IMG/VR virus record: IMGVR_UViG_3300028025_000091
Span: 32,001-96,000 of that record
DNA: 64,000 nt
Strand: one strand, 5' to 3'
Origin: a virus
A program made the translations under genes and the position numbers. Positions 1 to 64,000 of the stretch are shown one piece after another. The first letter of the stretch is position 1. Each line of letters starts with the position of its first letter. The notes beneath the pieces were generated by a model. It searched no databases. It had not been told where the DNA came from and worked only from the letters and a program-made list of their open reading frames with translations.

Positions 1-1236
1 GTTGTTAATAACAGCACAGTCAACCAAACTATTATCAGTAGTAGTGTAAATAATGTTGCTCCATCTAATCAATATATCCAATATAACAGTGCTAGTGCTT
101 TTGGAGCGAGTGCTAATTTTCAATATGTTTATCCAAACGAAAGTTTTCAACAAGGATTAAGTGTTATAGCATCTGGTAATTATTCTCATGCCCAAGGAAA
201 AGGTACGATTGCTTCTGGAAATAATTCTCATGCTGAAGGAGAATCTACATTATCTATTGGTATTAGTTCTCATGCTGAAGGATATTTTACTTCTGCATCT
301 GCTGGTTATTCACATGCTGAAGGAAATACAACTAGAGCAACTGCCCCATATGCACATTCCGAAGGAAATTTAACCTTAGCAAGTGCTACAGCATCTCATG
401 CTGAAGGAAGTGCTACTACATCTAGTGGTATTTTTTCACATGCTGAGGGTGTAGGTACTGTATCTCTAGATGTAGGAGCCCACTCAGAAGGATCTTCTAC
501 AATGGCTCGTTCCCCATATTCCCATGCTGAAGGATATTTAACTACATCATCCGGTCAATTTTCTCATACTGAAGGAGGATCAACAAGAACAACAGCAACT
601 TACGCTCATGCTGAAGGACAAAATACTCTAGCATCCAACCAATCTTCTCATGCTGAAGGATATTTTGTTACAGCATCGGGTATATATTCACATGCTGAAG
701 GTGAATCCACCAGAGCTATAGCCCAATCATCACATGCTGAAGGCTCAACCAATCTAGCCTCAGGACAAGGATCACATGTTGAAGGTATATTTAATACATC
801 TTCTGGAAATTATTCCCATGCAGAAGGAGGTGGATCAAAAGCATTAGGACTTTATTCACATGCTGAAGGATCTTCTAATACTGCTTTTGGAATTGGAGCC
901 CATGCTGAAGGATTTAATACTTACGCCCTTGGAAATCAGTCCCATACTGAAGGACAATATACTATAGCTTCAGGTTCTTATCAACATGTACAAGGACAAT
1001 ACAATACTCAAGGAGATTCAACATCTTTATTAATTGTAGGAAATGGAACATCTACTGTAGCTCGTAAAGATGCATTTAAAGTAAGAATGTCTGGTTCTAT
1101 TGTTTTACCTACAACTCAATCAACTGCTCCATCTTGGACAGGTACAGATGGAGAAATTGTTCCCGCAACCGTAGGAGGTGTTCATCGACTTTATATGTGG
1201 ATGTCTGGAGCATGGAGATCATCTACATTCTCTTAA
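1..1236 (+). CDS. Tail fibre/adhesin-like protein with 14-aa SHAEG repeats (YadA-head-like beta-roll), 5'-truncated by the window
   Basis: Frame 1 is open from base 1 (VVNNSTVNQT...) into the listed 502..1236 ORF. It has more than 15 tandem 14-aa units of the form xxASGxxSHAEGxx, followed by an IVGNGTS...RKDAFKV neck-like segment. Confidence 0.75.
   Translation, partial: VVNNSTVNQTIISSSVNNVAPSNQYIQYNSASAFGASANFQYVYPNESFQQGLSVIASGNYSHAQGKGTIASGNNSHAEGESTLSIGISSHAEGYFTSASAGYSHAEGNTTRATAPYAHSEGNLTLASATASHAEGSATTSSGIFSHAEGVGTVSLDVGAHSEGSSTMARSPYSHAEGYLTTSSGQFSHTEGGSTRTTATYAHAEGQNTLASNQSSHAEGYFVTASGIYSHAEGESTRAIAQSSHAEGSTNLASGQGSHVEGIFNTSSGNYSHAEGGGSKALGLYSHAEGSSNTAFGIGAHAEGFNTYALGNQSHTEGQYTIASGSYQHVQGQYNTQGDSTSLLIVGNGTSTVARKDAFKVRMSGSIVLPTTQSTAPSWTGTDGEIVPATVGGVHRLYMWMSGAWRSSTFS
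170..1000 (+). repeat. Degenerate 42-bp coding tandem repeat (core tctcatgctgaagga)
   Basis: The core (t/c)catgctgaagg recurs at 42-nt periodicity and encodes SHAEG. Confidence 0.85.
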
Positions 1237-1246
1237 AATTTAATTT

Positions 1247-1705
1247 ATGAAAAATTGGTTATATGAAAACAGGGAAATCCAAGAAATAACAGATTTCCCT
1301 GAAGACACATTTGGTTTTATTTATATTACTACTCACATCCCAACAGGTAATTCATATCTAGGAAAAAAATCGTTATACCATAACGTTAAGAAAAAACTAG
1401 GTAAAAAAGAATTAGCTGAACAACCTGTAACTAGAGGTAGAAAATCCACCACAAAACAAATTACGAAAGAATCTGATTGGAAAACCTATTTTGGTTCAGC
1501 TAAACCTATCCTTGAATTAATAAAACAAGGTAAACAAGACGAATTCAAACGTAAAATTCTACATTTTGTAGCCAATAAAAAACTACTTACATATTACGAA
1601 TGTAAATATCTATTTCAATTAGGCGTTTTAGAAAAACCTAATGAATGGATAAACGATAATATTTTAGGTAAGTTTTTCCGAAAAGACTTTGTTTCCCAAG
1701 ACTAG
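1247..1705 (+). CDS. GIY-YIG family endonuclease (T4 endonuclease II/DenA-like)
   Basis: GFIY...YLGKK motif, ESDWKTYFGS, LTYYE and C-terminal N-D-N-I. Confidence 0.75.
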   Translation: MKNWLYENREIQEITDFPEDTFGFIYITTHIPTGNSYLGKKSLYHNVKKKLGKKELAEQPVTRGRKSTTKQITKESDWKTYFGSAKPILELIKQGKQDEFKRKILHFVANKKLLTYYECKYLFQLGVLEKPNEWINDNILGKFFRKDFVSQD

Positions 1706-1718
1706 GTTCATATCTTGG
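1688..1718 (+). promoter_or_regulatory. Bacteroidota sigma70-like promoter (TTTG-N19-TATCTTGG) upstream of primase
   Basis: TTTG 1688-1691 and TATCTTGG 1711-1718 resemble the -33 TTTG / -7 TAnnTTTG consensus. Confidence 0.6.
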
Positions 1719-1723
1719 CATCC

Positions 1724-2653
1724 ATGGTAAATGAACTATTAGTTAATCTAGTCAATGGTGTTTTAGGTACTGGAAAACGTACCGCAAGAGGAAATCAATC
1801 CTATACTTGTCCATTTTGCCATCACCATAAACCAAAACTCGAAGTAAACTTTACTGAAAATACAGAAGGAATTAACCAATGGGCTTGTTGGGCTTGTGGT
1901 AAGAAAGGTAAAACCATAAGAAGTTTATTTAAACAAGTACAAGTTGATGCTAGTTACTTTCAGGAATTAAGTAAGTTAGTTAAAAATGTTTCTCGTGATG
2001 ATATAGGTGAGGTAAAACAATCCATACTTGAACTTCCAAAAGAATATAAATCTTTCTTAAACAATAAAGATATTATTGCAAGACATGCTCTTGCTTATCT
2101 TAAAAAGAGAAACATTACAAAACAAGATATTCTCAAATACAACATAGGCTACTGCAATTCAGGTCAATATGCTAAAATGATAGTTATACCCTCATATGAT
2201 GCTAACGGTAAATTAAATTATTTCACCGCAAGATCATTCGAGAAAGATCCTTACACCAAATACCGCAATCCCGAAACGTCTCGCGATATTATACCGTTTG
2301 AATTGTTTATTAATTGGGATTTACCAATCATATTATGTGAAGGACCATTTGATGCTATTGCTATAAAACGTAATGCTGTACCATTATTTGGTAAAAATAT
2401 TCAAGCTAGTTTGATGAAAAAGCTAGTAGAATCTAAAGTACAAAAAATATATATTGCCCTAGATAATGATGCTGTTAAACAAGCCCTTGGCTTCTGCGAA
2501 CAGCTTTTAGACATTGGAAAGGAAGTCTACTTGGTAGAACTAGAAGGTAAAGATCCTAGTGATATGGGATTTGAAAACTTCACCAAATTAGTACAAACCG
2601 TTTCTCCGTTAACACAATATAAACTGATGGAGAAAAAATTATCTATAATATGA
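1724..2653 (+). CDS. dnaG: DNA primase (Zn-finger + TOPRIM)
   Basis: CPFC...WACWAC zinc-binding domain, plus CEGPFD, ALDND and KDPSD TOPRIM motifs. ATG 1724 is preferred over TTG 1715, which lies inside the promoter. Confidence 0.9.
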   Translation: MVNELLVNLVNGVLGTGKRTARGNQSYTCPFCHHHKPKLEVNFTENTEGINQWACWACGKKGKTIRSLFKQVQVDASYFQELSKLVKNVSRDDIGEVKQSILELPKEYKSFLNNKDIIARHALAYLKKRNITKQDILKYNIGYCNSGQYAKMIVIPSYDANGKLNYFTARSFEKDPYTKYRNPETSRDIIPFELFINWDLPIILCEGPFDAIAIKRNAVPLFGKNIQASLMKKLVESKVQKIYIALDNDAVKQALGFCEQLLDIGKEVYLVELEGKDPSDMGFENFTKLVQTVSPLTQYKLMEKKLSII

Positions 2654-3423
2654 AAAAACGTAATATTAAACACGTTAATAATCGCATTCTTGAGATTTCA
2701 GATGATGCAAAACAAATTACATTACCCGATTCTAGATACTACAGACGAAATGGAGAATATTATCCTTCAATTACACACGTTTTAAGTTGTTATCCAAAAG
2801 GTAAACACTTTGAAGAATGGTTAAAAAACATGGGTCGTTCAGCTGATTACATTGTTAGAAAAGCTGGTGAAGATGGAACTAAAGTACATGAAATGATTGA
2901 GGAATATTTAGAAGGTAAAGAAATGAACTTTTTAAATGCATCTGGATACCCACAATATGATCCATCTATTTGGCAAATGTTCTTACGTTTTGTTGATTTT
3001 TGGGAAACTCATCAACCTGAATTGATTGATCAAGAAATCCACTTATTCTCAGATGAACTTAGAGTAGCAGGTACAACAGATTTAGTTTGTAGAATTGATA
3101 ATTCTTTATGGATTATTGATCATAAAACCTCAAACCATATCCAAACTACTTATGAATTACAAGCAGCAGTTTATGCTCATTGTTATGAAGAATGTTTTGG
3201 TGTTAAACCTGATAAAACTGGTATTTTATGGTTAAAATCAAACAAACGTAAAGCGTCTAAAGATAAAATGCAAGGTAAAGGATGGGAAATGATTTTACCA
3301 TCTCGCACACAAGAAGAAAATATTGAAATCTTTAAAACAGTAAAACGTCTATTTGATTTAGAAAATCCAAATGAAGCACCTATATTTACTGAATTTAAAA
3401 CGAGCGTTAAGAAAGAGGCGTAA
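2650..3423 (+). CDS. PD-(D/E)XK exonuclease (phage Cas4/RecB-like)
   Basis: YPSITHVL, GTKVH, E, AGTTD, IIDHKTS and ELQAAVYA motifs. Confidence 0.85.
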   Translation: MKKRNIKHVNNRILEISDDAKQITLPDSRYYRRNGEYYPSITHVLSCYPKGKHFEEWLKNMGRSADYIVRKAGEDGTKVHEMIEEYLEGKEMNFLNASGYPQYDPSIWQMFLRFVDFWETHQPELIDQEIHLFSDELRVAGTTDLVCRIDNSLWIIDHKTSNHIQTTYELQAAVYAHCYEECFGVKPDKTGILWLKSNKRKASKDKMQGKGWEMILPSRTQEENIEIFKTVKRLFDLENPNEAPIFTEFKTSVKKEA

Positions 3424-3434
3424 TATGTATAATT

Positions 3435-4190
3435 ATGATAAGTCTAGTTCAATTATTGAAGGAAGTAAAAGGTACTCCTAAAGCTATATTTTTAGCTGGT
3501 CCTGCGGGAAGTGGAAAATCCTATATATCTTCTAAACTTATCCCCAATACATTTACAGTTATCAATTCAGATGACACTTACGAAGAGTTATTAAAAGCAA
3601 GTGGAATTGGTTTAAAACAAAAAGATTTTACACCTGACCAATTATCTCAAGCTTCTAAATTACAAGCACAAGCTAGAAAAGTTACTCAAGACAAACTAGC
3701 TAAATCAGTAGAAGATAAAAATAATATTGTTATTGATGGAACTGGTGCTGCATCTGGACCTGTATTAAAGAAAAAACAACAACTAGAAGATTTAGGGTAT
3801 GAAACATTGATGTTAATGATCTATGTTTCTCCCTTAACTTCACTTGAACGTAATCAAGAACGTGATAGAAGTTTGATGCCTGGAATTGTATTACGTACTT
3901 GGAGAGATGTAAATAAAAATATTGAAACGTATAAACAAGCGTTTGGTAATAATTTTATCTTATTAAACAACAATCCAAAAGACGCTAAACAAGAGTTTAA
4001 CACTGATTTGCTTGAACCATATATTCAAGCATCTACAGCTGTAGGTAAACCTAAAACACCTGAAGAACAAGCAAAATCAGATGCTGAAAAAGCTCAATTG
4101 AATAAAGATATTGAATCTATGGTTAATCAATTACCTAAATTTGATACTCTAGATACAGCTAAAAATAAAATAAATGAATTCGTTAGTTAA
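3435..4190 (+). CDS. P-loop kinase (zeta-toxin/AAA_33-like) with putative capsid-targeting leader
   Basis: Walker A GPAGSGKS, INSDD, VIDGT and RNQERDR lid; N-terminus MISLVQLLKE. Confidence 0.8.
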   Translation: MISLVQLLKEVKGTPKAIFLAGPAGSGKSYISSKLIPNTFTVINSDDTYEELLKASGIGLKQKDFTPDQLSQASKLQAQARKVTQDKLAKSVEDKNNIVIDGTGAASGPVLKKKQQLEDLGYETLMLMIYVSPLTSLERNQERDRSLMPGIVLRTWRDVNKNIETYKQAFGNNFILLNNNPKDAKQEFNTDLLEPYIQASTAVGKPKTPEEQAKSDAEKAQLNKDIESMVNQLPKFDTLDTAKNKINEFVS

Positions 4191-5871
4191 AGCGCTTATA
4201 CAACCTCTATTAGAAGCAATGCAGAATGGTATTGCTTTAGTACCTGGTGGTTTTAAACCGCCTACAATTGGTCATTTTGCATTGGTAGATGAAGTAGCAA
4301 AATACCCTGGAGTAGATAAAGTGATTGTTCTTATAGGACATAAAACACGTGATGGGGTAACTAAAGAAGAAAGTAAAGCGATATGGGATATTTACAAAAA
4401 ATATCTTCCTTCAAACGTTGAAATACAAATAGCAGATAATGCATCCCCAATTTCAGACGTTGGATCACTAATCAAAAATAATCCGGACACAATGTACTAT
4501 CCTGTAGTAGGGATTAGAGGTGAAATGGATTTAGGTGATTTGAAACGTTTTGATAGCATGAAAGGAAAGTATGAAAATTTTAAACCTATCGTTATTAAAT
4601 CAGAAGAAAGTGAAGACCGTATTAGTGGTACAAACACACGTGCTGCCTTAATTGGTGGGGAAAAAGAAAGATTCCAAACATACCTCCCAACTGAACTCTC
4701 AGATAAAGAAAAAGATGAAGTTTGGAATATATTACAAAAATCCCCTATTGAAGAAATGTATGCTGAACCAAGCAAGTTTAGCTACCCTCCAATGATTAAA
4801 TCACTTACAGAATATATGTTAGATAAAGGTATGAATATTCGTCCTTTACCTAAAGTAAAATTTGTAGATGATGATGCTGAAAACGCTCAAAATTTCTTTG
4901 GTAAAACAGCGTATTATGACCCAAATGAACGCGTTATAGTACTTTACACATATGGACGCCATCCAAAAGATGTTATGCGTTCATACGCGCACGAAATGGT
5001 TCATCATATGCAAAACTGTGATAATCGTTTACAAAATATTTCAACCCAAAATACAAACGAAGAAGGTGATTTACCTGAAATCGAAAGAGAAGCATACGAA
5101 AAAGGAAATATGACTTTCCGTAATTGGACAGATACACTAACTGAAGGTGTATTTGGAGACAGAATAGTATGTGATAATTGTGATTGGAGTTGGAAAATAA
5201 AAGATGGTGGAGATGATTTATACATTTGTCATAAATGTGGGCATGATAATACTCCAACCCCATTAAATGAAGGCCGTTACGATAAAATTACAAATGTTAT
5301 TTCCTCTAAAATCTTTAACCAATGGAGAGAAGATTTTAACAATGGTGCTAAAGCATCTCGTTTAGAACAATTTTTCCCATTTGAAGGTGAAGATATAGAC
5401 ATAGACGCTAATATATCCTTCATTCCAGGAATAGGAGTACTTAGAGTAGATGGAGGTGCTGATGATCAAACAAATTATATTGAAGTAAGATTTGAAATAG
5501 ACCCCGAAAAGCTTCCTGAATTCTGGGAAGAAATTTCAATGAATTTAAAAGATGTTATTCGCCATGAAATAGAACATTTAACTCACGGTGAAGGTGGCTT
5601 ATCTAACCCAGCTAAATATATGGAAGATGATACACTTATTCGTAAAATAATTGATGCTAAATTGTTATCACCTGCTCAATATTTTAAATTAGAAAAAGAA
5701 ATAGATGCTAACCTACAAGGAATGTATCTACGTGCTAAAAAAGAAAAACGTGAATTTAAAGATGTTATAGACACTTATTTGGATGCTCAAGATATAACAC
5801 CTGAAGAAAAAGAAGAAATACTAGATCTTTGGAGAAGCAGATTACCTGCATTAAATTTGCCCAAATTTTAA
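4174..5871 (+). CDS. Multidomain protein: HIGH-family nucleotidyltransferase + HEXXH domain + Zn ribbon + second HEXXH domain
   Basis: PGGFKPPTIGH and ISGT-x-x-R (cytidylyltransferase-like), then HEMVH, CDNC..CHKC and HEIEH. Confidence 0.75.
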   Translation: MNSLVKALIQPLLEAMQNGIALVPGGFKPPTIGHFALVDEVAKYPGVDKVIVLIGHKTRDGVTKEESKAIWDIYKKYLPSNVEIQIADNASPISDVGSLIKNNPDTMYYPVVGIRGEMDLGDLKRFDSMKGKYENFKPIVIKSEESEDRISGTNTRAALIGGEKERFQTYLPTELSDKEKDEVWNILQKSPIEEMYAEPSKFSYPPMIKSLTEYMLDKGMNIRPLPKVKFVDDDAENAQNFFGKTAYYDPNERVIVLYTYGRHPKDVMRSYAHEMVHHMQNCDNRLQNISTQNTNEEGDLPEIEREAYEKGNMTFRNWTDTLTEGVFGDRIVCDNCDWSWKIKDGGDDLYICHKCGHDNTPTPLNEGRYDKITNVISSKIFNQWREDFNNGAKASRLEQFFPFEGEDIDIDANISFIPGIGVLRVDGGADDQTNYIEVRFEIDPEKLPEFWEEISMNLKDVIRHEIEHLTHGEGGLSNPAKYMEDDTLIRKIIDAKLLSPAQYFKLEKEIDANLQGMYLRAKKEKREFKDVIDTYLDAQDITPEEKEEILDLWRSRLPALNLPKF

Positions 5872-5872
5872 T

Positions 5873-6406
5873 ATGAAAAAAACACCTACATTATTAGACT
5901 TATACGAGGCCATTAAACCCAAATATACCATTTTTTGTGATATGGATGGTGTGTTAGTTGACTTTGATAAAGGATATGAAGAATTAACGGGTAAACATAC
6001 TAAACACGTTGATTTACAAGACAAAAACGAATTTTGGAGTTTATTAAATCGTAGTTTAAAAGAAAAAGATTTAACAGAATATGATTATTGGGTAAATCTA
6101 GAATGGATGCCTGATGGACAAACACTTTGGGACTATATTAAAGGATACAACCCATATATATTAACGGCTCCTTCAAGAGATCCTGGTTCTAGACAAGGAA
6201 AAACTGAATGGGTTACTCGTTTAGATGGTATGAAAAAATTATATTTTAAACCGGCTTATGCTAAAGCAGAATATGCTGGTAAAAATCGTATACTTATAGA
6301 CGATAGACAAGACACCATTGATAAATGGAATGCTAATGGAGGTATAGGAATTTTTCACACCTCAGCAGCAAACACAATTAAACAACTTCAAAAATTAGGA
6401 CTATAA
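5873..6406 (+). CDS. HAD-family 5'(3')-deoxyribonucleotidase-like phosphatase
   Basis: FCDMDGVLVD, ILTAP, K and LIDDR motifs, ending W...GGIGI. Confidence 0.85.
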   Translation: MKKTPTLLDLYEAIKPKYTIFCDMDGVLVDFDKGYEELTGKHTKHVDLQDKNEFWSLLNRSLKEKDLTEYDYWVNLEWMPDGQTLWDYIKGYNPYILTAPSRDPGSRQGKTEWVTRLDGMKKLYFKPAYAKAEYAGKNRILIDDRQDTIDKWNANGGIGIFHTSAANTIKQLQKLGL

Positions 6407-6978
6407 TGTCAGATTCAGTTTTAAAAAAAGAATTCCAAAAAAGAGACGTAGAACGTTTACGCAACCTGGTAGCAGGTAAACATGGTAATCGTACTACTAT
6501 GGGAATTGGTTATAATGGACCCCAAGAAGAGGAACATAAAGAAGGTGATGTTTGGCAACAAGGTGGTAGAACTTGGACTATTAAAGACGGTATTAAAGAA
6601 AATGTTACTAAGTTAGATAAATTTAAAAAAGTAGCAGTTCCATTATTTTGTCCAAATTGTAAACAAGTAATGGATAAACAATTAGATCCATTTTATTATA
6701 AATCTTATGGTGAATGTTTAGACTGTAGAACAGTTACTGAAACAAAATTAAAAGTTTCGGGTGAATGGCAAGATCATATTAATGAAACATTCAATGCTGA
6801 AATTGATCAACAAATAGAAGAATATAAAAGTTACTTTGAAAATATCCTTTCAGAAGGTAATGAAGGATATGTTTCCGAAAATGGTGAAGTACAAAAATGG
6901 GTTGGTGGAATAGATAGAGAACGTGCAGAACACGCTCTAAGTGAAATGATTAAACATTTAAACTCCCTTAAAAAATAA
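6406..6978 (+). CDS. Hypothetical protein with CPNC/CLDC zinc finger
   Basis: The ORF is translationally coupled (TAATG) and has four Cys in two CxxC pairs. Confidence 0.7.
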   Translation: MSDSVLKKEFQKRDVERLRNLVAGKHGNRTTMGIGYNGPQEEEHKEGDVWQQGGRTWTIKDGIKENVTKLDKFKKVAVPLFCPNCKQVMDKQLDPFYYKSYGECLDCRTVTETKLKVSGEWQDHINETFNAEIDQQIEEYKSYFENILSEGNEGYVSENGEVQKWVGGIDRERAEHALSEMIKHLNSLKK

Positions 6979-7601
6979 TGGAAACTTTTGCAATGGTAAC
7001 TACAATTGCTGTAGCGTTAATAACAGCAGTATTTGGCCCAATTATAGTAAATTGGGCTAGATTGAAAATGGAAAAGAAAACTAAAGTAACCCCAATGAGA
7101 GAGGCCCTAGAAGCCTCTACTTTAGTTGATAGTCAACTTGAAATCATTCTTGATGAATTAAAATGTGATAGGGTATGGTTACAACAATTCCATAATGGAG
7201 GCCATTTTTACCCTACAGGTAAATCCATTCAAAAATTCTCTATATTTTACGAGAAAACAACCCCAGATCTACCTCATCTGCAACACACATTTCAAAACAT
7301 CCCAGTATCTTTATTCCCTAGAGTGTTATCTAAAATATATCAAGATAACGAAATTGCAATAGATGATGTATCTACATCAGAAGATACTTATGGTTTAGAA
7401 TACATGACTACCAATTTTGGAACCAAATCAGTATGTATGCTTGGCTTATATAGTTTAGATGACCATTTAATTGGTGTGTTAGGTATTTCATTTAAAAAGG
7501 CTCATCATTTGAAAAGAGATGAATGGGTTCTTATTAGACAGAAAGCAGGAGTTATAGGAACACTAATTTCCGAATATTTATACGCAACAACTAAGAAATA
7601 A
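6978..7601 (+). CDS. Membrane-anchored GAF-like protein, probable T4 gpT-type holin
   Basis: A single N-terminal TM helix is followed by a DRVW..QFHNG...IGVLGISF GAF-like domain, which is the architecture of T4 holin T. Confidence 0.5.
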   Translation: METFAMVTTIAVALITAVFGPIIVNWARLKMEKKTKVTPMREALEASTLVDSQLEIILDELKCDRVWLQQFHNGGHFYPTGKSIQKFSIFYEKTTPDLPHLQHTFQNIPVSLFPRVLSKIYQDNEIAIDDVSTSEDTYGLEYMTTNFGTKSVCMLGLYSLDDHLIGVLGISFKKAHHLKRDEWVLIRQKAGVIGTLISEYLYATTKK

Positions 7602-7605
7602 CTTA

Positions 7606-7615
7606 ATATTTATAA
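7606..7615 (+). promoter_or_regulatory. Putative late promoter motif ATATTTATAA (representative copy)
   Basis: The same or near-identical motif occurs shortly before ATGs at 3423, 11111, 15467, 20616, 27303, 28049, 31221, 31525, 33346, 35102, 37897, 38284, 39342, 41627, 56863 and 61601, and ~100 nt before the scaffold ATG at 24143. Confidence 0.75.
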
Positions 7616-7619
7616 TAAA

Positions 7620-8207
7620 ATGGCAGATAATTTTGACCTAAAAAAATTCTTAAAAGAAAGCAAAGCTCTTGAGAATTTAAATCCTTCAATGAAATCAGTT
7701 AACGAAAACGAATCTCGTGAAGAGAGAGCTGACGTAGACAAATACGAATACGAAAAAGGAAAAAAAGCTGGTAAACGCGAAGATATGAAAGCAAAAATCA
7801 AAGAAATGATTGTTGCTGAATTAGCTGAAGAAGTTACTACTGATAATGCAGATACAGATGATGCAGCCTTAAATGCTGATTATAGTTTTCTAGCTGAAGA
7901 AGGTGAGGAAGTAGAAGAAGCTAAGAAAAAAGATAAAGAAGCTGATGTAGAAGACGTTGAAGTAACTGATACTGACGTTGAAGATGTTTCTATGGAAGAC
8001 GAAATTCCTGCTGAAGAAGCACCTGCTGCTGATGGCGGAATCGAAGACTTAGCAGCTGATATGAAAGGTACAGAAGCAGATCTTATGGACCATTTAATGA
8101 AAGCATTCCAGATTGCCAAAGGAATGCAAAATGAAAAACTTGAAACACAAGTAGGAAATACACTGAAATTCTTCGTTAGCGAATATATCGGTGGAGGTGA
8201 GCAATAA
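7620..8207 (+). CDS. Acidic hypothetical protein (putative head/core protein)
   Basis: E/D-rich, multiple L/V-x-E sites, preceded by the late motif. Confidence 0.65.
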   Translation: MADNFDLKKFLKESKALENLNPSMKSVNENESREERADVDKYEYEKGKKAGKREDMKAKIKEMIVAELAEEVTTDNADTDDAALNADYSFLAEEGEEVEEAKKKDKEADVEDVEVTDTDVEDVSMEDEIPAEEAPAADGGIEDLAADMKGTEADLMDHLMKAFQIAKGMQNEKLETQVGNTLKFFVSEYIGGGEQ

Positions 8208-8231
8208 TTAAATCTATAATAAATCAAATCT

Positions 8232-8402
8232 ATGAACACAACAGAAATTTTAAACGCAATCAAAGAAGAATTAGTTACATTAGAGGCTGAACATGGTAAA
8301 ACATCTAAAGCAGCTCGTGGACGCGCACGTAGCGCAGCTAATTCAATTAAAAAATTGGCAGCTGAATTTAAAAAGACTTCAACTGCTGAAGACAAAGCTT
8401 AA
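8232..8402 (+). CDS. Histone H1-like (Hc1-family) small DNA-binding protein, 56 aa, not in the ORF track
   Basis: Translates to MNTTEILNAIKEELVTLEAEHGKTSKAARGRARSAANSIKKLAAEFKKTSTAEDKA. The KAAxxRARxA...KKLAxEFxKxS pattern resembles Bacteroidota Hc1-like proteins. Confidence 0.7.
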   Translation: MNTTEILNAIKEELVTLEAEHGKTSKAARGRARSAANSIKKLAAEFKKTSTAEDKA

Positions 8403-8404
8403 CA

Positions 8405-9184
8405 ATGAAACTACACGAGGCATTTTCACCGGAGGAGTCTAATAAAATATATTCAAACTTTTTGGCAATCGTAAATGATCCAAAACGTAGAGATAAATTA
8501 GTTAGAAAACATGGTGCAAATGCCGAGAATGTAGCTTATGGTACTGCTGTTAATCAAGTGAAACGAAAAGCAGCTAATACAATTGAAGAACCCCAACCTG
8601 AAGAAACAATGGAAGATTCTAAATTAAAAGAAATGGTTATTGATGCTTTAACTGAAAAGAAAAAATCATTCCCTGATTTGACCGGAGACGGTAAAGTAAC
8701 TAAAGCCGATATTTTAAAAGCACGTGGTGTTGAATTAGATGAAGATTTAGATCTAGGTCATCAAGATAATGAACCACATATGCTTAAAGCTGATCTGTAT
8801 CGTATTGGAAAATATGCTATGGAACTTTACAAAATGGTTGATCAGTTTGAAGGTGAACAAGAAGTTGACTTCCCACACTGGTGGCAAGCAAAAATTATTG
8901 AAGCCAAAGACATGCTAGTTTCAGCTAAACATTATCTTGATTTTGAAACAAAAGAATCTCAATTAGATGCTATGGTAGACGTAGCTTCAGAAGAAGGTGC
9001 TATTGACGAAAAATTAAAACCTTCTATGGGTGCAGGTGAATATGTTAAAGATTTTAGAACATCTAAAGCACCTCAATTTAAAGGTAAATCAAAAGCGAAA
9101 AAAAGTAAAATGGCTGTAGCTGCTTATTTATCTGCTAAAGATAAAATTAAAGAAACTATTTTAGCTAAACTTAAAAATAAATAA
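8405..9184 (+). CDS. Hypothetical modular head protein with EF-hand-like DLTGDGKVT motif
   Basis: Short modules are separated by LTE, LDE and IDE sites; contains FPDLTGDGKVTKADIL. Confidence 0.6.
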   Translation: MKLHEAFSPEESNKIYSNFLAIVNDPKRRDKLVRKHGANAENVAYGTAVNQVKRKAANTIEEPQPEETMEDSKLKEMVIDALTEKKKSFPDLTGDGKVTKADILKARGVELDEDLDLGHQDNEPHMLKADLYRIGKYAMELYKMVDQFEGEQEVDFPHWWQAKIIEAKDMLVSAKHYLDFETKESQLDAMVDVASEEGAIDEKLKPSMGAGEYVKDFRTSKAPQFKGKSKAKKSKMAVAAYLSAKDKIKETILAKLKNK

Positions 9185-9651
9185 TGGATAGCAACGAACT
9201 TAAAAATAGACTTAAGGTATTAGTTAAGCAAGTGTACTCCAATAGGACAGTTACACCTGAAGAAGCCGTTCAATATGATGAACTAACAAAATTCCCTGAG
9301 CTAAAAGCAGTTATCGTTGACCTATTAACCCCAGAATATGATAGCTTTTTAGCTTCAATTGATTGGGTTGCTCCTCGTCCTACTACATTCCGTATCAACT
9401 TAAAAAACGATCAATCATTTTATTTGATATATGGTAAACGTAGTTGGGTTGCTCAAGTAGCAGGCAAAAAATATTATTTACTCAATTTACCTGAAGAAGA
9501 AAGAGCATCAGAAGCGATTGCAAATCTTTTACGTTTTGGGGCTAAAGCAGCAGCTGAAGAAACAGGAGCAGGAATTGATAGTCTTGAAACTCCAGCTGAA
9601 ACTCCATCTGAAACACCACCAATCGAAACACCAGAAGAAACACCAGCATAA
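9184..9651 (+). CDS. Hypothetical protein with ETP-repeat acidic tail
   Basis: The ORF is coupled by TAATG at both ends; the C-terminus is ETPAETPSETPPIETPEETPA. Confidence 0.7.
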   Translation: MDSNELKNRLKVLVKQVYSNRTVTPEEAVQYDELTKFPELKAVIVDLLTPEYDSFLASIDWVAPRPTTFRINLKNDQSFYLIYGKRSWVAQVAGKKYYLLNLPEEERASEAIANLLRFGAKAAAEETGAGIDSLETPAETPSETPPIETPEETPA

Positions 9652-11111
9652 TGGATATTTTAGAAAAATTCATTCGAAATATAGCTTACAAATTCCCTAA
9701 AGGATATCCTGACATGAATGATGATCAGGATATTTTGTTGATGGAAAACGAATTGAAAAAATTAGGTATTGACTTAACAGAAAGCTCATTGTCCCCAAAA
9801 GAATTAGAAAAACCATACCCACCTAGAAATGAATTTTCAGGTAAATATGCTGACCGAGGTGAAAGATTTTTAGAGAAAATATTACAAGGTAGCGAATTTG
9901 AATTAAATGACGGTTCTACTATTGTAATTGATCCTAAAGCATCTGCTGAATTAGTAGATGCTCTTAAAAAGAAACAATATAGTATTTTAAATAAAGGTGC
10001 TAAAGTAATAATTGGTAATGATGGTAAAGCATATGGTATAGCATCATTTAAGAAAACTGAAGAATTTGGTAGTGGAGCTGGACAAGGTGGTGGAGCCGCT
10101 AGTACAGCTGTTCAAGAATCATCTCAAAGTGTAGTTAATTCAATAGCATATAAAATAAAAAAAGGAAATATTACAGCAGAAGATTTAACTGATGCAAATA
10201 TTGACAAAGCATACGAATTAAGTGATGTATCTAGCACATTAGAAGAAGTTAAAGACTTTATCAAAAACCAAAAAAGTTGGACAAACACATTTGTTTCATC
10301 TGCTAACATATTACTAGCTAACTTCCAAAACCCAAATTTCCAACAACATAGAGGCTCTGAATTTGTAAATAAAATTTACGGAGCATTTGCTGTTGCTAAA
10401 AAAGAAGCAGGTTTATCTATGCAATCTGATAAATGGAATCCTGCAGATATTTGGATGGTAGATACTTCTATTTTAGGAATGGAATTTCCAACTGAACTAA
10501 CCGAATTAAACGCTACATTAACTGATTTATATTCAAGTAATAAATTAATCGGAGTATCACTTAAAAAAACAGGTGCCGAAGCAAAATTAGGTACATATAA
10601 TCTAAGTGCCGAAGATAGAGCAGGATACACTTACGAAGGATCCGATTCTAGACCTACCAATAACAATACAGTAATTCTATACAATGATGGTTCTATTACC
10701 TTTAGAACATTTAATTTTGCAGGTAACTTTGCAGGTGAAATAAAAGGTAAAACTGCATCTCATGGTAAAATAGGACAAGGTGCTATAAATGATATTTTAA
10801 GAGCATTTAAAATCGATCCATTACCTGCAGCCGCTGAAGTACAAACTAAATTTAAAGCAAAAGATCCTGACTTGTTAGATAATTTCTATAGTAATTACGT
10901 TAAAATTGTTGGAAATCTTCCAAGAGAAGAATTTGACAAAATAGTAGATGAAAAAGATTTAAACTGGTTAGTTTCCAAATATCTATCCACCAGCTTAGCA
11001 GCAAAAATTGAAGCCCAACCTGATAATATTCAAAATGAAATTATTTCAGATATCATTCGATATGCTTCATCCGCAACAAATTCTAGTTCAGTATTTGCTA
11101 AAATATCATAA
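9651..11111 (+). CDS. Putative PD-(D/E)XK-like nuclease with separate N-terminal leader domain
   Basis: QE...DKWNPADIW...GVSLKK resembles restriction-endonuclease-fold active sites. The N-terminal KFPKGYPD module ends in LTE. Confidence 0.5.
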   Translation: MDILEKFIRNIAYKFPKGYPDMNDDQDILLMENELKKLGIDLTESSLSPKELEKPYPPRNEFSGKYADRGERFLEKILQGSEFELNDGSTIVIDPKASAELVDALKKKQYSILNKGAKVIIGNDGKAYGIASFKKTEEFGSGAGQGGGAASTAVQESSQSVVNSIAYKIKKGNITAEDLTDANIDKAYELSDVSSTLEEVKDFIKNQKSWTNTFVSSANILLANFQNPNFQQHRGSEFVNKIYGAFAVAKKEAGLSMQSDKWNPADIWMVDTSILGMEFPTELTELNATLTDLYSSNKLIGVSLKKTGAEAKLGTYNLSAEDRAGYTYEGSDSRPTNNNTVILYNDGSITFRTFNFAGNFAGEIKGKTASHGKIGQGAINDILRAFKIDPLPAAAEVQTKFKAKDPDLLDNFYSNYVKIVGNLPREEFDKIVDEKDLNWLVSKYLSTSLAAKIEAQPDNIQNEIISDIIRYASSATNSSSVFAKIS

Positions 11112-11122
11112 TATTTATTATC

Positions 11123-12088
11123 ATGGATAAAGCACGTTTAAAACAACTTATTAAAGAAGTACTATCTACCCCTCCTAAAGAAAAATGTGATTGTGGTTGT
11201 GGTGGTTGTGACGGCTCAAGTAATTCTGGTGTTACACTAAATGAAAGTTTAGTTAAAAAAGATATATTATCGAAAAATCTGCGATACCACGTTGATAAAC
11301 AACTCCCACTTACCGAAAACACGTTCCGATATGGTTCCGAATCATTCCTTAATTTATGGGCAGAAGCTCGTTCATTATATTTACGTGAAATTATTCATGT
11401 AAACGAAGATGATAAACAGATTCTTGAAGAAACTGATTTAGGTAACTTTGGTTTATATGAAAATCAAAGAGTAGCTTTAGATATGCTTATGTTGGAGGAA
11501 GATGAAGAAGAACTAAACATAGGAGATATTATTGAAATTAACCCTAAAGAATTTCCTAACTTTGAATTTCCATACGGTACTGAAGGCGAAATTGAAGATA
11601 TAAACAAAGCAGATTACGCTAGTGACGATTTAGTCTATACCGTTAAAATCAAATATATTGATAGTCAAGGAGATGAAGCTAATACTTTACATATTGAAAA
11701 TTCATCTCAATACCTAGACGAAAACTCCCCAGCATATAAAGGCCCTGAAGGATATGACGATTCATGTGATTGTTATCCTGAGGATAAACTTGAAGAAGCT
11801 GAAGATAAAAAGAAAAATCCACCACTTGGAAAACCAAAACGTGGAGGATCTAAAAAATTCTATGTTTACGTAAAAAATCCTAAAACTAAAAAAATTAAAA
11901 AAGTTAGTTTTGGAGACACATCTGGTTTATCAGCTAAAATAAACAACCCAGAAGCACGTAGAGCATTTGCTGCACGTCACGATTGTAAAAATAAAACAGA
12001 TAAAACCAAAGCATCTTATTGGTCATGTCGTTTACCTCGATATGCTAAATTACTTGGATTAAAATCATCTTTTTCAGGATTCTGGTGA
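11123..12088 (+). CDS. Modular hypothetical protein (CxCGCGGC motif; basic C-terminal RH-C...YWSC domain)
   Basis: Leader MDKARLKQLIKEVLS; modules separated by LNE, LEE and LDE. Confidence 0.7.
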   Translation: MDKARLKQLIKEVLSTPPKEKCDCGCGGCDGSSNSGVTLNESLVKKDILSKNLRYHVDKQLPLTENTFRYGSESFLNLWAEARSLYLREIIHVNEDDKQILEETDLGNFGLYENQRVALDMLMLEEDEEELNIGDIIEINPKEFPNFEFPYGTEGEIEDINKADYASDDLVYTVKIKYIDSQGDEANTLHIENSSQYLDENSPAYKGPEGYDDSCDCYPEDKLEEAEDKKKNPPLGKPKRGGSKKFYVYVKNPKTKKIKKVSFGDTSGLSAKINNPEARRAFAARHDCKNKTDKTKASYWSCRLPRYAKLLGLKSSFSGFW

Positions 12089-12492
12089 TGGATAGATTAC
12101 AGAAACTTATTAACGAAGTTCTTGAAGAACAAAAAAGCAAACGTGACAGATGTTTACGTATTGCTGACCGTAAGTTTGATAAACCATCGGCTTACAAATC
12201 CGGTGCTGTAGTTAGATGCCGTAAAGGTAATATTTGGAAAGGTATTAAAGAAGAAGTAATTCGAGAAAAAGCTAAAGAAACTCTCCGCACTTGGTTCAAA
12301 CGTAAAGGTGCACCTGGTAAAAAAGGTGGATGGGTAGATTGCAATACTTGCCGTGAAGTAGACGGTAAAATAAAATGTAAAGCATGCGGCAGAGAAAAAG
12401 GAGAAAAACGTTCAAAATATCCTTCATGTCGCCCTACAGCAGCACAATGTAAAACACCTGGTAAAGGTACTAAATGGGGAAAAACAAAATGA
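12085..12492 (+). CDS. Basic Cys-rich hypothetical protein
   Basis: Leader MDRLQKLINEVLEE; WF...WVDC...CGR...YPSCRP motif. Confidence 0.7.
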   Translation: MMDRLQKLINEVLEEQKSKRDRCLRIADRKFDKPSAYKSGAVVRCRKGNIWKGIKEEVIREKAKETLRTWFKRKGAPGKKGGWVDCNTCREVDGKIKCKACGREKGEKRSKYPSCRPTAAQCKTPGKGTKWGKTK

Positions 12493-12914
12493 TTAAACTA
12501 CTTGAAATATTAAGCGAAGCTGAATCAAATAAATGTCCTATTCCAACTCAAAATATAGAGTTAAATTTGCAAAATAGACAAAAAGCAATTAATGAATATG
12601 GGTATGGGCCTTTAAACCCAAATGAACCAAATGAAAAATTTTGGCAATCCAAAGCAGATATGTGGCAACTTGATTCAGTAGAAGAAGCTAAAACTTCACG
12701 TTGTGGTAATTGTGCTGCATTTGATGTTACAACAAAAACTTTAGATTGCATAGCTAAAGGAATAGGTGATGATGAAGGTACAGAAGATCCATTTGACGTT
12801 ATTAAAGCTGGAAAATTAGGATATTGTAGAATGCTTAAATTTAAATGTGCTGCTGCTCGAACTTGTGATGCTTGGGTTGTTGGTGGTCCAATTACAGATG
12901 ACAAAACCATATAA
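12489..12914 (+). CDS. Cys-rich protein with HiPIP-like Cys spacing
   Basis: Likely start MIKLLEILSE (ATGA overlap); CGNC...GYC...C..W. Confidence 0.6.
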   Translation: MIKLLEILSEAESNKCPIPTQNIELNLQNRQKAINEYGYGPLNPNEPNEKFWQSKADMWQLDSVEEAKTSRCGNCAAFDVTTKTLDCIAKGIGDDEGTEDPFDVIKAGKLGYCRMLKFKCAAARTCDAWVVGGPITDDKTI

Positions 12915-13161
12915 CGACATAGAAGTTACTGACAAATATATTATTCGTGAATTTAACGAAAATATAGACCCAATAGAACTTATGTGGCACCGTGATGATG
13001 AAGATAGAACCGTTGAAATTTTAAATGAAACAGATTGGCAACTTCAGCTAGATAATAGCTTGCCTACTTCATTAAAAGAACGTATATTTATACCAAGACA
13101 CGAATGGCATCGTGTAATAAAAGGAACAGGAACACTCAAGTTAAAAATACATAAATCATGA
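12898..13161 (+). CDS. Small cupin-fold protein
   Basis: WHRDDEDR...FIPRHEWHRVIKG is a cupin-like His pattern; likely start MTKPY at 12898. Confidence 0.6.
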   Translation: MTKPYNDIEVTDKYIIREFNENIDPIELMWHRDDEDRTVEILNETDWQLQLDNSLPTSLKERIFIPRHEWHRVIKGTGTLKLKIHKS

Positions 13162-13508
13162 AATTAGATAACTTAAAAGAATTAGTAAAAGAAGAACTTA
13201 AACGTGCTTTAAATGAAGAAGGTGATGAAATTTCATCTATTAAAACTTTAGAGGATGCTATAGCTTTTTTAAATAACAACAAACAAAAAATTCTCCAAAT
13301 TGCAGATAAACATGCTGGGGATGTTCAAAAAATGCAACATGATATTGATGTATTTCTTCAACCATACCTTATAGACACTCCCGAATTTATAGCTAACAAA
13401 ATCAAAGCAGCTATCGGTGGTGCTATTAGTAAAAGAAACATTAAAAACACACCAGAACTTTCCCAAACATACGATAAACTAAAAAACGTAAAAGGATTTG
13501 TAGGATAA
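13158..13508 (+). CDS. Hypothetical protein with MKLxNLxxLVKEELxxxLNEE leader
   Basis: The first 21 aa are nearly identical to those of ORF 37911..38282; the rest is unrelated. Confidence 0.7.
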   Translation: MKLDNLKELVKEELKRALNEEGDEISSIKTLEDAIAFLNNNKQKILQIADKHAGDVQKMQHDIDVFLQPYLIDTPEFIANKIKAAIGGAISKRNIKNTPELSQTYDKLKNVKGFVG

Positions 13509-13561
13509 AAATTTATAGACAGATTCATAGCCTGTCGACTTAAAAAAATTAATAGAGATCT

Positions 13562-13588
13562 GTGGCCTCCTTTGGGAGGCCACTTTTT
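13562..13588 (+). terminator. Rho-independent terminator
   Basis: GTGGCCTCC-TTTG-GGAGGCCAC followed by TTTTT. Confidence 0.85.
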
Positions 13589-13602
13589 ATTTCGTATATT
13601 TA
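13571..13602 (+). promoter_or_regulatory. Bacteroidota-like promoter TTTG-N20-TATATTTA overlapping the terminator
   Basis: TTTG (the terminator loop) at 13571-13574 and TATATTTA at 13595-13602. Confidence 0.55.
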
Positions 13603-13617
13603 AACATAAAATAGATT

Positions 13618-14931
13618 ATGGACAAAAAAATAGTAATAGTAGGAGCAGGCGTTGCCGGTGTCAACGCTGCAACAAAGTTAGTGGATAATGGATATCCTGG
13701 AGAATTAATCACAATCATTGATATGGGTAAAGATCCATATAAACGTTTACCTGAAGAAGTAATGACAGGTTTTTTAGGTGCTGGAGGTTGGTCTGATGGT
13801 AAATTAACTTACCACACAGCAATTGGAGGCCAATTGTCAAAATATACAGGCGAGGATAAAGCAATGGAATTGATGGATCAAGTGATTACCAATTTCAAAC
13901 GTTTTCACCCTAAACCTGAAGAAGTACAATGTTCAAATCCTGTTGAGGAACCTGAATTTATTAAACCATATTTCGGTTTACGTTTATTCCCAGTATGGCA
14001 TGTAGGAACAGATTATTTATCTGAAATTGCTAAAAATTGGTACGATTATTTAGTTGATAATGGAGTTGATTTTAGATGGGAAACTAAAGTAACATCTATT
14101 AACTTCAAAAATAATCATGTATCGTGTGATATTTTAAATAGTGAATTAGGACTCCAGTTAGATTATGATGAGCTTATTTTTGGTGTAGGTAAATCAGGTA
14201 TTGATTTCGCTCAACAATTAGCCCAAGAATATGAATTACCAGATGAACCTAAATCAGTACAAATTGGAGTTCGATTTGAGGCACCACAAGAACATTTCCA
14301 AAAACTAATTGATATTTCATATGACTTTAAGTTATATAGAAAATTTGATGATGAAGGAGTATCGTTACGTTCATTCTGTACAAATAATAATGCTGCTTAT
14401 GTTGCTGTAGAAGAAACATATGGAGATCACAGTTACAATGGTCACGCTAAAAAAGACGAAGCATATAGAAACAATATGACTAACTTTGGTATATTAATGG
14501 AAATTAATGGTATTGAAGATCCATTTACTTGGTCACGTGATGTAGTAAATAAAGTACAGGCAAACGGAACTGGTTTGTATTATAGCCCATCTCGTACACC
14601 ATCAACTACATCTGAAGGTAATAATGTAACTTCAACACAAATCAGTTTAGATACACTTACTCATGTTGTAGAACCTGCAATGGGTGGTTATTTCAAATAC
14701 GTTATGGACTTTATCATGGATATGAAAAAAGTATTCCCTACACTTGGAGACGATTGGGGAATGTATATTCCTGAAGTAAAATATTTGTCACCTGAGGTAA
14801 AAGTAGATTATAGTAATCTTAGTCTAATCGATTATCCTAACGTACATTTCGTAGGTGATGCTTTAAGTGCACGTGGTATTACAGTGTCGGGAGCGCAAGC
14901 AATTTATGTAGCAGAAAGTTTTTTAAAATAA
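13618..14931 (+). CDS. FAD-dependent oxidoreductase (COG2509-like)
   Basis: IVIVGAGVAG Rossmann motif, GAGGWSDGKL, GVRFE, RSFC and FVGD. Confidence 0.85.
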   Translation: MDKKIVIVGAGVAGVNAATKLVDNGYPGELITIIDMGKDPYKRLPEEVMTGFLGAGGWSDGKLTYHTAIGGQLSKYTGEDKAMELMDQVITNFKRFHPKPEEVQCSNPVEEPEFIKPYFGLRLFPVWHVGTDYLSEIAKNWYDYLVDNGVDFRWETKVTSINFKNNHVSCDILNSELGLQLDYDELIFGVGKSGIDFAQQLAQEYELPDEPKSVQIGVRFEAPQEHFQKLIDISYDFKLYRKFDDEGVSLRSFCTNNNAAYVAVEETYGDHSYNGHAKKDEAYRNNMTNFGILMEINGIEDPFTWSRDVVNKVQANGTGLYYSPSRTPSTTSEGNNVTSTQISLDTLTHVVEPAMGGYFKYVMDFIMDMKKVFPTLGDDWGMYIPEVKYLSPEVKVDYSNLSLIDYPNVHFVGDALSARGITVSGAQAIYVAESFLK

Positions 14932-14936
14932 AAGTT

Positions 14937-15467
14937 ATGAAAATAGGATTTACAGGAACAATGTCAGTTGGTAAAACAACATTAGTTAATGCATTAAAGG
15001 AATTACCTGAATTTGCTGAATATGAGTTTAGAACTGAGCGTTCAAAATATTTACGTGATATGGGTATTCCATTGAATACTGATTCAACATTAAAAGGTCA
15101 AATTATTTTCTTTGCTGAACGTTCAAGTGAATTATTTCACAATGATATGATTACTGATCGTACTGTGATTGATGTAATGGCGTTTACGCGTTTAGCTAAA
15201 TCGATTCCATATTTTATGGCAGACGCATTGAATGATGCTGTATCGCATTTAATACGCGAATATGATTATATTTTTTATATTTCACCTGAAGGTGTAGAAT
15301 TAGAAGATAATGGTGTTCGTACTATAGATGCAAAGTATAGAAATGAAATTGATAAAGAAATTCAAAAGTTGATTTTGAAACATAAAAGTAAATTTAAATC
15401 ATATCATGAATTATCGGGTACTACCGAGGAGAGAATTGAGAAAATTAAACAAGTAATGTCCCTTTAA
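14937..15467 (+). CDS. P-loop nucleotide/nucleoside kinase (AAA_28/NadR-, dNMP-kinase-like)
   Basis: GTMSVGKTT, TDRTVID, EDNGVR and GTTEERI. Confidence 0.8.
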   Translation: MKIGFTGTMSVGKTTLVNALKELPEFAEYEFRTERSKYLRDMGIPLNTDSTLKGQIIFFAERSSELFHNDMITDRTVIDVMAFTRLAKSIPYFMADALNDAVSHLIREYDYIFYISPEGVELEDNGVRTIDAKYRNEIDKEIQKLILKHKSKFKSYHELSGTTEERIEKIKQVMSL

Positions 15468-15488
15468 TATTTATCAATAAACTACAAA

Positions 15489-16382
15489 ATGAAAAAAGAT
15501 CGTTTACTTGAAATTATACGTGAAGAAATCAACGAAGCATTAAATGTACTAATAACCAATAAAAAAGGTGAAACTACCACAATGCCATATAATACTCCAG
15601 ATGAAAAAAAATCAGTAATGAATCTTAAACAAGATAATAACATTACAAATATTGAAACTACTGCGGGTCAAAATATTAAAGAGGAAGAAAAAGTAAAAAA
15701 ATTAGCTGAAAAATACCAACTTGATGAAGAAACCATCAATGAAATGGCTAGTATTAAACAGTTAAAAAGTGAATTAGCAAGACAAGGAAAAGAAGCTGAA
15801 TTGAAAGCTGTTGCTGATGCCGAACGTGCTGCTTTAGATACTTTAAAAGCAGACCCTACAATTACCCCAGACGGGCGATTAAAAGGATATGTTCCTACAC
15901 TTAAAAAAGAATTGTTAAATACACACAATATTAAATTACAAGATTTATTATCTAAAGTAGCTGGAAAAGCTGAAGATGATGGTGTGAAATTTAGCAGTGA
16001 TATCGCTACTAACACTATTGAAAAAGATGCTGCTAATCAATTAACCGGAAAAGAAGCTGGTCAACGTGGTAGAAAAGCAACTGAAAAACCAGCTAAAGCA
16101 GAAAAAGCACCTAAAGTAGAACCTAAAAAATCAGAATCTACAGATGACGAAGATGTGGAAGCGGTAAAAGCAGCAGGTAGCGACGAAACAGCAAAAGAAT
16201 TAGGTAGCACACCTGAAGAAAAAAAAGTAAAATTCAACCAATTTCTAGCATCCGTTAAGAAAAATAAAGACGATAAAGCTAAAATTGATGGTATTTTAAA
16301 ATTAGCAAAAGATAAATTTAAATTTGCTAAAACAATGATGGATGATTTAAAACGTGCTGCTGGTAGAGAAGTAGAAGCGTAA
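15489..16382 (+). CDS. Hypothetical charged protein with putative capsid-targeting leader
   Basis: Leader MKKDRLLEIIREEINEAL; internal IKEE and INEM sites; late motif at 15467. Confidence 0.65.
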   Translation: MKKDRLLEIIREEINEALNVLITNKKGETTTMPYNTPDEKKSVMNLKQDNNITNIETTAGQNIKEEEKVKKLAEKYQLDEETINEMASIKQLKSELARQGKEAELKAVADAERAALDTLKADPTITPDGRLKGYVPTLKKELLNTHNIKLQDLLSKVAGKAEDDGVKFSSDIATNTIEKDAANQLTGKEAGQRGRKATEKPAKAEKAPKVEPKKSESTDDEDVEAVKAAGSDETAKELGSTPEEKKVKFNQFLASVKKNKDDKAKIDGILKLAKDKFKFAKTMMDDLKRAAGREVEA

Positions 16383-16744
16383 TGAAAGATAAAACATTTA
16401 AAATAAAGTTATCCCATCTTATCATAGGTGGGATACTTTTATTGTTACTTATATTTTTAGTTAAATGTAAACCTACTACTACCTTAACCGTAGACAAATA
16501 CGCTAAAGAAAAAAAAGAAATTGATAGTTTACAACACAATATTTTCTTGTTAAAAGAAGGTCAACGTATACTAACTAACAATGTTAATAAACAAGTTATA
16601 GTAATTGATTCATTAGAAGAAGAAATCATTATCACAGAAAAAGAGCTAACACAAACACGCACATACTATGGCAACAAAATTAAGGATCTTACTAGTGCTT
16701 CTGATACTGAGCTTGAACAGTTTTTCACAAATCGATACCAATAG
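16382..16744 (+). CDS. Membrane-anchored coiled-coil protein (possible spanin subunit)
   Basis: N-terminal hydrophobic segment ending in VKC, then a coiled coil; overlaps the next gene by 77 nt. Confidence 0.45.
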   Translation: MKDKTFKIKLSHLIIGGILLLLLIFLVKCKPTTTLTVDKYAKEKKEIDSLQHNIFLLKEGQRILTNNVNKQVIVIDSLEEEIIITEKELTQTRTYYGNKIKDLTSASDTELEQFFTNRYQ

Positions 16745-17096
16745 AATCTGTTTCTCGTATAGTAAAGCAAAATCAATCGCTCTTGATTTAGTCAAAGGTG
16801 ATTCTGCTATTGCTGAACTTAAATTAGCCAATAAATTGATTTGGCAATTAAATGAAAAAAGCGATGCTCAAGATAGTTTAGTTACTTTATATATAGATAA
16901 AGAACAAAATTACATGGGACAGATAGCAAATTATGATCAAATCCTTTTAAAACAAGAATCAATCATAACAGGTCTTGAAAGTGATGTTAAAACACTAACT
17001 CGCAAAAACGATATCCTTAAAAAAGGACTTAAATGGTTAGGTGGAGGATTCATGGCTTCCCTACTATCTGTTGTTACATTGGTAACAATTAAATAA
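16668..17096 (+). CDS. Exported coiled-coil protein with C-terminal TM (possible spanin subunit)
   Basis: Signal peptide (..LNSFS/Q), coiled coil and C-terminal hydrophobic helix. Confidence 0.45.
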   Translation: MATKLRILLVLLILSLNSFSQIDTNRICFSYSKAKSIALDLVKGDSAIAELKLANKLIWQLNEKSDAQDSLVTLYIDKEQNYMGQIANYDQILLKQESIITGLESDVKTLTRKNDILKKGLKWLGGGFMASLLSVVTLVTIK

Positions 17097-18697
17097 TGGA
17101 AGAAAGAAATTTAAAACAGGTAATCCGAGAGGAATATATAAAGTGTGCCCAATCACCGGCTTACTTTATGAAAAAATACTGCTACATCCAGCACCCAAAA
17201 CGCGGACGTATTCAGTTTAACCTGTACCCATTCCAGGAAAAAGTACTTACATTATTTCAAGAAAATCCTTACTCAATAGTACTTAAATCTAGACAGTTAG
17301 GTATCTCAACATTAGCAGCAGGTTATTCACTTTGGTTAATGTTATTCCATGAAGATAAAAACGTGCTATGTATTGCAACTAAACAGGAAACCGCTAAAAA
17401 CATGGTTACCAAAGTTAAGTTTATGTACGATAGCTTACCTTCATGGTTAAAAGAAAAAGACAAACCCCAAGAGTTTAGTAAATTAACCCTCCGATTAAAT
17501 AACGGATCTCAAATTAAAGCCACTTCAGCATCAAGTGATGCAGGTCGTTCAGAAGCCGTTACTTTACTAATAATCGATGAGGCCGCCTTCATCCATAACA
17601 TCGGTGAGATATGGGCATCAGCTCAACAAACCTTAGCTACTGGTGGGGGTTGTATAGCATTATCTACTCCATATGGTACAGGTAACTGGTTCCACCAAAC
17701 ATGGGTTAATGCAGAAATGGGTGAGAATAGTTTCTTACCAATTAGATTACCATGGGAAGTTCACCCTGAACGTGACCAAACATGGAGAGATCAACAAGAT
17801 AAAGATTTAGGTATTCGTATGGCAGCACAGGAATGTGACTGTGACTTTACAACTTCTGGTGATACAGTATTCCAACCAGAAGATATTGTGTTTTACGAAC
17901 AATTTCAAATACAAGACCCTCTAGAAAAACGTGGTATAGACCAAAACTTATGGATTTGGGAACCAGCGGATTATTCAAGGAACTATCTGATAGTAGCTGA
18001 CGTAGCGCGTGGCGATGGTAAGGATAATTCGGCGTTTCACATTATAGATGTTGAATCATTCACTCAGGTAGGTGAATATAAGGGACAAATCAGTACTAAG
18101 GATTATGGACATCTATTAGTTAGCATTGCAACGGAATATAATAATGCACTACTAGCAGTCGAAAATCAAAGTGTAGGTTGGTCTACTGTACAAACCATTT
18201 TGGATAGAGGTTATCAAAACTTTTACTACTCCCCTAAAGGTGGAGTTAACAATACAGATTCTTTCTTTGATCCATATATGGATGTAAGCAAGATGACACC
18301 AGGATTTACAATGTCTTCAACGACTCGTCCTATAGCAATTGGTAAATTCCAAGAAGCTGTTATGGATAAAGGAGTTGTTTTCCGCTCTAATCGATTATTA
18401 GAGGAAATGAAAGTATTTATATGGAGAAACGGTAGAGCAGAAGCGCAAGCAGGTTACAATGATGACCTGATGATGGCATTTGCTATTGGTTGTTACTTAC
18501 GTGATACTGCTTTCAAATTAAGACAAAGTAATATGGATATGACTAAAAGCATGCTTAATGGAATTGCTGGTAATACTTCAAAATATTCCGGTGGCTATAC
18601 AAATGGGCCTTCGTATGCTGATAAGTATAATAATAACCCATATCAAATAGATAACCCTTACTCAAATGGCAAAGAAGATATTTCTTGGCTTTTATAA
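17096..18697 (+). CDS. terL: Terminase large subunit (T4 gp17-like)
   Basis: LYPFQ, KSRQLGIST Walker A, IIDEAAF Walker B, LSTPYG, QEC, ADVARGDGKD and NDDL nuclease motifs. Confidence 0.95.
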   Translation: MEERNLKQVIREEYIKCAQSPAYFMKKYCYIQHPKRGRIQFNLYPFQEKVLTLFQENPYSIVLKSRQLGISTLAAGYSLWLMLFHEDKNVLCIATKQETAKNMVTKVKFMYDSLPSWLKEKDKPQEFSKLTLRLNNGSQIKATSASSDAGRSEAVTLLIIDEAAFIHNIGEIWASAQQTLATGGGCIALSTPYGTGNWFHQTWVNAEMGENSFLPIRLPWEVHPERDQTWRDQQDKDLGIRMAAQECDCDFTTSGDTVFQPEDIVFYEQFQIQDPLEKRGIDQNLWIWEPADYSRNYLIVADVARGDGKDNSAFHIIDVESFTQVGEYKGQISTKDYGHLLVSIATEYNNALLAVENQSVGWSTVQTILDRGYQNFYYSPKGGVNNTDSFFDPYMDVSKMTPGFTMSSTTRPIAIGKFQEAVMDKGVVFRSNRLLEEMKVFIWRNGRAEAQAGYNDDLMMAFAIGCYLRDTAFKLRQSNMDMTKSMLNGIAGNTSKYSGGYTNGPSYADKYNNNPYQIDNPYSNGKEDISWLL

Positions 18698-18705
18698 ATT
18701 AAAAC

Positions 18706-20604
18706 ATGGCAAATACAGGACTATTTAGTAGACTACAACGATTATTTTCAACAGATGTAATCATCCGAAACGAAGGAGGATCAAAGTTGAAAGTAATGGA
18801 TGTTAATAAAATCCAAGTTTCGGGTGAATACGAAACAAATGCACTAATCGATAGGTTCAATAGAATCTACACTAACTCACACACATCAATTTATGGTTAC
18901 CAAAGCAGTTTTAATTACCAAACTTTACGCCCCACACTTTATTCCGAATACGATGCAATGGATACAGATGCTATCGTTGCTTCTGCCTTAGACATTATTG
19001 CTGACGAAAGTACATTACGTAATGATATGGGAGAAGTACTTCAAATCCGTAGTTCGGATGAAGATGTACAACAAATTCTATATAACTTATTTTATGATGT
19101 ATTAAACGTTGAATTTAACCTATGGCCTTGGATTCGTAACATGTTGAAATATGGTGATTTTTTCTTAAAATTAGAAATTGCTGAAAAATTCGGTGTATAT
19201 GGAGTAATTCCTTACAACGCATTCCATATCGAAAGACAAGACGGATATGACAGAGACCATCCAGCTTCTGTAAGATTTAGATTTGACCCAGATGGAATTT
19301 CTTCTCCTTCAGATTACGGTTACTACAATGTACCAAACGCTGGTGGACAAGCTAACTCAATTTATTTTGACAACTATGAAATGTCGCATTTCCGTTTGTT
19401 AACGGATACTAACTTCTTACCTTACGGTAGATCTTATTTGGAACCAGGACGTAAATTGTTTAAACAATATACGATGATGGAAGATGCGATGTTGATTCAC
19501 AGAATTGTTCGTGCGCCTGAAAAACGTATATTCTACATCAACGTTGGTAATATTGCACCTGCTGAAGTAGAAAATTTCATGCAGAAAACAATTTCTAAAA
19601 TGAAACGTACTCCATATATTGATCAACAAACAGGTGATTATAACTTGAAGTACAACATGCAAAACTTACTTGAGGATTTCTATATCCCGGTTCGTGGAAA
19701 TGATCAAGCAACTAAAATTGATAACTTAGGTGGTTTACAATACGATGGAATCCAGGATGTTGAATACTTAAGAGATAAATTATTTGCTGCCCTTAAGGTG
19801 CCTAAAGCATTTATGGGTTACGAAAAAGATTTGACAGGTAAAGCTACATTAGCCGCTGAAGACATCAGATTCGCACGCACAATTGAACGCATTCAACGAA
19901 TTGTAGTATCTGAGTTGACTAAGATAGCATTGGTTCACTTATACGCTCAAGGTTATACCGATGAATCATTGACAAACTTTGAATTATCGTTAACTACTCC
20001 TTCTATCATTTACGATCAAGAAAGAATCGCGTTGATGAAAGAAAAAGTTGAATTAGCTAACTCGATGATGGAAGCTAAATTATTACCTACTGACTATATC
20101 TATGAAAATATCTTCCACTTAAGTGAAGATCAATACGATGAATATAGAAACTTAATTGCTGAAGATGCTAAACGCAAATTCCGATTAGCTCAAATTGAAA
20201 ACGAAGGTAATGATCCACTTGAAACAGGAAAATCATATGGTACTCCACACGATTTAGCAGCGCTATATGGTAGAGGTAGATACGATGCAGGTGAAGTACC
20301 TGTTGGATATGATGAAGAAGCTGAATTAGGAAGACCTGAAGAAAAAGTAACTGATAGAGGTACTCAAGACAATGCTTTGGGTAAAGATAGAATCGGATCT
20401 GTAGGTATGAAAAAAGATGGAGATGAATCAGATTCAATAAAACCTAAATTTCAAGGCGGTTCACCTTTAGCGCTAGAGACGAAAACTAAACGAAATCCTA
20501 ACTCAAGAATGTTCAATGATATTAAAAATCAGAAAAAACAAATGATTTTTGAATCGGATATTAAAGGAAACTCGTTATTAGATGAGTCACAGATACGAGA
20601 GTAA
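18706..20604 (+). CDS. Portal protein (T4 gp20-like)
   Basis: EDAMLIHRIVRAPEKRIFYINVGN, EDFYIPVRG and LFAALKVP. Confidence 0.93.
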   Translation: MANTGLFSRLQRLFSTDVIIRNEGGSKLKVMDVNKIQVSGEYETNALIDRFNRIYTNSHTSIYGYQSSFNYQTLRPTLYSEYDAMDTDAIVASALDIIADESTLRNDMGEVLQIRSSDEDVQQILYNLFYDVLNVEFNLWPWIRNMLKYGDFFLKLEIAEKFGVYGVIPYNAFHIERQDGYDRDHPASVRFRFDPDGISSPSDYGYYNVPNAGGQANSIYFDNYEMSHFRLLTDTNFLPYGRSYLEPGRKLFKQYTMMEDAMLIHRIVRAPEKRIFYINVGNIAPAEVENFMQKTISKMKRTPYIDQQTGDYNLKYNMQNLLEDFYIPVRGNDQATKIDNLGGLQYDGIQDVEYLRDKLFAALKVPKAFMGYEKDLTGKATLAAEDIRFARTIERIQRIVVSELTKIALVHLYAQGYTDESLTNFELSLTTPSIIYDQERIALMKEKVELANSMMEAKLLPTDYIYENIFHLSEDQYDEYRNLIAEDAKRKFRLAQIENEGNDPLETGKSYGTPHDLAALYGRGRYDAGEVPVGYDEEAELGRPEEKVTDRGTQDNALGKDRIGSVGMKKDGDESDSIKPKFQGGSPLALETKTKRNPNSRMFNDIKNQKKQMIFESDIKGNSLLDESQIRE

Positions 20605-20615
20605 AAAAACTTCAT

Positions 20616-20625
20616 ATATTTATAA
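20616..20625 (+). promoter_or_regulatory. Putative late promoter ATATTTATAA (head genes)
   Basis: Intergenic exact motif match. Confidence 0.7.
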
Positions 20626-20643
20626 ATAAACAAATATAACAGA

Positions 20644-21501
20644 ATGCAAGTTAAACATTCAAAGTATAAAAATACTGGTATCCTTTTCGAACTATTAGTT
20701 CGTCAAATCACCACAGATACATTAGATGGTAAGGATTCACCGGCTAAAGATATACTAAAAAAATATTTCGTTAAAACGGAATTGGGTCGTGAGTACAAGT
20801 TATATGAAACGTTATTGAAAAAAACATCGTTAACTGAAGCTAAAGCAAATATTGTTGTTAGTACATTAACTGAATCTTCACTTACCTTAAATAGAGGGGT
20901 TATTAAACGTCAAAAATATAATCTGATTAGCGAAATCCAAAAACATTATGATTTAAATGAATTTTTTAATCATAAGCTTCCTAATTATAAAGTATTTGCT
21001 GCGTTTTATACGTTGTTAGAAATTACTAACACACCTAAAAACGCTGACCTTGACCAAACGATCAACAATAAAGTGACTATTTTAGAACACTTAACTGCTG
21101 CTCAAATTACAGAAGGTAAAGTACGTGATGAAGTGATGGATGAATTCAATAATGTTGATAAAGATGTACGTTTATTAGCTTATAAAATGCTTTTAGAAAG
21201 TTTCAATACTAAATACGATACATTACATACTAAACAAAAAGAAATTCTTAAAGAGTATATTACTTCAATTGATAATACTTCTCGTTTAAAAGAATTCTAT
21301 ACTAATAAAATTAATGAAATTAAAGAAACATTAACTTCATTAAATGAAAATACTAAAAACGAAGTTACCAAAATCAAAATCAACGAAATTATTAATATCA
21401 TTACCATTCCAGCTAAAAATGCTAAGATAAATGATGATAATCTAGTTGATTTGTTACAATATTACGATTTAATTAATGAATTAGAAACTGTAAATGTCTA
21501 A
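20644..21501 (+). CDS. Conserved head-assembly region protein
   Basis: Lies between portal and protease, has a late motif, and starts KHSKYKNTGILFELL. Confidence 0.6.
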   Translation: MQVKHSKYKNTGILFELLVRQITTDTLDGKDSPAKDILKKYFVKTELGREYKLYETLLKKTSLTEAKANIVVSTLTESSLTLNRGVIKRQKYNLISEIQKHYDLNEFFNHKLPNYKVFAAFYTLLEITNTPKNADLDQTINNKVTILEHLTAAQITEGKVRDEVMDEFNNVDKDVRLLAYKMLLESFNTKYDTLHTKQKEILKEYITSIDNTSRLKEFYTNKINEIKETLTSLNENTKNEVTKIKINEIINIITIPAKNAKINDDNLVDLLQYYDLINELETVNV

Positions 21502-21994
21502 ACTTAAAGAAATAATTCGTAAAAAACTTAAAGAAGTAAGCGCTACCGGAATGGGTGGCGCTACTGCTATTCCTGGTGAAGGTATAGGAATGGCTACTAA
21601 ATATGCCTTTAAAAAAACTAAAATTAAAGAAGGACCTGGAGCTACTTTAGGTATGGGTCCAAGTGCTGGTTCCGAAGGTGTAAAAGATAATGCTTACGTA
21701 AAGCAATTTAAATATAAACTAGTACCTAAAAAAATTAAAGGATCTGGTTTAGAAGTTAAACAACTTTGGGAAGAAGATATACTAAACGAAGTAAATGAAT
21801 TTCAACAAAAACGTTTAGATGCATTAGATGAAATTGAAACATTAATGAATGAAATAGGTCCATTAATTTCAAACGCTAAAAACGAAACAATTGAACTATA
21901 TAGCGGAAACGCAGGTTCGTATGACATAACAAAACCAATTGAAATGGTAAAGAGTTATCTCCAAGACATAAAACAACTATTATCAGAAAAATAA
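21494..21994 (+). CDS. Hypothetical head-region protein with leader MSKLKEIIRKKLKE
   Basis: Position; IKE and LNE sites separate short modules. Confidence 0.6.
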   Translation: MSKLKEIIRKKLKEVSATGMGGATAIPGEGIGMATKYAFKKTKIKEGPGATLGMGPSAGSEGVKDNAYVKQFKYKLVPKKIKGSGLEVKQLWEEDILNEVNEFQQKRLDALDEIETLMNEIGPLISNAKNETIELYSGNAGSYDITKPIEMVKSYLQDIKQLLSEK

Positions 21995-23433
21995 TGAAAA
22001 AGACACTACAAGATCAGTATTTGTTAATTAAAGAAGGTAAAGGACACAAAGGTGTTTTTTTAACTGAAGCAAAACGTCAATTCCCTAATATCGTTCGTAA
22101 CGCAGCTACATTTGATGAAGCCGCAGCATCTCTTATTACTAAAAACATTATTACAGAAAATGTAATTGGTTTATCGGTAGTTGCTGGATATGAGCCTAAG
22201 AAAAAAGAATCATACGAAACCGCATTTGAAAATTTCTTAGCAGAGGCTGCTAAAAAGAAAGAAAATGAAGACGAAAAAGTAAAAGCTGAAGAGAAAAAAG
22301 TATCTAAAAAAGTTGAAGAAGATGCTTCCCATAACTTCAATAATTCAGATGAAAAAAATCCTGATAATATGATCTTTGGTCAAATTATGATGGGTTATTA
22401 TGCTGAAATGAAAGATCCTAAAAATGCTGATAAAACGATGCAAGAATTAAAAGACATCGTATTTAAAAATTTATCAAAAGACCCAATTTACTATACAAAA
22501 GATGGTCAATTCGGAGTTAAAGATTTAGGATATACAACTGAAGCGCCTGCTTTAGGTGAACCAAAAGAAGCTAAAGGAAAATACAAATCATCAGGATATG
22601 GTGATTTAAAAGAAGGTGTAGAGAAATTTATGTCTGATGTTAAAGATGCTGTAACTAAAAAAGGTGATAGCAAATTTACACCTGAAGAAATTAAAGCTAA
22701 ATTAAAAAAGAAACGCGAAGAAGAACTTGATCGTAGAAAAAAAGCAGGTGAATCACTTGAAGAAATTACATTACGTGAAGTAATTCAAAATATGATTGAT
22801 GAAGAATTAAATAGAGACGAATATAAAGATGCTTTATTTAAAATGGAACAACCACATTTAAATGATAAAGAAGCATTAGATAATATTCAACAAATATATA
22901 AATCCCATATTGCTGGATTAAATTCAATTAGTCAAGATTTAAAAGAAGGTGTAGAAAAAGATTTAGCTGCTATTAATAAAGAAGCAGAACATGAAGTTCT
23001 ACAATCTAAATTAGAAAAAATTCAAGCACTTATCGACAAAAAACAATCCCAACTAACCAAATTAGATGAGGATGAAGATATGAAAAATCTTACTGACGAT
23101 AAAAAAGTTAAAGAAATTTCAAAAGACATTAAAGCTCTAGAAAAAGCAAAAGCTAAATTAGAAAAATTGATGGGTAAAAAAGGTGGTAAAGCTAAAAAAG
23201 TAGAAGTCATTGATGAGATGGATAATGCTGAAGAAGCTGTAGCTGACATTGCTCCTGAATATATTGAAGATGCTGATAAAAGATTAAGAGCTGGAGAAGA
23301 AATTGATTCAATTCTTAGCAACTATCAAAATTTATCATTTGATGATAGAAATCATTTAAGAAATTACCTTGACTGGAAACAATCCTCAGACATTGGACAA
23401 AGTGAAGAATTAGGAGCTGAAGACCAATACTAA
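21994..23433 (+). CDS. Charged coiled-coil head/core protein
   Basis: K/E-rich, repeated DLKEGVEK, many L/I-x-E sites. Confidence 0.6.
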   Translation: MKKTLQDQYLLIKEGKGHKGVFLTEAKRQFPNIVRNAATFDEAAASLITKNIITENVIGLSVVAGYEPKKKESYETAFENFLAEAAKKKENEDEKVKAEEKKVSKKVEEDASHNFNNSDEKNPDNMIFGQIMMGYYAEMKDPKNADKTMQELKDIVFKNLSKDPIYYTKDGQFGVKDLGYTTEAPALGEPKEAKGKYKSSGYGDLKEGVEKFMSDVKDAVTKKGDSKFTPEEIKAKLKKKREEELDRRKKAGESLEEITLREVIQNMIDEELNRDEYKDALFKMEQPHLNDKEALDNIQQIYKSHIAGLNSISQDLKEGVEKDLAAINKEAEHEVLQSKLEKIQALIDKKQSQLTKLDEDEDMKNLTDDKKVKEISKDIKALEKAKAKLEKLMGKKGGKAKKVEVIDEMDNAEEAVADIAPEYIEDADKRLRAGEEIDSILSNYQNLSFDDRNHLRNYLDWKQSSDIGQSEELGAEDQY

Positions 23434-23434
23434 G

Positions 23435-24067
23435 ATGAATAAACAACTACTAATAGAAACCAGACATTTCAGTCCAAAACCACTTACGTTATTGGAAGGA
23501 ATGAAAACCAACGGAAATGTTTTCGTTGAAGGAATATTGGCTACAGTTGAAGTTAAAAACGGTAATGGCCGTTATTACCCTAGAGAATTATGGGAACGTG
23601 AAATCGACAATTTTGCACGTAAAATCCAAATGAAATCTACTGAGACATGTGGTGAATTAGACCATCCTGACTCGCAAGTAATCAACCTTAAAAACGCATC
23701 TCATGCGATACGTGAATTGTATTGGAAAGGTGATGAAATATGGGGTAAAGTAGAAATTTTCTCTGATATGGGTGATTTAGGTACCTCATCTGGTCGTATA
23801 GCTGGAGCGTTAGTTAAAAATGGCCTATTGATTGGTATTTCTTCTCGTGGAATGGGTTCATTAAAACAAGTTGGTGAAATAATGGAGGTACAAGATGACT
23901 TCGAATTATTAACTTGGGATTTAGTTTCCAACCCATCAAATCCAGATTCATGGATGAAAAACGGTGCGTTAAACGAATCACGTACTACATATTTAGATCC
24001 ATACGCTAAAACAAACTCACTTATTACCGAAATTTTATGTGCTAAAGGCACGTGTCCTATATTTTAA
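23435..24067 (+). CDS. Prohead protease (T4 gp21-like)
   Basis: KNGNGRYYP, GELDHP, SH, GISSRGMGS and WDLVSNPS. Confidence 0.93.
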   Translation: MNKQLLIETRHFSPKPLTLLEGMKTNGNVFVEGILATVEVKNGNGRYYPRELWEREIDNFARKIQMKSTETCGELDHPDSQVINLKNASHAIRELYWKGDEIWGKVEIFSDMGDLGTSSGRIAGALVKNGLLIGISSRGMGSLKQVGEIMEVQDDFELLTWDLVSNPSNPDSWMKNGALNESRTTYLDPYAKTNSLITEILCAKGTCPIF

Positions 24068-24090
24068 AATATGCAAACCGGTGAAAAACT

Positions 24091-24116
24091 AGCCCTCATT
24101 TGAGGGCTTTTTTTTT
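24091..24116 (+). terminator. Rho-independent terminator after the protease
   Basis: AGCCCTCA..TGAGGGCT hairpin followed by a T run. Confidence 0.8.
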
Positions 24117-24255
24117 CTTTGTGACTTTGAATATATCAACACATACATATAACCCGAATATGTCACTCCCTCACACTATCATGTGACATCAATTAAATGA
24201 ATTCTATTACGTTTTATAATAAACGTACTTTCCCAACAAAATTAATTTAGGAAAA

Positions 24256-25491
24256 ATGGCAACAAACAGAGAAATGCTTAAAGAAGCAATCGCTGACGCT
24301 AAAGCTGTTAAAGAAACTGCAATAGCAAACGCAAAAGCTGCTCTAGAAGAAGCCTTCGCACCTCAATTGAAATCAATGTTATCAATGAAACTTCAAGAAA
24401 TGGAATCCGAAGAGGAAGAAATTAAAGAAGCTGGATTTGGAGATTTTGACACTAAAGAAAACACTACATTCAATACAATGGGTGAAAAAGCTTTAGATGA
24501 AGAAGAAGACATGACGAATGAAATTGATTTGGAAGAACTTTTAGCGGAGCTAAACGAAGAGGAAGATGTGGAAGAATCTATCAACGAAGCCGAAGAAGAG
24601 GAAGAAGACGAAGAGTCTGAAGAATCTGAAGAAGGTGAAGAAGAAGGTGAACCAATCGAACTCGAAGACATGACAGACGAAGATCTAAAAGACATGATCG
24701 AAGATGTTATTAAAGACATGATTTCATCCGGAGAACTTGAAGCTGGTCACGAAGGTGGAGAAGGCGAAGAAGAAGGTGAAGAATCAGAAGAAAGCGAAGA
24801 AGAAGAAATCGACTTAGCAGAATTATTAAGAGAAATCGAAGAAATGGAAGAACCAGTAGACGAAATCTTTGGAATTAAACCAGGTGCAGTTAGACGTTTA
24901 GAAAAGTCAATGCCTGGATTCTTAGACAAAGTTAAAGCTATGGATTCCCCAGAAGAGAAAGCAGCTGCATTAAAAGCAATTGCTGATCCTGCAGGTGAAT
25001 TCAAACGTGGATTCGAAAGCGCTTCATCTTGGATGAATGATGTATCTTCAATCTTTGACTATGTAGGTGCTAGAAGCCCATTCAAAACCTCAGTAGGTGA
25101 TACAGGTGTACCATCTCCATCAGGTGCGAATGAAGCTATGAAAGCTGAATTAGACGAAGCTATTTCAACAATCGAAGCTCTTAAGTCTGAATTGAACGAA
25201 ATCAATTTGTTAAATGCTAAATTGCTTTACACAAATAAAATCTTCAAAGCTAAAAACTTGAATGAAAGTCAAAAAGTGAAAGTGTTAAGTTCTTTTGACA
25301 AAGCTAAAAACGTAGGTGAAGTGAAAATGGTATTTGAAACATTAAACGAGGGTATTAAAGTTTCTAAAAACATCATTAAAGAAAACCTAGGTAGTGCTTC
25401 TAAAGGAACAATGACGCCTAACGTTAAAAAACCAATCGTAGAGTCAAACGAGGCATTCTTAAGAATGCAAAAATTGGCTGGAATTATTTAA
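24256..25491 (+). CDS. Prohead scaffold/core protein
   Basis: Very acidic coiled coil directly before the capsid gene; LNEINLLNAKLLY and C-terminal RMQKLAGI. Confidence 0.8.
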   Translation: MATNREMLKEAIADAKAVKETAIANAKAALEEAFAPQLKSMLSMKLQEMESEEEEIKEAGFGDFDTKENTTFNTMGEKALDEEEDMTNEIDLEELLAELNEEEDVEESINEAEEEEEDEESEESEEGEEEGEPIELEDMTDEDLKDMIEDVIKDMISSGELEAGHEGGEGEEEGEESEESEEEEIDLAELLREIEEMEEPVDEIFGIKPGAVRRLEKSMPGFLDKVKAMDSPEEKAAALKAIADPAGEFKRGFESASSWMNDVSSIFDYVGARSPFKTSVGDTGVPSPSGANEAMKAELDEAISTIEALKSELNEINLLNAKLLYTNKIFKAKNLNESQKVKVLSSFDKAKNVGEVKMVFETLNEGIKVSKNIIKENLGSASKGTMTPNVKKPIVESNEAFLRMQKLAGII

Positions 25492-25517
25492 TTTTAAACT
25501 AAAAACAAAAAACAAAA

Positions 25518-27239
25518 ATGTCAAGTATTAATTCATTACTAGAAAGCGCAGCAAGTGGGTGGAAAAACCTACAAAGCGACGCAGCTCGTATGTCCTCAAA
25601 ATGGGGTAAAACGGGATTATTAGAAGGATTAGGAAGCGAAGTTGATAAAAACAACATGGCTATGATCCTTGAAAACCAAGCAAAACAATTGGTTGTTGAG
25701 CAATCTTCAACTCAAGCAGGAGGTTCAGGATTTACAACTGGAACCGGTGAAAACTGGGCTGGAGTAGCTCTTCCATTGGTACGTAAAGTATTTGGTTCTT
25801 TATCAACTAAAGAATTCATGTCTGTACAACCAATGAATTTGCCATCTGGACTTGTATTCTTCTTAGATTTCCAATATGGTGATTCTAACGGTAAAGCAGC
25901 TCCTACGGGTCCATTTGGTCCTGGTGGAAATCCTTACGGTGCTACATCTTCAATGTACGGTAACACTAACCCAGGTGTTAATGCTGATGCATCTCAAGGT
26001 TTGTATGGTGCAGGTCGTTTTGCATACTCAATCAACCAATTCTCAGCTTCTGTAGCTACAACTCGTACAACTGCTCTTTGGCAAGATGTAGATTATGATA
26101 CAACTTTATCTGCTTCTATAGCTGCTGGTAATTATTCAAAAGTTACTGTTACTGTTGGTGCTGGTACTAACGCATTACGCCCTGATTTCAAAGGTGTTCG
26201 TGCATTCGTATTAGCTTCAGGTTCAGCAACTACTCCTCAAGCTGTACCAGTTGCTAACTTGTTACCTCAATATACAGCTACTGACGGAACTTCTACAGTT
26301 TCATTCATATTCTCAGGATCTGCAAGTGGTCCAGGTGGTGGTGTACCAGGTACTGGTTCAGCAACTACAAACAACTCATTGTTCTACAACGTTCAACCAG
26401 CTGATAACTACAGAGGTGACTTCGAAGATAGCAATGGTGCTGGTTATCCAAATGCTGATTCTACATCTTCTGATCAATTAGCTATTCCACAGATTAACAT
26501 CAACATGAAATCTGAAGCTATTGTTGCTAAAACACGTAAATTGAAAGCACAATGGACACCAGAATTTGCTCAAGATTTGAACGCATACCAATCATTGGAT
26601 GCTGAAGCTGAGTTAACATCTATCATGTCTGAGTACATCGCTCTTGAGATCGACTTAGAAAACTTAGATATGTTGATTCAAGATGCATCTGCTTGGGATG
26701 AGTACTGGTCAGCTAAAAACAACAACTATTTGAACGCAGGTAAAACAGCTTGGGCTGATGATGCTGGTTACTACAACACACAAGGTCAGTGGTTCCAAAC
26801 TTTAGGTACTAAAATGCAGAAAGTTAGTAACAAAATCCACCAGAAAACTCTTCGTGGAGGTGCTAACTTCTTATTATGTTCTCCTTCAGTAGCAACTATC
26901 TTGGAATCAATCCCAGGATTTGCTGCAGGATCTGATGGTGATGTAACTAAAGCGTCTTACGCATTTGGTATCCAGAAAGCGGGTCAAATGAATAACCGTT
27001 ACACAGTTTACAAAAACCCTTACATGACAGAAAACTTGATCTTGATGGGTTATAGAGGAGCTCAATTCCTTGAAACTGGTGCGGTATTTGCTCCATATGT
27101 TCCATTAATCATGACACCTCTTGTGTACGATCCAACTACATTTACTCCACGTAAAGGTTTATTGACTCGTTACGCTAAGAAAATGATCCGTCCGGAATTC
27201 TTCGGTCGTATCTGGGTTAACGATTTGAACGTAATCTAA
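25518..27239 (+). CDS. Major capsid protein (T4 gp23-like)
   Basis: ILENQ, LPLVRKVF, VQPMNLPSGLVF, AKTRKLKAQWTPEFAQDL, FAPYVPL and TRYAK. Confidence 0.95.
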   Translation: MSSINSLLESAASGWKNLQSDAARMSSKWGKTGLLEGLGSEVDKNNMAMILENQAKQLVVEQSSTQAGGSGFTTGTGENWAGVALPLVRKVFGSLSTKEFMSVQPMNLPSGLVFFLDFQYGDSNGKAAPTGPFGPGGNPYGATSSMYGNTNPGVNADASQGLYGAGRFAYSINQFSASVATTRTTALWQDVDYDTTLSASIAAGNYSKVTVTVGAGTNALRPDFKGVRAFVLASGSATTPQAVPVANLLPQYTATDGTSTVSFIFSGSASGPGGGVPGTGSATTNNSLFYNVQPADNYRGDFEDSNGAGYPNADSTSSDQLAIPQININMKSEAIVAKTRKLKAQWTPEFAQDLNAYQSLDAEAELTSIMSEYIALEIDLENLDMLIQDASAWDEYWSAKNNNYLNAGKTAWADDAGYYNTQGQWFQTLGTKMQKVSNKIHQKTLRGGANFLLCSPSVATILESIPGFAAGSDGDVTKASYAFGIQKAGQMNNRYTVYKNPYMTENLILMGYRGAQFLETGAVFAPYVPLIMTPLVYDPTTFTPRKGLLTRYAKKMIRPEFFGRIWVNDLNVI

Positions 27240-27265
27240 TCGATAGTAAATGATCGAATGTAAAG

Positions 27266-27290
27266 AGCCGGACGAAAGTCCGGCTTTTTT
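27266..27290 (+). terminator. Rho-independent terminator after the capsid gene
   Basis: AGCCGGAC-GAAA-GTCCGGCT followed by TTTTT. Confidence 0.9.
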
Positions 27291-27326
27291 ATTTTCCCCC
27301 CAATATTTATTAGCAAATATAGTTAT

Positions 27327-28025
27327 ATGAACGATTTTAATAGAACGCCACAAGCGCAAGAGGTTTTTAAAGCAAAAAGAAAACCTAAAGGTCCAATCAA
27401 GTTTGAAATTCAATTAAATGAAGAACAGAAAAGGGCAAAAGAACAAATCCTAAACAATACCGTTACAGTATTAAAAGGTAAAGCAGGTTCTGGTAAATCG
27501 CTCTTAGCGGCTAACATAGCACTTGACTTATTATTTAGTAGAGAAATCGAAAAGATTATCATTACTCGACCAACTGTAGTAGCAGGACAAGACATTGGTT
27601 TCCTACCAGGAGACGTTAATGAAAAACTGGCCCCATTTACAGCTCCAGTGTATGAAAACATGCATCGATTATATAATAAAGAAAAAATCGAAAAATGTAT
27701 TTCCGAAGGTGAAATTGAAATAGTTCCTGTATCGTTTATGCGAGGTAGAAACTTTACTAATTGTTTGGTTGTAATTGATGAAGCACAAAACTTAACAGAT
27801 ACACAAACCGAACTATTGTTAACTCGTATTTGTCACGGGTCAAAAATGATATTTTGTGGTGATGCTGCTCAAATTGACTTAAAAGACAGAAAGCAATCAG
27901 GATTTGACGTTGTATGTAAGCATATGAAAGATGTTCCTGGATTTGAGGTAATCACATTAGAGAAAAACCATAGACACGAGATTGTAGAGTTTATTTTGGA
28001 TGTATATAAGAATCTTAGAGCATAA
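27327..28025 (+). CDS. phoH: PhoH-family ATPase
   Basis: GKAGSGKS, TRP, GFLPG, FMRGR, DEAQN, GDAAQID and HRH. Confidence 0.92.
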   Translation: MNDFNRTPQAQEVFKAKRKPKGPIKFEIQLNEEQKRAKEQILNNTVTVLKGKAGSGKSLLAANIALDLLFSREIEKIIITRPTVVAGQDIGFLPGDVNEKLAPFTAPVYENMHRLYNKEKIEKCISEGEIEIVPVSFMRGRNFTNCLVVIDEAQNLTDTQTELLLTRICHGSKMIFCGDAAQIDLKDRKQSGFDVVCKHMKDVPGFEVITLEKNHRHEIVEFILDVYKNLRA

Positions 28026-28070
28026 AATGTAAATCAAGGGTTCTATTCATATTTATAACAAAAACCCACA

Positions 28071-28496
28071 ATGGCTAACTTATACATAACAGTTACTGAG
28101 GAAATTACTTTAGCTAATAATGAAACTCAAAAAGTAACCACCCCAACAATAATTTCTAATATTAACTATGTTGATACAAGAAATATGAATTGCCCTACAG
28201 GATCACAAACATCAATTTTTTCCTTAGGAGCAACCCCAGGTGCTGGTACTTTTGTAACTAGTAGTTTACAATATGCTAGAATAACTAATTTATCAACCTC
28301 CACAGTAAAATTATCAATAGAGGCTCCTACAACAGATGTAAGTTTTTTAGTATCTGCTGGTAATTCTTTTTATGTATCTACTAGTAAAATAACAGGTAGT
28401 ATAGATAATGTTTTTACTTTAGAAGATATCCAAAATGTTTACATTGAATCTTCTGGATCATCTGCTCAAATTGAATATTTTATCGCTACAAACTAA
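28071..28496 (+). CDS. Beta-rich hypothetical virion protein
   Basis: Late motif at 28049; S/T-rich; lies between head and neck genes. Confidence 0.55.
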   Translation: MANLYITVTEEITLANNETQKVTTPTIISNINYVDTRNMNCPTGSQTSIFSLGATPGAGTFVTSSLQYARITNLSTSTVKLSIEAPTTDVSFLVSAGNSFYVSTSKITGSIDNVFTLEDIQNVYIESSGSSAQIEYFIATN

Positions 28497-28503
28497 TTAA
28501 CCT

Positions 28504-29655
28504 ATGAATATTCCAATTTGGCCCGGCTCAAGTTCATTCCAACCAGGAGAAACTCCATTTGGTTTTTATGACAATGATTATCAATTTCAAACAGATGCTG
28601 ATAAATTTGCTAAATTTGCGGCACAACGTTTAGGTTATCCTTTAGTAGAAGTTGAATTACAAAATATTAATTTTTATACTGCTTTAGAAGAGGCAGTTAC
28701 TACATATGGAAATGAATTGTATGCTTATCAAGTAGCAGAAAATTTATTATCTTTCCAAGGAGCATCAACAACAATCAACCCTGGAAATAACGAACTAGTT
28801 GAAGAAAATTTGGCAGCTATAGTACGTTTATCTAATCAATATGGTGAAGAAGCAGGTGTTGGAGGTACTATTACATATCATACAGGATCCATTACCCTAA
28901 TCCCAGGAGTACAAAATTACGATTTAAAATCTTGGGCAACATCCCAAGGTATTCAAGGTGGTATTGAAATGAAAAGAGTATTTTATGAAGCACCCCCTGC
29001 AATCACTCGTTACTTTGACCCATATGCAGGTACAGGTACAGGAATGATGCAAATGATGGACTCATTTGGTTGGGGATCATATTCACCAGCTATTAATTTC
29101 ATGCTAATGCCTATCAGTTATGATATGCAAAAAATCCAAGCAATTGAATTTAATGACCAAATTAGAAAATCACAATATACATTTGAGTTAGTTAACAACG
29201 TATTAAGAATATTTCCAATTCCTCAAGGAGGAGGAATTCGTGAATTACATTTTGAATATATTTTACTTACTGATCGTAATCAACCATATACCGAAAGAAA
29301 CGGACAAAGTATTATTACCAATGCATCTAACGTCCCATACCAAAACCCAACATATACTGCGATTAACTCGATTGGTCGTCAATGGATATTTGAATATGGA
29401 TTAGGTATCGTTAAAGAAATTTTAGGCTATGTTAGAGGTAAATACTCTACCATCCCTATCCCAGGATCTGAAGTAACTTTAAATCAAGGTGATTTAATTA
29501 CTGCTGCAACAAGTGAAAAACAAGCGTTAATTGAACGTTTAAGAGCATATTTTGATACAACTTCCCGCAAAACATTACTTGCTAATAAAGCAGAAGAAGC
29601 ACAAAGTCAAATGAGTATATTAAATGACGTTCCAATGACAATTTTTATAGGATAA
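28504..29655 (+). CDS. Neck protein (T4 gp13-like)
   Basis: RLGYPLVEVEL and ILGYVRGKY..IPIPG..VTLN. Confidence 0.8.
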   Translation: MNIPIWPGSSSFQPGETPFGFYDNDYQFQTDADKFAKFAAQRLGYPLVEVELQNINFYTALEEAVTTYGNELYAYQVAENLLSFQGASTTINPGNNELVEENLAAIVRLSNQYGEEAGVGGTITYHTGSITLIPGVQNYDLKSWATSQGIQGGIEMKRVFYEAPPAITRYFDPYAGTGTGMMQMMDSFGWGSYSPAINFMLMPISYDMQKIQAIEFNDQIRKSQYTFELVNNVLRIFPIPQGGGIRELHFEYILLTDRNQPYTERNGQSIITNASNVPYQNPTYTAINSIGRQWIFEYGLGIVKEILGYVRGKYSTIPIPGSEVTLNQGDLITAATSEKQALIERLRAYFDTTSRKTLLANKAEEAQSQMSILNDVPMTIFIG

Positions 29656-29656
29656 T

Positions 29657-30166
29657 ATGGCATTATTTGGCACCCAACGTGACGTTTCCCTAATTAGACA
29701 CCTTAATCGTGAGTTGTTATGGGATATTATTACTGAACAATGTGTATATTATCAATTTAAAACAGCTGAAACTAAAGTAAACATGTATGGTGAAGCAGCA
29801 GGTGCTAAATATTATGGTGAACCTGTTATCTTAAACATGCTTGTTGATAGAGGTGATAACACTTCACCAACAAGTGATATGGGTGTAGATTATGATCGTC
29901 CTATGACATTTAAATTCTTTAGAGATGATTTAGTTGATGCTAGTTTAGTGCCTGATGTAGGTGATATCATTATGTGGTATGAAGGATATTGGGAAGTTGA
30001 AAACACAAACGCTAACCAATTATTTGTAGGTAAAGACCCAGCATATCCATATAACGAAAATCCACTTAATCCTGGATTAGAAAACTATGGTACCAATTTA
30101 TCTATTATGTGTGTATGTCATTATGTACCTGCTGATAGAGTTCAAATTACTAAAGAAAGGATATAA
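29657..30166 (+). CDS. Neck/head-closure protein (T4 gp14-like)
   Basis: Position; NMYGEA and PDVGDII motifs. Confidence 0.65.
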   Translation: MALFGTQRDVSLIRHLNRELLWDIITEQCVYYQFKTAETKVNMYGEAAGAKYYGEPVILNMLVDRGDNTSPTSDMGVDYDRPMTFKFFRDDLVDASLVPDVGDIIMWYEGYWEVENTNANQLFVGKDPAYPYNENPLNPGLENYGTNLSIMCVCHYVPADRVQITKERI

Positions 30167-30169
30167 GAC

Positions 30170-31075
30170 ATGCCATCAGTAAGAAAACCCAATCCAAAAT
30201 CTCAATTAGAGATCCAAAACGATCAGATAGAACCTTATGTTTTTCCTGATACCGGAGAATCTTATGGTAATCCTAACATACCTTCTAACTTTAACCAATT
30301 TACAGCAAACGATCAAAGCGGAATAGATTTTAATCGTTCTGAAAAAATGTCTTTTAAAGACGATCCATCCCTTCCATTTACTGTTGGGTTACAAGATATA
30401 GATGAATCCATAATGTATTACTTTCAAAATGTAATTCGACCTACAGTAATACAAAATGGTGTTCGTATTCCGGTTCCTATTATTTATGGTGCACCTGAAC
30501 GTTGGAAATCTGTATCAAAAGATGGATACTATAAAGATAAAAATGGTGCTATTATGTCTCCTTTAATTATGTTTAAAAGAGATACAATGGATAAAAACCG
30601 TTCTCTTACTAATAAACTGGATGCTAATACACCCCATTTATATACATCTTGGGTAAGAACATATAACCCAAAAAATGCATATTCTAATTTTAACGTTCTA
30701 ACTAACCGCAAACCGGTTAAACAGTTTGTAGTAAATGTAGTACCGGATTATGTTACATTAACTTATAGTTGTGTTATTCAAACATATTATGTAGAACAAC
30801 TTAATAAAATTATTGAAGCAGTAAACTATGCTTCAGATTCATATTGGGGTGACCCAGAGCGTTTTAAATTTAAATCAACTATTGACTCATATTCTACAGT
30901 TGTGGAAATAGGTGATACAACAAACCGTGTTGTAAAAGGTACATTCTCAATCAAATTATTTGGTTATATTGTACCAGACACAATTCAAAAAGAGGTTACA
31001 GCTATTAAAAAATATAATAGTAAAGCCCAAGTTATTATTGGTGTTGAAACAGTTAATAATTTAAATAATCTATAA
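30170..31075 (+). CDS. Tail terminator/sheath stabiliser (T4 gp15-like)
   Basis: VPIIYGAPERW, PLI, PDYVTLTY and QLNKIIE; position before the sheath genes. Confidence 0.7.
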   Translation: MPSVRKPNPKSQLEIQNDQIEPYVFPDTGESYGNPNIPSNFNQFTANDQSGIDFNRSEKMSFKDDPSLPFTVGLQDIDESIMYYFQNVIRPTVIQNGVRIPVPIIYGAPERWKSVSKDGYYKDKNGAIMSPLIMFKRDTMDKNRSLTNKLDANTPHLYTSWVRTYNPKNAYSNFNVLTNRKPVKQFVVNVVPDYVTLTYSCVIQTYYVEQLNKIIEAVNYASDSYWGDPERFKFKSTIDSYSTVVEIGDTTNRVVKGTFSIKLFGYIVPDTIQKEVTAIKKYNSKAQVIIGVETVNNLNNL

Positions 31076-31221
31076 TGGCAGCAAAAGCAAAAGGACAAAC
31101 CGCAGTTTCATTCGTGAGAAAACCTAAAAAGAAAAACCCAGGTGTTCACGCAAAATCAAAATCAAGTAAAAACAAAAACAGTAAAAATTACACTAAAGTG
31201 TATGTTTCACAGGGAAAATGA
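31075..31221 (+). CDS. Small very basic protein, 48 aa, not in the ORF track
   Basis: TAATG-coupled; MAAKAKGQTAVSFVRKPKKKNPGVHAKSKSSKNKNSKNYTKVYVSQGK. Confidence 0.6.
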   Translation: MAAKAKGQTAVSFVRKPKKKNPGVHAKSKSSKNKNSKNYTKVYVSQGK

Positions 31222-31242
31222 TATTTATAATAAATTAAAATT

Positions 31243-31506
31243 ATGCCAATCGTTACAGAACAAAAGTTTTTATCAGAAGAAGAAAAAACAGTACTATTAG
31301 AAATTCGTCAAAAAACTCAAGCATTAATTGCTGAATTGGGTGAAATCGAGTTAATTAAATTACAATTAGAAGATCGTCATGATTCTGCTAAAACATTTTT
31401 AAGTGAACTCAAAACCAAAGAACAAGAATTTACTAAATCAGTATTCGACAAATATGGTAAAGTTAATGTTAACCCAGAAACCGGTGAAATTACACCAATG
31501 GATTAA
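31243..31506 (+). CDS. Small coiled-coil protein
   Basis: Late motif at 31221; coiled coil ending KYGKVNVNPETGEI. Confidence 0.7.
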   Translation: MPIVTEQKFLSEEEKTVLLEIRQKTQALIAELGEIELIKLQLEDRHDSAKTFLSELKTKEQEFTKSVFDKYGKVNVNPETGEITPMD

Positions 31507-31524
31507 TCTGGATTTAAATACACC

Positions 31525-31534
31525 ATATTTATAA
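31525..31534 (+). promoter_or_regulatory. Putative late promoter ATATTTATAA (sheath 1)
   Basis: Intergenic exact motif match. Confidence 0.7.
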
Positions 31535-31551
31535 TAAAATAACATATTACA

Positions 31552-33321
31552 ATGGCAGAAACAATTGTATCACCTGGTGTATTAGCAATAGAAAATGATC
31601 AATCATTTATAACACAACAACCTGTACAAGCAGGTGCCGCTATCGTAGGTCCAACAGTAAAAGGTAAAGTAGGTATTCCTACAATTTGCACAACATATAG
31701 TGATTATCTAAATAAATATGGTGCTACTTTTTTAAGTGGAAGTACTACATATACTTATCTTACTTCAATTGCTGCTTACAACTATTTTGCAGGTGGTGGA
31801 AACACATTACTTGTTACTCGTGTAGTAAGTGGTAGTACAACCACAGCTTGGACCCCAGCTACTTCATCATTTATATCCTCATCTGCTCATGCAGCCGGTG
31901 CCCCTTATAATACTTCAACATTTGTTTTAGAAACATTAGCTGAAGGAGAAATTTTAAACAGTGTAGGTCCTACGGGTTCAAATGGTACACTTTTAAGTGG
32001 TTCTGCAGATAATTACAGATGGCAAATTGTTTCTCCTGATACTAATAATGGAACTTTTACACTTGTTATCCGTCAAGGGAATGATTCAAATATTCAAAAC
32101 TCTATTTTAGAAACTTGGGGTCCACTTTCATTAGATCCATATGCTTCAAACTATATTGAAAAAGTAATTGGTAATCAAATTGAAAATATAGCAATAGATA
32201 ATGGTGAATACTACATCCAATTATCTGGAAGTTATCAAAACCAATCAGCTTATGTTCGTGTTAAACAAGTAAATCAAACCACACCAAATTATTTCGATAA
32301 TGTAGGAAACCCTAAAAATGAATTTACTGGATCAATCCCAGTAACTCAAAGTGGTGTATTTGGAGATGCAAAAGGAAGTAATATTCCTACATTTGCTGCT
32401 GGAGCGTATTATGAAAATATTTCAAATACTAATGTTCAAGGTTTAAAAGCTAATGATTATACAGAATCTATTTCTTTATTAGCAAATAAGGATGCTTTTA
32501 AATATAATTTATTAATTGCTCCTGGTTTAATTGCTGACCCACAATCTTTTAATTTACATAATGCTGTAGTAAATCAAATGATTACAACAGTTCAAGAAAG
32601 AGGAGATTCAATGGTAGTAACAGATGTAGTTGGATATGGATCAAATATCACCCCAGTAGTTACTAGTGCACAATCAAAAGATACTTCATATGCTGCGACA
32701 TATTGGCCTTGGTTACTCACTGTAGATCCTAATACATCTAATTATGTTTGGGTTCCTACAGCTACATTAATTCCTAGAGTATATGCTCAAAACGATGCTA
32801 TTGCTTATCCTTGGTTTGCACCAGCAGGTGTTAATCGTGGAATAATGACATCTGTTATTAAAACTGAAAGAGTATTAACACAAGGAAATAGAGATACATT
32901 ATATAAAGCAAACATTAATCCAATCGCAAATATTGCTACAGCTGCTGGATCAGCAATATCAGTATTTGGACAAAAAACATTACAGAAAAAAACAACTGCT
33001 TTAGATCGTGTAAATGTACGTCGTTTATTAATTGAACTTAAAAATTATATATCTCAAGTAGCTGATACATTTGTATTTGAACAAAATAATGAAGCAACAA
33101 GAAATAGTTTATTATCATTAATTAATCCTTATTTATCACAAGTTCAACAACAACAAGGTTTAACATCATTCCAAGTTATAATTAATGAATCAAATAATAC
33201 ACCTACTACAGTAGATCAAAATCAATTAATAGGCCAAATTTATTTGCAACCAACTAAAACAGCTGAATTCATTATATTAGACTTTAATATATTACCTACA
33301 GGTGCAACGTTTCCTGCTTAG
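31552..33321 (+). CDS. Tail sheath protein, copy 1 (gp18-like)
   Basis: SPGV..IE.D, PWFAPAG..RG, RDTLYKANINPI, GQKTL and DRVNVRRL. Confidence 0.93.
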   Translation: MAETIVSPGVLAIENDQSFITQQPVQAGAAIVGPTVKGKVGIPTICTTYSDYLNKYGATFLSGSTTYTYLTSIAAYNYFAGGGNTLLVTRVVSGSTTTAWTPATSSFISSSAHAAGAPYNTSTFVLETLAEGEILNSVGPTGSNGTLLSGSADNYRWQIVSPDTNNGTFTLVIRQGNDSNIQNSILETWGPLSLDPYASNYIEKVIGNQIENIAIDNGEYYIQLSGSYQNQSAYVRVKQVNQTTPNYFDNVGNPKNEFTGSIPVTQSGVFGDAKGSNIPTFAAGAYYENISNTNVQGLKANDYTESISLLANKDAFKYNLLIAPGLIADPQSFNLHNAVVNQMITTVQERGDSMVVTDVVGYGSNITPVVTSAQSKDTSYAATYWPWLLTVDPNTSNYVWVPTATLIPRVYAQNDAIAYPWFAPAGVNRGIMTSVIKTERVLTQGNRDTLYKANINPIANIATAAGSAISVFGQKTLQKKTTALDRVNVRRLLIELKNYISQVADTFVFEQNNEATRNSLLSLINPYLSQVQQQQGLTSFQVIINESNNTPTTVDQNQLIGQIYLQPTKTAEFIILDFNILPTGATFPA

Positions 33322-33345
33322 TAATATATTTTAAAGAGAATATTC

Positions 33346-33355
33346 ATATTTATAA
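33346..33355 (+). promoter_or_regulatory. Putative late promoter ATATTTATAA (sheath 2)
   Basis: Intergenic exact motif match. Confidence 0.7.
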
Positions 33356-33367
33356 TAAAAAGATAAA

Positions 33368-35086
33368 ATGGCAAATTTTACAACTTCTCCTGGAGTAGCA
33401 ATTAGCGAAATAGATAACACTTATTTGACAGGACAACCTGTTCAAGCGGGTGCTGCTATTGTAGGCCCAACAGTTAAAGGACCTGTTGAGACACCAACCT
33501 TAGTAACCTCTTATTCAGATTACGTAACAAAGTTTGGAGAAACATTTATTAGTGGTGGTCAATCATATTCATATTTAACTTCAATTGCTGCTTATAATTA
33601 TTTCAATTATGGAGGAACTTCATTATTAGTTGCTCGTGTAGTAACTGCATCAGCTAACTGGGCATCAGCTCAAAGCACAACCATTCCAAATTACTTCACT
33701 TCAGCATCATTTGTTTTAGAAACAATTTCTGAAGGAACTATTATGAATAACTCAGGCTCTAATGCTTTAGGAGCTAATGGAACATTAAATTCAGGATCAT
33801 CTGATAATATTCGTTGGGAAATTACCAATTCAAATACTGGATCAGGAACATTTAATGTTTTAGTTAGACGTGGTAATGATACTGAATCTAATAAAGCAGT
33901 ATTAGAAGCATGGAATAACTTAACACTTGACCCTAATTCAAATCGTTATATTTCTCAAGTAATTGGTGATCAAGTATTGAATTATAATGCCGCGAATAAT
34001 CAAATGGAATTATCTGGAAGTTATCCAAATATGTCCCAGTATATTCGTGTTAAAACTGTTAATTACTCAACACCAGATTATTTTGATGCAAACGGTGTAG
34101 CAATTAGTGCTTATACAGCTTCAATCCCAGTAAACGGTAGTGGTTCAGAAGGAGGTTCATTTTATAATGCTAGTGGAACAGTAAATAGTACCATCAATTT
34201 ATATAATAATATTTCAACTAACACTCAAGGATTGATTGGTGCTAGTTACAATAATATGATTGCGTTAATGGGTAATCCTGAAGCTTACCAATTTAATCTT
34301 TTATTCACTCCAGGATTATTAAACGATACTCATACCGCTCAAATTACAAATATTATCTCTAATACAATTGCACGAGGTGATAACATGTATGTAATGGATT
34401 TAGGAGCATTTGGAACAACAACAACCGGTGCCATAATCCAAGCTCAAACACGTGATACTTCATACGCTGCATCTTATTTCCCTTGGGTTCGAATCATTGA
34501 CCCATCAACAGGAAAACAAGTATGGGTTCCAGCTTCAACAGTAGTACCAGGTGTATATGCATTTAATGATAAAGTATCAGCTCCATGGTTCGCACCAGCA
34601 GGTATTAACAGAGGTGGATTAAGTACAGTATTACAAGCTGAGTTGAAATTAACTCAAGGTAATCGTGATACATTATATGCAAATAATATAAACCCAATTG
34701 CAACATTACCTAAACAAGGAGTTGTAGTATACGGACAAAAAACATTACAAAAATCCCAATCAGCTCTTGACCGTGTAAATGTTAGACGTTTGATGATTGA
34801 ATTAAAAGGATATATTCGTCAAATTGCAGATACAATAGTATTTGAACAAAACAATATCACAACAAGAAATTCATTTATAGCACGTGTTACTCCATATTTA
34901 GAAGGAATCCAACAAAAACAAGGACTATATGCTTATAAAGTTGTTATGGATGATACAAATAACGGACCAGCAGTAATTGACCAAAACCAATTAGTAGGAC
35001 AAATTTATATCCAACCAACACGCACAGCTGAATTTATTTCATTAGATTTCATCCTAATGCCTACAGGAGCTCAATTCCCAGGATAA
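33368..35086 (+). CDS. Tail sheath protein, copy 2 (gp18-like)
   Basis: Same motifs as copy 1; full-length paralog with its own late motif. Confidence 0.93.
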   Translation: MANFTTSPGVAISEIDNTYLTGQPVQAGAAIVGPTVKGPVETPTLVTSYSDYVTKFGETFISGGQSYSYLTSIAAYNYFNYGGTSLLVARVVTASANWASAQSTTIPNYFTSASFVLETISEGTIMNNSGSNALGANGTLNSGSSDNIRWEITNSNTGSGTFNVLVRRGNDTESNKAVLEAWNNLTLDPNSNRYISQVIGDQVLNYNAANNQMELSGSYPNMSQYIRVKTVNYSTPDYFDANGVAISAYTASIPVNGSGSEGGSFYNASGTVNSTINLYNNISTNTQGLIGASYNNMIALMGNPEAYQFNLLFTPGLLNDTHTAQITNIISNTIARGDNMYVMDLGAFGTTTTGAIIQAQTRDTSYAASYFPWVRIIDPSTGKQVWVPASTVVPGVYAFNDKVSAPWFAPAGINRGGLSTVLQAELKLTQGNRDTLYANNINPIATLPKQGVVVYGQKTLQKSQSALDRVNVRRLMIELKGYIRQIADTIVFEQNNITTRNSFIARVTPYLEGIQQKQGLYAYKVVMDDTNNGPAVIDQNQLVGQIYIQPTRTAEFISLDFILMPTGAQFPG

Positions 35087-35101
35087 AAACTAAAAAATAT
35101 A

Positions 35102-35111
35102 ATATTTATAA
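35102..35111 (+). promoter_or_regulatory. Putative late promoter ATATTTATAA (tail tube)
   Basis: Intergenic exact motif match. Confidence 0.7.
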
Positions 35112-35131
35112 TAAAACTAAAATAAAATAAG

Positions 35132-35620
35132 ATGCCAATTTTAGATCAAAATCAGATATTTTTCACTCCATTTGAACCAAAACAAAGTAATCGTTTTGTC
35201 GTTTCAATCGATGGCGTTCCTGGATACTTAGTTAAAGGAGTTAGTGCAATTTCTGCTACACAAACAGCGGTTGCTCTTAACCATATCAACATTCAACGAT
35301 ATGTAAAAGGAAAAACTATCTGGGGACCTATTACATTTACAATGTACGAATCAATCACTCCATCTGGTGCACAATCAATAATGGAATGGGTACGTTTAGG
35401 TCACGAATCAGTAACAGGTAGAGATGGATATTCTGATTTCTATAAAAAAGATATCTACTTCAATGCTGTAGGACCTGTAGGTGATTATGTATCTGAATGG
35501 GTAATCAAAGGAGCTGTTATTACAAGCGTTAACTTTGGAGATTACAACTGGGATGATGACGGAACTGTAGTAAACATTACAGTTGAAGTTCAACCAGATT
35601 ACTGTGTATTGAACTACTAA
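35132..35620 (+). CDS. Tail tube protein (gp19-like)
   Basis: FEPKQSNRF, W.PITFT.Y, EWV, YKKDI, EW.IKGA and C-terminal DYC.L.Y; follows the sheaths. Confidence 0.88.
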   Translation: MPILDQNQIFFTPFEPKQSNRFVVSIDGVPGYLVKGVSAISATQTAVALNHINIQRYVKGKTIWGPITFTMYESITPSGAQSIMEWVRLGHESVTGRDGYSDFYKKDIYFNAVGPVGDYVSEWVIKGAVITSVNFGDYNWDDDGTVVNITVEVQPDYCVLNY

Positions 35621-35642
35621 GAACAAAACAACAAAGAATACG

Positions 35643-35680
35643 AAAGCTCCAAAGAAATTTGGGGCTTTTACTTTCTTTTC
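35643..35680 (+). terminator. Rho-independent terminator after the tail tube
   Basis: AAAGCTCCAAA-GAAA-TTTGGGGCTTT followed by a T-rich tract. Confidence 0.75.
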
Positions 35681-35689
35681 ATATATTGG
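35658..35689 (+). promoter_or_regulatory. Bacteroidota-like promoter TTTG-N20-TATATTGG
   Basis: TTTG at 35658-35661 and TATATTGG at 35682-35689, just before ATG 35694. Confidence 0.55.
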
Positions 35690-35693
35690 GCTT

Positions 35694-37892
35694 ATGAAAA
35701 AATTATTGATATTTCTTTTATTGACTAGTATAGGATACGGTCAATATTGTCCTGCATTAGGACCCGATCAAATATTACCTTGTGGTGTAGGATCAACTAC
35801 ATTAACCGCAGATTTAAGCCAATGTGGAGCGGGTAATAACCCCAATCAAACAACAAACTACACTGTTGCTTCCATACCGTATGTAGCCCAAACCAATACT
35901 GGAACATCTGTGTTTATGACAGATGATTCTCAACAAGGACCATTTAATATTGGTTTTAATTTTTGTTTTTTTGGAACGACATATGCCCAATTTTATATTG
36001 GATCAAATGGATGGATTTCGTTTAGTGGAGGTCAACCAACAACATTTACAACTCAAACTATCCCAACGGGGAATGCTTTAGTACCTAAAAATTGTATTAT
36101 GGGACCATGGCAGGATTGGCATCCTGGAATTGGTGGTCAAATTAAATACCAAACAGTAGGTGTAGCTCCATGTAGAAAATTAATTGTAAGTTGGATTGGA
36201 GTCCCAATGTTCAGTTGTACTGGAAATCAAGGTACATTCCATATTGTAATTGAAGAATCCACTAACTATATCAGTAACTATATTCAATCAAAACCTTCTT
36301 GTACCCAATGGCAAGGTGGAACAGCTATTGAAGGAATCCATAATGCTGCCGGAACCGTTGCAGTAGCAGTACCTGGAAGAAATTCCACAGTTTGGACAGC
36401 TACTAATGATGCTTGGAGATGGACCCCTAGTGGACCAGTAGTTACCCCAGTATTAACTTGGTATCAAGTAGGAAATCCTGTAGCTATTGGAACAGGCCCA
36501 AGCATTAATGTTTCACCTTTAACACCAACACAATATACTTGTCATTTTGTTTATCCAACTTGTAATGCTGGATGGTCTTCATGTAATGCTGGAACAAGCT
36601 TAGGACCTGATACTGTATTAGTTGTACCGGGACCTCCAAATTTACCAAACCCAACTATTTTTAATATTGATCCAACTTGTAATGGAGATTGTGATGGAAG
36701 TATCTTTATTTCCCCAAATGGAGGTACAGGAGTTCAATTAATTTCATGGAATGGTCCCCAACTTGGATTTAATCCATCAAGTTTATGTGCTGGTGTATAT
36801 TCATTTACTCTTACAGACGCTGCTGGATGTACAGTCTCTAATACTGTTACATTAGTAAATCCACCTGTTCCTGTAATTAGCCCTATTACTTATAACGATA
36901 CTATTTGTTACCAATCACCAATTGAAATCTATTCAGTAACTTCACAACCTGGATACACATATCAATGGTCTTCACTTTCCCAAATCACTTCAGGACAAGG
37001 TACAAATACTATAAATGTAGATTGGAGCTCATTCTCTTCAGGTTTTATTCCGGGTGCTATTATGGTAACAGGATATAATCAAAACAATTGTCCTAGTTTA
37101 CCTGAATCAATTGATTTAATTGTATTTAATATTTTACCTGTAATTGATCCTGCAGGTCCGTTTTGTTCAAATGATGAGTTTTCAACATTAAATGCTACAC
37201 CTATTGGAGGTGTATTTAGTGGAACAGGAATGATGGGTAATGATTTTTATCCTTTATTTGCTGATACTTTAGACAATTTTATAACTTATACCTATTTGCA
37301 AAGTGGATGCTCATTCGATACTACAATTAATATTACTGTTTACGAACAGCCAACTATTACCTCAATTACACCATATAATGAATTCTTTGAACTGTGTGAT
37401 GGTGATTCTATACCAAGTACATACTCGGTAGTTGCTTCTTTACCCGGTTATAATGAATGGACTATATTGAATAATACCGTCCAAACAGAAACACTAAATA
37501 TCGCTTGGAACGCGCCCGGAATGTTTGATATTTCGGTAGTACATTATTCAAATGGATGTCCCTCCCCACAACAACAAACAGTAATTACTATTGTACAATG
37601 TCCTGAGCTATTATTCTTTGTTCCAAATTCATTCACCCCGGATGGAAACGAACATAATAATTCTTTTAAATGGACTTTTACAAGTGGATTTGATCCTTAT
37701 AATTTTCATGTAGAAATTTATAATAGGTGGGGAGAAATGATTTATGAAAGTCATGACCCTAATGATTATTGGGATGGAACATATGCTAATATCCCTTGCA
37801 CCCCAGGATTATACAATTACAAAGTTGATTTTAAAAGTCAAAAAGATGATGGTAAATATGAATTTGTAGGAAGTGTTAATCTTATTAGATAG
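35694..37892 (+). CDS. Secreted adhesin-like protein with T9SS type B (gliding-motility/CHU_C) sorting domain
   Basis: Signal peptide; NIDO-like (IGFNFCFFG..Y.QFYIGSNGWISF); SprB-like repeat (PTCNGDCDGSI...TDAAGC); PKD-like (GQGTNTINVDW); C-terminal VPNSFTPDG...IYNRWGE...WDG. Confidence 0.85.
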   Translation: MKKLLIFLLLTSIGYGQYCPALGPDQILPCGVGSTTLTADLSQCGAGNNPNQTTNYTVASIPYVAQTNTGTSVFMTDDSQQGPFNIGFNFCFFGTTYAQFYIGSNGWISFSGGQPTTFTTQTIPTGNALVPKNCIMGPWQDWHPGIGGQIKYQTVGVAPCRKLIVSWIGVPMFSCTGNQGTFHIVIEESTNYISNYIQSKPSCTQWQGGTAIEGIHNAAGTVAVAVPGRNSTVWTATNDAWRWTPSGPVVTPVLTWYQVGNPVAIGTGPSINVSPLTPTQYTCHFVYPTCNAGWSSCNAGTSLGPDTVLVVPGPPNLPNPTIFNIDPTCNGDCDGSIFISPNGGTGVQLISWNGPQLGFNPSSLCAGVYSFTLTDAAGCTVSNTVTLVNPPVPVISPITYNDTICYQSPIEIYSVTSQPGYTYQWSSLSQITSGQGTNTINVDWSSFSSGFIPGAIMVTGYNQNNCPSLPESIDLIVFNILPVIDPAGPFCSNDEFSTLNATPIGGVFSGTGMMGNDFYPLFADTLDNFITYTYLQSGCSFDTTINITVYEQPTITSITPYNEFFELCDGDSIPSTYSVVASLPGYNEWTILNNTVQTETLNIAWNAPGMFDISVVHYSNGCPSPQQQTVITIVQCPELLFFVPNSFTPDGNEHNNSFKWTFTSGFDPYNFHVEIYNRWGEMIYESHDPNDYWDGTYANIPCTPGLYNYKVDFKSQKDDGKYEFVGSVNLIR

Positions 37893-37910
37893 TACAATAT
37901 TTATAACAGT

Positions 37911-38282
37911 ATGAAATTAGAAAATCTACGTACGTTAGTAAAAGAAGAATTAAGCAGAAAGCTTAACGAAGAATACCAAGACAAATTCAAAATGGTTGGT
38001 ATGATTATCACTAACATTAAAAAACGCCCACAGAAAGAAATATTTTCCGACATCCGTTCACTTCCTGGCATTACAGTAGCATCAGCAAAAGAGCCACTTG
38101 AATATAGTCAACAGAATACAGAAAAATTTCAAACTATTTTAACTATTAAAGTTGATGGACATCCTTGGATTGTAAAAGGTGGTTTTGATAGATCAAAAAT
38201 GGAAGAAATACGCAAAGAAATATTGAAGATAGAAGGAGTATTATCATATAACGTAAATTCTGATAATATTACTTCTCTTTAA
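37911..38282 (+). CDS. Hypothetical protein with MKLENLRTLVKEELSRKLNEE leader
   Basis: Late motif at 37897; leader shared with the 13158 ORF; DIRSLPGIT motif. Confidence 0.7.
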   Translation: MKLENLRTLVKEELSRKLNEEYQDKFKMVGMIITNIKKRPQKEIFSDIRSLPGITVASAKEPLEYSQQNTEKFQTILTIKVDGHPWIVKGGFDRSKMEEIRKEILKIEGVLSYNVNSDNITSL

Positions 38283-38323
38283 TATATGTATATAAAACAA
38301 TTAAGTTATAATAAATAAAAATT

Positions 38324-39055
38324 ATGGAAGAATTTAAAACACCAACCGAAAAGGTTGAATTACCCTCAAAAGGTTTAGTTTACCCCCCAGAAAATCCTTT
38401 ATCACAAGGTTATGTTGAAATGAAATACATGACCGCTAAAGAAGAAGATATTCTTCTTAATGCAAACTATATCAAAAGTGGTACTGCTATCGATAAATTA
38501 TTGAAATCAATGATTGTAACTCCAATTAACTATGATGATTTAATCACTGGAGATAAAAATGCAATTATGATTGCTTCTCGTATTTTAGGATATGGTTCTG
38601 AATATACATTTACATATAATGATGAAGAACATACAGTTGATTTATCCCAATTAGAACCTAAAGAATTAGACGAATCTAAATTCACCGCAGGGGTAAATGA
38701 ATTTGATTATATATTCCCATTCTCTAAAACAAATATTACATTTAAGTTACTCCAACACCGCGACGAAAATAATATCCAACGCGAATTAGATGGGCTTAAA
38801 AAAATCAATAAAGATAATTCACCTGAATTATCCACTCGAATGAAATTTCTTATTACATCAGTTGATGGAAGTAGAGATTCAAAGTTAATTCGAGAGTTTG
38901 TAGATAAACATCTCTTAGCACGAGACGCTAAGTCTCTTAGAACATATATTAAAGATTTCCAACCAGACGTAGATCTAACTTTTTTTCCCTCTGGGGAATC
39001 GGATAGAGTCTCTATCCCAATTGGGCTTAAGTTTTTTTGGCCTGACTTCGAGTGA
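38324..39055 (+). CDS. Tail assembly chaperone/baseplate hub assembly protein (T4 gp26-like)
   Basis: VELPSKG..Y, MTAKEEDIL, GDKNAI..ASR..GYG and C-terminal FFWPD; lies upstream of the tape measure. Confidence 0.75.
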   Translation: MEEFKTPTEKVELPSKGLVYPPENPLSQGYVEMKYMTAKEEDILLNANYIKSGTAIDKLLKSMIVTPINYDDLITGDKNAIMIASRILGYGSEYTFTYNDEEHTVDLSQLEPKELDESKFTAGVNEFDYIFPFSKTNITFKLLQHRDENNIQRELDGLKKINKDNSPELSTRMKFLITSVDGSRDSKLIREFVDKHLLARDAKSLRTYIKDFQPDVDLTFFPSGESDRVSIPIGLKFFWPDFE

Positions 39056-39326
39056 TTCTTCATCACAAGTAAAATTAGCTATTTATAAGCAAATCCATCA
39101 AATTTGCTTTTTTGGAAAAGGAGGATATAGCTGGCCTGTTGTATATAATATGCCAGTTTATCTTCGCCGTTTTATTTTTAATGAAATGAGACAATTCTAT
39201 GATGAAGAAAAAGCAGCCAATGAAAAAGCTATAAAGAAACCATCCCGCCCCGGTTCACCATCTGAAACCCAAACATTTAATATGGGAGCTCCAACTAAAG
39301 GTAAACCACCTGTATCATACCAATAA
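39021..39326 (+). CDS. Downstream frame of the tail chaperone (probable frameshift extension)
   Basis: Overlaps the previous ORF in the +1 frame across a T7 run. It has no ATG until YNMP (~39149), although the upstream part looks coding. Confidence 0.6.
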   Translation: MGLSFFGLTSSDSSSQVKLAIYKQIHQICFFGKGGYSWPVVYNMPVYLRRFIFNEMRQFYDEEKAANEKAIKKPSRPGSPSETQTFNMGAPTKGKPPVSYQ

Positions 39327-39341
39327 AAATTGGTATCCCTA

Positions 39342-39351
39342 ATATTTATAA
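39342..39351 (+). promoter_or_regulatory. Putative late promoter ATATTTATAA (tape measure)
   Basis: Intergenic exact motif match. Confidence 0.7.
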
Positions 39352-39367
39352 TAAAATAATTTAGAAT

Positions 39368-41620
39368 ATGGCTGCTAAAGACGATACTGAAGGTTTAAAA
39401 AGTGCTGCAGATAAGTTAAAAGGTGACTTTGATAAGATTAATAAATCTTTAAAAGATACTAAGACTCTTCTTAATGATTCCATTTCTCCATTTGAATCTT
39501 TAGCTAAAATATCTGAACAATTCCTTTCTCATAAAACAGCCGAAAATAAATTAAGTGCTGAAGAATTAAAAAATTTAGCACTTAAAGTTAAAGCAGAACA
39601 AGATAATTTATTTCAATCCCAAAAAGCTTTAAAAGAAAGACAAAAATTTCTTAAAGAAGAATTAAAATCCAATCAACTTAATGCAAAGAGTTATAAAAGC
39701 ATTACAGAAGAAATTAAACAAAACGCTAAAGCCCAAAGTAATCTCACCAAACAAATCAATCTCACCTCAGGTGAAGTTGAAAATTTAGAAAAAAAACTTC
39801 AAAAAGCTGCAAAAACAGCAAAAACTGTAGAATTTGGAAAAAAACTCTCATCAAATCTAGATAAAATATCTACTCCTTTAGATGAGATTCTTAATCCTAT
39901 GAATCTAATTAATAAAACTATTGGATTTATTGTTAATACTGTTTTAGAGTTCGATCAAAGATTAGGTGATACTGCTAAAAGTATGAATTTAACATACAAA
40001 GAAGCAGAAGATTCTAATAGGGCAATGATTAAATTCGCTCTATCAACAGGAGATGCTTTTCTTAATTCACAAAATTTAAATAAAACCGTAGTAGATTTAA
40101 ATAAAAATTTAGGTACTTCAATAAAATTTGAACAACTTACTGGTGCTCTTAAAGAGGATGTAGCATTAATGTCCAAATTAGAAAACATGGCTGGGTTAAC
40201 CGCAGAGGAAACCCAAGGAATCCTCCAATATACTTTAGCTACTGGCCAATCAGCAACAAAAGCTACAAAAGATTTAATGGCTAACTACAAAGTAGCAGGT
40301 CTTAAACGTGGAGTTGTATTAAATGAAAAAGATGCTTTAAAAGAAATATCCAAATTATCAAATGCTATTAAATTATCCACAGCTGGAGGTGCTGCTGGAA
40401 TAGCTAAAGCAGCAGCTGCAGCAAAAGCATTAGGATCAGATTTAGGCAAAGTTGATGAGATAGCAGGCAGTATCCTTAATTTTGAAGAATCAATTGAAGC
40501 AGAATTAAGTGCAGAATTACTAACTGGTAAAGATTTAAATTTAGAAAAAGCACGTGAAGCTGCTTTAAATAATGACCTAGCAACCCTTTCAGATGAAATT
40601 GCTAAAAATGTAGGAAAAGCTGCTGACTTTAACAAAATGAATAGAATCCAACAGGATGCAATTGCAAAATCTGTTGGTATGTCTCGTGAAGAACTAGCAA
40701 CTACTTTAACTAATCAAGAATCTTTAAAAAATATTGGTGCTTCTTCTGTAGAACAAGCTCGAGAACAATATGATTTAGCGGTAGCACAGGGAAGAGAAAA
40801 AGAATTTTTAAATGAATTAGGTAACGAAGAATTAGAAAAACAATTTAAACAACAAAGTAGTCAAGAAATGTTAGTTGAATTGCAAAAACAATCAGCTGAT
40901 AAAATAATAGACACTATTGCAGGTTTTGATGAATGGAAAAAAAGAATTAAAGATATATATGATGCTTTTATGAAAGTATTTGACAAGTTTGGTGGATTTA
41001 AAACACTTATAGCTTCTATAGGTACTATTATGGCATTTAAAATTATTTCATCTTTGGGTAGAGCAGTAGTATTAGGTGCAGCTCAATTAGCATCTGCAGT
41101 AGCTTATACTAGAGAAATACGAAAACAACAAGCTCTAAAAACTGGAGAAATTAATAAAGAAGTAGCATTAACAGCCGCTAAAGTTGCGGGTGCTGAAGCC
41201 TCTACTTTAGGAGCAGCAACAGTTACAATCCTTGCAGGGATTGGTGCTGTTATGGCATTAGTTGGAAGCCTTACAATGATGAATGATGGTGTCATAGGCC
41301 CTTCAGGTGGAAGTGGTCATGGAAATAGAGTAATGTTCGGTCCTGAAGGTGCAATTTCATTCAACAATAAAGATACTATTGTAGCTGGAACTGATTTATT
41401 TAAAGCAGATGATATGGTATCTGCTCCTAAAGGTGCAGTTCAAATTTCAAACAATAGCTCATCTAAAGAAATAGCTGAATTAAGAAGCGCAATAATGGCC
41501 CTAGCAACTCGACCAGTTGATGTAGCAATTGATGGAACTAAAGTAATTGAAGCTACAACAGGTATGAATCCTAACACACAAGGATTAGAATCTGCTAAAA
41601 ATAGTTTTAAAATGCAATAA
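39368..41620 (+). CDS. Tape measure protein
   Basis: Long alpha-helical A/K/L-rich protein with FEESIEAEL.AELLTGK.LNLEKAR and hydrophobic C-terminal stretches; follows the chaperone. Confidence 0.85.
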   Translation: MAAKDDTEGLKSAADKLKGDFDKINKSLKDTKTLLNDSISPFESLAKISEQFLSHKTAENKLSAEELKNLALKVKAEQDNLFQSQKALKERQKFLKEELKSNQLNAKSYKSITEEIKQNAKAQSNLTKQINLTSGEVENLEKKLQKAAKTAKTVEFGKKLSSNLDKISTPLDEILNPMNLINKTIGFIVNTVLEFDQRLGDTAKSMNLTYKEAEDSNRAMIKFALSTGDAFLNSQNLNKTVVDLNKNLGTSIKFEQLTGALKEDVALMSKLENMAGLTAEETQGILQYTLATGQSATKATKDLMANYKVAGLKRGVVLNEKDALKEISKLSNAIKLSTAGGAAGIAKAAAAAKALGSDLGKVDEIAGSILNFEESIEAELSAELLTGKDLNLEKAREAALNNDLATLSDEIAKNVGKAADFNKMNRIQQDAIAKSVGMSREELATTLTNQESLKNIGASSVEQAREQYDLAVAQGREKEFLNELGNEELEKQFKQQSSQEMLVELQKQSADKIIDTIAGFDEWKKRIKDIYDAFMKVFDKFGGFKTLIASIGTIMAFKIISSLGRAVVLGAAQLASAVAYTREIRKQQALKTGEINKEVALTAAKVAGAEASTLGAATVTILAGIGAVMALVGSLTMMNDGVIGPSGGSGHGNRVMFGPEGAISFNNKDTIVAGTDLFKADDMVSAPKGAVQISNNSSSKEIAELRSAIMALATRPVDVAIDGTKVIEATTGMNPNTQGLESAKNSFKMQ

Positions 41621-41647
41621 TATTTAATATTTATAAACAAAATAATC

Positions 41648-41953
41648 ATGGGAATTTTAACTAAACTTCAAAACCAAGGTTCAGTGTATGCATATGGTGC
41701 TAATAGTGCTTCTCCAACTAATGGAAATAATACCCCAAATGGACCACAATCTCCACTAGTAACCCCTCAATCCACATTACATGCGAGTCCTAATGGATCT
41801 CCAGGATATTCTTTAAATGGTGCTAATGGAACAACAGTAAATAGTTATTCTAACATATACCAAGATGGTGTACCAAATGCATTACCATCACCATCTACTT
41901 TAGACCTGAATGGTACTAACCCGACTCCATATTTATTGAACCCACCTCAATAA
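41648..41953 (+). CDS. Small P/N/S-rich tail-region protein, paralog A
   Basis: Shares L.KL..QGS.Y, STLH, G.S..G and Y.DGV.N..PSP.TLD with the next ORF. Confidence 0.65.
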   Translation: MGILTKLQNQGSVYAYGANSASPTNGNNTPNGPQSPLVTPQSTLHASPNGSPGYSLNGANGTTVNSYSNIYQDGVPNALPSPSTLDLNGTNPTPYLLNPPQ

Positions 41954-41960
41954 GATAATT

Positions 41961-42290
41961 ATGTCTGATGGATTATTAGTTAAATTAACCACACAAGGTT
42001 CTCCATATTCAACCAATAATGGACAGAACCCTTATGTTAATCCATTATCTACCAAGCAGTCTACACTTCATTACGATTCTAAAACTAATACTGAAGGTTG
42101 GTCTGTTGGAGGGAAATTAACCCCAGCTAAACTGCAAACAATTCAAAATTATACGGCATATAATGATGGAGTATTTAATCCAATCCCATCTCCAACTACT
42201 TTAGATATTAATGATCCTGAAGGGGCCGATCCAAACTATAAATTAAAATATACACCAACAGACGGATATGAAAAAAGTAAATTTACTTAA
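41961..42290 (+). CDS. Small tail-region protein, paralog B
   Basis: See paralog A. Confidence 0.65.
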   Translation: MSDGLLVKLTTQGSPYSTNNGQNPYVNPLSTKQSTLHYDSKTNTEGWSVGGKLTPAKLQTIQNYTAYNDGVFNPIPSPTTLDINDPEGADPNYKLKYTPTDGYEKSKFT

Positions 42291-42310
42291 AATATCTACT
42301 TAACTAACAT

Positions 42311-44455
42311 ATGGGACTTTACCAAATACTTACAGCTCCACAAAATTTTAAATTTTACGCGGAAAAATCTTTTCCGAATGCTAATGCTGTATCTACTGCT
42401 AATTTTTTTGGGCAAAAAAGTATTGGATATGGAGACTCTAACCAACCATATGTTAAAATCCCATTTGCTGGCTCAGGCACATCTTTTTCTAAATTAAATG
42501 AACCATCAAAAGATTTTCCATGGTTTTTAAATGAATTTGGGAATCTTCCTTTAAATTTTATTAGTGGTATAGGAGGTCAACTTATAAATGGATTTGATTT
42601 AACATCTAGTAGCCCATTAAGATATAATTCACGATCTTGGGGCCCTGATTTTTTAACTAGAGGAAACGGTTTTGGATTTATTAGAACATCAGATGATGTA
42701 TTACGATTAACGAAATATTTTACTGATGATAGAAGTGTTAACGGAAACCTTTTTATAGCTAAACAGAATATTCTTTCAAGAGTTTCTCCAAAAACAGAAG
42801 CATCATATGGTCTTTCTTATGGGTTGGGTGCTTTAAATGGAGGTGTCTATACTCCTCTTTCAACCCTAGCACAAGCTGGAATAAGCCTAATAGAAGGACA
42901 TGTATACAAACAAGGACTTGATCCATTTAATACTATCCCAGGATCGGGTATAAGAACATACCAACAAGCTCTTATCCCTCAACTTGTTGGAGGTATTTTT
43001 CCTAGTAAAAACCGCTTAATTAAATTAAGTAGATTATCATATGCAACTGAAAGTGAAGTTGTCGCTTTAAATATAGAATCTCCTTACAATGTATCATCTA
43101 ATACAAATTATTTTATTTCTTACGGAGGAGGGCCAGATTCATTTTTAGGAATAGGAAAAACTAAACTTAAATACGCTACAGATAATACGGGTGAAGTTCC
43201 TCTCCGTACTCTTTCTCAAAAGGGGCCATATTCGTTTAATAATACTTATTGGTCTAGCACATACACTTCAAATCCATTAACATGGGATAGAAAAGATTTA
43301 GCCCAAGCAACTTCATCTATATATGATGAATCACCAATAGTAACGGAAGATTTTAGAAAACAATTATTAGATACTTCTACTATTGGTCAACAAACATTTC
43401 TTAGCTTATCCCCTAGTTATAAAATAGAAGCTCTTAATACAGGTAATATTGAAAAAAGAACTAATTTTAGAGGAGCGGGGGCTAGAGGAAACTTAAGAAA
43501 TTTTCAAGCAGGTAAAAAAAGCGTTAATGCTGGAAAAGTCTTAGGCCCTACTGATCTTATCAATGCTTTTCCTATATATCAAGGAACAACACCATCCAAT
43601 AATGATTTATTAAAGGATATGGTTGATTTTCGTATAGGGATTTATGATAATGATACTATTGGATTAGGTGGTACTATTAAACTTAACTGGATGCACTTTA
43701 GGGTTCTTTTAGATGATTTTTCTGATTCATATGGTGCTGATTGGAAAGCAATAAGTTATATGGGTAGAGCAGAAAATTTCTATAAATATGATTCATTTAA
43801 AAGAGATATTTCAATTTCATTTACTGTAGCAGCCCAATCAAAACAAGAATTATTACCAATATATAAAAAATTAAATTATTTAGCTTCTTCATTAGCACCT
43901 AGTTACTCGGCAAATGGATTTATTCGTGGAAATTTATCCCAAATTACTTTAGGTAATTGGTTATTTGAACAACCTGGATTCATCAGCTCAGTAGATTTAT
44001 CTATTCCTGATGATTCCCCTTGGGAAATTAATTTACCATTGGATGGAAAAACTGATGAACAAGTTAAACAAGTGCCCCATATGGTTAATGTAAAAATTAA
44101 ATTTACTCCAATCCATAAATTTAGACCTGAAATTAATAAATTATCAAACCTTCAAGACGCATCTACATTCTCTGAAAACAATATCCTATACAAAAATCCA
44201 ACATATGGACCTCAAAGATACATTGCCCTTTTGGATAATGAATCTAATGCATACGATACCCCATTAATTGACCCAGCTCAACTAAACCAACAAAATAATC
44301 CAGGTGCAGGTCAATCAAATACTCAACAAAACCAAATACCTTATGGTCCACTCAACTACTTAGAATCACTACCTCCCTCTATAGTTGATTTTTCAACAAC
44401 ACCAGAAATCCCACTCCCACAAAATCAATTCACAAATCCTAATTTTCCATATTAA
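42311..44455 (+). CDS. Baseplate/tail-tube initiator-like protein
   Basis: C-terminal tube-like domain (FSDSYGADW..ISYMGRAENFYKY..F.R.ISISF.V); position after the tape measure. Confidence 0.6.
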   Translation: MGLYQILTAPQNFKFYAEKSFPNANAVSTANFFGQKSIGYGDSNQPYVKIPFAGSGTSFSKLNEPSKDFPWFLNEFGNLPLNFISGIGGQLINGFDLTSSSPLRYNSRSWGPDFLTRGNGFGFIRTSDDVLRLTKYFTDDRSVNGNLFIAKQNILSRVSPKTEASYGLSYGLGALNGGVYTPLSTLAQAGISLIEGHVYKQGLDPFNTIPGSGIRTYQQALIPQLVGGIFPSKNRLIKLSRLSYATESEVVALNIESPYNVSSNTNYFISYGGGPDSFLGIGKTKLKYATDNTGEVPLRTLSQKGPYSFNNTYWSSTYTSNPLTWDRKDLAQATSSIYDESPIVTEDFRKQLLDTSTIGQQTFLSLSPSYKIEALNTGNIEKRTNFRGAGARGNLRNFQAGKKSVNAGKVLGPTDLINAFPIYQGTTPSNNDLLKDMVDFRIGIYDNDTIGLGGTIKLNWMHFRVLLDDFSDSYGADWKAISYMGRAENFYKYDSFKRDISISFTVAAQSKQELLPIYKKLNYLASSLAPSYSANGFIRGNLSQITLGNWLFEQPGFISSVDLSIPDDSPWEINLPLDGKTDEQVKQVPHMVNVKIKFTPIHKFRPEINKLSNLQDASTFSENNILYKNPTYGPQRYIALLDNESNAYDTPLIDPAQLNQQNNPGAGQSNTQQNQIPYGPLNYLESLPPSIVDFSTTPEIPLPQNQFTNPNFPY

Positions 44456-44472
44456 CAATAAATTTTTAATTT

Positions 44473-44784
44473 ATGAATCGATATAATGTAGCTCAAGTAG
44501 TTAAAACTGTAGAAGATCCAAGAAGAAGATATACAAATATAAAGTATCCTTCAATTTTGCCATCTTCTGCTGATATTTATATATATACGGGTCAAGGAGA
44601 TAGATATGATACTTTGGCTTTAACATATTATAGTGATACTACGTTATGGTGGGTTATTAGTAGATCAAATCCTTCCCAACCAAACGATACATTATATCCG
44701 AATGTTGGAGCTCAAATTAGAATACCTGCCTCTTCTAGAATCCCACAATTAATATCTGCATTCCAGAATTTAAATAGTATTTAA
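44473..44784 (+). CDS. LysM-like baseplate wedge protein (gp53/tail X-like)
   Basis: GDRYDTLA..YY.D.TLWWVI..SN...G.QIRIP. Confidence 0.8.
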   Translation: MNRYNVAQVVKTVEDPRRRYTNIKYPSILPSSADIYIYTGQGDRYDTLALTYYSDTTLWWVISRSNPSQPNDTLYPNVGAQIRIPASSRIPQLISAFQNLNSI

Positions 44785-44797
44785 AATTTAAAAAGTT

Positions 44798-47467
44798 ATG
44801 GCATTAATAGGAGAACCAATCCCTCAATACGTTCAAAATCAAATACAAGTTCGACAAGCTTCTTATGGTAGTGGTAGTCTTCCTGGTTTCCCAAGAACTG
44901 AGGAAATTTTACTCCACCAAAATTCCAATAATGCCTTTATTAAAATGGCATCTGGAGTTTCAATTTCAGCTGAGAAATTATCAGGATCAATGAATAGTTT
45001 AGGTTTTGGTGCTTTTGAAGTAGAAGCATTACAGGGGATGGGACTTGCTAAAAACTATGTTTTATTTGGTGGAACTGCTCAAATGGGAACATCCCCATCA
45101 GGTGAGGGAGTTCTTCAACAAAAGACTAATTTTTTAGGAAATCAAGGAGCATATGAAGCTACACCTAATTTCGGAATAGTTCCAATGCCAGGCATAGATA
45201 GTTTAGAAGTAAAATCACTAAATAGAGGATCATTAAAAAAAGCAACAGTAAAATTGACTGCCCAAACTAGAGATCAACTTGCTATTCTAGATGTTTTATA
45301 TATGCGTTTAGGATATACTGTTTTAATTGAATGGGGTAATTCTATTTATATGGCTTCTTCTGAACGGGAAACAAAAGATGGAAAAATTGAAGAAGGAAGA
45401 TTACAACAAATGTATACCTCTATTATAGAAAATAATTCTTTATTTTTTAATGCATCTTGGGAAAAGGGTAAGTCATATCTTGATCTTACAGAACAAATAG
45501 CTAAAGCTAGAAAAAATTATGATGGTAATTTTGATGCTTTACTAGGTAAAGTTTCAAATTTTAATTGGACATTTAACCCCGATGGATCATATACTATAGA
45601 ACTTACTGTTATCAGTTTGGGTGATGTAGTTGAATCTTTAAAAACTAACATTGCCGCTTCATATCAAACGTTAGCATATGTTGATACAAATGACCTTACT
45701 TGGGCTACTGAAGGTGAACCTATTGATACCTATAGAAAAGATAACATTATTCTTTCCATGCTCCATGTATTTAGACTACAAAATCTATCCCCTACAGGAG
45801 ACCCTATTACTATATATACTAAAAAAGGTGATGATTCTCTTCAAAAAAATGCTAAACTTGGAAATTTATTAGTTACAGGACCTCCTAGTATTAGTGGAAG
45901 TGATCATTATATAACTGAAACATTATATGTAGGATTTCAAGATAATGGAAAATGGATAGAACCTGGTGATTTAACAAATGAAGCCTATTGGGCCCCGGAT
46001 GGTCGAGAATTATCACAAGCTGAAGCCCAAACTCGAGCTAATGGTATTGCCGATAATGTTTTAGGTGGTAAATTAGAAGATTATAAAGGATATGGATATA
46101 AAGTAGTTGAAAGACCACTAAGTAGTGCTGTTGGTAGTGTTGGTATGACTGCAGGATCATATGCAAATTTCGCAACTTTAGTCTTTAAATACAAACGTGC
46201 CTTTCAAATATACACAGAAACATCCCCCAAATTTTCAGACGCTGCTTGGCTCCCATATATTGAGGTCCCTGCAGCTAGTAGAATGTCAGACCCTAAACTT
46301 GATACTAATCCTGTTGTTTTATACAGAAAAAACTTTGTAACTGAATACTCAGGTTACACATATGATGCTAAGAAAAAAGTCCCAGCAGCATCACTTGAGT
46401 ACATCACCCCATCAGCCCTCCTCTCCCCCTTATTTATCCAGGGTAATCCTTCTGCTATAGCTTCTGTTAAAGCAGGGACAAATGTCATTAAAGTTACTGA
46501 AGGTATTGATTCCAAAGAATCTTCCGTAAGTAGAGGATCTTTCAAAAATCCTTTAACAGGAACAGGATATGAAAAACAAGATGCTTTTGTAATAAAATTA
46601 GATAAACCCCAATATTATGTAAGATTTGGATATTTATTAAGTTTACTTAAACAAAAGGTTATTACTCGTATCAAAACTAATGATACCTCATATGAAAAAT
46701 ACCCAAACTTATTTGATATAAACACCTCTAATAATCAAAAAATGTTATGTTTACCCCTTCAAATATCTTTTGATTGGAGAACATGTATAGTAAAACGAGA
46801 AAATTTTTATAGAGATTCATGGAAACAAAATATTTTTAAAGAATTAGCAGACTGGGTGGATGGTAGTAATACCGCAAATATTATGAATATTTATTTGAAT
46901 TTTAATTTTCTTGCAAATTCTATGTCTTCTAATATGGATGAGCGAGGGAATGTCTCAGTATATGATTTTATTAAAGCGATATGTGATGGTATTAATAAAG
47001 CCATGGCCGGTGTAAACAACCTAGAACCTATTATAGATGAAGACACGAACACATTAAGTATTTTTGAATCATCCCCTATCCCTAAAGATTCCCCCGACCC
47101 AGGATATCATCTTCAACTTTATGGTTATGGAAATGGCGTTACTAGTCCGGCAGGAAATTCAACATTTGTTAGAAAAGTTGATTTAAAAACAGCAATCACC
47201 CCAGAATACGCTACAATGATTACTGTTGGAGCAACCGCTAATGGATACGTTAAAGGAGTAGAAGCAACAGCATTTGCTAGATGGAATGATGGATTAACAG
47301 ACAGATTCAAATCAGAACTTGTAGCAGCCGATAAAGATACTAACGACGATACCAAGGGAACTCGTGAGGATACCATTAATAGTTTTTTCCAAGCTATGAG
47401 TTGGAATGCTAAATGTTTTGGAATAGAAGGAGGAGGTAACCTCTGGGATATGTTCCCTAATCCGTAA
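44798..47467 (+). CDS. Baseplate hub/central spike protein, N-terminal part
   Basis: Follows the LysM gene; PMPGI.S.EVK..NRGSLKKATV, LYMRLGYTVLIEWG and GKVSNFNW.FNPDGSY. Ends at TAA TAA, in frame with the 47474 ORF. Confidence 0.65.
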   Translation: MALIGEPIPQYVQNQIQVRQASYGSGSLPGFPRTEEILLHQNSNNAFIKMASGVSISAEKLSGSMNSLGFGAFEVEALQGMGLAKNYVLFGGTAQMGTSPSGEGVLQQKTNFLGNQGAYEATPNFGIVPMPGIDSLEVKSLNRGSLKKATVKLTAQTRDQLAILDVLYMRLGYTVLIEWGNSIYMASSERETKDGKIEEGRLQQMYTSIIENNSLFFNASWEKGKSYLDLTEQIAKARKNYDGNFDALLGKVSNFNWTFNPDGSYTIELTVISLGDVVESLKTNIAASYQTLAYVDTNDLTWATEGEPIDTYRKDNIILSMLHVFRLQNLSPTGDPITIYTKKGDDSLQKNAKLGNLLVTGPPSISGSDHYITETLYVGFQDNGKWIEPGDLTNEAYWAPDGRELSQAEAQTRANGIADNVLGGKLEDYKGYGYKVVERPLSSAVGSVGMTAGSYANFATLVFKYKRAFQIYTETSPKFSDAAWLPYIEVPAASRMSDPKLDTNPVVLYRKNFVTEYSGYTYDAKKKVPAASLEYITPSALLSPLFIQGNPSAIASVKAGTNVIKVTEGIDSKESSVSRGSFKNPLTGTGYEKQDAFVIKLDKPQYYVRFGYLLSLLKQKVITRIKTNDTSYEKYPNLFDINTSNNQKMLCLPLQISFDWRTCIVKRENFYRDSWKQNIFKELADWVDGSNTANIMNIYLNFNFLANSMSSNMDERGNVSVYDFIKAICDGINKAMAGVNNLEPIIDEDTNTLSIFESSPIPKDSPDPGYHLQLYGYGNGVTSPAGNSTFVRKVDLKTAITPEYATMITVGATANGYVKGVEATAFARWNDGLTDRFKSELVAADKDTNDDTKGTREDTINSFFQAMSWNAKCFGIEGGGNLWDMFPNP

Positions 47468-47473
47468 TAAGTT

Positions 47474-48454
47474 ATGCCTAGTAGTTTCGTAGATTCAAGA
47501 ATAAACCAAAATTTAGAAGTAGCAACCGAATACTTTAGGGCTCTAGTATCCGAAAAAACCACTAATACTCTAAACAAAGTAAATAAATCCGCGGGTTCTA
47601 TAGGTTTTATTCCTTACAATGTATCATTCACTATGGATGGTATTAGCGGAATTAAAATTTATAACGAACTATCTTTAGATACAAGTTTTTTACCTCCTGG
47701 TTATTCCGAAGTTACTAATTTTATAGTAACGGGAGTAGATCATAAAATACAAAACGGTGATTGGGAAACTAATATAAATGTAACTCTTATTCCTAGAACT
47801 GATCCTATAGATAATGTCATTACAAGTAGTCTTACTATCTTTGGCCAAATTGAAACCGCTCCTCCTACCCCAACAACCCCAACAGGTCCAGGCAGTGGAA
47901 CAACAATTGTAGCTAGTAAATCATTAAAAGAAGTCCTTATAGCAGCAGGATATCCTACAGGTACATTCAAACATGAATTTGCACTTGTTATAGGTACTAA
48001 AGAGGGCTATGTAAAAGGTTCATCCAATAGGCCATCAAGAAATAACAACCCAGGTAATCTAGCAGGTGCAGATTTTAAAGACATAGACCCAGGTGTAGTA
48101 ATAGAACCACCAAATGCAAAAGGTGAACAAAAATTCGCTAAATTTACAACTCCAGAACTGGGTGCTAAAGCTTTGGTTGAGAGAAAGATTAAAACATGGG
48201 GGAATGGTGGATATCCACCAACACAGGTAAATGGAAAAGATACAACATACCAAAATAAATGGGGTGTACCTGCATCTACAAGAGATATTCAAGGAGACAA
48301 TGTTAAATTAACCATAGAACAATTTATGTATATATATGCCCCACCAAACCAAAATAACACTGAAGGATATATAAATTCAGTAATTAATGCTTTAAAAGGA
48401 AAATACCCAACAATAACAAGAACTTCAAGAATAATCGATTTTATAAATTTATAA
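47474..48454 (+). CDS. Hub C-terminal module + lysozyme-like domain (paralog 1)
   Basis: Shared ~130-aa N-terminus and P/T linker, then KEG...RNNNPGNL...FTTPELG...TIEQF...YAPP..NNT..YI. Confidence 0.7.
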   Translation: MPSSFVDSRINQNLEVATEYFRALVSEKTTNTLNKVNKSAGSIGFIPYNVSFTMDGISGIKIYNELSLDTSFLPPGYSEVTNFIVTGVDHKIQNGDWETNINVTLIPRTDPIDNVITSSLTIFGQIETAPPTPTTPTGPGSGTTIVASKSLKEVLIAAGYPTGTFKHEFALVIGTKEGYVKGSSNRPSRNNNPGNLAGADFKDIDPGVVIEPPNAKGEQKFAKFTTPELGAKALVERKIKTWGNGGYPPTQVNGKDTTYQNKWGVPASTRDIQGDNVKLTIEQFMYIYAPPNQNNTEGYINSVINALKGKYPTITRTSRIIDFINL

Positions 48455-48488
48455 TATATTACTTAAAACTTAAATATTTACCCCAATC

Positions 48489-49559
48489 ATGCCTAGTAGC
48501 TTTGTAGATTCAAGAATAAACCAAAACCTAGAAGTAGCAACAGAATACTTCAAGGCTCTTGTGTCTAAAAGGACCTATGATGCAGACAATAAATTGAATA
48601 CCGCTGCTGGGTCTTTAGGTTTTATTCCTTTTAACATGAATTTTACTATGGATGGAATAAGCGGTATTAAAATCTATAATAAATTATCCGTTGATACAAG
48701 TTTTTTACCTCCTGGATACACCAATACAATGGAATTTATAGTAACGGGAGTAGATCATAAAATACAAAACGGAGACTGGGAGACAAATATTAAAACTACT
48801 TTTATTCCAAAAACAGGTAAAATAGACAATTACATAACAAGTAGTCTTACCATCTTTGGTCAAGTTGAACAAGCACCCACTAATACACCCCCATCAGACC
48901 CAGGTGTAGTTTCAGGTACAGTCACAGATAATGATCTTTGGATATATTTAACTTGGCAACAAGGTGAGGGTGGTGCTGCAGAACATTATAAAATTGCTAA
49001 AGGAACTAGAGCTTCCTATAGTCTTGTTACAAAAGCAGCTATTAAAAACAACTGGCCTGGTAGTTTAGTAGCCTCTAATGGAGTTAAAAAATCAGATATT
49101 GATTCTTTATACACATCAAATCCTCAAAAATTATCTCAAGGTTTTATAGATGTTTGGAAAACACAATATAAATCAAGAACATCAACGGCCCCATCAAAGA
49201 TAGATAGTGCTGGATCAAATGAAGTTGGCCTTCCATACTCTACTATAAAAGCAGCATTCATTACCGCCGCTGATCCTTCAAATGGAATAGGATATTCAAA
49301 TCTTGTCAATTTTGCATATATAGAAAATTCTTTCCAAAATGATTCCGAAACTTCAAATCTATACCAAGGTATGTTCCAAATGAATAAAACTACTCCTAAA
49401 TATAAAGCAGTATTAGATAAATATAACGATGGTAAAGGACGTAATTCATCATATACTAAATATGGAACCTCAGATTTTACAGGTTTTATGAAAGATATAG
49501 TTCCATTAATAATCTCAAAATTTAAATCATTTAAAACCGCATCAGGTTACCCCAATTAA
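48489..49559 (+). CDS. Hub C-terminal module + lytic-transglycosylase-like domain (paralog 2)
   Basis: Shared N-terminus; YLTWQQGEGGA, AYIENSF and YQGMFQM motifs. Confidence 0.65.
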   Translation: MPSSFVDSRINQNLEVATEYFKALVSKRTYDADNKLNTAAGSLGFIPFNMNFTMDGISGIKIYNKLSVDTSFLPPGYTNTMEFIVTGVDHKIQNGDWETNIKTTFIPKTGKIDNYITSSLTIFGQVEQAPTNTPPSDPGVVSGTVTDNDLWIYLTWQQGEGGAAEHYKIAKGTRASYSLVTKAAIKNNWPGSLVASNGVKKSDIDSLYTSNPQKLSQGFIDVWKTQYKSRTSTAPSKIDSAGSNEVGLPYSTIKAAFITAADPSNGIGYSNLVNFAYIENSFQNDSETSNLYQGMFQMNKTTPKYKAVLDKYNDGKGRNSSYTKYGTSDFTGFMKDIVPLIISKFKSFKTASGYPN

Positions 49560-49570
49560 TAAAACTTTAT

Positions 49571-50488
49571 ATGCCTAGTAGCTTTGTAGATTCAAGAATA
49601 AACCAAAACCTAGAAGTAGCAACAGAATACTTCAAGGCTCTTGTGTCTGAGAAGACTTATGATATTAATAATAAATTAAATAAATCAGCGGGTTCTATAG
49701 GTTTCATCCCCTTTAATATTAATTTTACTATGGATGGAATAAGTGGTATTCAAATTTATAATCAATTATCTATTGATACAAGTTTTTTACCCCCTGGGTA
49801 TACTGATACTCTGGATTTCATAGTAACAGGGGTAGATCATAAAGTACAAAACGGAGATTGGGAAACAAATGTAAAAGTAACCCTTATCCCTAGCACCAAT
49901 CAGATAGACAATTCTATAACAAGTAGTCTTACTATCTTTGGTCAAGTTGAACAAGCACCTGCTACCCCATCATCAGGACCAACAGTAACAGCAACAGGGG
50001 CATGGAGGATTTGGAATAAAGGTATATTCATTACATCCCCATATGAATTAAATATCCACCATTCTGGTCCTGGTCAGGTTTTTGAAATAGATCCTTCAAA
50101 TACTAGAAGTGGAAAATGGTCAAAAAATTCTGTTGGAAAATACATTTATGATGTTTGCTTATTTAGAAACGAAGGTGGAATTGAACAAAATAGACCATTT
50201 GTTCCTTCCCCAACAAATGGAACTGTAATAAGTACATCCCCTGATTCTGGTGGAAATTCATTTTTCACTATCAAGGGAGATGATGGATTAATATATGATT
50301 TTCTTCATATGGATAATTATCAAGTAGGTGTAGGTGATAAAGTAACCAAAGGTCAATTAATTGCAAGACAAAGTGATGTCATGCAAGTAAGACCAGGATA
50401 CCCAAAAGCAAATCACTTACATATGCAGATGCCAACAAAACAAGCACTAATAGATTATATTAATAGTTTATTAAATAATAGTTTCTAA
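49571..50488 (+). CDS. Hub C-terminal module + M23 peptidase-like domain (paralog 3)
   Basis: Shared N-terminus; SPTNGTV, FLHM...VGVGDKVTKGQLI and HLH. Confidence 0.75.
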   Translation: MPSSFVDSRINQNLEVATEYFKALVSEKTYDINNKLNKSAGSIGFIPFNINFTMDGISGIQIYNQLSIDTSFLPPGYTDTLDFIVTGVDHKVQNGDWETNVKVTLIPSTNQIDNSITSSLTIFGQVEQAPATPSSGPTVTATGAWRIWNKGIFITSPYELNIHHSGPGQVFEIDPSNTRSGKWSKNSVGKYIYDVCLFRNEGGIEQNRPFVPSPTNGTVISTSPDSGGNSFFTIKGDDGLIYDFLHMDNYQVGVGDKVTKGQLIARQSDVMQVRPGYPKANHLHMQMPTKQALIDYINSLLNNSF

Positions 50489-50499
50489 TAGTTATAATC

Positions 50500-51141
50500 A
50501 TGGCATATTATCCAAAATCCCAAGTCAAAACTAATTTATATACCAATGGTAATGAATATGCTCTTAGTACCACACAACAAGAGTATACAGGATATTATTA
50601 TAAAACATCAAGTGGAAAACTATATACAGGAAAAAATCCACAAACAAACCCCACAATCCTTTTACAAATAATTACTCCTACATTAGATGATGTCCCTTCT
50701 AATGACTCTCTACAACCCCAATCATCTATTAATCCCATACCAAGATCATCTAATAATATACAAATAGTTAATAATTCCCCATCATCAATTGACTATCGCC
50801 CAGGAAATGCTGTAGACCGTGTTATCCCACAATTTAATGTAACCCTACCAACTGCTTCAGATAAACAAAGAGGATTCCTTATTCGCTATTTCTGCAAAAA
50901 GAATAATGAACTAATCTACTTTGAAACTTCCCAAGCAGACTATGATAGAATTAAAAGCCAAGACCCATCAACCGCATATGATTTATATTCAGTTGCTGCA
51001 CTTAAATGGTATATAACTGGAATTACCACTCAAGTTGCTAATCAAAATATATCCCAAGTCAACCAAACATCAGCGGCAAACGGATGGTTAGGTTTTATTC
51101 AATATTTCCAAGGAGACTTTACTAAATACTTGGGAACTTAA
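50500..51141 (+). CDS. Hypothetical baseplate-region protein
   Basis: YYPKSQ..TNLYTNGNE...Y.GYY and RYFCKK.NE; last gene of the tail block. Confidence 0.65.
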   Translation: MAYYPKSQVKTNLYTNGNEYALSTTQQEYTGYYYKTSSGKLYTGKNPQTNPTILLQIITPTLDDVPSNDSLQPQSSINPIPRSSNNIQIVNNSPSSIDYRPGNAVDRVIPQFNVTLPTASDKQRGFLIRYFCKKNNELIYFETSQADYDRIKSQDPSTAYDLYSVAALKWYITGITTQVANQNISQVNQTSAANGWLGFIQYFQGDFTKYLGT

Positions 51142-51160
51142 TATATAGTTTGTATCTTCA
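51129..51160 (+). promoter_or_regulatory. Bacteroidota-like promoter CTTG-N20-TATCTTCA
   Basis: Lies upstream of the polymerase ATG 51165. Confidence 0.5.
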
Positions 51161-51164
51161 AAGC

Positions 51165-52415
51165 ATGTATTGGCTCATAGAAGATATTGAACATATAGAA
51201 ACAATTTGTCGCATTAAGCACCAAGAGGCTTATGTAGACATTATTCCATGTTCACATACACTTCACCCTGTTGAAAACGAAGTATGTGCTATATATATTA
51301 GACCAAAAAATGATACAAAAGGATACATCATTGCTATAAACCATAGCGAAACAATAAACTTTGATTTAGAGGTAGTAGAAAGAGTATTAAACAGTATTGA
51401 AAATATTTATGTAAGGGATAGAAAAGAATTTTTACATTACTTCCCAATCAAGCACTGTTACCAACCATCACCCTCCCCCCATACGTATATACCTCAATTA
51501 ACACAAGCCCACACTCAGTTATATCATAGGTACCCACAAGTACAAAATCTAAACACAATTGTACCGATCGTAAAACACTATGAGGTATGTGAACAAAACT
51601 TTGCAAACTACGACAAAACAAACCTAAATCCGTTTTACAATAAGGCGGCATTAGTGTTTAATCAACTCGAACGAGCGGGTATAAAAGTGGATCAAATCAA
51701 ATTCGAGCAGTACTTCGACAAAGAAGCAAACGAGTTTATATACACGCAATATAATTTAAATACATTAACCACAAGACCTTCAAACGCATTTGGAGGCATT
51801 AACTTTTCAGCTTTAGATAAAAACAATGGAGAAAGAGAATGTTTCATACCGCGCAACAATTCGTTTATTGAAATGGATATTAGTGCTTACCATCCTACCC
51901 TTCTTGCTAATTTACTTGATTACACTTTCGATAGCAGTGATATCCATGGTAGTTTTGCTAAAATGTATGGAGTGGATTACGCCAAAGCAAAAGAGATCAC
52001 GTTTAAACAAATTTATGGTGGAATTTGGAAAGAGTATAGGGAACTTCCCTTCTTTAGAAAAGTAACAGCATATACGGACGATTTGTGGGATACATTCAAT
52101 TATGGGGGACACATCAAATGCCCAATTTCAGATCATAAGTTTTATAGCAAAGAACTGGAAAACATGAATCCACAAAAACTTTTGAATTATGTACTCCAAA
52201 ACTTGGAGACCGCAAATAATGTTTGTATACTATACGATATTTTTAAAATATTACGAGGGAAAAATACTAAACTCGTGTTGTATGTGTATGATTCGTTTTT
52301 ATTTGATTACGATAATAGTGAACCGGATGTAATGCTTAAAATATTAGGAATATTTAACAAATACAATTTACAAATAAAAACCAAAAAAGGCACAAACTAC
52401 GCCAATATAAAATAA
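51165..52415 (+). CDS. polA: Compact family A DNA polymerase
   Basis: TTRPS, motif A EMDISAYHP, motif B AKEITFKQIYGG, NYVLQ and motif C YVYDSFLFD. ATG 51165 is preferred. Confidence 0.8.
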   Translation: MYWLIEDIEHIETICRIKHQEAYVDIIPCSHTLHPVENEVCAIYIRPKNDTKGYIIAINHSETINFDLEVVERVLNSIENIYVRDRKEFLHYFPIKHCYQPSPSPHTYIPQLTQAHTQLYHRYPQVQNLNTIVPIVKHYEVCEQNFANYDKTNLNPFYNKAALVFNQLERAGIKVDQIKFEQYFDKEANEFIYTQYNLNTLTTRPSNAFGGINFSALDKNNGERECFIPRNNSFIEMDISAYHPTLLANLLDYTFDSSDIHGSFAKMYGVDYAKAKEITFKQIYGGIWKEYRELPFFRKVTAYTDDLWDTFNYGGHIKCPISDHKFYSKELENMNPQKLLNYVLQNLETANNVCILYDIFKILRGKNTKLVLYVYDSFLFDYDNSEPDVMLKILGIFNKYNLQIKTKKGTNYANIK

Positions 52416-52420
52416 AAGTT

Positions 52421-52882
52421 ATGTACAACACTCTTGAACAACCTCGTCATATGTATGATCAATACGACTATGATTCTACATTTGAAAATCTATTAATGAA
52501 TAACAGACTGTTTTGTACTTTTACTGCTTTGGCGGATTTGGAGGAGTTGGTGAGTGAATTATCAAGTCGTTATGTTATCATGTATGATAAAATGTTTGTA
52601 TTGCATATCAAAAGCAATAACGAGTATGTTGTAACATATAATGTAGATCAAGGAAATGTAAATGACATTCCCGACAATACAATTCTGGTACACAGAAAAA
52701 AAGAATCAAATACACTTTACACAATCAATGCTTTAAACGAATTAATCAAAAGATTAAATGGTGGAGTAGTTGACACACATTTCCCAGTGAATTGGCAACA
52801 TTATAAAAATTGTATATTGTTGACCCAACACAATGAAATTAAGCAACTTAATACAAAGATTTTTAAGATCGTTGAATTATAG
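52421..52882 (+). CDS. Conserved hypothetical protein in the replication module
   Basis: NRLFCTF, TYNVD and HRKKESNTLYTINALN; lies between polymerase and SSB. Confidence 0.7.
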   Translation: MYNTLEQPRHMYDQYDYDSTFENLLMNNRLFCTFTALADLEELVSELSSRYVIMYDKMFVLHIKSNNEYVVTYNVDQGNVNDIPDNTILVHRKKESNTLYTINALNELIKRLNGGVVDTHFPVNWQHYKNCILLTQHNEIKQLNTKIFKIVEL

Positions 52883-52913
52883 TTGGTTTCCCAAATAAAG
52901 GTTATTATATTCA
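52882..52913 (+). promoter_or_regulatory. Bacteroidota-like promoter GTTG-N20-TATATTCA
   Basis: Lies upstream of the SSB gene. Confidence 0.55.
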
Positions 52914-52939
52914 AGTTGTAAACAAATAAAAAGTTATAT

Positions 52940-53767
52940 ATGAATCTAGATGCAATCAAGAAAAAACTTGAGTCTATGCAGTCTAAACCTTCATCAGGTG
53001 GTGGCTCAACCAATCAGACAAAGCGATTTAAACCGCAGATTGGAAAACAAACGGTACGTGTTGTTCCGTTCAAATACAACAAAGAATTTCCATTCACGGA
53101 AATGAAATTTTACTATGGTATCGGAAGCAAAAAAGTGATCGCATCTCCATTAAACTGGGGTGAGAAAGATCCAATTGCTGAGTTTGCAAAACAATTGCGT
53201 GGTACAAATGACAAAGAAAACTGGCGTTTGGCTAAGAAATTAGATCCGAAAGTTCGTATCTTTGCTCCTGTAATCATTCGTGGACAAGAGTCTGAAGGTG
53301 TTCATATGTGGGAATTTGGTAAAGAAATTTACGAAGCGTTCTTGCAAATGGCAGCTGACGAGGAAGTAGGAGACTTTACAGACATCATGACTGGTCGTGA
53401 TATCAAATTGGTTACTGTAGGACCTGAATCAACTGGAACTGTCTATAATAAGACAACAATTCAACCATCTATGAAAATGTCATCATTATCAGATGATGAT
53501 AAAGAATTGGAATTGTGGTTAGAGGATCAAGTTAATCCAAAAGAGTCTTACAAAATGTTACCATTTGATGAGATTAAAGCAGCGTTACAAGAATGGTTAA
53601 ATCCTGAGGATGCAGCAGAAGAAGAATTTCCTGCAGATGGTAAACCACTTGTAAAAGAAGAACCACAATCAAATTACAGCCTATCAACTAAACCAGCGGC
53701 TAAAAAATCAAAAGCAGATTCATTTGACGAACTGTTTGATGACGAAGACGACGATCTACCATTTTAA
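52940..53767 (+). CDS. Single-stranded DNA-binding protein (T4 gp32-like)
   Basis: VRVVP, DPIAE, WEFGKEIY, DFTD..TGRDI and acidic DDLPF tail. Confidence 0.85.
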   Translation: MNLDAIKKKLESMQSKPSSGGGSTNQTKRFKPQIGKQTVRVVPFKYNKEFPFTEMKFYYGIGSKKVIASPLNWGEKDPIAEFAKQLRGTNDKENWRLAKKLDPKVRIFAPVIIRGQESEGVHMWEFGKEIYEAFLQMAADEEVGDFTDIMTGRDIKLVTVGPESTGTVYNKTTIQPSMKMSSLSDDDKELELWLEDQVNPKESYKMLPFDEIKAALQEWLNPEDAAEEEFPADGKPLVKEEPQSNYSLSTKPAAKKSKADSFDELFDDEDDDLPF

Positions 53768-53774
53768 TTAGATT

Positions 53775-54863
53775 ATGGCTAAGACAACAAGAAAATCACT
53801 AACTGAAGCGGCTAGTAAGGAACTGAAGACCGCTTTCAGTTTAGACAAATTCAAGGCAAATAAGGGTTTAGCGTCAAATGTTAAATTCAAAGATCAAAAA
53901 TGGATCCCATTTTCGCCTGCTTTACAAGAAGCACTTTCCATTCCTGGTATTCCTATGGGTCATAACTCAATGGTTCGAGGAAAATCAAACACTGGAAAAT
54001 CTACTATGACCATTGAGGTAGCAGTTAATGCTCAAAAAATGGGAATTTTGCCTGTATTGATCGTTACAGAGATGAAACACGATTGGAATCACTGGAAAAC
54101 AATGGGGTTTGAAATCGATGATGTTGTTGATGAGGAAACAGGTGAAATATTAGATCAAACTGGATTCTTTATTTACCGAGATAGAAGCTCATTAAATTCA
54201 ATTGAAGATATTGCAGCGTTTATTATCGATCTATTAACAGAACAGAAAAAAGGTAATTTACCATACGATCTACTATTCATTTGGGACTCAGTTGGTTCAA
54301 TTCCATGTCAAATGTCAATTGAGCAAGGTAAAAATAACCCAATGTGGAACGCAGGAGCTATCGCAACTCAATTCGGGAATTTTATCAATCAACAGATTGT
54401 AATGTCTCGTAAGGAAAGCTCAAAATACACGAATACATTGTTTATTGTGAACAAAGTAGGTGTTGCTCCGGCTCTAACTCCAATGTCACAACCTAGAATG
54501 ACAAACAAAGGTGGAGATACGTTCTACTATGATGTTTCATTATGTTTAACATTTGGTAACGTTACAAACGCTGGTACTTCTAAAATTAACGCTGTTAAGG
54601 ACAAGAAGAAAGTTGAATTTGCACTGCGTACAAAGATTGCTTGTGATAAAAACCACATCAATGGAATTACTACAATGGGAACTATTGTTTCAACAGTACA
54701 CGGATTTATTAAAGATGATCCAAATGCGATTAAAAAGTACAAAGATGCACACACTAGCGAATGGGCTGACATTTTAGGACAAGGTACATACTCTGTACAA
54801 GAAGACAATAGTGAATGGGACGAGAAAGCCCCAACACCAGATTTATTTGAAAACGAAGATTAA
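53775..54863 (+). CDS. uvsX: RecA/UvsX-like recombinase
   Basis: PGIPMG, RGKSNTGKST Walker A, WDSVGS Walker B, KGG and KNHING. Confidence 0.85.
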   Translation: MAKTTRKSLTEAASKELKTAFSLDKFKANKGLASNVKFKDQKWIPFSPALQEALSIPGIPMGHNSMVRGKSNTGKSTMTIEVAVNAQKMGILPVLIVTEMKHDWNHWKTMGFEIDDVVDEETGEILDQTGFFIYRDRSSLNSIEDIAAFIIDLLTEQKKGNLPYDLLFIWDSVGSIPCQMSIEQGKNNPMWNAGAIATQFGNFINQQIVMSRKESSKYTNTLFIVNKVGVAPALTPMSQPRMTNKGGDTFYYDVSLCLTFGNVTNAGTSKINAVKDKKKVEFALRTKIACDKNHINGITTMGTIVSTVHGFIKDDPNAIKKYKDAHTSEWADILGQGTYSVQEDNSEWDEKAPTPDLFENED

Positions 54864-54864
54864 T

Positions 54865-55896
54865 ATGAAAAAAGACCTCTTAAACCTCTTAGACAACATA
54901 CAAGAACACGGGGACGAAACCCCACAATCGGAGCGCTACTTGCTTATCGATGGACTCAATCTTTTCTTTAGAAATTTTAGTGCTATCAATGCCGTTAACT
55001 CAAACGGAGTCCATATAGGGGGTTTAGGAGGATTTTTTCGATCTTTGGGAGCTTTAATTCGCACCATCCAACCAACACAAGTTTATGTAGTGTTTGATGG
55101 TGTGGGTTCCTCCAACAATAGAAAAAACATTATCCCCGAATACAAATCAAACCGAAATGTATCTCGAGTAACTAAACATGAATTATTTGATAGTTTGGAA
55201 GAGGAAGACGATTCCAAAGTAGACCAAATCGTTCGCATCATCCAATACTTAAAAACGTTACCTGTTAAAACAGTATCGTTACCTAGAGTAGAAGCAGATG
55301 ATATTATCGCTTATTTAAGTGATACATTACTTACAAACCCTGAAGACAGAGCATTCATAGTATCCAGTGATAAAGATTATTTACAGTTGGTAAGCGATCA
55401 AGTAATTGTTTATCGTCCGATTGAAAAAGAATATTACACAACAGATACTGTAAGAGAAAAATTCAATGTATCTCCAAACAACTTTTTACTTTACAAGTTG
55501 CTAATGGGTGATAGCTCTGATGGTGTAACAGGTATTAAAGGATTAGGGGCAAAAGGATTATTCAAGAAATTCCCCGAACTATCAACAAGAGATCTATCAT
55601 TTGATGATTTGATCGACATTGCTGAAGCAAAATTAAAAGAACACGTAGTTTATGCAAGAGTATTACACGATATCCCATTGCTAGAAGACAAATACAGAGT
55701 TATGGACTTATCTAATCCTATGATGAGTGATAAAGATAAGATGTTTATCGACAAGTTTGTTGAAGAAACACATTTGCAATTCCTACCTCACACATTCGTT
55801 GAAATGTGTAATGAAGATCAACTTGGAAACTTAATTCGAAATACTGAATTTTGGGTTCAAGATATCTTTAAAGAATTGTTGGAAAACCAACAATAA
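54865..55896 (+). CDS. 5'-3' exonuclease/flap endonuclease (T4 RNase H-like)
   Basis: LIDGLNLFFR, VVFDG, YKSNR, EADDII, SSDKDYLQL and GDSSDGVTGIKGLG. Confidence 0.9.
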   Translation: MKKDLLNLLDNIQEHGDETPQSERYLLIDGLNLFFRNFSAINAVNSNGVHIGGLGGFFRSLGALIRTIQPTQVYVVFDGVGSSNNRKNIIPEYKSNRNVSRVTKHELFDSLEEEDDSKVDQIVRIIQYLKTLPVKTVSLPRVEADDIIAYLSDTLLTNPEDRAFIVSSDKDYLQLVSDQVIVYRPIEKEYYTTDTVREKFNVSPNNFLLYKLLMGDSSDGVTGIKGLGAKGLFKKFPELSTRDLSFDDLIDIAEAKLKEHVVYARVLHDIPLLEDKYRVMDLSNPMMSDKDKMFIDKFVEETHLQFLPHTFVEMCNEDQLGNLIRNTEFWVQDIFKELLENQQ

Positions 55897-55944
55897 GTTA
55901 TTATGTTGAAGAAAAATAAGAGTTATATTTAAACAACAAGAACA

Positions 55945-56169
55945 ATGAAAATAAAAATAACAATTAGACAAAGAATAAAGGCATTTTTTATGTTGATAAA
56001 AAGCAAAAGTACTTTAGCGTATGTTATTGATTTAGAAGAACGATGTAAAAAAGCCAATTTTGCACCATTTAGTTTAAGAGTACCGCAAGAAGGTGAATAT
56101 TTTGCTTGGAATGAAGAAACAATACAAAATGCTGAAAATTGGCTCAAAACAAAAATTAAATCAATCTAG
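55945..56169 (+). CDS. Small hypothetical protein (cassette 1)
   Basis: The ATG lies within repeat copy 1. Confidence 0.55.
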   Translation: MKIKITIRQRIKAFFMLIKSKSTLAYVIDLEERCKKANFAPFSLRVPQEGEYFAWNEETIQNAENWLKTKIKSI

Positions 56170-56244
56170 TTTATATAAGGTGAAAAATCCATTAAATAAT
56201 AACTTTAAACAACAAGAACAATGAAACCTTTAAATCAGAATAAG

Positions 56245-56439
56245 ATGGAGAAGCCAAAGCAATTAATTGAAGTAAACTTAGATGAATTAAGAAAGATTTG
56301 CCAAGAGTATGTTGACTTTGTTGATAGTGATGATGAATACTATGAGGACAACAATTATGACCAATACATTTTTGGAAGAGCGATGGTGGCTTTATACGGG
56401 AAAGATGTATTTAATTGGATTAACGAACGTAGAGATTAA
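56245..56439 (+). CDS. Small hypothetical protein (cassette 2)
   Basis: Start is at 56245 (MEKPKQ) or 56221 (in repeat copy 2). Confidence 0.6.
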   Translation: MEKPKQLIEVNLDELRKICQEYVDFVDSDDEYYEDNNYDQYIFGRAMVALYGKDVFNWINERRD

Positions 56440-56449
56440 ACTTTAAATA

Positions 56450-56836
56450 ATGAAAGTAAGTGAGTTAAGAATTGGAAACTTATTGAGAGATAAAGTAACC
56501 AAAACCGAATTAAGAGTAACCAAATTAACAGAGCAAGATATTGTTACCTATGTTATTGACAGGTCAATGTTTCCCTTACAAGATGGTTGGGGAATTGAAC
56601 CAATCCCACTAACCGAAGAACGGTTGTTAAAGTTTGGGTTTGAAGATGACAGAGATAATCTAATGATACTTAGAAAAGGTGTTTTTGAGTTCTATTTCGA
56701 TAAAGTTGATAAAGATGGTATTAGTCTTTATGAAAAATGGGATGGTAATTTTTTATGTAATGTTGAATATGTTCATGAATTTCAAAACCTACACTTTGCA
56801 TTAACAGGAGAAGAACTTAAACAACAAGAACAATAA
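56450..56836 (+). CDS. Small hypothetical protein of a common Bacteroidota-phage type (cassette 3)
   Basis: ELRIGN...EPIPLTEE.LLKFGF...YVHEFQNLHFALTGEEL; ends LKQQEQ, encoded by repeat copy 3. Confidence 0.7.
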   Translation: MKVSELRIGNLLRDKVTKTELRVTKLTEQDIVTYVIDRSMFPLQDGWGIEPIPLTEERLLKFGFEDDRDNLMILRKGVFEFYFDKVDKDGISLYEKWDGNFLCNVEYVHEFQNLHFALTGEELKQQEQ

Positions 56837-56883
56837 AAACATGACATTTCCAATTGTTGTTAATATGTATAATAAAACAACAT

Positions 56884-57507
56884 ATGGTGATTTATTTAAC
56901 AACTCATGTTATAACTGGAAAAAAATATATTGGAAAGGATGTATCAAATAGTCCTAGTTATTTTGGAAGTGGAGCTGAAATTAAACAGATAATTAAAACA
57001 GAAGGTAAAAGTAATTTAGTTAAAACTATACTTGAACATTGTGATTGTAAAGAAGATTTAGCTAAACGAGAAGAATTTTGGTTGCAAAAGTTTGATGCCG
57101 AAAACAATCCATTGTTTATGAACAGAACAAACAAAGCTTTTGGAAATAGTGGACTTTCGGATGAAACAAAATTAAAGATTAAAATATCTAGTTTAGGTAA
57201 ACCAAAATCTACCGAAGCAAGAAATAATATGAGTAAAGGAAGAACAGGTAAAACTAGAAACCAAACAAAAGTTAGATCAGATAAGGGAAAACCAAGAGGA
57301 ATTAGCCCATGGGTTTCAGAAAGTCTTAAAACTAGAAATAGAGAATCTACCTTCAAACCAGTTATACAATATGATCTAGAAGGTAATATTGTTAGAGAAT
57401 ACAAATCTGCCCAAGAAGCAAAAGATATTACAAATTTAAAAATCCAGAATGCTCTTTTAGGAACTACTAAAACTTCTGGAGGTTATATTTGGAAATACAA
57501 AGAATAA
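56884..57507 (+). mobile_element. Free-standing GIY-YIG homing endonuclease with NUMOD-like DNA-binding repeats
   Basis: VIY.TT...GKKYIG, YFGSG, REEFW; SDETKLKI/STEARNNMS (NUMOD3-like); KPVIQYDLEG...GGYIWKY (NUMOD1-like). Confidence 0.8.
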
Positions 57508-57519
57508 ATATTATATTTA
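57488..57519 (+). promoter_or_regulatory. Bacteroidota-like promoter TTTG-N20-TATATTTA
   Basis: Lies upstream of the helicase and overlaps the end of the homing endonuclease gene. Confidence 0.55.
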
Positions 57520-57559
57520 CATTAAATAAAAGTTATTAACAATTTAAAAAATAAAAGTT

Positions 57560-58918
57560 TTGACCTTAGCCAGCATAGACGAATATGGACCATCGTTCCA
57601 GATGAAAGTGATATCTTCTTTACTAACACATAAAGAATTCTTACAAAACATAAACGACGTACTAAGTGATGAATACTTTAGTAATCCGGCTCATAAATGG
57701 ATAATTAACCAAATTATACAATACTACGAAAAGTATCATACAACTATTTCAATGGACATCTTAAAGGTGGAAATGAAGAAATTGGACAATGAAGTACTTA
57801 AAGTATCTGTTAAAGAACAATTACGAGAAGCATATAGAGCTGATATTGAGGATCTAGAATATGTTCAAGGTGAGTTTTCTACATTCTGTAAAAACCAACA
57901 ATTGAAAAAAGCACTATTGAATAGTGTAGATTTATTAAAAGCTGGAGATTATGACTCGATTAAATATATGATTGAATCAGCAATGAAAGCAGGACAAGAT
58001 AAAAACATTGGTCACGAGTATAAAAAAGATACTGAATCACGTTACCGTGAAGATCATAGATCAATTGTACCTACACCATGGGAACCAATTAATGAATTAA
58101 TTCAAGGTGGTTTAGGTAATGGAGATTTAGGATTGATTTTTGGTAATCCTGGAGGAGGTAAGTCATGGACTTTAGTTGCTTTAGGTGGACATGCTGTTAA
58201 AATGGGTTACAATGTTATCCACTATACTTTAGAATTAAGTGAAGCATATACTGGAAGACGATATGACGCTTTCTTTACAGGTACACCTGTAGATCAATTA
58301 GAAAAACATAAAGCAGAGGTAGAAACCCTAACAGCTGATCTGCCAGGAGAATTGATTATTCGCGAATATCCTATGGGAAAAACCACAATCAATACTATAG
58401 AATCGCATATTAAAAAAGTAATTGATTTAGGAATCCAACCAGATCTTATCCTAATAGATTACATTGATCTACTTTCAACAAGAAAAAGAAATGTTGACCG
58501 TAAGGGAGAGATTGATGATATTTATACAAGCACCAAGGGATTAGCTCGCGAATTAAACATACCAATTTGGTCAGTTTCGCAAGTAAATCGCGCAGGAGCC
58601 AAAGATGATATTATTGAAGGCGATAAAGCAGCGGGATCATATGATAAAATGATGATTACCGATTTATCAATGTCGTTGTCAAGAAAGAAAGAAGATAAAG
58701 TTAACGGTACCGGAAGACTTCATATTATGAAAAACAGATATGGTATGGATGGTTTGACATTTCAAGCAGATGTTAACACATCAAATGGTCATATTGCGAT
58801 TGGAGATCATTATGATGAAGAAGCCGATACAGTGACACCAAAAAAACAACAGTCGAATGACTTTGACAATTTAGATATAAAAATGTTAAGTAATAAATTT
58901 TTCGAATTAAACGCATGA
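57560..58918 (+). CDS. dnaB: Replicative DnaB-like helicase (gp41-like), TTG start
   Basis: GNPGGGKS, TLELSE, IDYIDLL, SQVNR and KNRYG. Confidence 0.92.
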   Translation: MTLASIDEYGPSFQMKVISSLLTHKEFLQNINDVLSDEYFSNPAHKWIINQIIQYYEKYHTTISMDILKVEMKKLDNEVLKVSVKEQLREAYRADIEDLEYVQGEFSTFCKNQQLKKALLNSVDLLKAGDYDSIKYMIESAMKAGQDKNIGHEYKKDTESRYREDHRSIVPTPWEPINELIQGGLGNGDLGLIFGNPGGGKSWTLVALGGHAVKMGYNVIHYTLELSEAYTGRRYDAFFTGTPVDQLEKHKAEVETLTADLPGELIIREYPMGKTTINTIESHIKKVIDLGIQPDLILIDYIDLLSTRKRNVDRKGEIDDIYTSTKGLARELNIPIWSVSQVNRAGAKDDIIEGDKAAGSYDKMMITDLSMSLSRKKEDKVNGTGRLHIMKNRYGMDGLTFQADVNTSNGHIAIGDHYDEEADTVTPKKQQSNDFDNLDIKMLSNKFFELNA

Positions 58919-59862
58919 TCACAGAACTAAGACCACATTACAAACCTTTCGAGTACCAAACAGCATTCGAATTTTACAAAGATCAACACCGAGCACACTG
59001 GTTAGCAGATGAAGTTCCATTATCATCAGATTTGAATGACTGGAAACTTAAACTAAGCGAATCAGAAAAAAGCCTAATCGGTAACATCTTGAAATCGTTT
59101 GCTCAAACTGAGACGTATGTCAACGATTATTGGGCTACAAAGGTGGCGGTATGGTTCCCTAAACATGAAATCAAAGCTATGGCGTGTGCATTCGCTGATT
59201 TCGAATCGATACATGCTGAGGCTTATGCTCGTTTAAATGAAGAACTTGGGTTAGATGACTTTGAGGCATTCATGGAAGATGAGGAAGCAAAAGCTAAAAT
59301 TGATCGTCTAGTTGAATTGCCTGGAGATACATTACGTGAGAAAGCACTTTCATTAGCTATATTCTCTGCGTTTACTGAAGGTGTAAATTTATTTTCATCA
59401 TTCGCTATTTTGATGTCTTTTCAATTACGTAACTTGATGAAAGGAACAGGCCAAATTGTAGAATGGAGCGTACGGGATGAATCATTACATTCAAAAGCGG
59501 GATGTTGGTTATTCAGAACAATGATGGAAGAAATGCCTGAATTAAATGATGGAATGGAGTCTCAAATTTATGATGCTTGTGATTTATCAGTTAAATTAGA
59601 ATTTGACTTTATTGACAAAGCATTTGAAATGGGTGAAATTGAAGGTTTAAACATAAACCAATTAAAAAACTTCATCAAGGAACGCGCCAACCAAAAATTA
59701 ATTGAACTAGGTTATAACCCTTTATACAACGATATCGATCCCAATCTTTTAAAATCAATGGAATGGTTCGGACATTTAACAAGTGGTAAAACACACCAAG
59801 ATTTCTTCGCAGGAAGAGTAACAGATTATTCAAAATCAACCGCTGACTGGAGCGATTTATAA
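58915..59862 (+). CDS. nrdB: Ribonucleotide reductase class I beta subunit
   Basis: W...EV...D, ESIHAEAY, EGVNLFSSF, RDESLH and DFF..RVTDYSK. Confidence 0.95.
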   Translation: MITELRPHYKPFEYQTAFEFYKDQHRAHWLADEVPLSSDLNDWKLKLSESEKSLIGNILKSFAQTETYVNDYWATKVAVWFPKHEIKAMACAFADFESIHAEAYARLNEELGLDDFEAFMEDEEAKAKIDRLVELPGDTLREKALSLAIFSAFTEGVNLFSSFAILMSFQLRNLMKGTGQIVEWSVRDESLHSKAGCWLFRTMMEEMPELNDGMESQIYDACDLSVKLEFDFIDKAFEMGEIEGLNINQLKNFIKERANQKLIELGYNPLYNDIDPNLLKSMEWFGHLTSGKTHQDFFAGRVTDYSKSTADWSDL

Positions 59863-59871
59863 AAACAACAA

Positions 59872-61599
59872 ATGAGCAAATTAAACGTAGACACAAGTAA
59901 ATGGGTGAAGGGTAAAGATTTCCCTGAATGGATGGATGAGATTGGTACTTCAATCATCTCACAAGGATACTTACTCCCAGAAGAGAATGTATTTAAAGCA
60001 TTCAATCGAGTAAGTAAAGCAGCAGGACGTAGATTAAAACGTAAAGATTTAATTCCGTTTTTTGCTGAAGCGATGGAAAAAAATTGGTTGTGTCTTGCGT
60101 CACCTGTACTTTCAAATTTAGGTACTGAACGTGGTATGCCTATCTCATGTTTTGGGATTGATACAGACGATTCAATTGAAGGGATTGCATTAGCAAATTC
60201 TGAGTTGATGCGTTTGTCATCTCAAGGTGGAGGTGTAGGTATTGGTGTATCTAGAATTAGAGGTAGAGGTAAAGAAATTTCTGGAAACGGTGTTTCTGAA
60301 GGTGTAGTTCCATGGGCTAAAATCTATGATTCAACTATCCTAGCAACAAACCAAGGTTCAGTTAGACGCGGAGCAGCTTCAGTTAACTTACACATCAACC
60401 ACCCAGATATTGAGGAATTCTTAATGATTCGTCGACCAAAAGGAGATGTAAACCGTCAATGTCTTAACTTACACCAGTGTGTAGTGATTGATGATGATTT
60501 TATGAACAAACTAGAGGATAAAGAACCACGCGCTTTAAGATTGTGGGGAGAAATTCTTAAAACACGTTTGGAAACAGGTGAACCTTATATCATGTTTGAA
60601 GACAATGTGAACAACAATAATCCTCAAGCGTATAAAAACAATAATTTGCATGTTTCGATGACAAACATTTGTTCCGAAATTTCACTTTATACAGATCCAT
60701 TACACTCATTTATTTGCTGTTTATCTTCATTGAATTTAGCACGTTGGGAAGAATGGAAAGACTATACATTTGAAAATGGTATGACTTTACCTGAACTATC
60801 ATGTTGGTTCTTAGAAGGAGTATTACAAGAATTTATTGATAGAGCAAAGAATGTTAAATTCATGGAAAACACATACCGCTCAGCACTTAAAGGTAGAGCA
60901 ATTGGTATTGGTGTTTTAGGATGGCATACATTCTTACAAGAAAAAGGTATTCCATTTGCGGGTTTACAAGCAAATTCTTACACTCGAATCATGTCTCAAT
61001 TTATTGAAGAAGGAGCATTAAAAGCATCTCGTGACCAAGCAAAAGAATATGGCGAACCAGAATGGTGTAAAGGAACAGGTTTGAGACATACACACCATTT
61101 AGCAATTGCACCAACAGTATCAAACGCTAACATTTCAGGTGGTGTTTCACCTTCAATTGAACCAATCCCTGCAAATGTATTTAACTTAAAAACAGCTAAA
61201 GGTACATTTATCAAGAAAAACCCAACATTGGAGCGTTTATTAGCTTCAAAAGGATATAACATTGATAGTATTTGGGAACAAATTGCCAAAGATAAAGGTT
61301 CAGTAATGGGGTTACCTGATCATATTTTATCTGATGAAGAAAAAGAGGTATTCTTGACATTCAAAGAAATTAACCCATATGAAATTGTTCGCCAAAATGG
61401 TATTCGTCAAAAATATGTTGATCAAGCTATTTCATTGAATTTGACATTTGATCCATCTGATTCACCTAAATACATTAGTGAGGTACATAAATTAGCTTGG
61501 AAAGAAGGTATCAAAACATTATATTACATGCGCTCAGAAAGTATTTTAAGAGGAGATAATCTTCAACGTACTGCTGATTGTGTTAGCTGCGAAGGGTAG
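59872..61599 (+). CDS. nrdA: Ribonucleotide reductase class I alpha subunit (compact, no ATP cone)
   Basis: ASPVLSN, ISCF, QGSVRRGA, TNICSEI, CCLSSLNL, APTVS, KTLYY and C-terminal CVSCEG. Confidence 0.95.
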   Translation: MSKLNVDTSKWVKGKDFPEWMDEIGTSIISQGYLLPEENVFKAFNRVSKAAGRRLKRKDLIPFFAEAMEKNWLCLASPVLSNLGTERGMPISCFGIDTDDSIEGIALANSELMRLSSQGGGVGIGVSRIRGRGKEISGNGVSEGVVPWAKIYDSTILATNQGSVRRGAASVNLHINHPDIEEFLMIRRPKGDVNRQCLNLHQCVVIDDDFMNKLEDKEPRALRLWGEILKTRLETGEPYIMFEDNVNNNNPQAYKNNNLHVSMTNICSEISLYTDPLHSFICCLSSLNLARWEEWKDYTFENGMTLPELSCWFLEGVLQEFIDRAKNVKFMENTYRSALKGRAIGIGVLGWHTFLQEKGIPFAGLQANSYTRIMSQFIEEGALKASRDQAKEYGEPEWCKGTGLRHTHHLAIAPTVSNANISGGVSPSIEPIPANVFNLKTAKGTFIKKNPTLERLLASKGYNIDSIWEQIAKDKGSVMGLPDHILSDEEKEVFLTFKEINPYEIVRQNGIRQKYVDQAISLNLTFDPSDSPKYISEVHKLAWKEGIKTLYYMRSESILRGDNLQRTADCVSCEG

Positions 61600-61666
61600 C
61601 ATACGTATAACAGTAATAGGTTTTTCTTAATTGTTTTTTTTATTTTTAAACAAAACTAAACAAAAA

Positions 61667-63571
61667 ATGAAAAACCTTTTATTGTCCTTGTTACTTTTAA
61701 TAGTAACATTTAATGTATTTTCACAGGCACCGAATGCACCAGGAAATGGTATCTATGCCCTAATCCACCCAACTTATCAAGTTGGTCCTACTGCTACTGG
61801 TTTCACAACAGCTAATGTAACGTTGCAAAATACTACATTAACGAAATTTACAGCAACTCAATTTCGTGTGTTTTACGACAAAATTGCATTTACAAATGCT
61901 ACAGTTGCTTTAATTGGTTCTACAACTAACTTAGATATGCAATATGTAGTTAATGCTGCTAACGGTTACATTACTATTACGCTTGTATACACAGGTGCTT
62001 CTTCAACTTATACTTTAGCTGGTGGAGAAAGATTTGCAATTACATTCACACATGCTGCTCCTGCTGTATTTAACAATTTAGCTTCAATTACCAACTTAAC
62101 TTGGACAGGTGCTGCAACATTTTCACAATATGCTGCTAAACAAAATGGTATTGATACTACTTTGACATTGTACAATTATGGTGGTGTATTTACGTTACCT
62201 ACATTTACATTTGCTGGTACATTTACAAATACAACAGGTACTCCTGCTAAAAACTTACCATTAGCTTTACAAACTCGCCCTGCAGGTGGTTCCACTTGGA
62301 CACAACACTCAGCTTACTCAACTGATTTAACTGGTAACTTTACATTCACCGTTAACTTAGATACAACTTATTGGGATGTACGTTTAGCAATCCAAGGCGA
62401 TACAATGGGTATTGGAAATGCCATTTCAGCAACTGATGCACAATTGATTAATCAGTGGGTATTAGGAAACAGCACAATGTCTGGATTTGATTATTACACA
62501 GCAGATGTGAATGGCTCAAATAACGTAACAATCTCAGATGCTTATGGTGTATTTGCTAAAGTATCAGGTAACTTTACAATGTGGCCAAATAACGTTAAAA
62601 ACGTTAAATTCTTTACAGCAACCGAGTATACTACAATTAATAACTCGTCTACCAACTACACATCAACTATTGCAGGTGTCACCAACTTTACATACGAAAT
62701 CATAGCTGGACAACCTTCAACAGTAACATATTATGTTTGTGTACCGGGTGATGCGAATGGAACAGGATATCATATGGCTCGCCAAACACCAATTGAAATC
62801 TTGATTGATCCAATCCCTGGAATTCAAAATCAAATCTATAACGTAATCGATAACACAGTAGAATATGATTTTCCAACTGCACAAATTGAAGTAAACGTAC
62901 CTTATTTATCTGTACAAGCAGGAAATTTAGTTAACATTCCTGTAAAAGTGTTTACAAATGGGCAAGAATTGAATTCATTGCAATTTGGATTAAAATACGA
63001 TCCAACAGTACTTGAATTTAAAAATGCTTACTCTACTTCAAACGTAATGAAATGGTTAACATATATCAACCTAAATAACGACGAAGTTAAATGGGGTGGA
63101 TATGATGCAACAAATAATTTGAATCCATTACAAGATGGTGATGAAGTAATGACATTGCAATTTTTAGCTAAACAACCACAAAACGAATGGTTAGAAAGTC
63201 CACTTTATACAACTGATAAATTTGCAGGAGCTATCAATTCAAAAGATCTCGAAATTACACCTACAAACGGAATTTTACAAGTACTTAAATCAATCGGAGG
63301 CAAAGTAATTGACCCAAATACAATTGAAATCCAACCAAACCCAGTAACAGAAGATGTTGCAATTACATTCAACGTAACTTCAACTACAGAAGCTCATTTG
63401 GCGATTTATGATTTGCAAGGTAGAAAAATTATTACAATCCTAGACGGACAATTACCAGCAGGACAATTCACATATGTAAAAGATTTAGGTAAATTAGCTC
63501 AAGGAATGTATGTAGTTAATTTATCATTAGATAACGAAAACCCAATAAACACAAAGTTAATTAAACAATAA
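61667..63571 (+). CDS. Secreted protein: cohesin-like + dockerin-like + cohesin-like + T9SS type A sorting domain
   Basis: Signal peptide from ATG 61667; ATQFRVFYD and SLQFGLKYDPTVLEF (cohesin-like); ISATDAQLI...ADVNGSNNVTISDA (dockerin-like); C-terminal QPNPV...IYDLQGR...GMYVV...KLIKQ. Confidence 0.8.
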   Translation: MKNLLLSLLLLIVTFNVFSQAPNAPGNGIYALIHPTYQVGPTATGFTTANVTLQNTTLTKFTATQFRVFYDKIAFTNATVALIGSTTNLDMQYVVNAANGYITITLVYTGASSTYTLAGGERFAITFTHAAPAVFNNLASITNLTWTGAATFSQYAAKQNGIDTTLTLYNYGGVFTLPTFTFAGTFTNTTGTPAKNLPLALQTRPAGGSTWTQHSAYSTDLTGNFTFTVNLDTTYWDVRLAIQGDTMGIGNAISATDAQLINQWVLGNSTMSGFDYYTADVNGSNNVTISDAYGVFAKVSGNFTMWPNNVKNVKFFTATEYTTINNSSTNYTSTIAGVTNFTYEIIAGQPSTVTYYVCVPGDANGTGYHMARQTPIEILIDPIPGIQNQIYNVIDNTVEYDFPTAQIEVNVPYLSVQAGNLVNIPVKVFTNGQELNSLQFGLKYDPTVLEFKNAYSTSNVMKWLTYINLNNDEVKWGGYDATNNLNPLQDGDEVMTLQFLAKQPQNEWLESPLYTTDKFAGAINSKDLEITPTNGILQVLKSIGGKVIDPNTIEIQPNPVTEDVAITFNVTSTTEAHLAIYDLQGRKIITILDGQLPAGQFTYVKDLGKLAQGMYVVNLSLDNENPINTKLIKQ

Positions 63572-63574
63572 GCT

Positions 63575-63898
63575 ATGTCAGAAACAGAAACAAACGACGG
63601 CACTTGGTCAGGCCTTAAAAAAACGATCGTTGGAACATTGTCAACAGTAATCACTGGAGGTGGTGTATGGTTAGGAACAACTCTTTATGGTGGTGGACAT
63701 AATGAAGAGCCTAAAGAAGAAACCAAAACAGAACAACCAGCAGCTGCTCCGGTAATTGTAAACGTTCAACAAAACCAAGAAAACAAACAAAAAGTTGAAA
63801 ATGGTGGGGGAACAATAATCCACGAACGAGTAATTGAAAAACCAGTAGTTACTCAACCAACTACACCAACACCAAAACCTCAAGAGGAATCATGGTAA
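63575..63898 (+). CDS. Small membrane-anchored protein with Pro-rich tail
   Basis: Hydrophobic IVGTLSTVITGGGVWL segment and P/Q/E-rich C-terminus. Confidence 0.65.
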   Translation: MSETETNDGTWSGLKKTIVGTLSTVITGGGVWLGTTLYGGGHNEEPKEETKTEQPAAAPVIVNVQQNQENKQKVENGGGTIIHERVIEKPVVTQPTTPTPKPQEESW

Positions 63899-64000
63899 AA
63901 TTTTTATTTATATTATTGACGCTAGGGTTGTTTTCTTGCAAAACAGCCCAAGCTCAAGGTGGTATAGGTACTGTTAAAACAGAACAATATCAAGCGGATT
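63892..64000 (+). CDS. Exported or lipoprotein-like protein, 3'-truncated
   Basis: MVKFLFILLTLGLFSCKTAQAQGGIGTVKTEQYQAD..., open to the window end; LFSC is lipobox-like. Confidence 0.6.
   Translation, partial: MVKFLFILLTLGLFSCKTAQAQGGIGTVKTEQYQAD

What the first reader, a model, noticed from the sequence alone, without database searches (positions are those of the whole stretch)
44798..50488. Split baseplate hub with three interchangeable C-terminal modules, each carrying a different cell-wall hydrolase
Seen: the 889-aa hub-like ORF ends ...CCG TAA TAA GTT ATG CCT, so the next ORF (47474) is in the same frame, as if one gene had been cut in two. The downstream half occurs three times in tandem (47474, 48489, 49571). 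All three share ~130 aa (MPSSFVDSRINQNLEVATEYF...GFIP.N..FTMDGISGI.IYN.LS.DTSFLPPGY...FIVTGVDHK.QNGDWETN...ITSSLTIFGQ.E.AP) and a P/T linker, then diverge into unrelated domains: RNNNPGNL lysozyme-like, SLT-like and M23 peptidase-like. Known: T4 gp27/gp5 and T6SS VgrG hubs are trimers, and the spike often carries one muralytic domain. Inference: a constant N-terminal hub half docks any of three adaptor-hydrolase halves. That could give a heterotrimeric puncture device with glycan- and peptide-cutting activities, or a population of virions with different enzymes, like evolved-VgrG effector swapping. Three copies matching three-fold symmetry is suggestive only.
Basis: partly seen in the sequence, partly recalled or inferred. 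Interest (0 to 1): 0.9.

Follow-up and report, generated by a model that had tools for sequence, protein, structure and literature searches.

The report
Split tail hub with swappable wall-cutting enzymes
In this uncultured large phage, a tail-tip hub protein that related phages make as one chain with a cell-wall-cutting enzyme at its end is split, and the detached end is present as three tandem genes that share one docking domain but carry three different enzymes.

Summary
ORFs at 47474, 48489 and 49571 share an N-terminal ~130 aa (76-80% identity) and a Pro/Thr linker, then carry unrelated domains. These are a PHROG "tail injection transglycosylase"-type domain, a lysozyme/lytic-transglycosylase fold with conserved E-N and GMFQ motifs, and Peptidase_M23.

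The "split gene" reading is largely supported. Many relatives, including cultured Flavobacterium phage immuto, encode hub body, shared domain and hydrolase as one colinear 940-1400 aa protein. The break falls in a ~16-residue connector.

The 889-aa protein folds like gp27/gpD/Tal/T5-pb3 hubs (modest Z of 5-6.5, but consistent). It follows the tape-measure gene and a small protein with weak, sub-threshold LysM/gpX-like hits.

A complex prediction docks the shared domain on the hub (ipSAE 0.72, best control 0.00). The docking residues are nearly invariant among the three paralogs.

Independent assemblies show split relatives with 1, 2 or 3 modules, never more, with at least seven enzyme types exchanged at the linker. 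One relative instead has three full-length fused hub genes.

The shared reading frame across TAA-TAA is incidental. An ordered 1:1:1 heterotrimer is not supported; mixed loading of equivalent sites is more likely. Presence in virions and enzyme activity are untested. This is a new variant of a known kind (hub-borne virion lysins).

The parts
44473..44784 (+). 103-aa small protein directly upstream of the hub gene (context for the hub assignment). It may be LysM/gpX-like, but that rests on sub-threshold hits only.
   Evidence: phrog_7145 'baseplate wedge subunit' 5.6e-11. Weak Pfam hits to Phage_tail_X (0.054, 13.6 bits against a cut-off of 22) and a LysM domain (0.29), both far below threshold. 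A protein of this size sits in the same position in all relatives and in phage immuto.
44798..47467 (+). 889-aa baseplate hub body (gp27/gpD/Tal/BHP-like), lacking the docking domain and enzyme that fused relatives carry at the C-terminus.
   Evidence: Model pLDDT 77.5. Foldseek top hit is the T5 tail-tip hub pb3, E 4e-4, with VgrG hits at prob 0.9. VIA Z 5-6.5 to MuSo2 43-kDa protein, diffocin, P1, VgrG1, PVC, phi812, E217, Mu, AFP and T4 gp27, over residues 40-275 plus about 690-790. BFVD hits are labelled gp27, baseplate hub and late control protein D. 714 homologs found.
47465..47473 (+). Split point: TAA TAA GTT, followed by the ATG of module 1.
   Evidence: It corresponds to a connector of about 16 residues in fused homologs: hub 1-878 aligns to P0100 1-743, and module residues 10-134 align to P0100 760-877.
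47474..47863 (+). Module 1, shared hub-docking domain (aa 1-130).
   Evidence: 48% identical to residues 760-875 of the fused homolog P0100.
47864..48454 (+). Module 1, Pro/Thr linker plus C-terminal putative muralytic domain (GTKEGY and NNPGN motifs).
   Evidence: phrog_7182 'tail injection transglycosylase' 2.1e-12, phrog_873 endolysin 3e-8, phrog_2276 tape measure 1.4e-6, over aa 180-307. Invariant E and NNPG in the family alignment. No Pfam or PDB sequence match.
48489..48878 (+). Module 2, shared hub-docking domain (aa 1-130).
   Evidence: Used as the partner (aa 1-111) in the complex prediction.
48879..49559 (+). Module 2, linker plus helical region and lysozyme-like / lytic-transglycosylase-like domain (core aa 233-356 = 49185-49556).
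   Evidence: pLDDT 96-98. Thirteen of the top 14 matches in VIA wide are lysozyme-fold enzymes such as MltC, Slt, Slt70, MltE, MltF, EtgA, phi6 lysin, phiKZ gp144 and T7 gp16, plus alpha-lactalbumin, which shares the fold; Z 5.1-5.9. E-N and G-M-F-Q are invariant in 12 homologs.
49571..49960 (+). Module 3, shared hub-docking domain (aa 1-130).
   Evidence: Its first 60 nt are identical to module 2.
49961..50488 (+). Module 3, linker plus Peptidase_M23 domain (Pfam match aa 211-293 = 50201-50449).
   Evidence: PF01551 E 9.8e-10, 39 bits against a cut-off of 28.7. Invariant HH...ExD, LHxD and HLH in 10 homologs.

Best explanation
The window is the structural region of an uncultured 174-kb myovirus, probably of a Bacteroidota host.

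The 889-aa protein is the body of the central baseplate hub, the gp27/gpD/Tal class that caps the tail tube and is trimeric in all solved examples.

In most relatives this hub continues through a short connector into a conserved ~120-aa domain, a Pro/Thr linker and one peptidoglycan hydrolase. That makes it a hub-borne virion lysin. In this lineage the gene has been cut in the connector. The conserved domain now forms the N-terminus of a separate ~300-aa protein and acts as a docking adaptor, packing against both tube-like domains and the N- and C-termini of the hub body.

The adaptor-enzyme gene has been duplicated into three tandem genes, and its enzyme part has been exchanged by recombination at the linker. 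The phage can therefore load a transglycosylase-type domain, a lytic-transglycosylase-like domain and an M23 endopeptidase onto the same hub site.

All three adaptors keep the same docking residues. The three sites of a hub trimer are therefore most likely filled by whichever paralogs are available (mixed loading), not in a fixed order.

After sheath contraction carries the hub through the outer membrane, the tethered enzymes would cut both the glycan strands and the peptide cross-links locally, so that the tube can pass.

Shown here: the paralogy, the fused homologs, the colinearity, the conserved arrangement in independent assemblies, and the domain assignments. Inferred: docking (predicted only), trimer stoichiometry, presence in virions, enzymatic activity and timing.
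For: (1) Fused homologs.
- Phage immuto gp237 (938 aa) combines a hub homolog (E 6e-30 and 5e-15), the shared domain (res 645-718, E 3e-9) and VanY.
- P0100 and others are colinear, with the shared domain at about 760-875 (48% identity, E 1e-37) followed by lysozyme, Phage_lysozyme2, GH19 or M15_4 domains.
- Among the 150 best cluster representatives, 50 are stand-alone and 52 are fused with the hub N-terminus.
- In 77 IMG/VR loci, about 60 have one fused gene and 12 are split.

(2) Hub identity. Structural matches are dominated by phage, tailocin, eCIS and T6SS hubs. The gene lies downstream of the 750-aa presumed tape-measure gene and directly after a small protein with weak, sub-threshold LysM/gpX-like hits.

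(3) Docking.
- ESMFold2 complex of hub 1-889 with module 2 residues 1-111: ipSAE 0.72 in all three runs, best of 3 controls 0.00. That mark was reached by 58 of 80 solved complexes and 2 of 110 mismatched pairs. The runs share at least 77% of contacts, partner pLDDT is 67-69, and there are about 240 confident contacts. No similar complex is solved, so memory of a known structure is unlikely.
- The domain alone models poorly (pLDDT 37-79), as expected for a piece of a larger fold.
- Predicted contact residues are invariant among the three paralogs at 55 of 64 positions, against 26 of 47 elsewhere (Fisher p 5e-4). Hub contact columns are more conserved than the rest (0.71 vs 0.49).

(4) Real and conserved arrangement.
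- Split relatives from many samples carry 1-3 tandem modules directly after the hub.
- Contigs of an independent study bridge the module 1 to 2 and module 2 to 3 junctions.

(5) Enzyme swapping.
- At least 7 C-terminal clusters occur in 9 genomes. The module family carries M23, VanY, M15_4, Phage_lysozyme2, GH19 and Hydrolase_2.
- Module 1 is 97% identical to P0121 through residue 129 and unrelated after it.
- The N-domain tree does not follow enzyme type.
Against: - No experimental datum shows any of these proteins in a virion.
- The hub assignment rests on modest structural scores (Z 5-6.5, in the range where common arrangements also score), mixed with unrelated kinase N-lobes in the list. 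No Pfam, PHROG, NCBIfam or PDB sequence match exists.
- The fold of the shared domain is unresolved.
- The complex score is a model's own confidence, and the alignments used were my own, so the calibration holds only roughly.
- Modules 1 and 2 have no curated-family hit, and catalytic competence is inferred from motifs.
- The first zinc motif of the M23 domain is atypical (HH...ExD instead of HxxxD).
- The Gram-negative host is inferred only from the nearest cultured relative and from T9SS-type domains in a neighbouring phage gene.
Confidence: 0.7

Rival explanations
1. Ordered heterotrimer: the hub trimer carries exactly one copy of each of the three modules. Three genes exist because there are three positions, and contacts between modules fix the order.
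For: No split relative has more than three modules. One relative (L074) has exactly three full-length fused hub paralogs in tandem. The window phage has three.
Against: Most split relatives have two modules and one has a single module, so 1:1:1 cannot be a requirement of assembly. The predicted docking residues are almost identical in the three paralogs (55 of 64 invariant), which gives no basis for site discrimination on a symmetric trimer. N-domains of one genome tend to homogenise: modules 2 and 3 share an identical first 60 nt, and paralogs cluster within genomes.
Confidence: 0.12
2. The modules are not virion parts but soluble lysis enzymes (endolysins). Their N-terminal domain, derived from a hub, now serves another role such as wall binding or regulation.
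For: M23, VanY, lysozyme and transglycosylase domains are also typical endolysin domains. phrog_873 and phrog_3578 'endolysin' are among the hits. No virion data exist.
Against: The genes sit inside the tail module, 6-34 nt apart and directly after the hub gene, in every relative. The same domain is covalently part of the hub in most relatives. The docking surface is the most conserved part of the domain, and the complex prediction passes. No holin or spanin hit lies beside them.
Confidence: 0.1
3. The 889-aa protein is not the axial hub but another large baseplate or tail-tip protein, and the enzymes hang from the periphery.
For: Structural scores are modest (Z of 6.5 or less). The upstream 714-aa protein is unassigned and could be the true hub. 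phrog_7145 upstream is labelled 'baseplate wedge subunit'.
Against: The best Foldseek and VIA matches are hubs from more than 20 different contractile and non-contractile systems, covering two tube-like domains. BFVD matches are labelled gp27, hub and gpD with prob 0.97-1.0. Fusion of a hub to a C-terminal wall hydrolase is the known Tal architecture (background knowledge; review PMC6116005).
Confidence: 0.12
4. Hub and module 1 are still made as one chain by read-through of the in-frame stops. Alternatively, the tandem array is an assembly artefact of collapsed strain alleles.
For: The same frame across TAA TAA GTT ATG. Repeats of 77-84% identity can mislead assemblers.
Against: There are two consecutive TAA codons, and TAA ends 47 of 56 genes in the window. 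In relatives the frame differs in 2 of 9 and up to three stops intervene. Every module starts with its own conserved ATG (Met-Pro-Ser). The same order is found in independent assemblies from many samples, and junction-bridging contigs come from another study.
Confidence: 0.03

Closest known systems
Tail-associated lysins (Tal) and baseplate hub proteins of siphophages, e.g. lactococcal Tuc2009/TP901-1 Tal and T5 pb3: a gp27-like N-terminal hub fused to a C-terminal wall hydrolase or fibre (background knowledge; general class reviewed in PMC6116005)
   Same: A hub-fold body with a peptidoglycan hydrolase tethered at its C-terminal end. The fused relatives of this protein (immuto gp237, P0100 and others) have exactly this layout. 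T5 pb3 is the best Foldseek match.
   Different: Here the enzyme part is a separate gene product that must dock non-covalently. It is present in three paralogs with different enzymes. There is no sequence similarity to Tal or pb3. The phage is a myovirus.
T4 cell-puncturing device (gp27)3(gp5)3
   Same: The hub and the lysozyme-bearing subunit are separate polypeptides. The enzyme subunit binds the hub through an N-terminal domain of about 130 aa and carries the enzyme behind a linker. gp27 is among the structural matches (1k28_D Z 5.2, 2z6b_D Z 5.4).
   Different: The modules have no C-terminal beta-helix spike; they end with the enzyme. An OB fold of the docking domain was not confirmed. There are three different enzyme subunits instead of one. 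The docking domain is a split-off piece of the hub protein itself.
T6SS VgrG paralogs and 'evolved' VgrGs (e.g. Vibrio cholerae VgrG1-3, where VgrG3 carries a peptidoglycan hydrolase; background knowledge)
   Same: A trimeric hub/spike class in which paralogs carrying different C-terminal effector domains can share one apparatus. The relative L074, with three full-length hub paralogs, is the direct phage counterpart. VgrG structures are among the matches.
   Different: In the window the variable part is detached from the hub and attached by an adaptor, so one hub gene serves all the enzymes. It is a phage virion, not a secretion system. No gp5-like beta-helix is present.
Tailspike and depolymerase adaptor systems (e.g. 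CBA120 TSP1-4, G7C gp63.1/gp66, Klebsiella multi-depolymerase phages; background knowledge)
   Same: A conserved N-terminal anchor domain with interchangeable C-terminal enzymes, several per virion, in tandem genes. Recombination breakpoints lie at the domain boundary.
   Different: Those enzymes degrade surface polysaccharides and sit on the baseplate periphery. Here the enzymes are peptidoglycan hydrolases predicted to sit on the central hub.

Membership tests
gp27/gpD/Tal-type baseplate hub protein | Two tube-like beta-barrel domains that adapt the trimer to the six-fold tube | tested here: met
   VIA alignments to more than 20 hub structures (MuSo2 3cdd Z 6.5, 197 aligned; P1 9vzk Z 6.2, 204 aligned; VgrG1 4mtk Z 6.2; T4 gp27 Z 5.2-5.4) span model residues 40-275 plus about 690-790. 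Foldseek top hit is T5 pb3, E 4e-4. BFVD gp27/hub/gpD rows have prob 0.97-1.0. The scores are modest, so this counts as met at fold level only.
gp27/gpD/Tal-type baseplate hub protein | Gene lies downstream of the tape-measure gene, next to a small LysM/gpX-type protein | tested here: inconclusive
   The order is sheath, tube..., 750-aa presumed tape measure, 101 aa, 109 aa, 714 aa, 103 aa, then the hub. The order matches phage immuto, where the tape measure is annotated. The tape-measure assignment in the window is by position only. The gpX/LysM hits of the 103-aa protein are far below threshold (Phage_tail_X E 0.054, 13.6 bits against a cut-off of 22; LysM E 0.29), and its only significant hit is phrog_7145 'baseplate wedge subunit'.
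gp27/gpD/Tal-type baseplate hub protein | Trimer on the tail axis in the virion | not testable with these tools
   Needs cryo-EM or native mass spectrometry.
gp27/gpD/Tal-type baseplate hub protein | Sequence membership in a curated hub family (Phage_GPD, Phage_base_V and the like) | tested here: not met
   No Pfam, NCBIfam or PHROG hit, even at relaxed thresholds. No PDB sequence hit with the single sequence or the profile.
Virion-associated lysin (VAL/VAPGH/Tal) | Carries a peptidoglycan-cleaving catalytic domain | tested here: met
   Module 3: Peptidase_M23 above the gathering score. Module 2: lysozyme/LT fold with conserved E and GMFQ. Module 1: PHROG transglycosylase/endolysin families. 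No activity has been measured.
Virion-associated lysin (VAL/VAPGH/Tal) | Is a structural component of the virion | not testable with these tools
   Only inferred, from covalently fused homologs and a passing complex prediction (ipSAE 0.72, best control 0.00; 58 of 80 solved complexes and 2 of 110 mismatched pairs reached the mark).
T4 gp5-type spike protein | C-terminal triple-stranded beta-helix needle | tested here: not met
   The modules end with the enzyme domain. The module 2 model shows a helical plus lysozyme-like C-terminus and no beta-helix.
T4 gp5-type spike protein | N-terminal OB-fold domain that docks in the gp27 cup | tested here: inconclusive
   The shared domain is modelled as a helix plus three strands at pLDDT 37-79. 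The best structural rows have Z of 4.3 or less and are unrelated proteins.
Peptidase family M23 | Pfam PF01551 above the gathering score, plus zinc and catalytic motifs HxxxD ... H ... HxH | tested here: met
   39 bits against 28.7. LHxD and HLH are invariant in 10 homologs. The first motif is atypical (HH-x7-9-E-x-D).
Family-1 lytic transglycosylase / GH23 lysozyme-like (module 2) | Lysozyme-like fold with a catalytic Glu (E-S motif) followed by G-L-M-Q | tested here: inconclusive
   Thirteen of the top 14 structural matches are lysozyme-fold enzymes (plus alpha-lactalbumin, same fold), but Z is only 5.1-5.9. E-N and G-M-F-Q are invariant and in the canonical order. No Pfam SLT hit, even at E of 5.

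The most novel reading that the evidence does not exclude
The split is an adaptation for combinatorial loading. One hub trimer offers three equivalent sockets, and a family of plug-in adaptor-enzyme proteins competes for them, with up to three genes per genome and enzyme domains exchanged by recombination at the linker. Individual virions would then carry mixed sets of glycan- and peptide-cutting enzymes, and the population would cover several wall chemistries. The cap at three genes, and the independent triplication of the whole hub gene in another lineage, would both reflect the three sockets. The ~120-aa domain would be a natural, transferable tag for mounting cargo on a phage tail tip.
Probability: 0.4. 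Interest if true: 0.72.

Novelty: new variant of a known kind. Interest (0 to 1): 0.6.

Why it matters
Hub-borne wall hydrolases are known. According to the review read here (PMC6116005), phages of Gram-negative hosts typically carry a single catalytic domain, and endopeptidases are found almost exclusively in phages of Gram-positive hosts. This lineage, apparently of Bacteroidota phages, encodes up to three separate hub-docking enzymes, including M23, VanY and M15 peptidases.

It also shows a clean natural experiment in protein architecture. The same function is encoded as one fused gene (most relatives), as a hub plus 1-3 plug-in genes (this clade), or as three whole hub paralogs (one relative).

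The family is large: 1516 clusters at 50% identity, 672 of them with E of 1e-10 or better. It is unannotated and has no solved structure.

If docking is confirmed, the shared domain is a compact tag for attaching enzymes to a tail tip. The system would be a phage counterpart of effector diversification on T6SS VgrG spikes. A cultured relative with the fused form (Flavobacterium phage immuto) makes part of this directly testable.

Tried and rejected
- Sequence searches of the hub, the shared domain and modules 1 and 2 against the PDB, as single sequences and as profiles, gave nothing meaningful.
- Pfam, NCBIfam and PHROGs gave no family for the hub, the 714-aa upstream protein or the downstream 213-, 421- and 153-aa proteins, even at E of 10.
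- Foldseek against the PDB found nothing for the module 2 model (best E 0.6). Only the Foldseek-independent search showed the lysozyme-like fold.
- The shared domain folded alone at low confidence and had no convincing structural match, so I do not name its fold.
- The ESM Atlas feature search for the module 1 C-terminal domain scored 0.86 or less, which is a lead only.
- Read-through or recoding at TAA TAA was rejected.
- The circular-permutation idea for module 2, from another first-stage note, was not needed: the motifs and the structural alignments are colinear with lytic transglycosylases.
- In the laid contigs, a joint from 47775 to 50495 (depth about 20 in two runs of one study, 'between: not known') could be a related strain with other cassettes or a deletion. 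It cannot be interpreted from contigs. A second joint, 49119 to 49664, has only 21 letters on one side and was ignored.
- Logan contigs break inside the repeated domain, so no single record spans the whole array.
- Literature searches found no description of this family or of split, multi-copy hub lysins. The heterotrimer in mycobacteriophage Mysterious (PMC13252515) is a peripheral accessory complex, not a hub.

Full report
**Setting.** The window is bases 32001-96000 of a 173,789-bp IMG/VR virus record that CheckV rates as complete. Nearly all ORFs lie on the + strand. GC content is 33%, and TAA ends 47 of 56 genes.

PHROG hits identify the large terminase, portal, major head protein, two tail-sheath paralogs and the tail tube. 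The phage is therefore a large myovirus. gp32-like and RecA/UvsX-like genes follow the region of interest.

The only cultured relatives in the phage collection are the Flavobacterium phages vB_FspM_immuto. A neighbouring phage gene has homologs with PKD_6 and CHU_C domains. A Bacteroidota host is therefore likely, but it is inferred.

**The observation.** The four ORFs and the CCG TAA TAA GTT ATG junction are as described. The three downstream proteins share their first ~130 residues (76-80% identity) and a Pro/Thr linker, and then have nothing in common.

The shared parts are 77-84% identical at DNA level, with 27-38 synonymous codon differences per pair. They are old paralogs under purifying selection. 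Modules 2 and 3 have an identical first 60 nt, which suggests a patch of gene conversion.

**The enzymes.**
- Module 3 is Peptidase_M23 (39 bits against a cut-off of 28.7). LHxD and HLH are invariant in homologs, and the first zinc motif is atypical.
- Module 2 has no sequence-family hit. Its C-terminal 210 residues model at pLDDT 96-98. In a Foldseek-independent search, residues 233-356 match lytic transglycosylases and lysozymes: MltC Z 5.9, Slt, Slt70, MltE, MltF, EtgA, phi6 lysin, phiKZ gp144 and T7 gp16. Thirteen of the top 14 rows are such enzymes, and the other is alpha-lactalbumin, which has the same fold. An E-N and a G-M-F-Q motif are invariant and in the canonical order.
- Module 1 matches PHROGs annotated as tail injection transglycosylase, endolysin and tape measure. 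It has invariant TKEG and NNPG motifs, but I could not assign a fold.

**The split is real.** Phage immuto gp237 (938 aa, annotated 'carboxypeptidase') aligns with the 889-aa protein over its first ~606 residues. It then contains the shared domain (645-718) and ends in VanY.

A search with the 889-aa protein found 714 homologs. One group is 860-950 aa long and ends as ours does. Another is 1000-1400 aa long and continues into Phage_lysozyme, Phage_lysozyme2, GH19 or Peptidase_M15_4. In P0100 the shared domain lies at 760-875 (48% identity, E 1e-37).

Hub body and module are colinear with the fused proteins. Only about 16 residues separate the two alignments, so the break is a clean cut in a connector.

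An exhaustive profile-free search with the 132-aa domain found 1516 clusters, 672 of them at E of 1e-10 or better. Of the best 150, 50 have the domain at residue 1 of a ~340-aa protein and 52 have it internally, behind a hub N-terminus. The stand-alone forms are the closest to ours, which suggests that the split is derived; no rooted tree was built to test this.

**What the 889-aa protein is.** The model (pLDDT 77.5) has T5 hub pb3 as its best Foldseek match in the PDB (E 4e-4), followed by other tail-tip and VgrG proteins.

In the second-look alignment, more than 20 hub proteins score Z 5-6.5 over residues 40-275 plus about 690-790. They come from Mu-like prophage, P1, diffocin, PVC, AFP, phi812, E217, T5, Mu, T6SS VgrG and T4 gp27. 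Viral models labelled gp27, baseplate hub or late control protein D also match, with prob 0.97-1.0.

These scores are modest and some unrelated rows are mixed in. What carries the assignment is the consistency of the matches and the gene order: tape measure, small proteins, a 103-aa protein with weak and sub-threshold LysM/gpX-like hits, then this gene. Residues ~280-690 are a large, variable insertion.

**Docking.** A complex prediction of the hub (1-889) with module 2 (1-111) gave ipSAE 0.72 in each of three runs, against 0.00 for the best of three controls. That mark was reached by 58 of 80 solved complexes and 2 of 110 mismatched pairs. The runs share at least 77% of their contacts, and partner pLDDT is 67-69. 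My own alignments were used, so the calibration holds only roughly. No similar complex is solved.

The interface is very large, with about 240 confident contacts. It joins the module's helix (residues 1-24) and strands (46-72, 82-98) to the hub's N-terminus, both tube-like domains and the C-terminal tail. It reads as a piece of one fold, which agrees with the poor confidence of the domain when modelled alone.

Contact residues are invariant among the three paralogs at 55 of 64 positions, against 26 of 47 elsewhere (p 5e-4). Hub contact columns are more conserved than the rest. All three modules should therefore compete for the same site.

**Not an artefact, and not unique.** Sixteen distinct split loci from many samples show the hub gene followed at once by tandem modules: three in 5 loci, two in 10, one in 1, and never more than three. 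About 60 other IMG/VR loci have one fused gene and no stand-alone module. Contigs from an independent study bridge the module 1 to 2 and module 2 to 3 junctions with 0-8 differences.

The frame relation at the hub-to-module-1 junction varies among relatives. Together with the double TAA, this rules out read-through.

**Cassette exchange.** Nine genomes hold at least seven unrelated C-terminal clusters. Across the family these include M23, VanY, M15_4, Phage_lysozyme2, GH19 and Hydrolase_2.

Module 1 is 97% identical to P0121 through residue 129 and unrelated afterwards, where P0121 has Phage_lysozyme2. Module 2's adaptor is 94-98% identical to adaptors attached to M23 or VanY elsewhere.

In a tree of the adaptors, well-supported groups mix enzyme types, and some genomes' paralogs cluster together. 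Recombination at the linker and local homogenisation have therefore both acted.

**A parallel solution.** Contig L074 carries three tandem full-length fused hub genes of 1065, 1110 and 1182 aa. They are about 41% identical to each other, and each has a hub body, a shared domain and its own C-terminal region. This is the phage counterpart of multiple VgrG paralogs. It makes the idea that up to three different subunits share one trimeric hub more credible, although it remains an inference.

**Conclusion.** The same-frame detail is incidental. The strict three-for-three reading is unlikely, and mixed occupancy of equivalent sites is the better guess.

The thing is a new variant of a known kind, hub-borne virion lysins, in a large, unannotated and structurally unsolved family. 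According to the review read here (PMC6116005), virion lysins of Gram-negative-infecting phages usually have one catalytic domain and rarely endopeptidases. That makes a three-enzyme set with peptidases unusual if the host assignment is right.

Noticed in passing
L074:1485-11599 (IMGVR_UViG_3300008448_001074): Three tandem full-length fused hub genes (1065, 1110 and 1182 aa, about 41% identical to each other). Each has a hub body, the shared domain and a distinct C-terminal region without a Pfam hit. The same 212-, 416- and 153-aa genes as in the window follow.
   Followed up: partly
window 31552-33321 and 33368-35086: Two tandem tail-sheath paralogs (589 and 572 aa), 51% identical over their full length. 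Both match phrog_23.
   Followed up: partly
window 35694-37892: A 732-aa ORF between the tail tube and the chaperone genes. Its homologs in related phages carry PKD_6 and CHU_C (T9SS-type C-terminal) domains. This is a hint of a Bacteroidota host and of a secreted or surface protein encoded inside the tail operon.
   Followed up: no
window 47775 to 50495 (joint in runs X3 and X4): Contigs of an independent study join the end of module 1's shared domain to the base just after module 3, at about 2-3 times the depth of the window's own strain ('between: not known'). This could be a co-occurring relative with other cassettes or a shorter array.
   Followed up: no
window 48489-48548 and 49571-49630: The first 60 nt of modules 2 and 3 are identical, while the rest of the shared domain is about 80% identical. 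This is a local gene-conversion patch.
   Followed up: partly
L026:895-4722 and L070:2500-8032: A split hub (948 aa) with only one module, and a split hub with a much larger central insertion (1126 aa) plus two modules. The split does not depend on duplication, and the central hub insertion varies independently.
   Followed up: partly
window 38324-39055: This 243-aa protein upstream of the presumed tape measure hits phrog_150 'baseplate hub' (3e-11) and, weakly, Pfam T4_baseplate (4.6e-4, below cut-off). Another first-stage note reads it as a frameshifting tail chaperone. The two readings were not reconciled.
   Followed up: no
window 50500-52882: The three genes after the modules (213, 421 and 153 aa) have no family hit. 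They are conserved in size and order behind both split and fused hubs in all relatives examined, so they are probably further tail-tip or baseplate parts.
   Followed up: no
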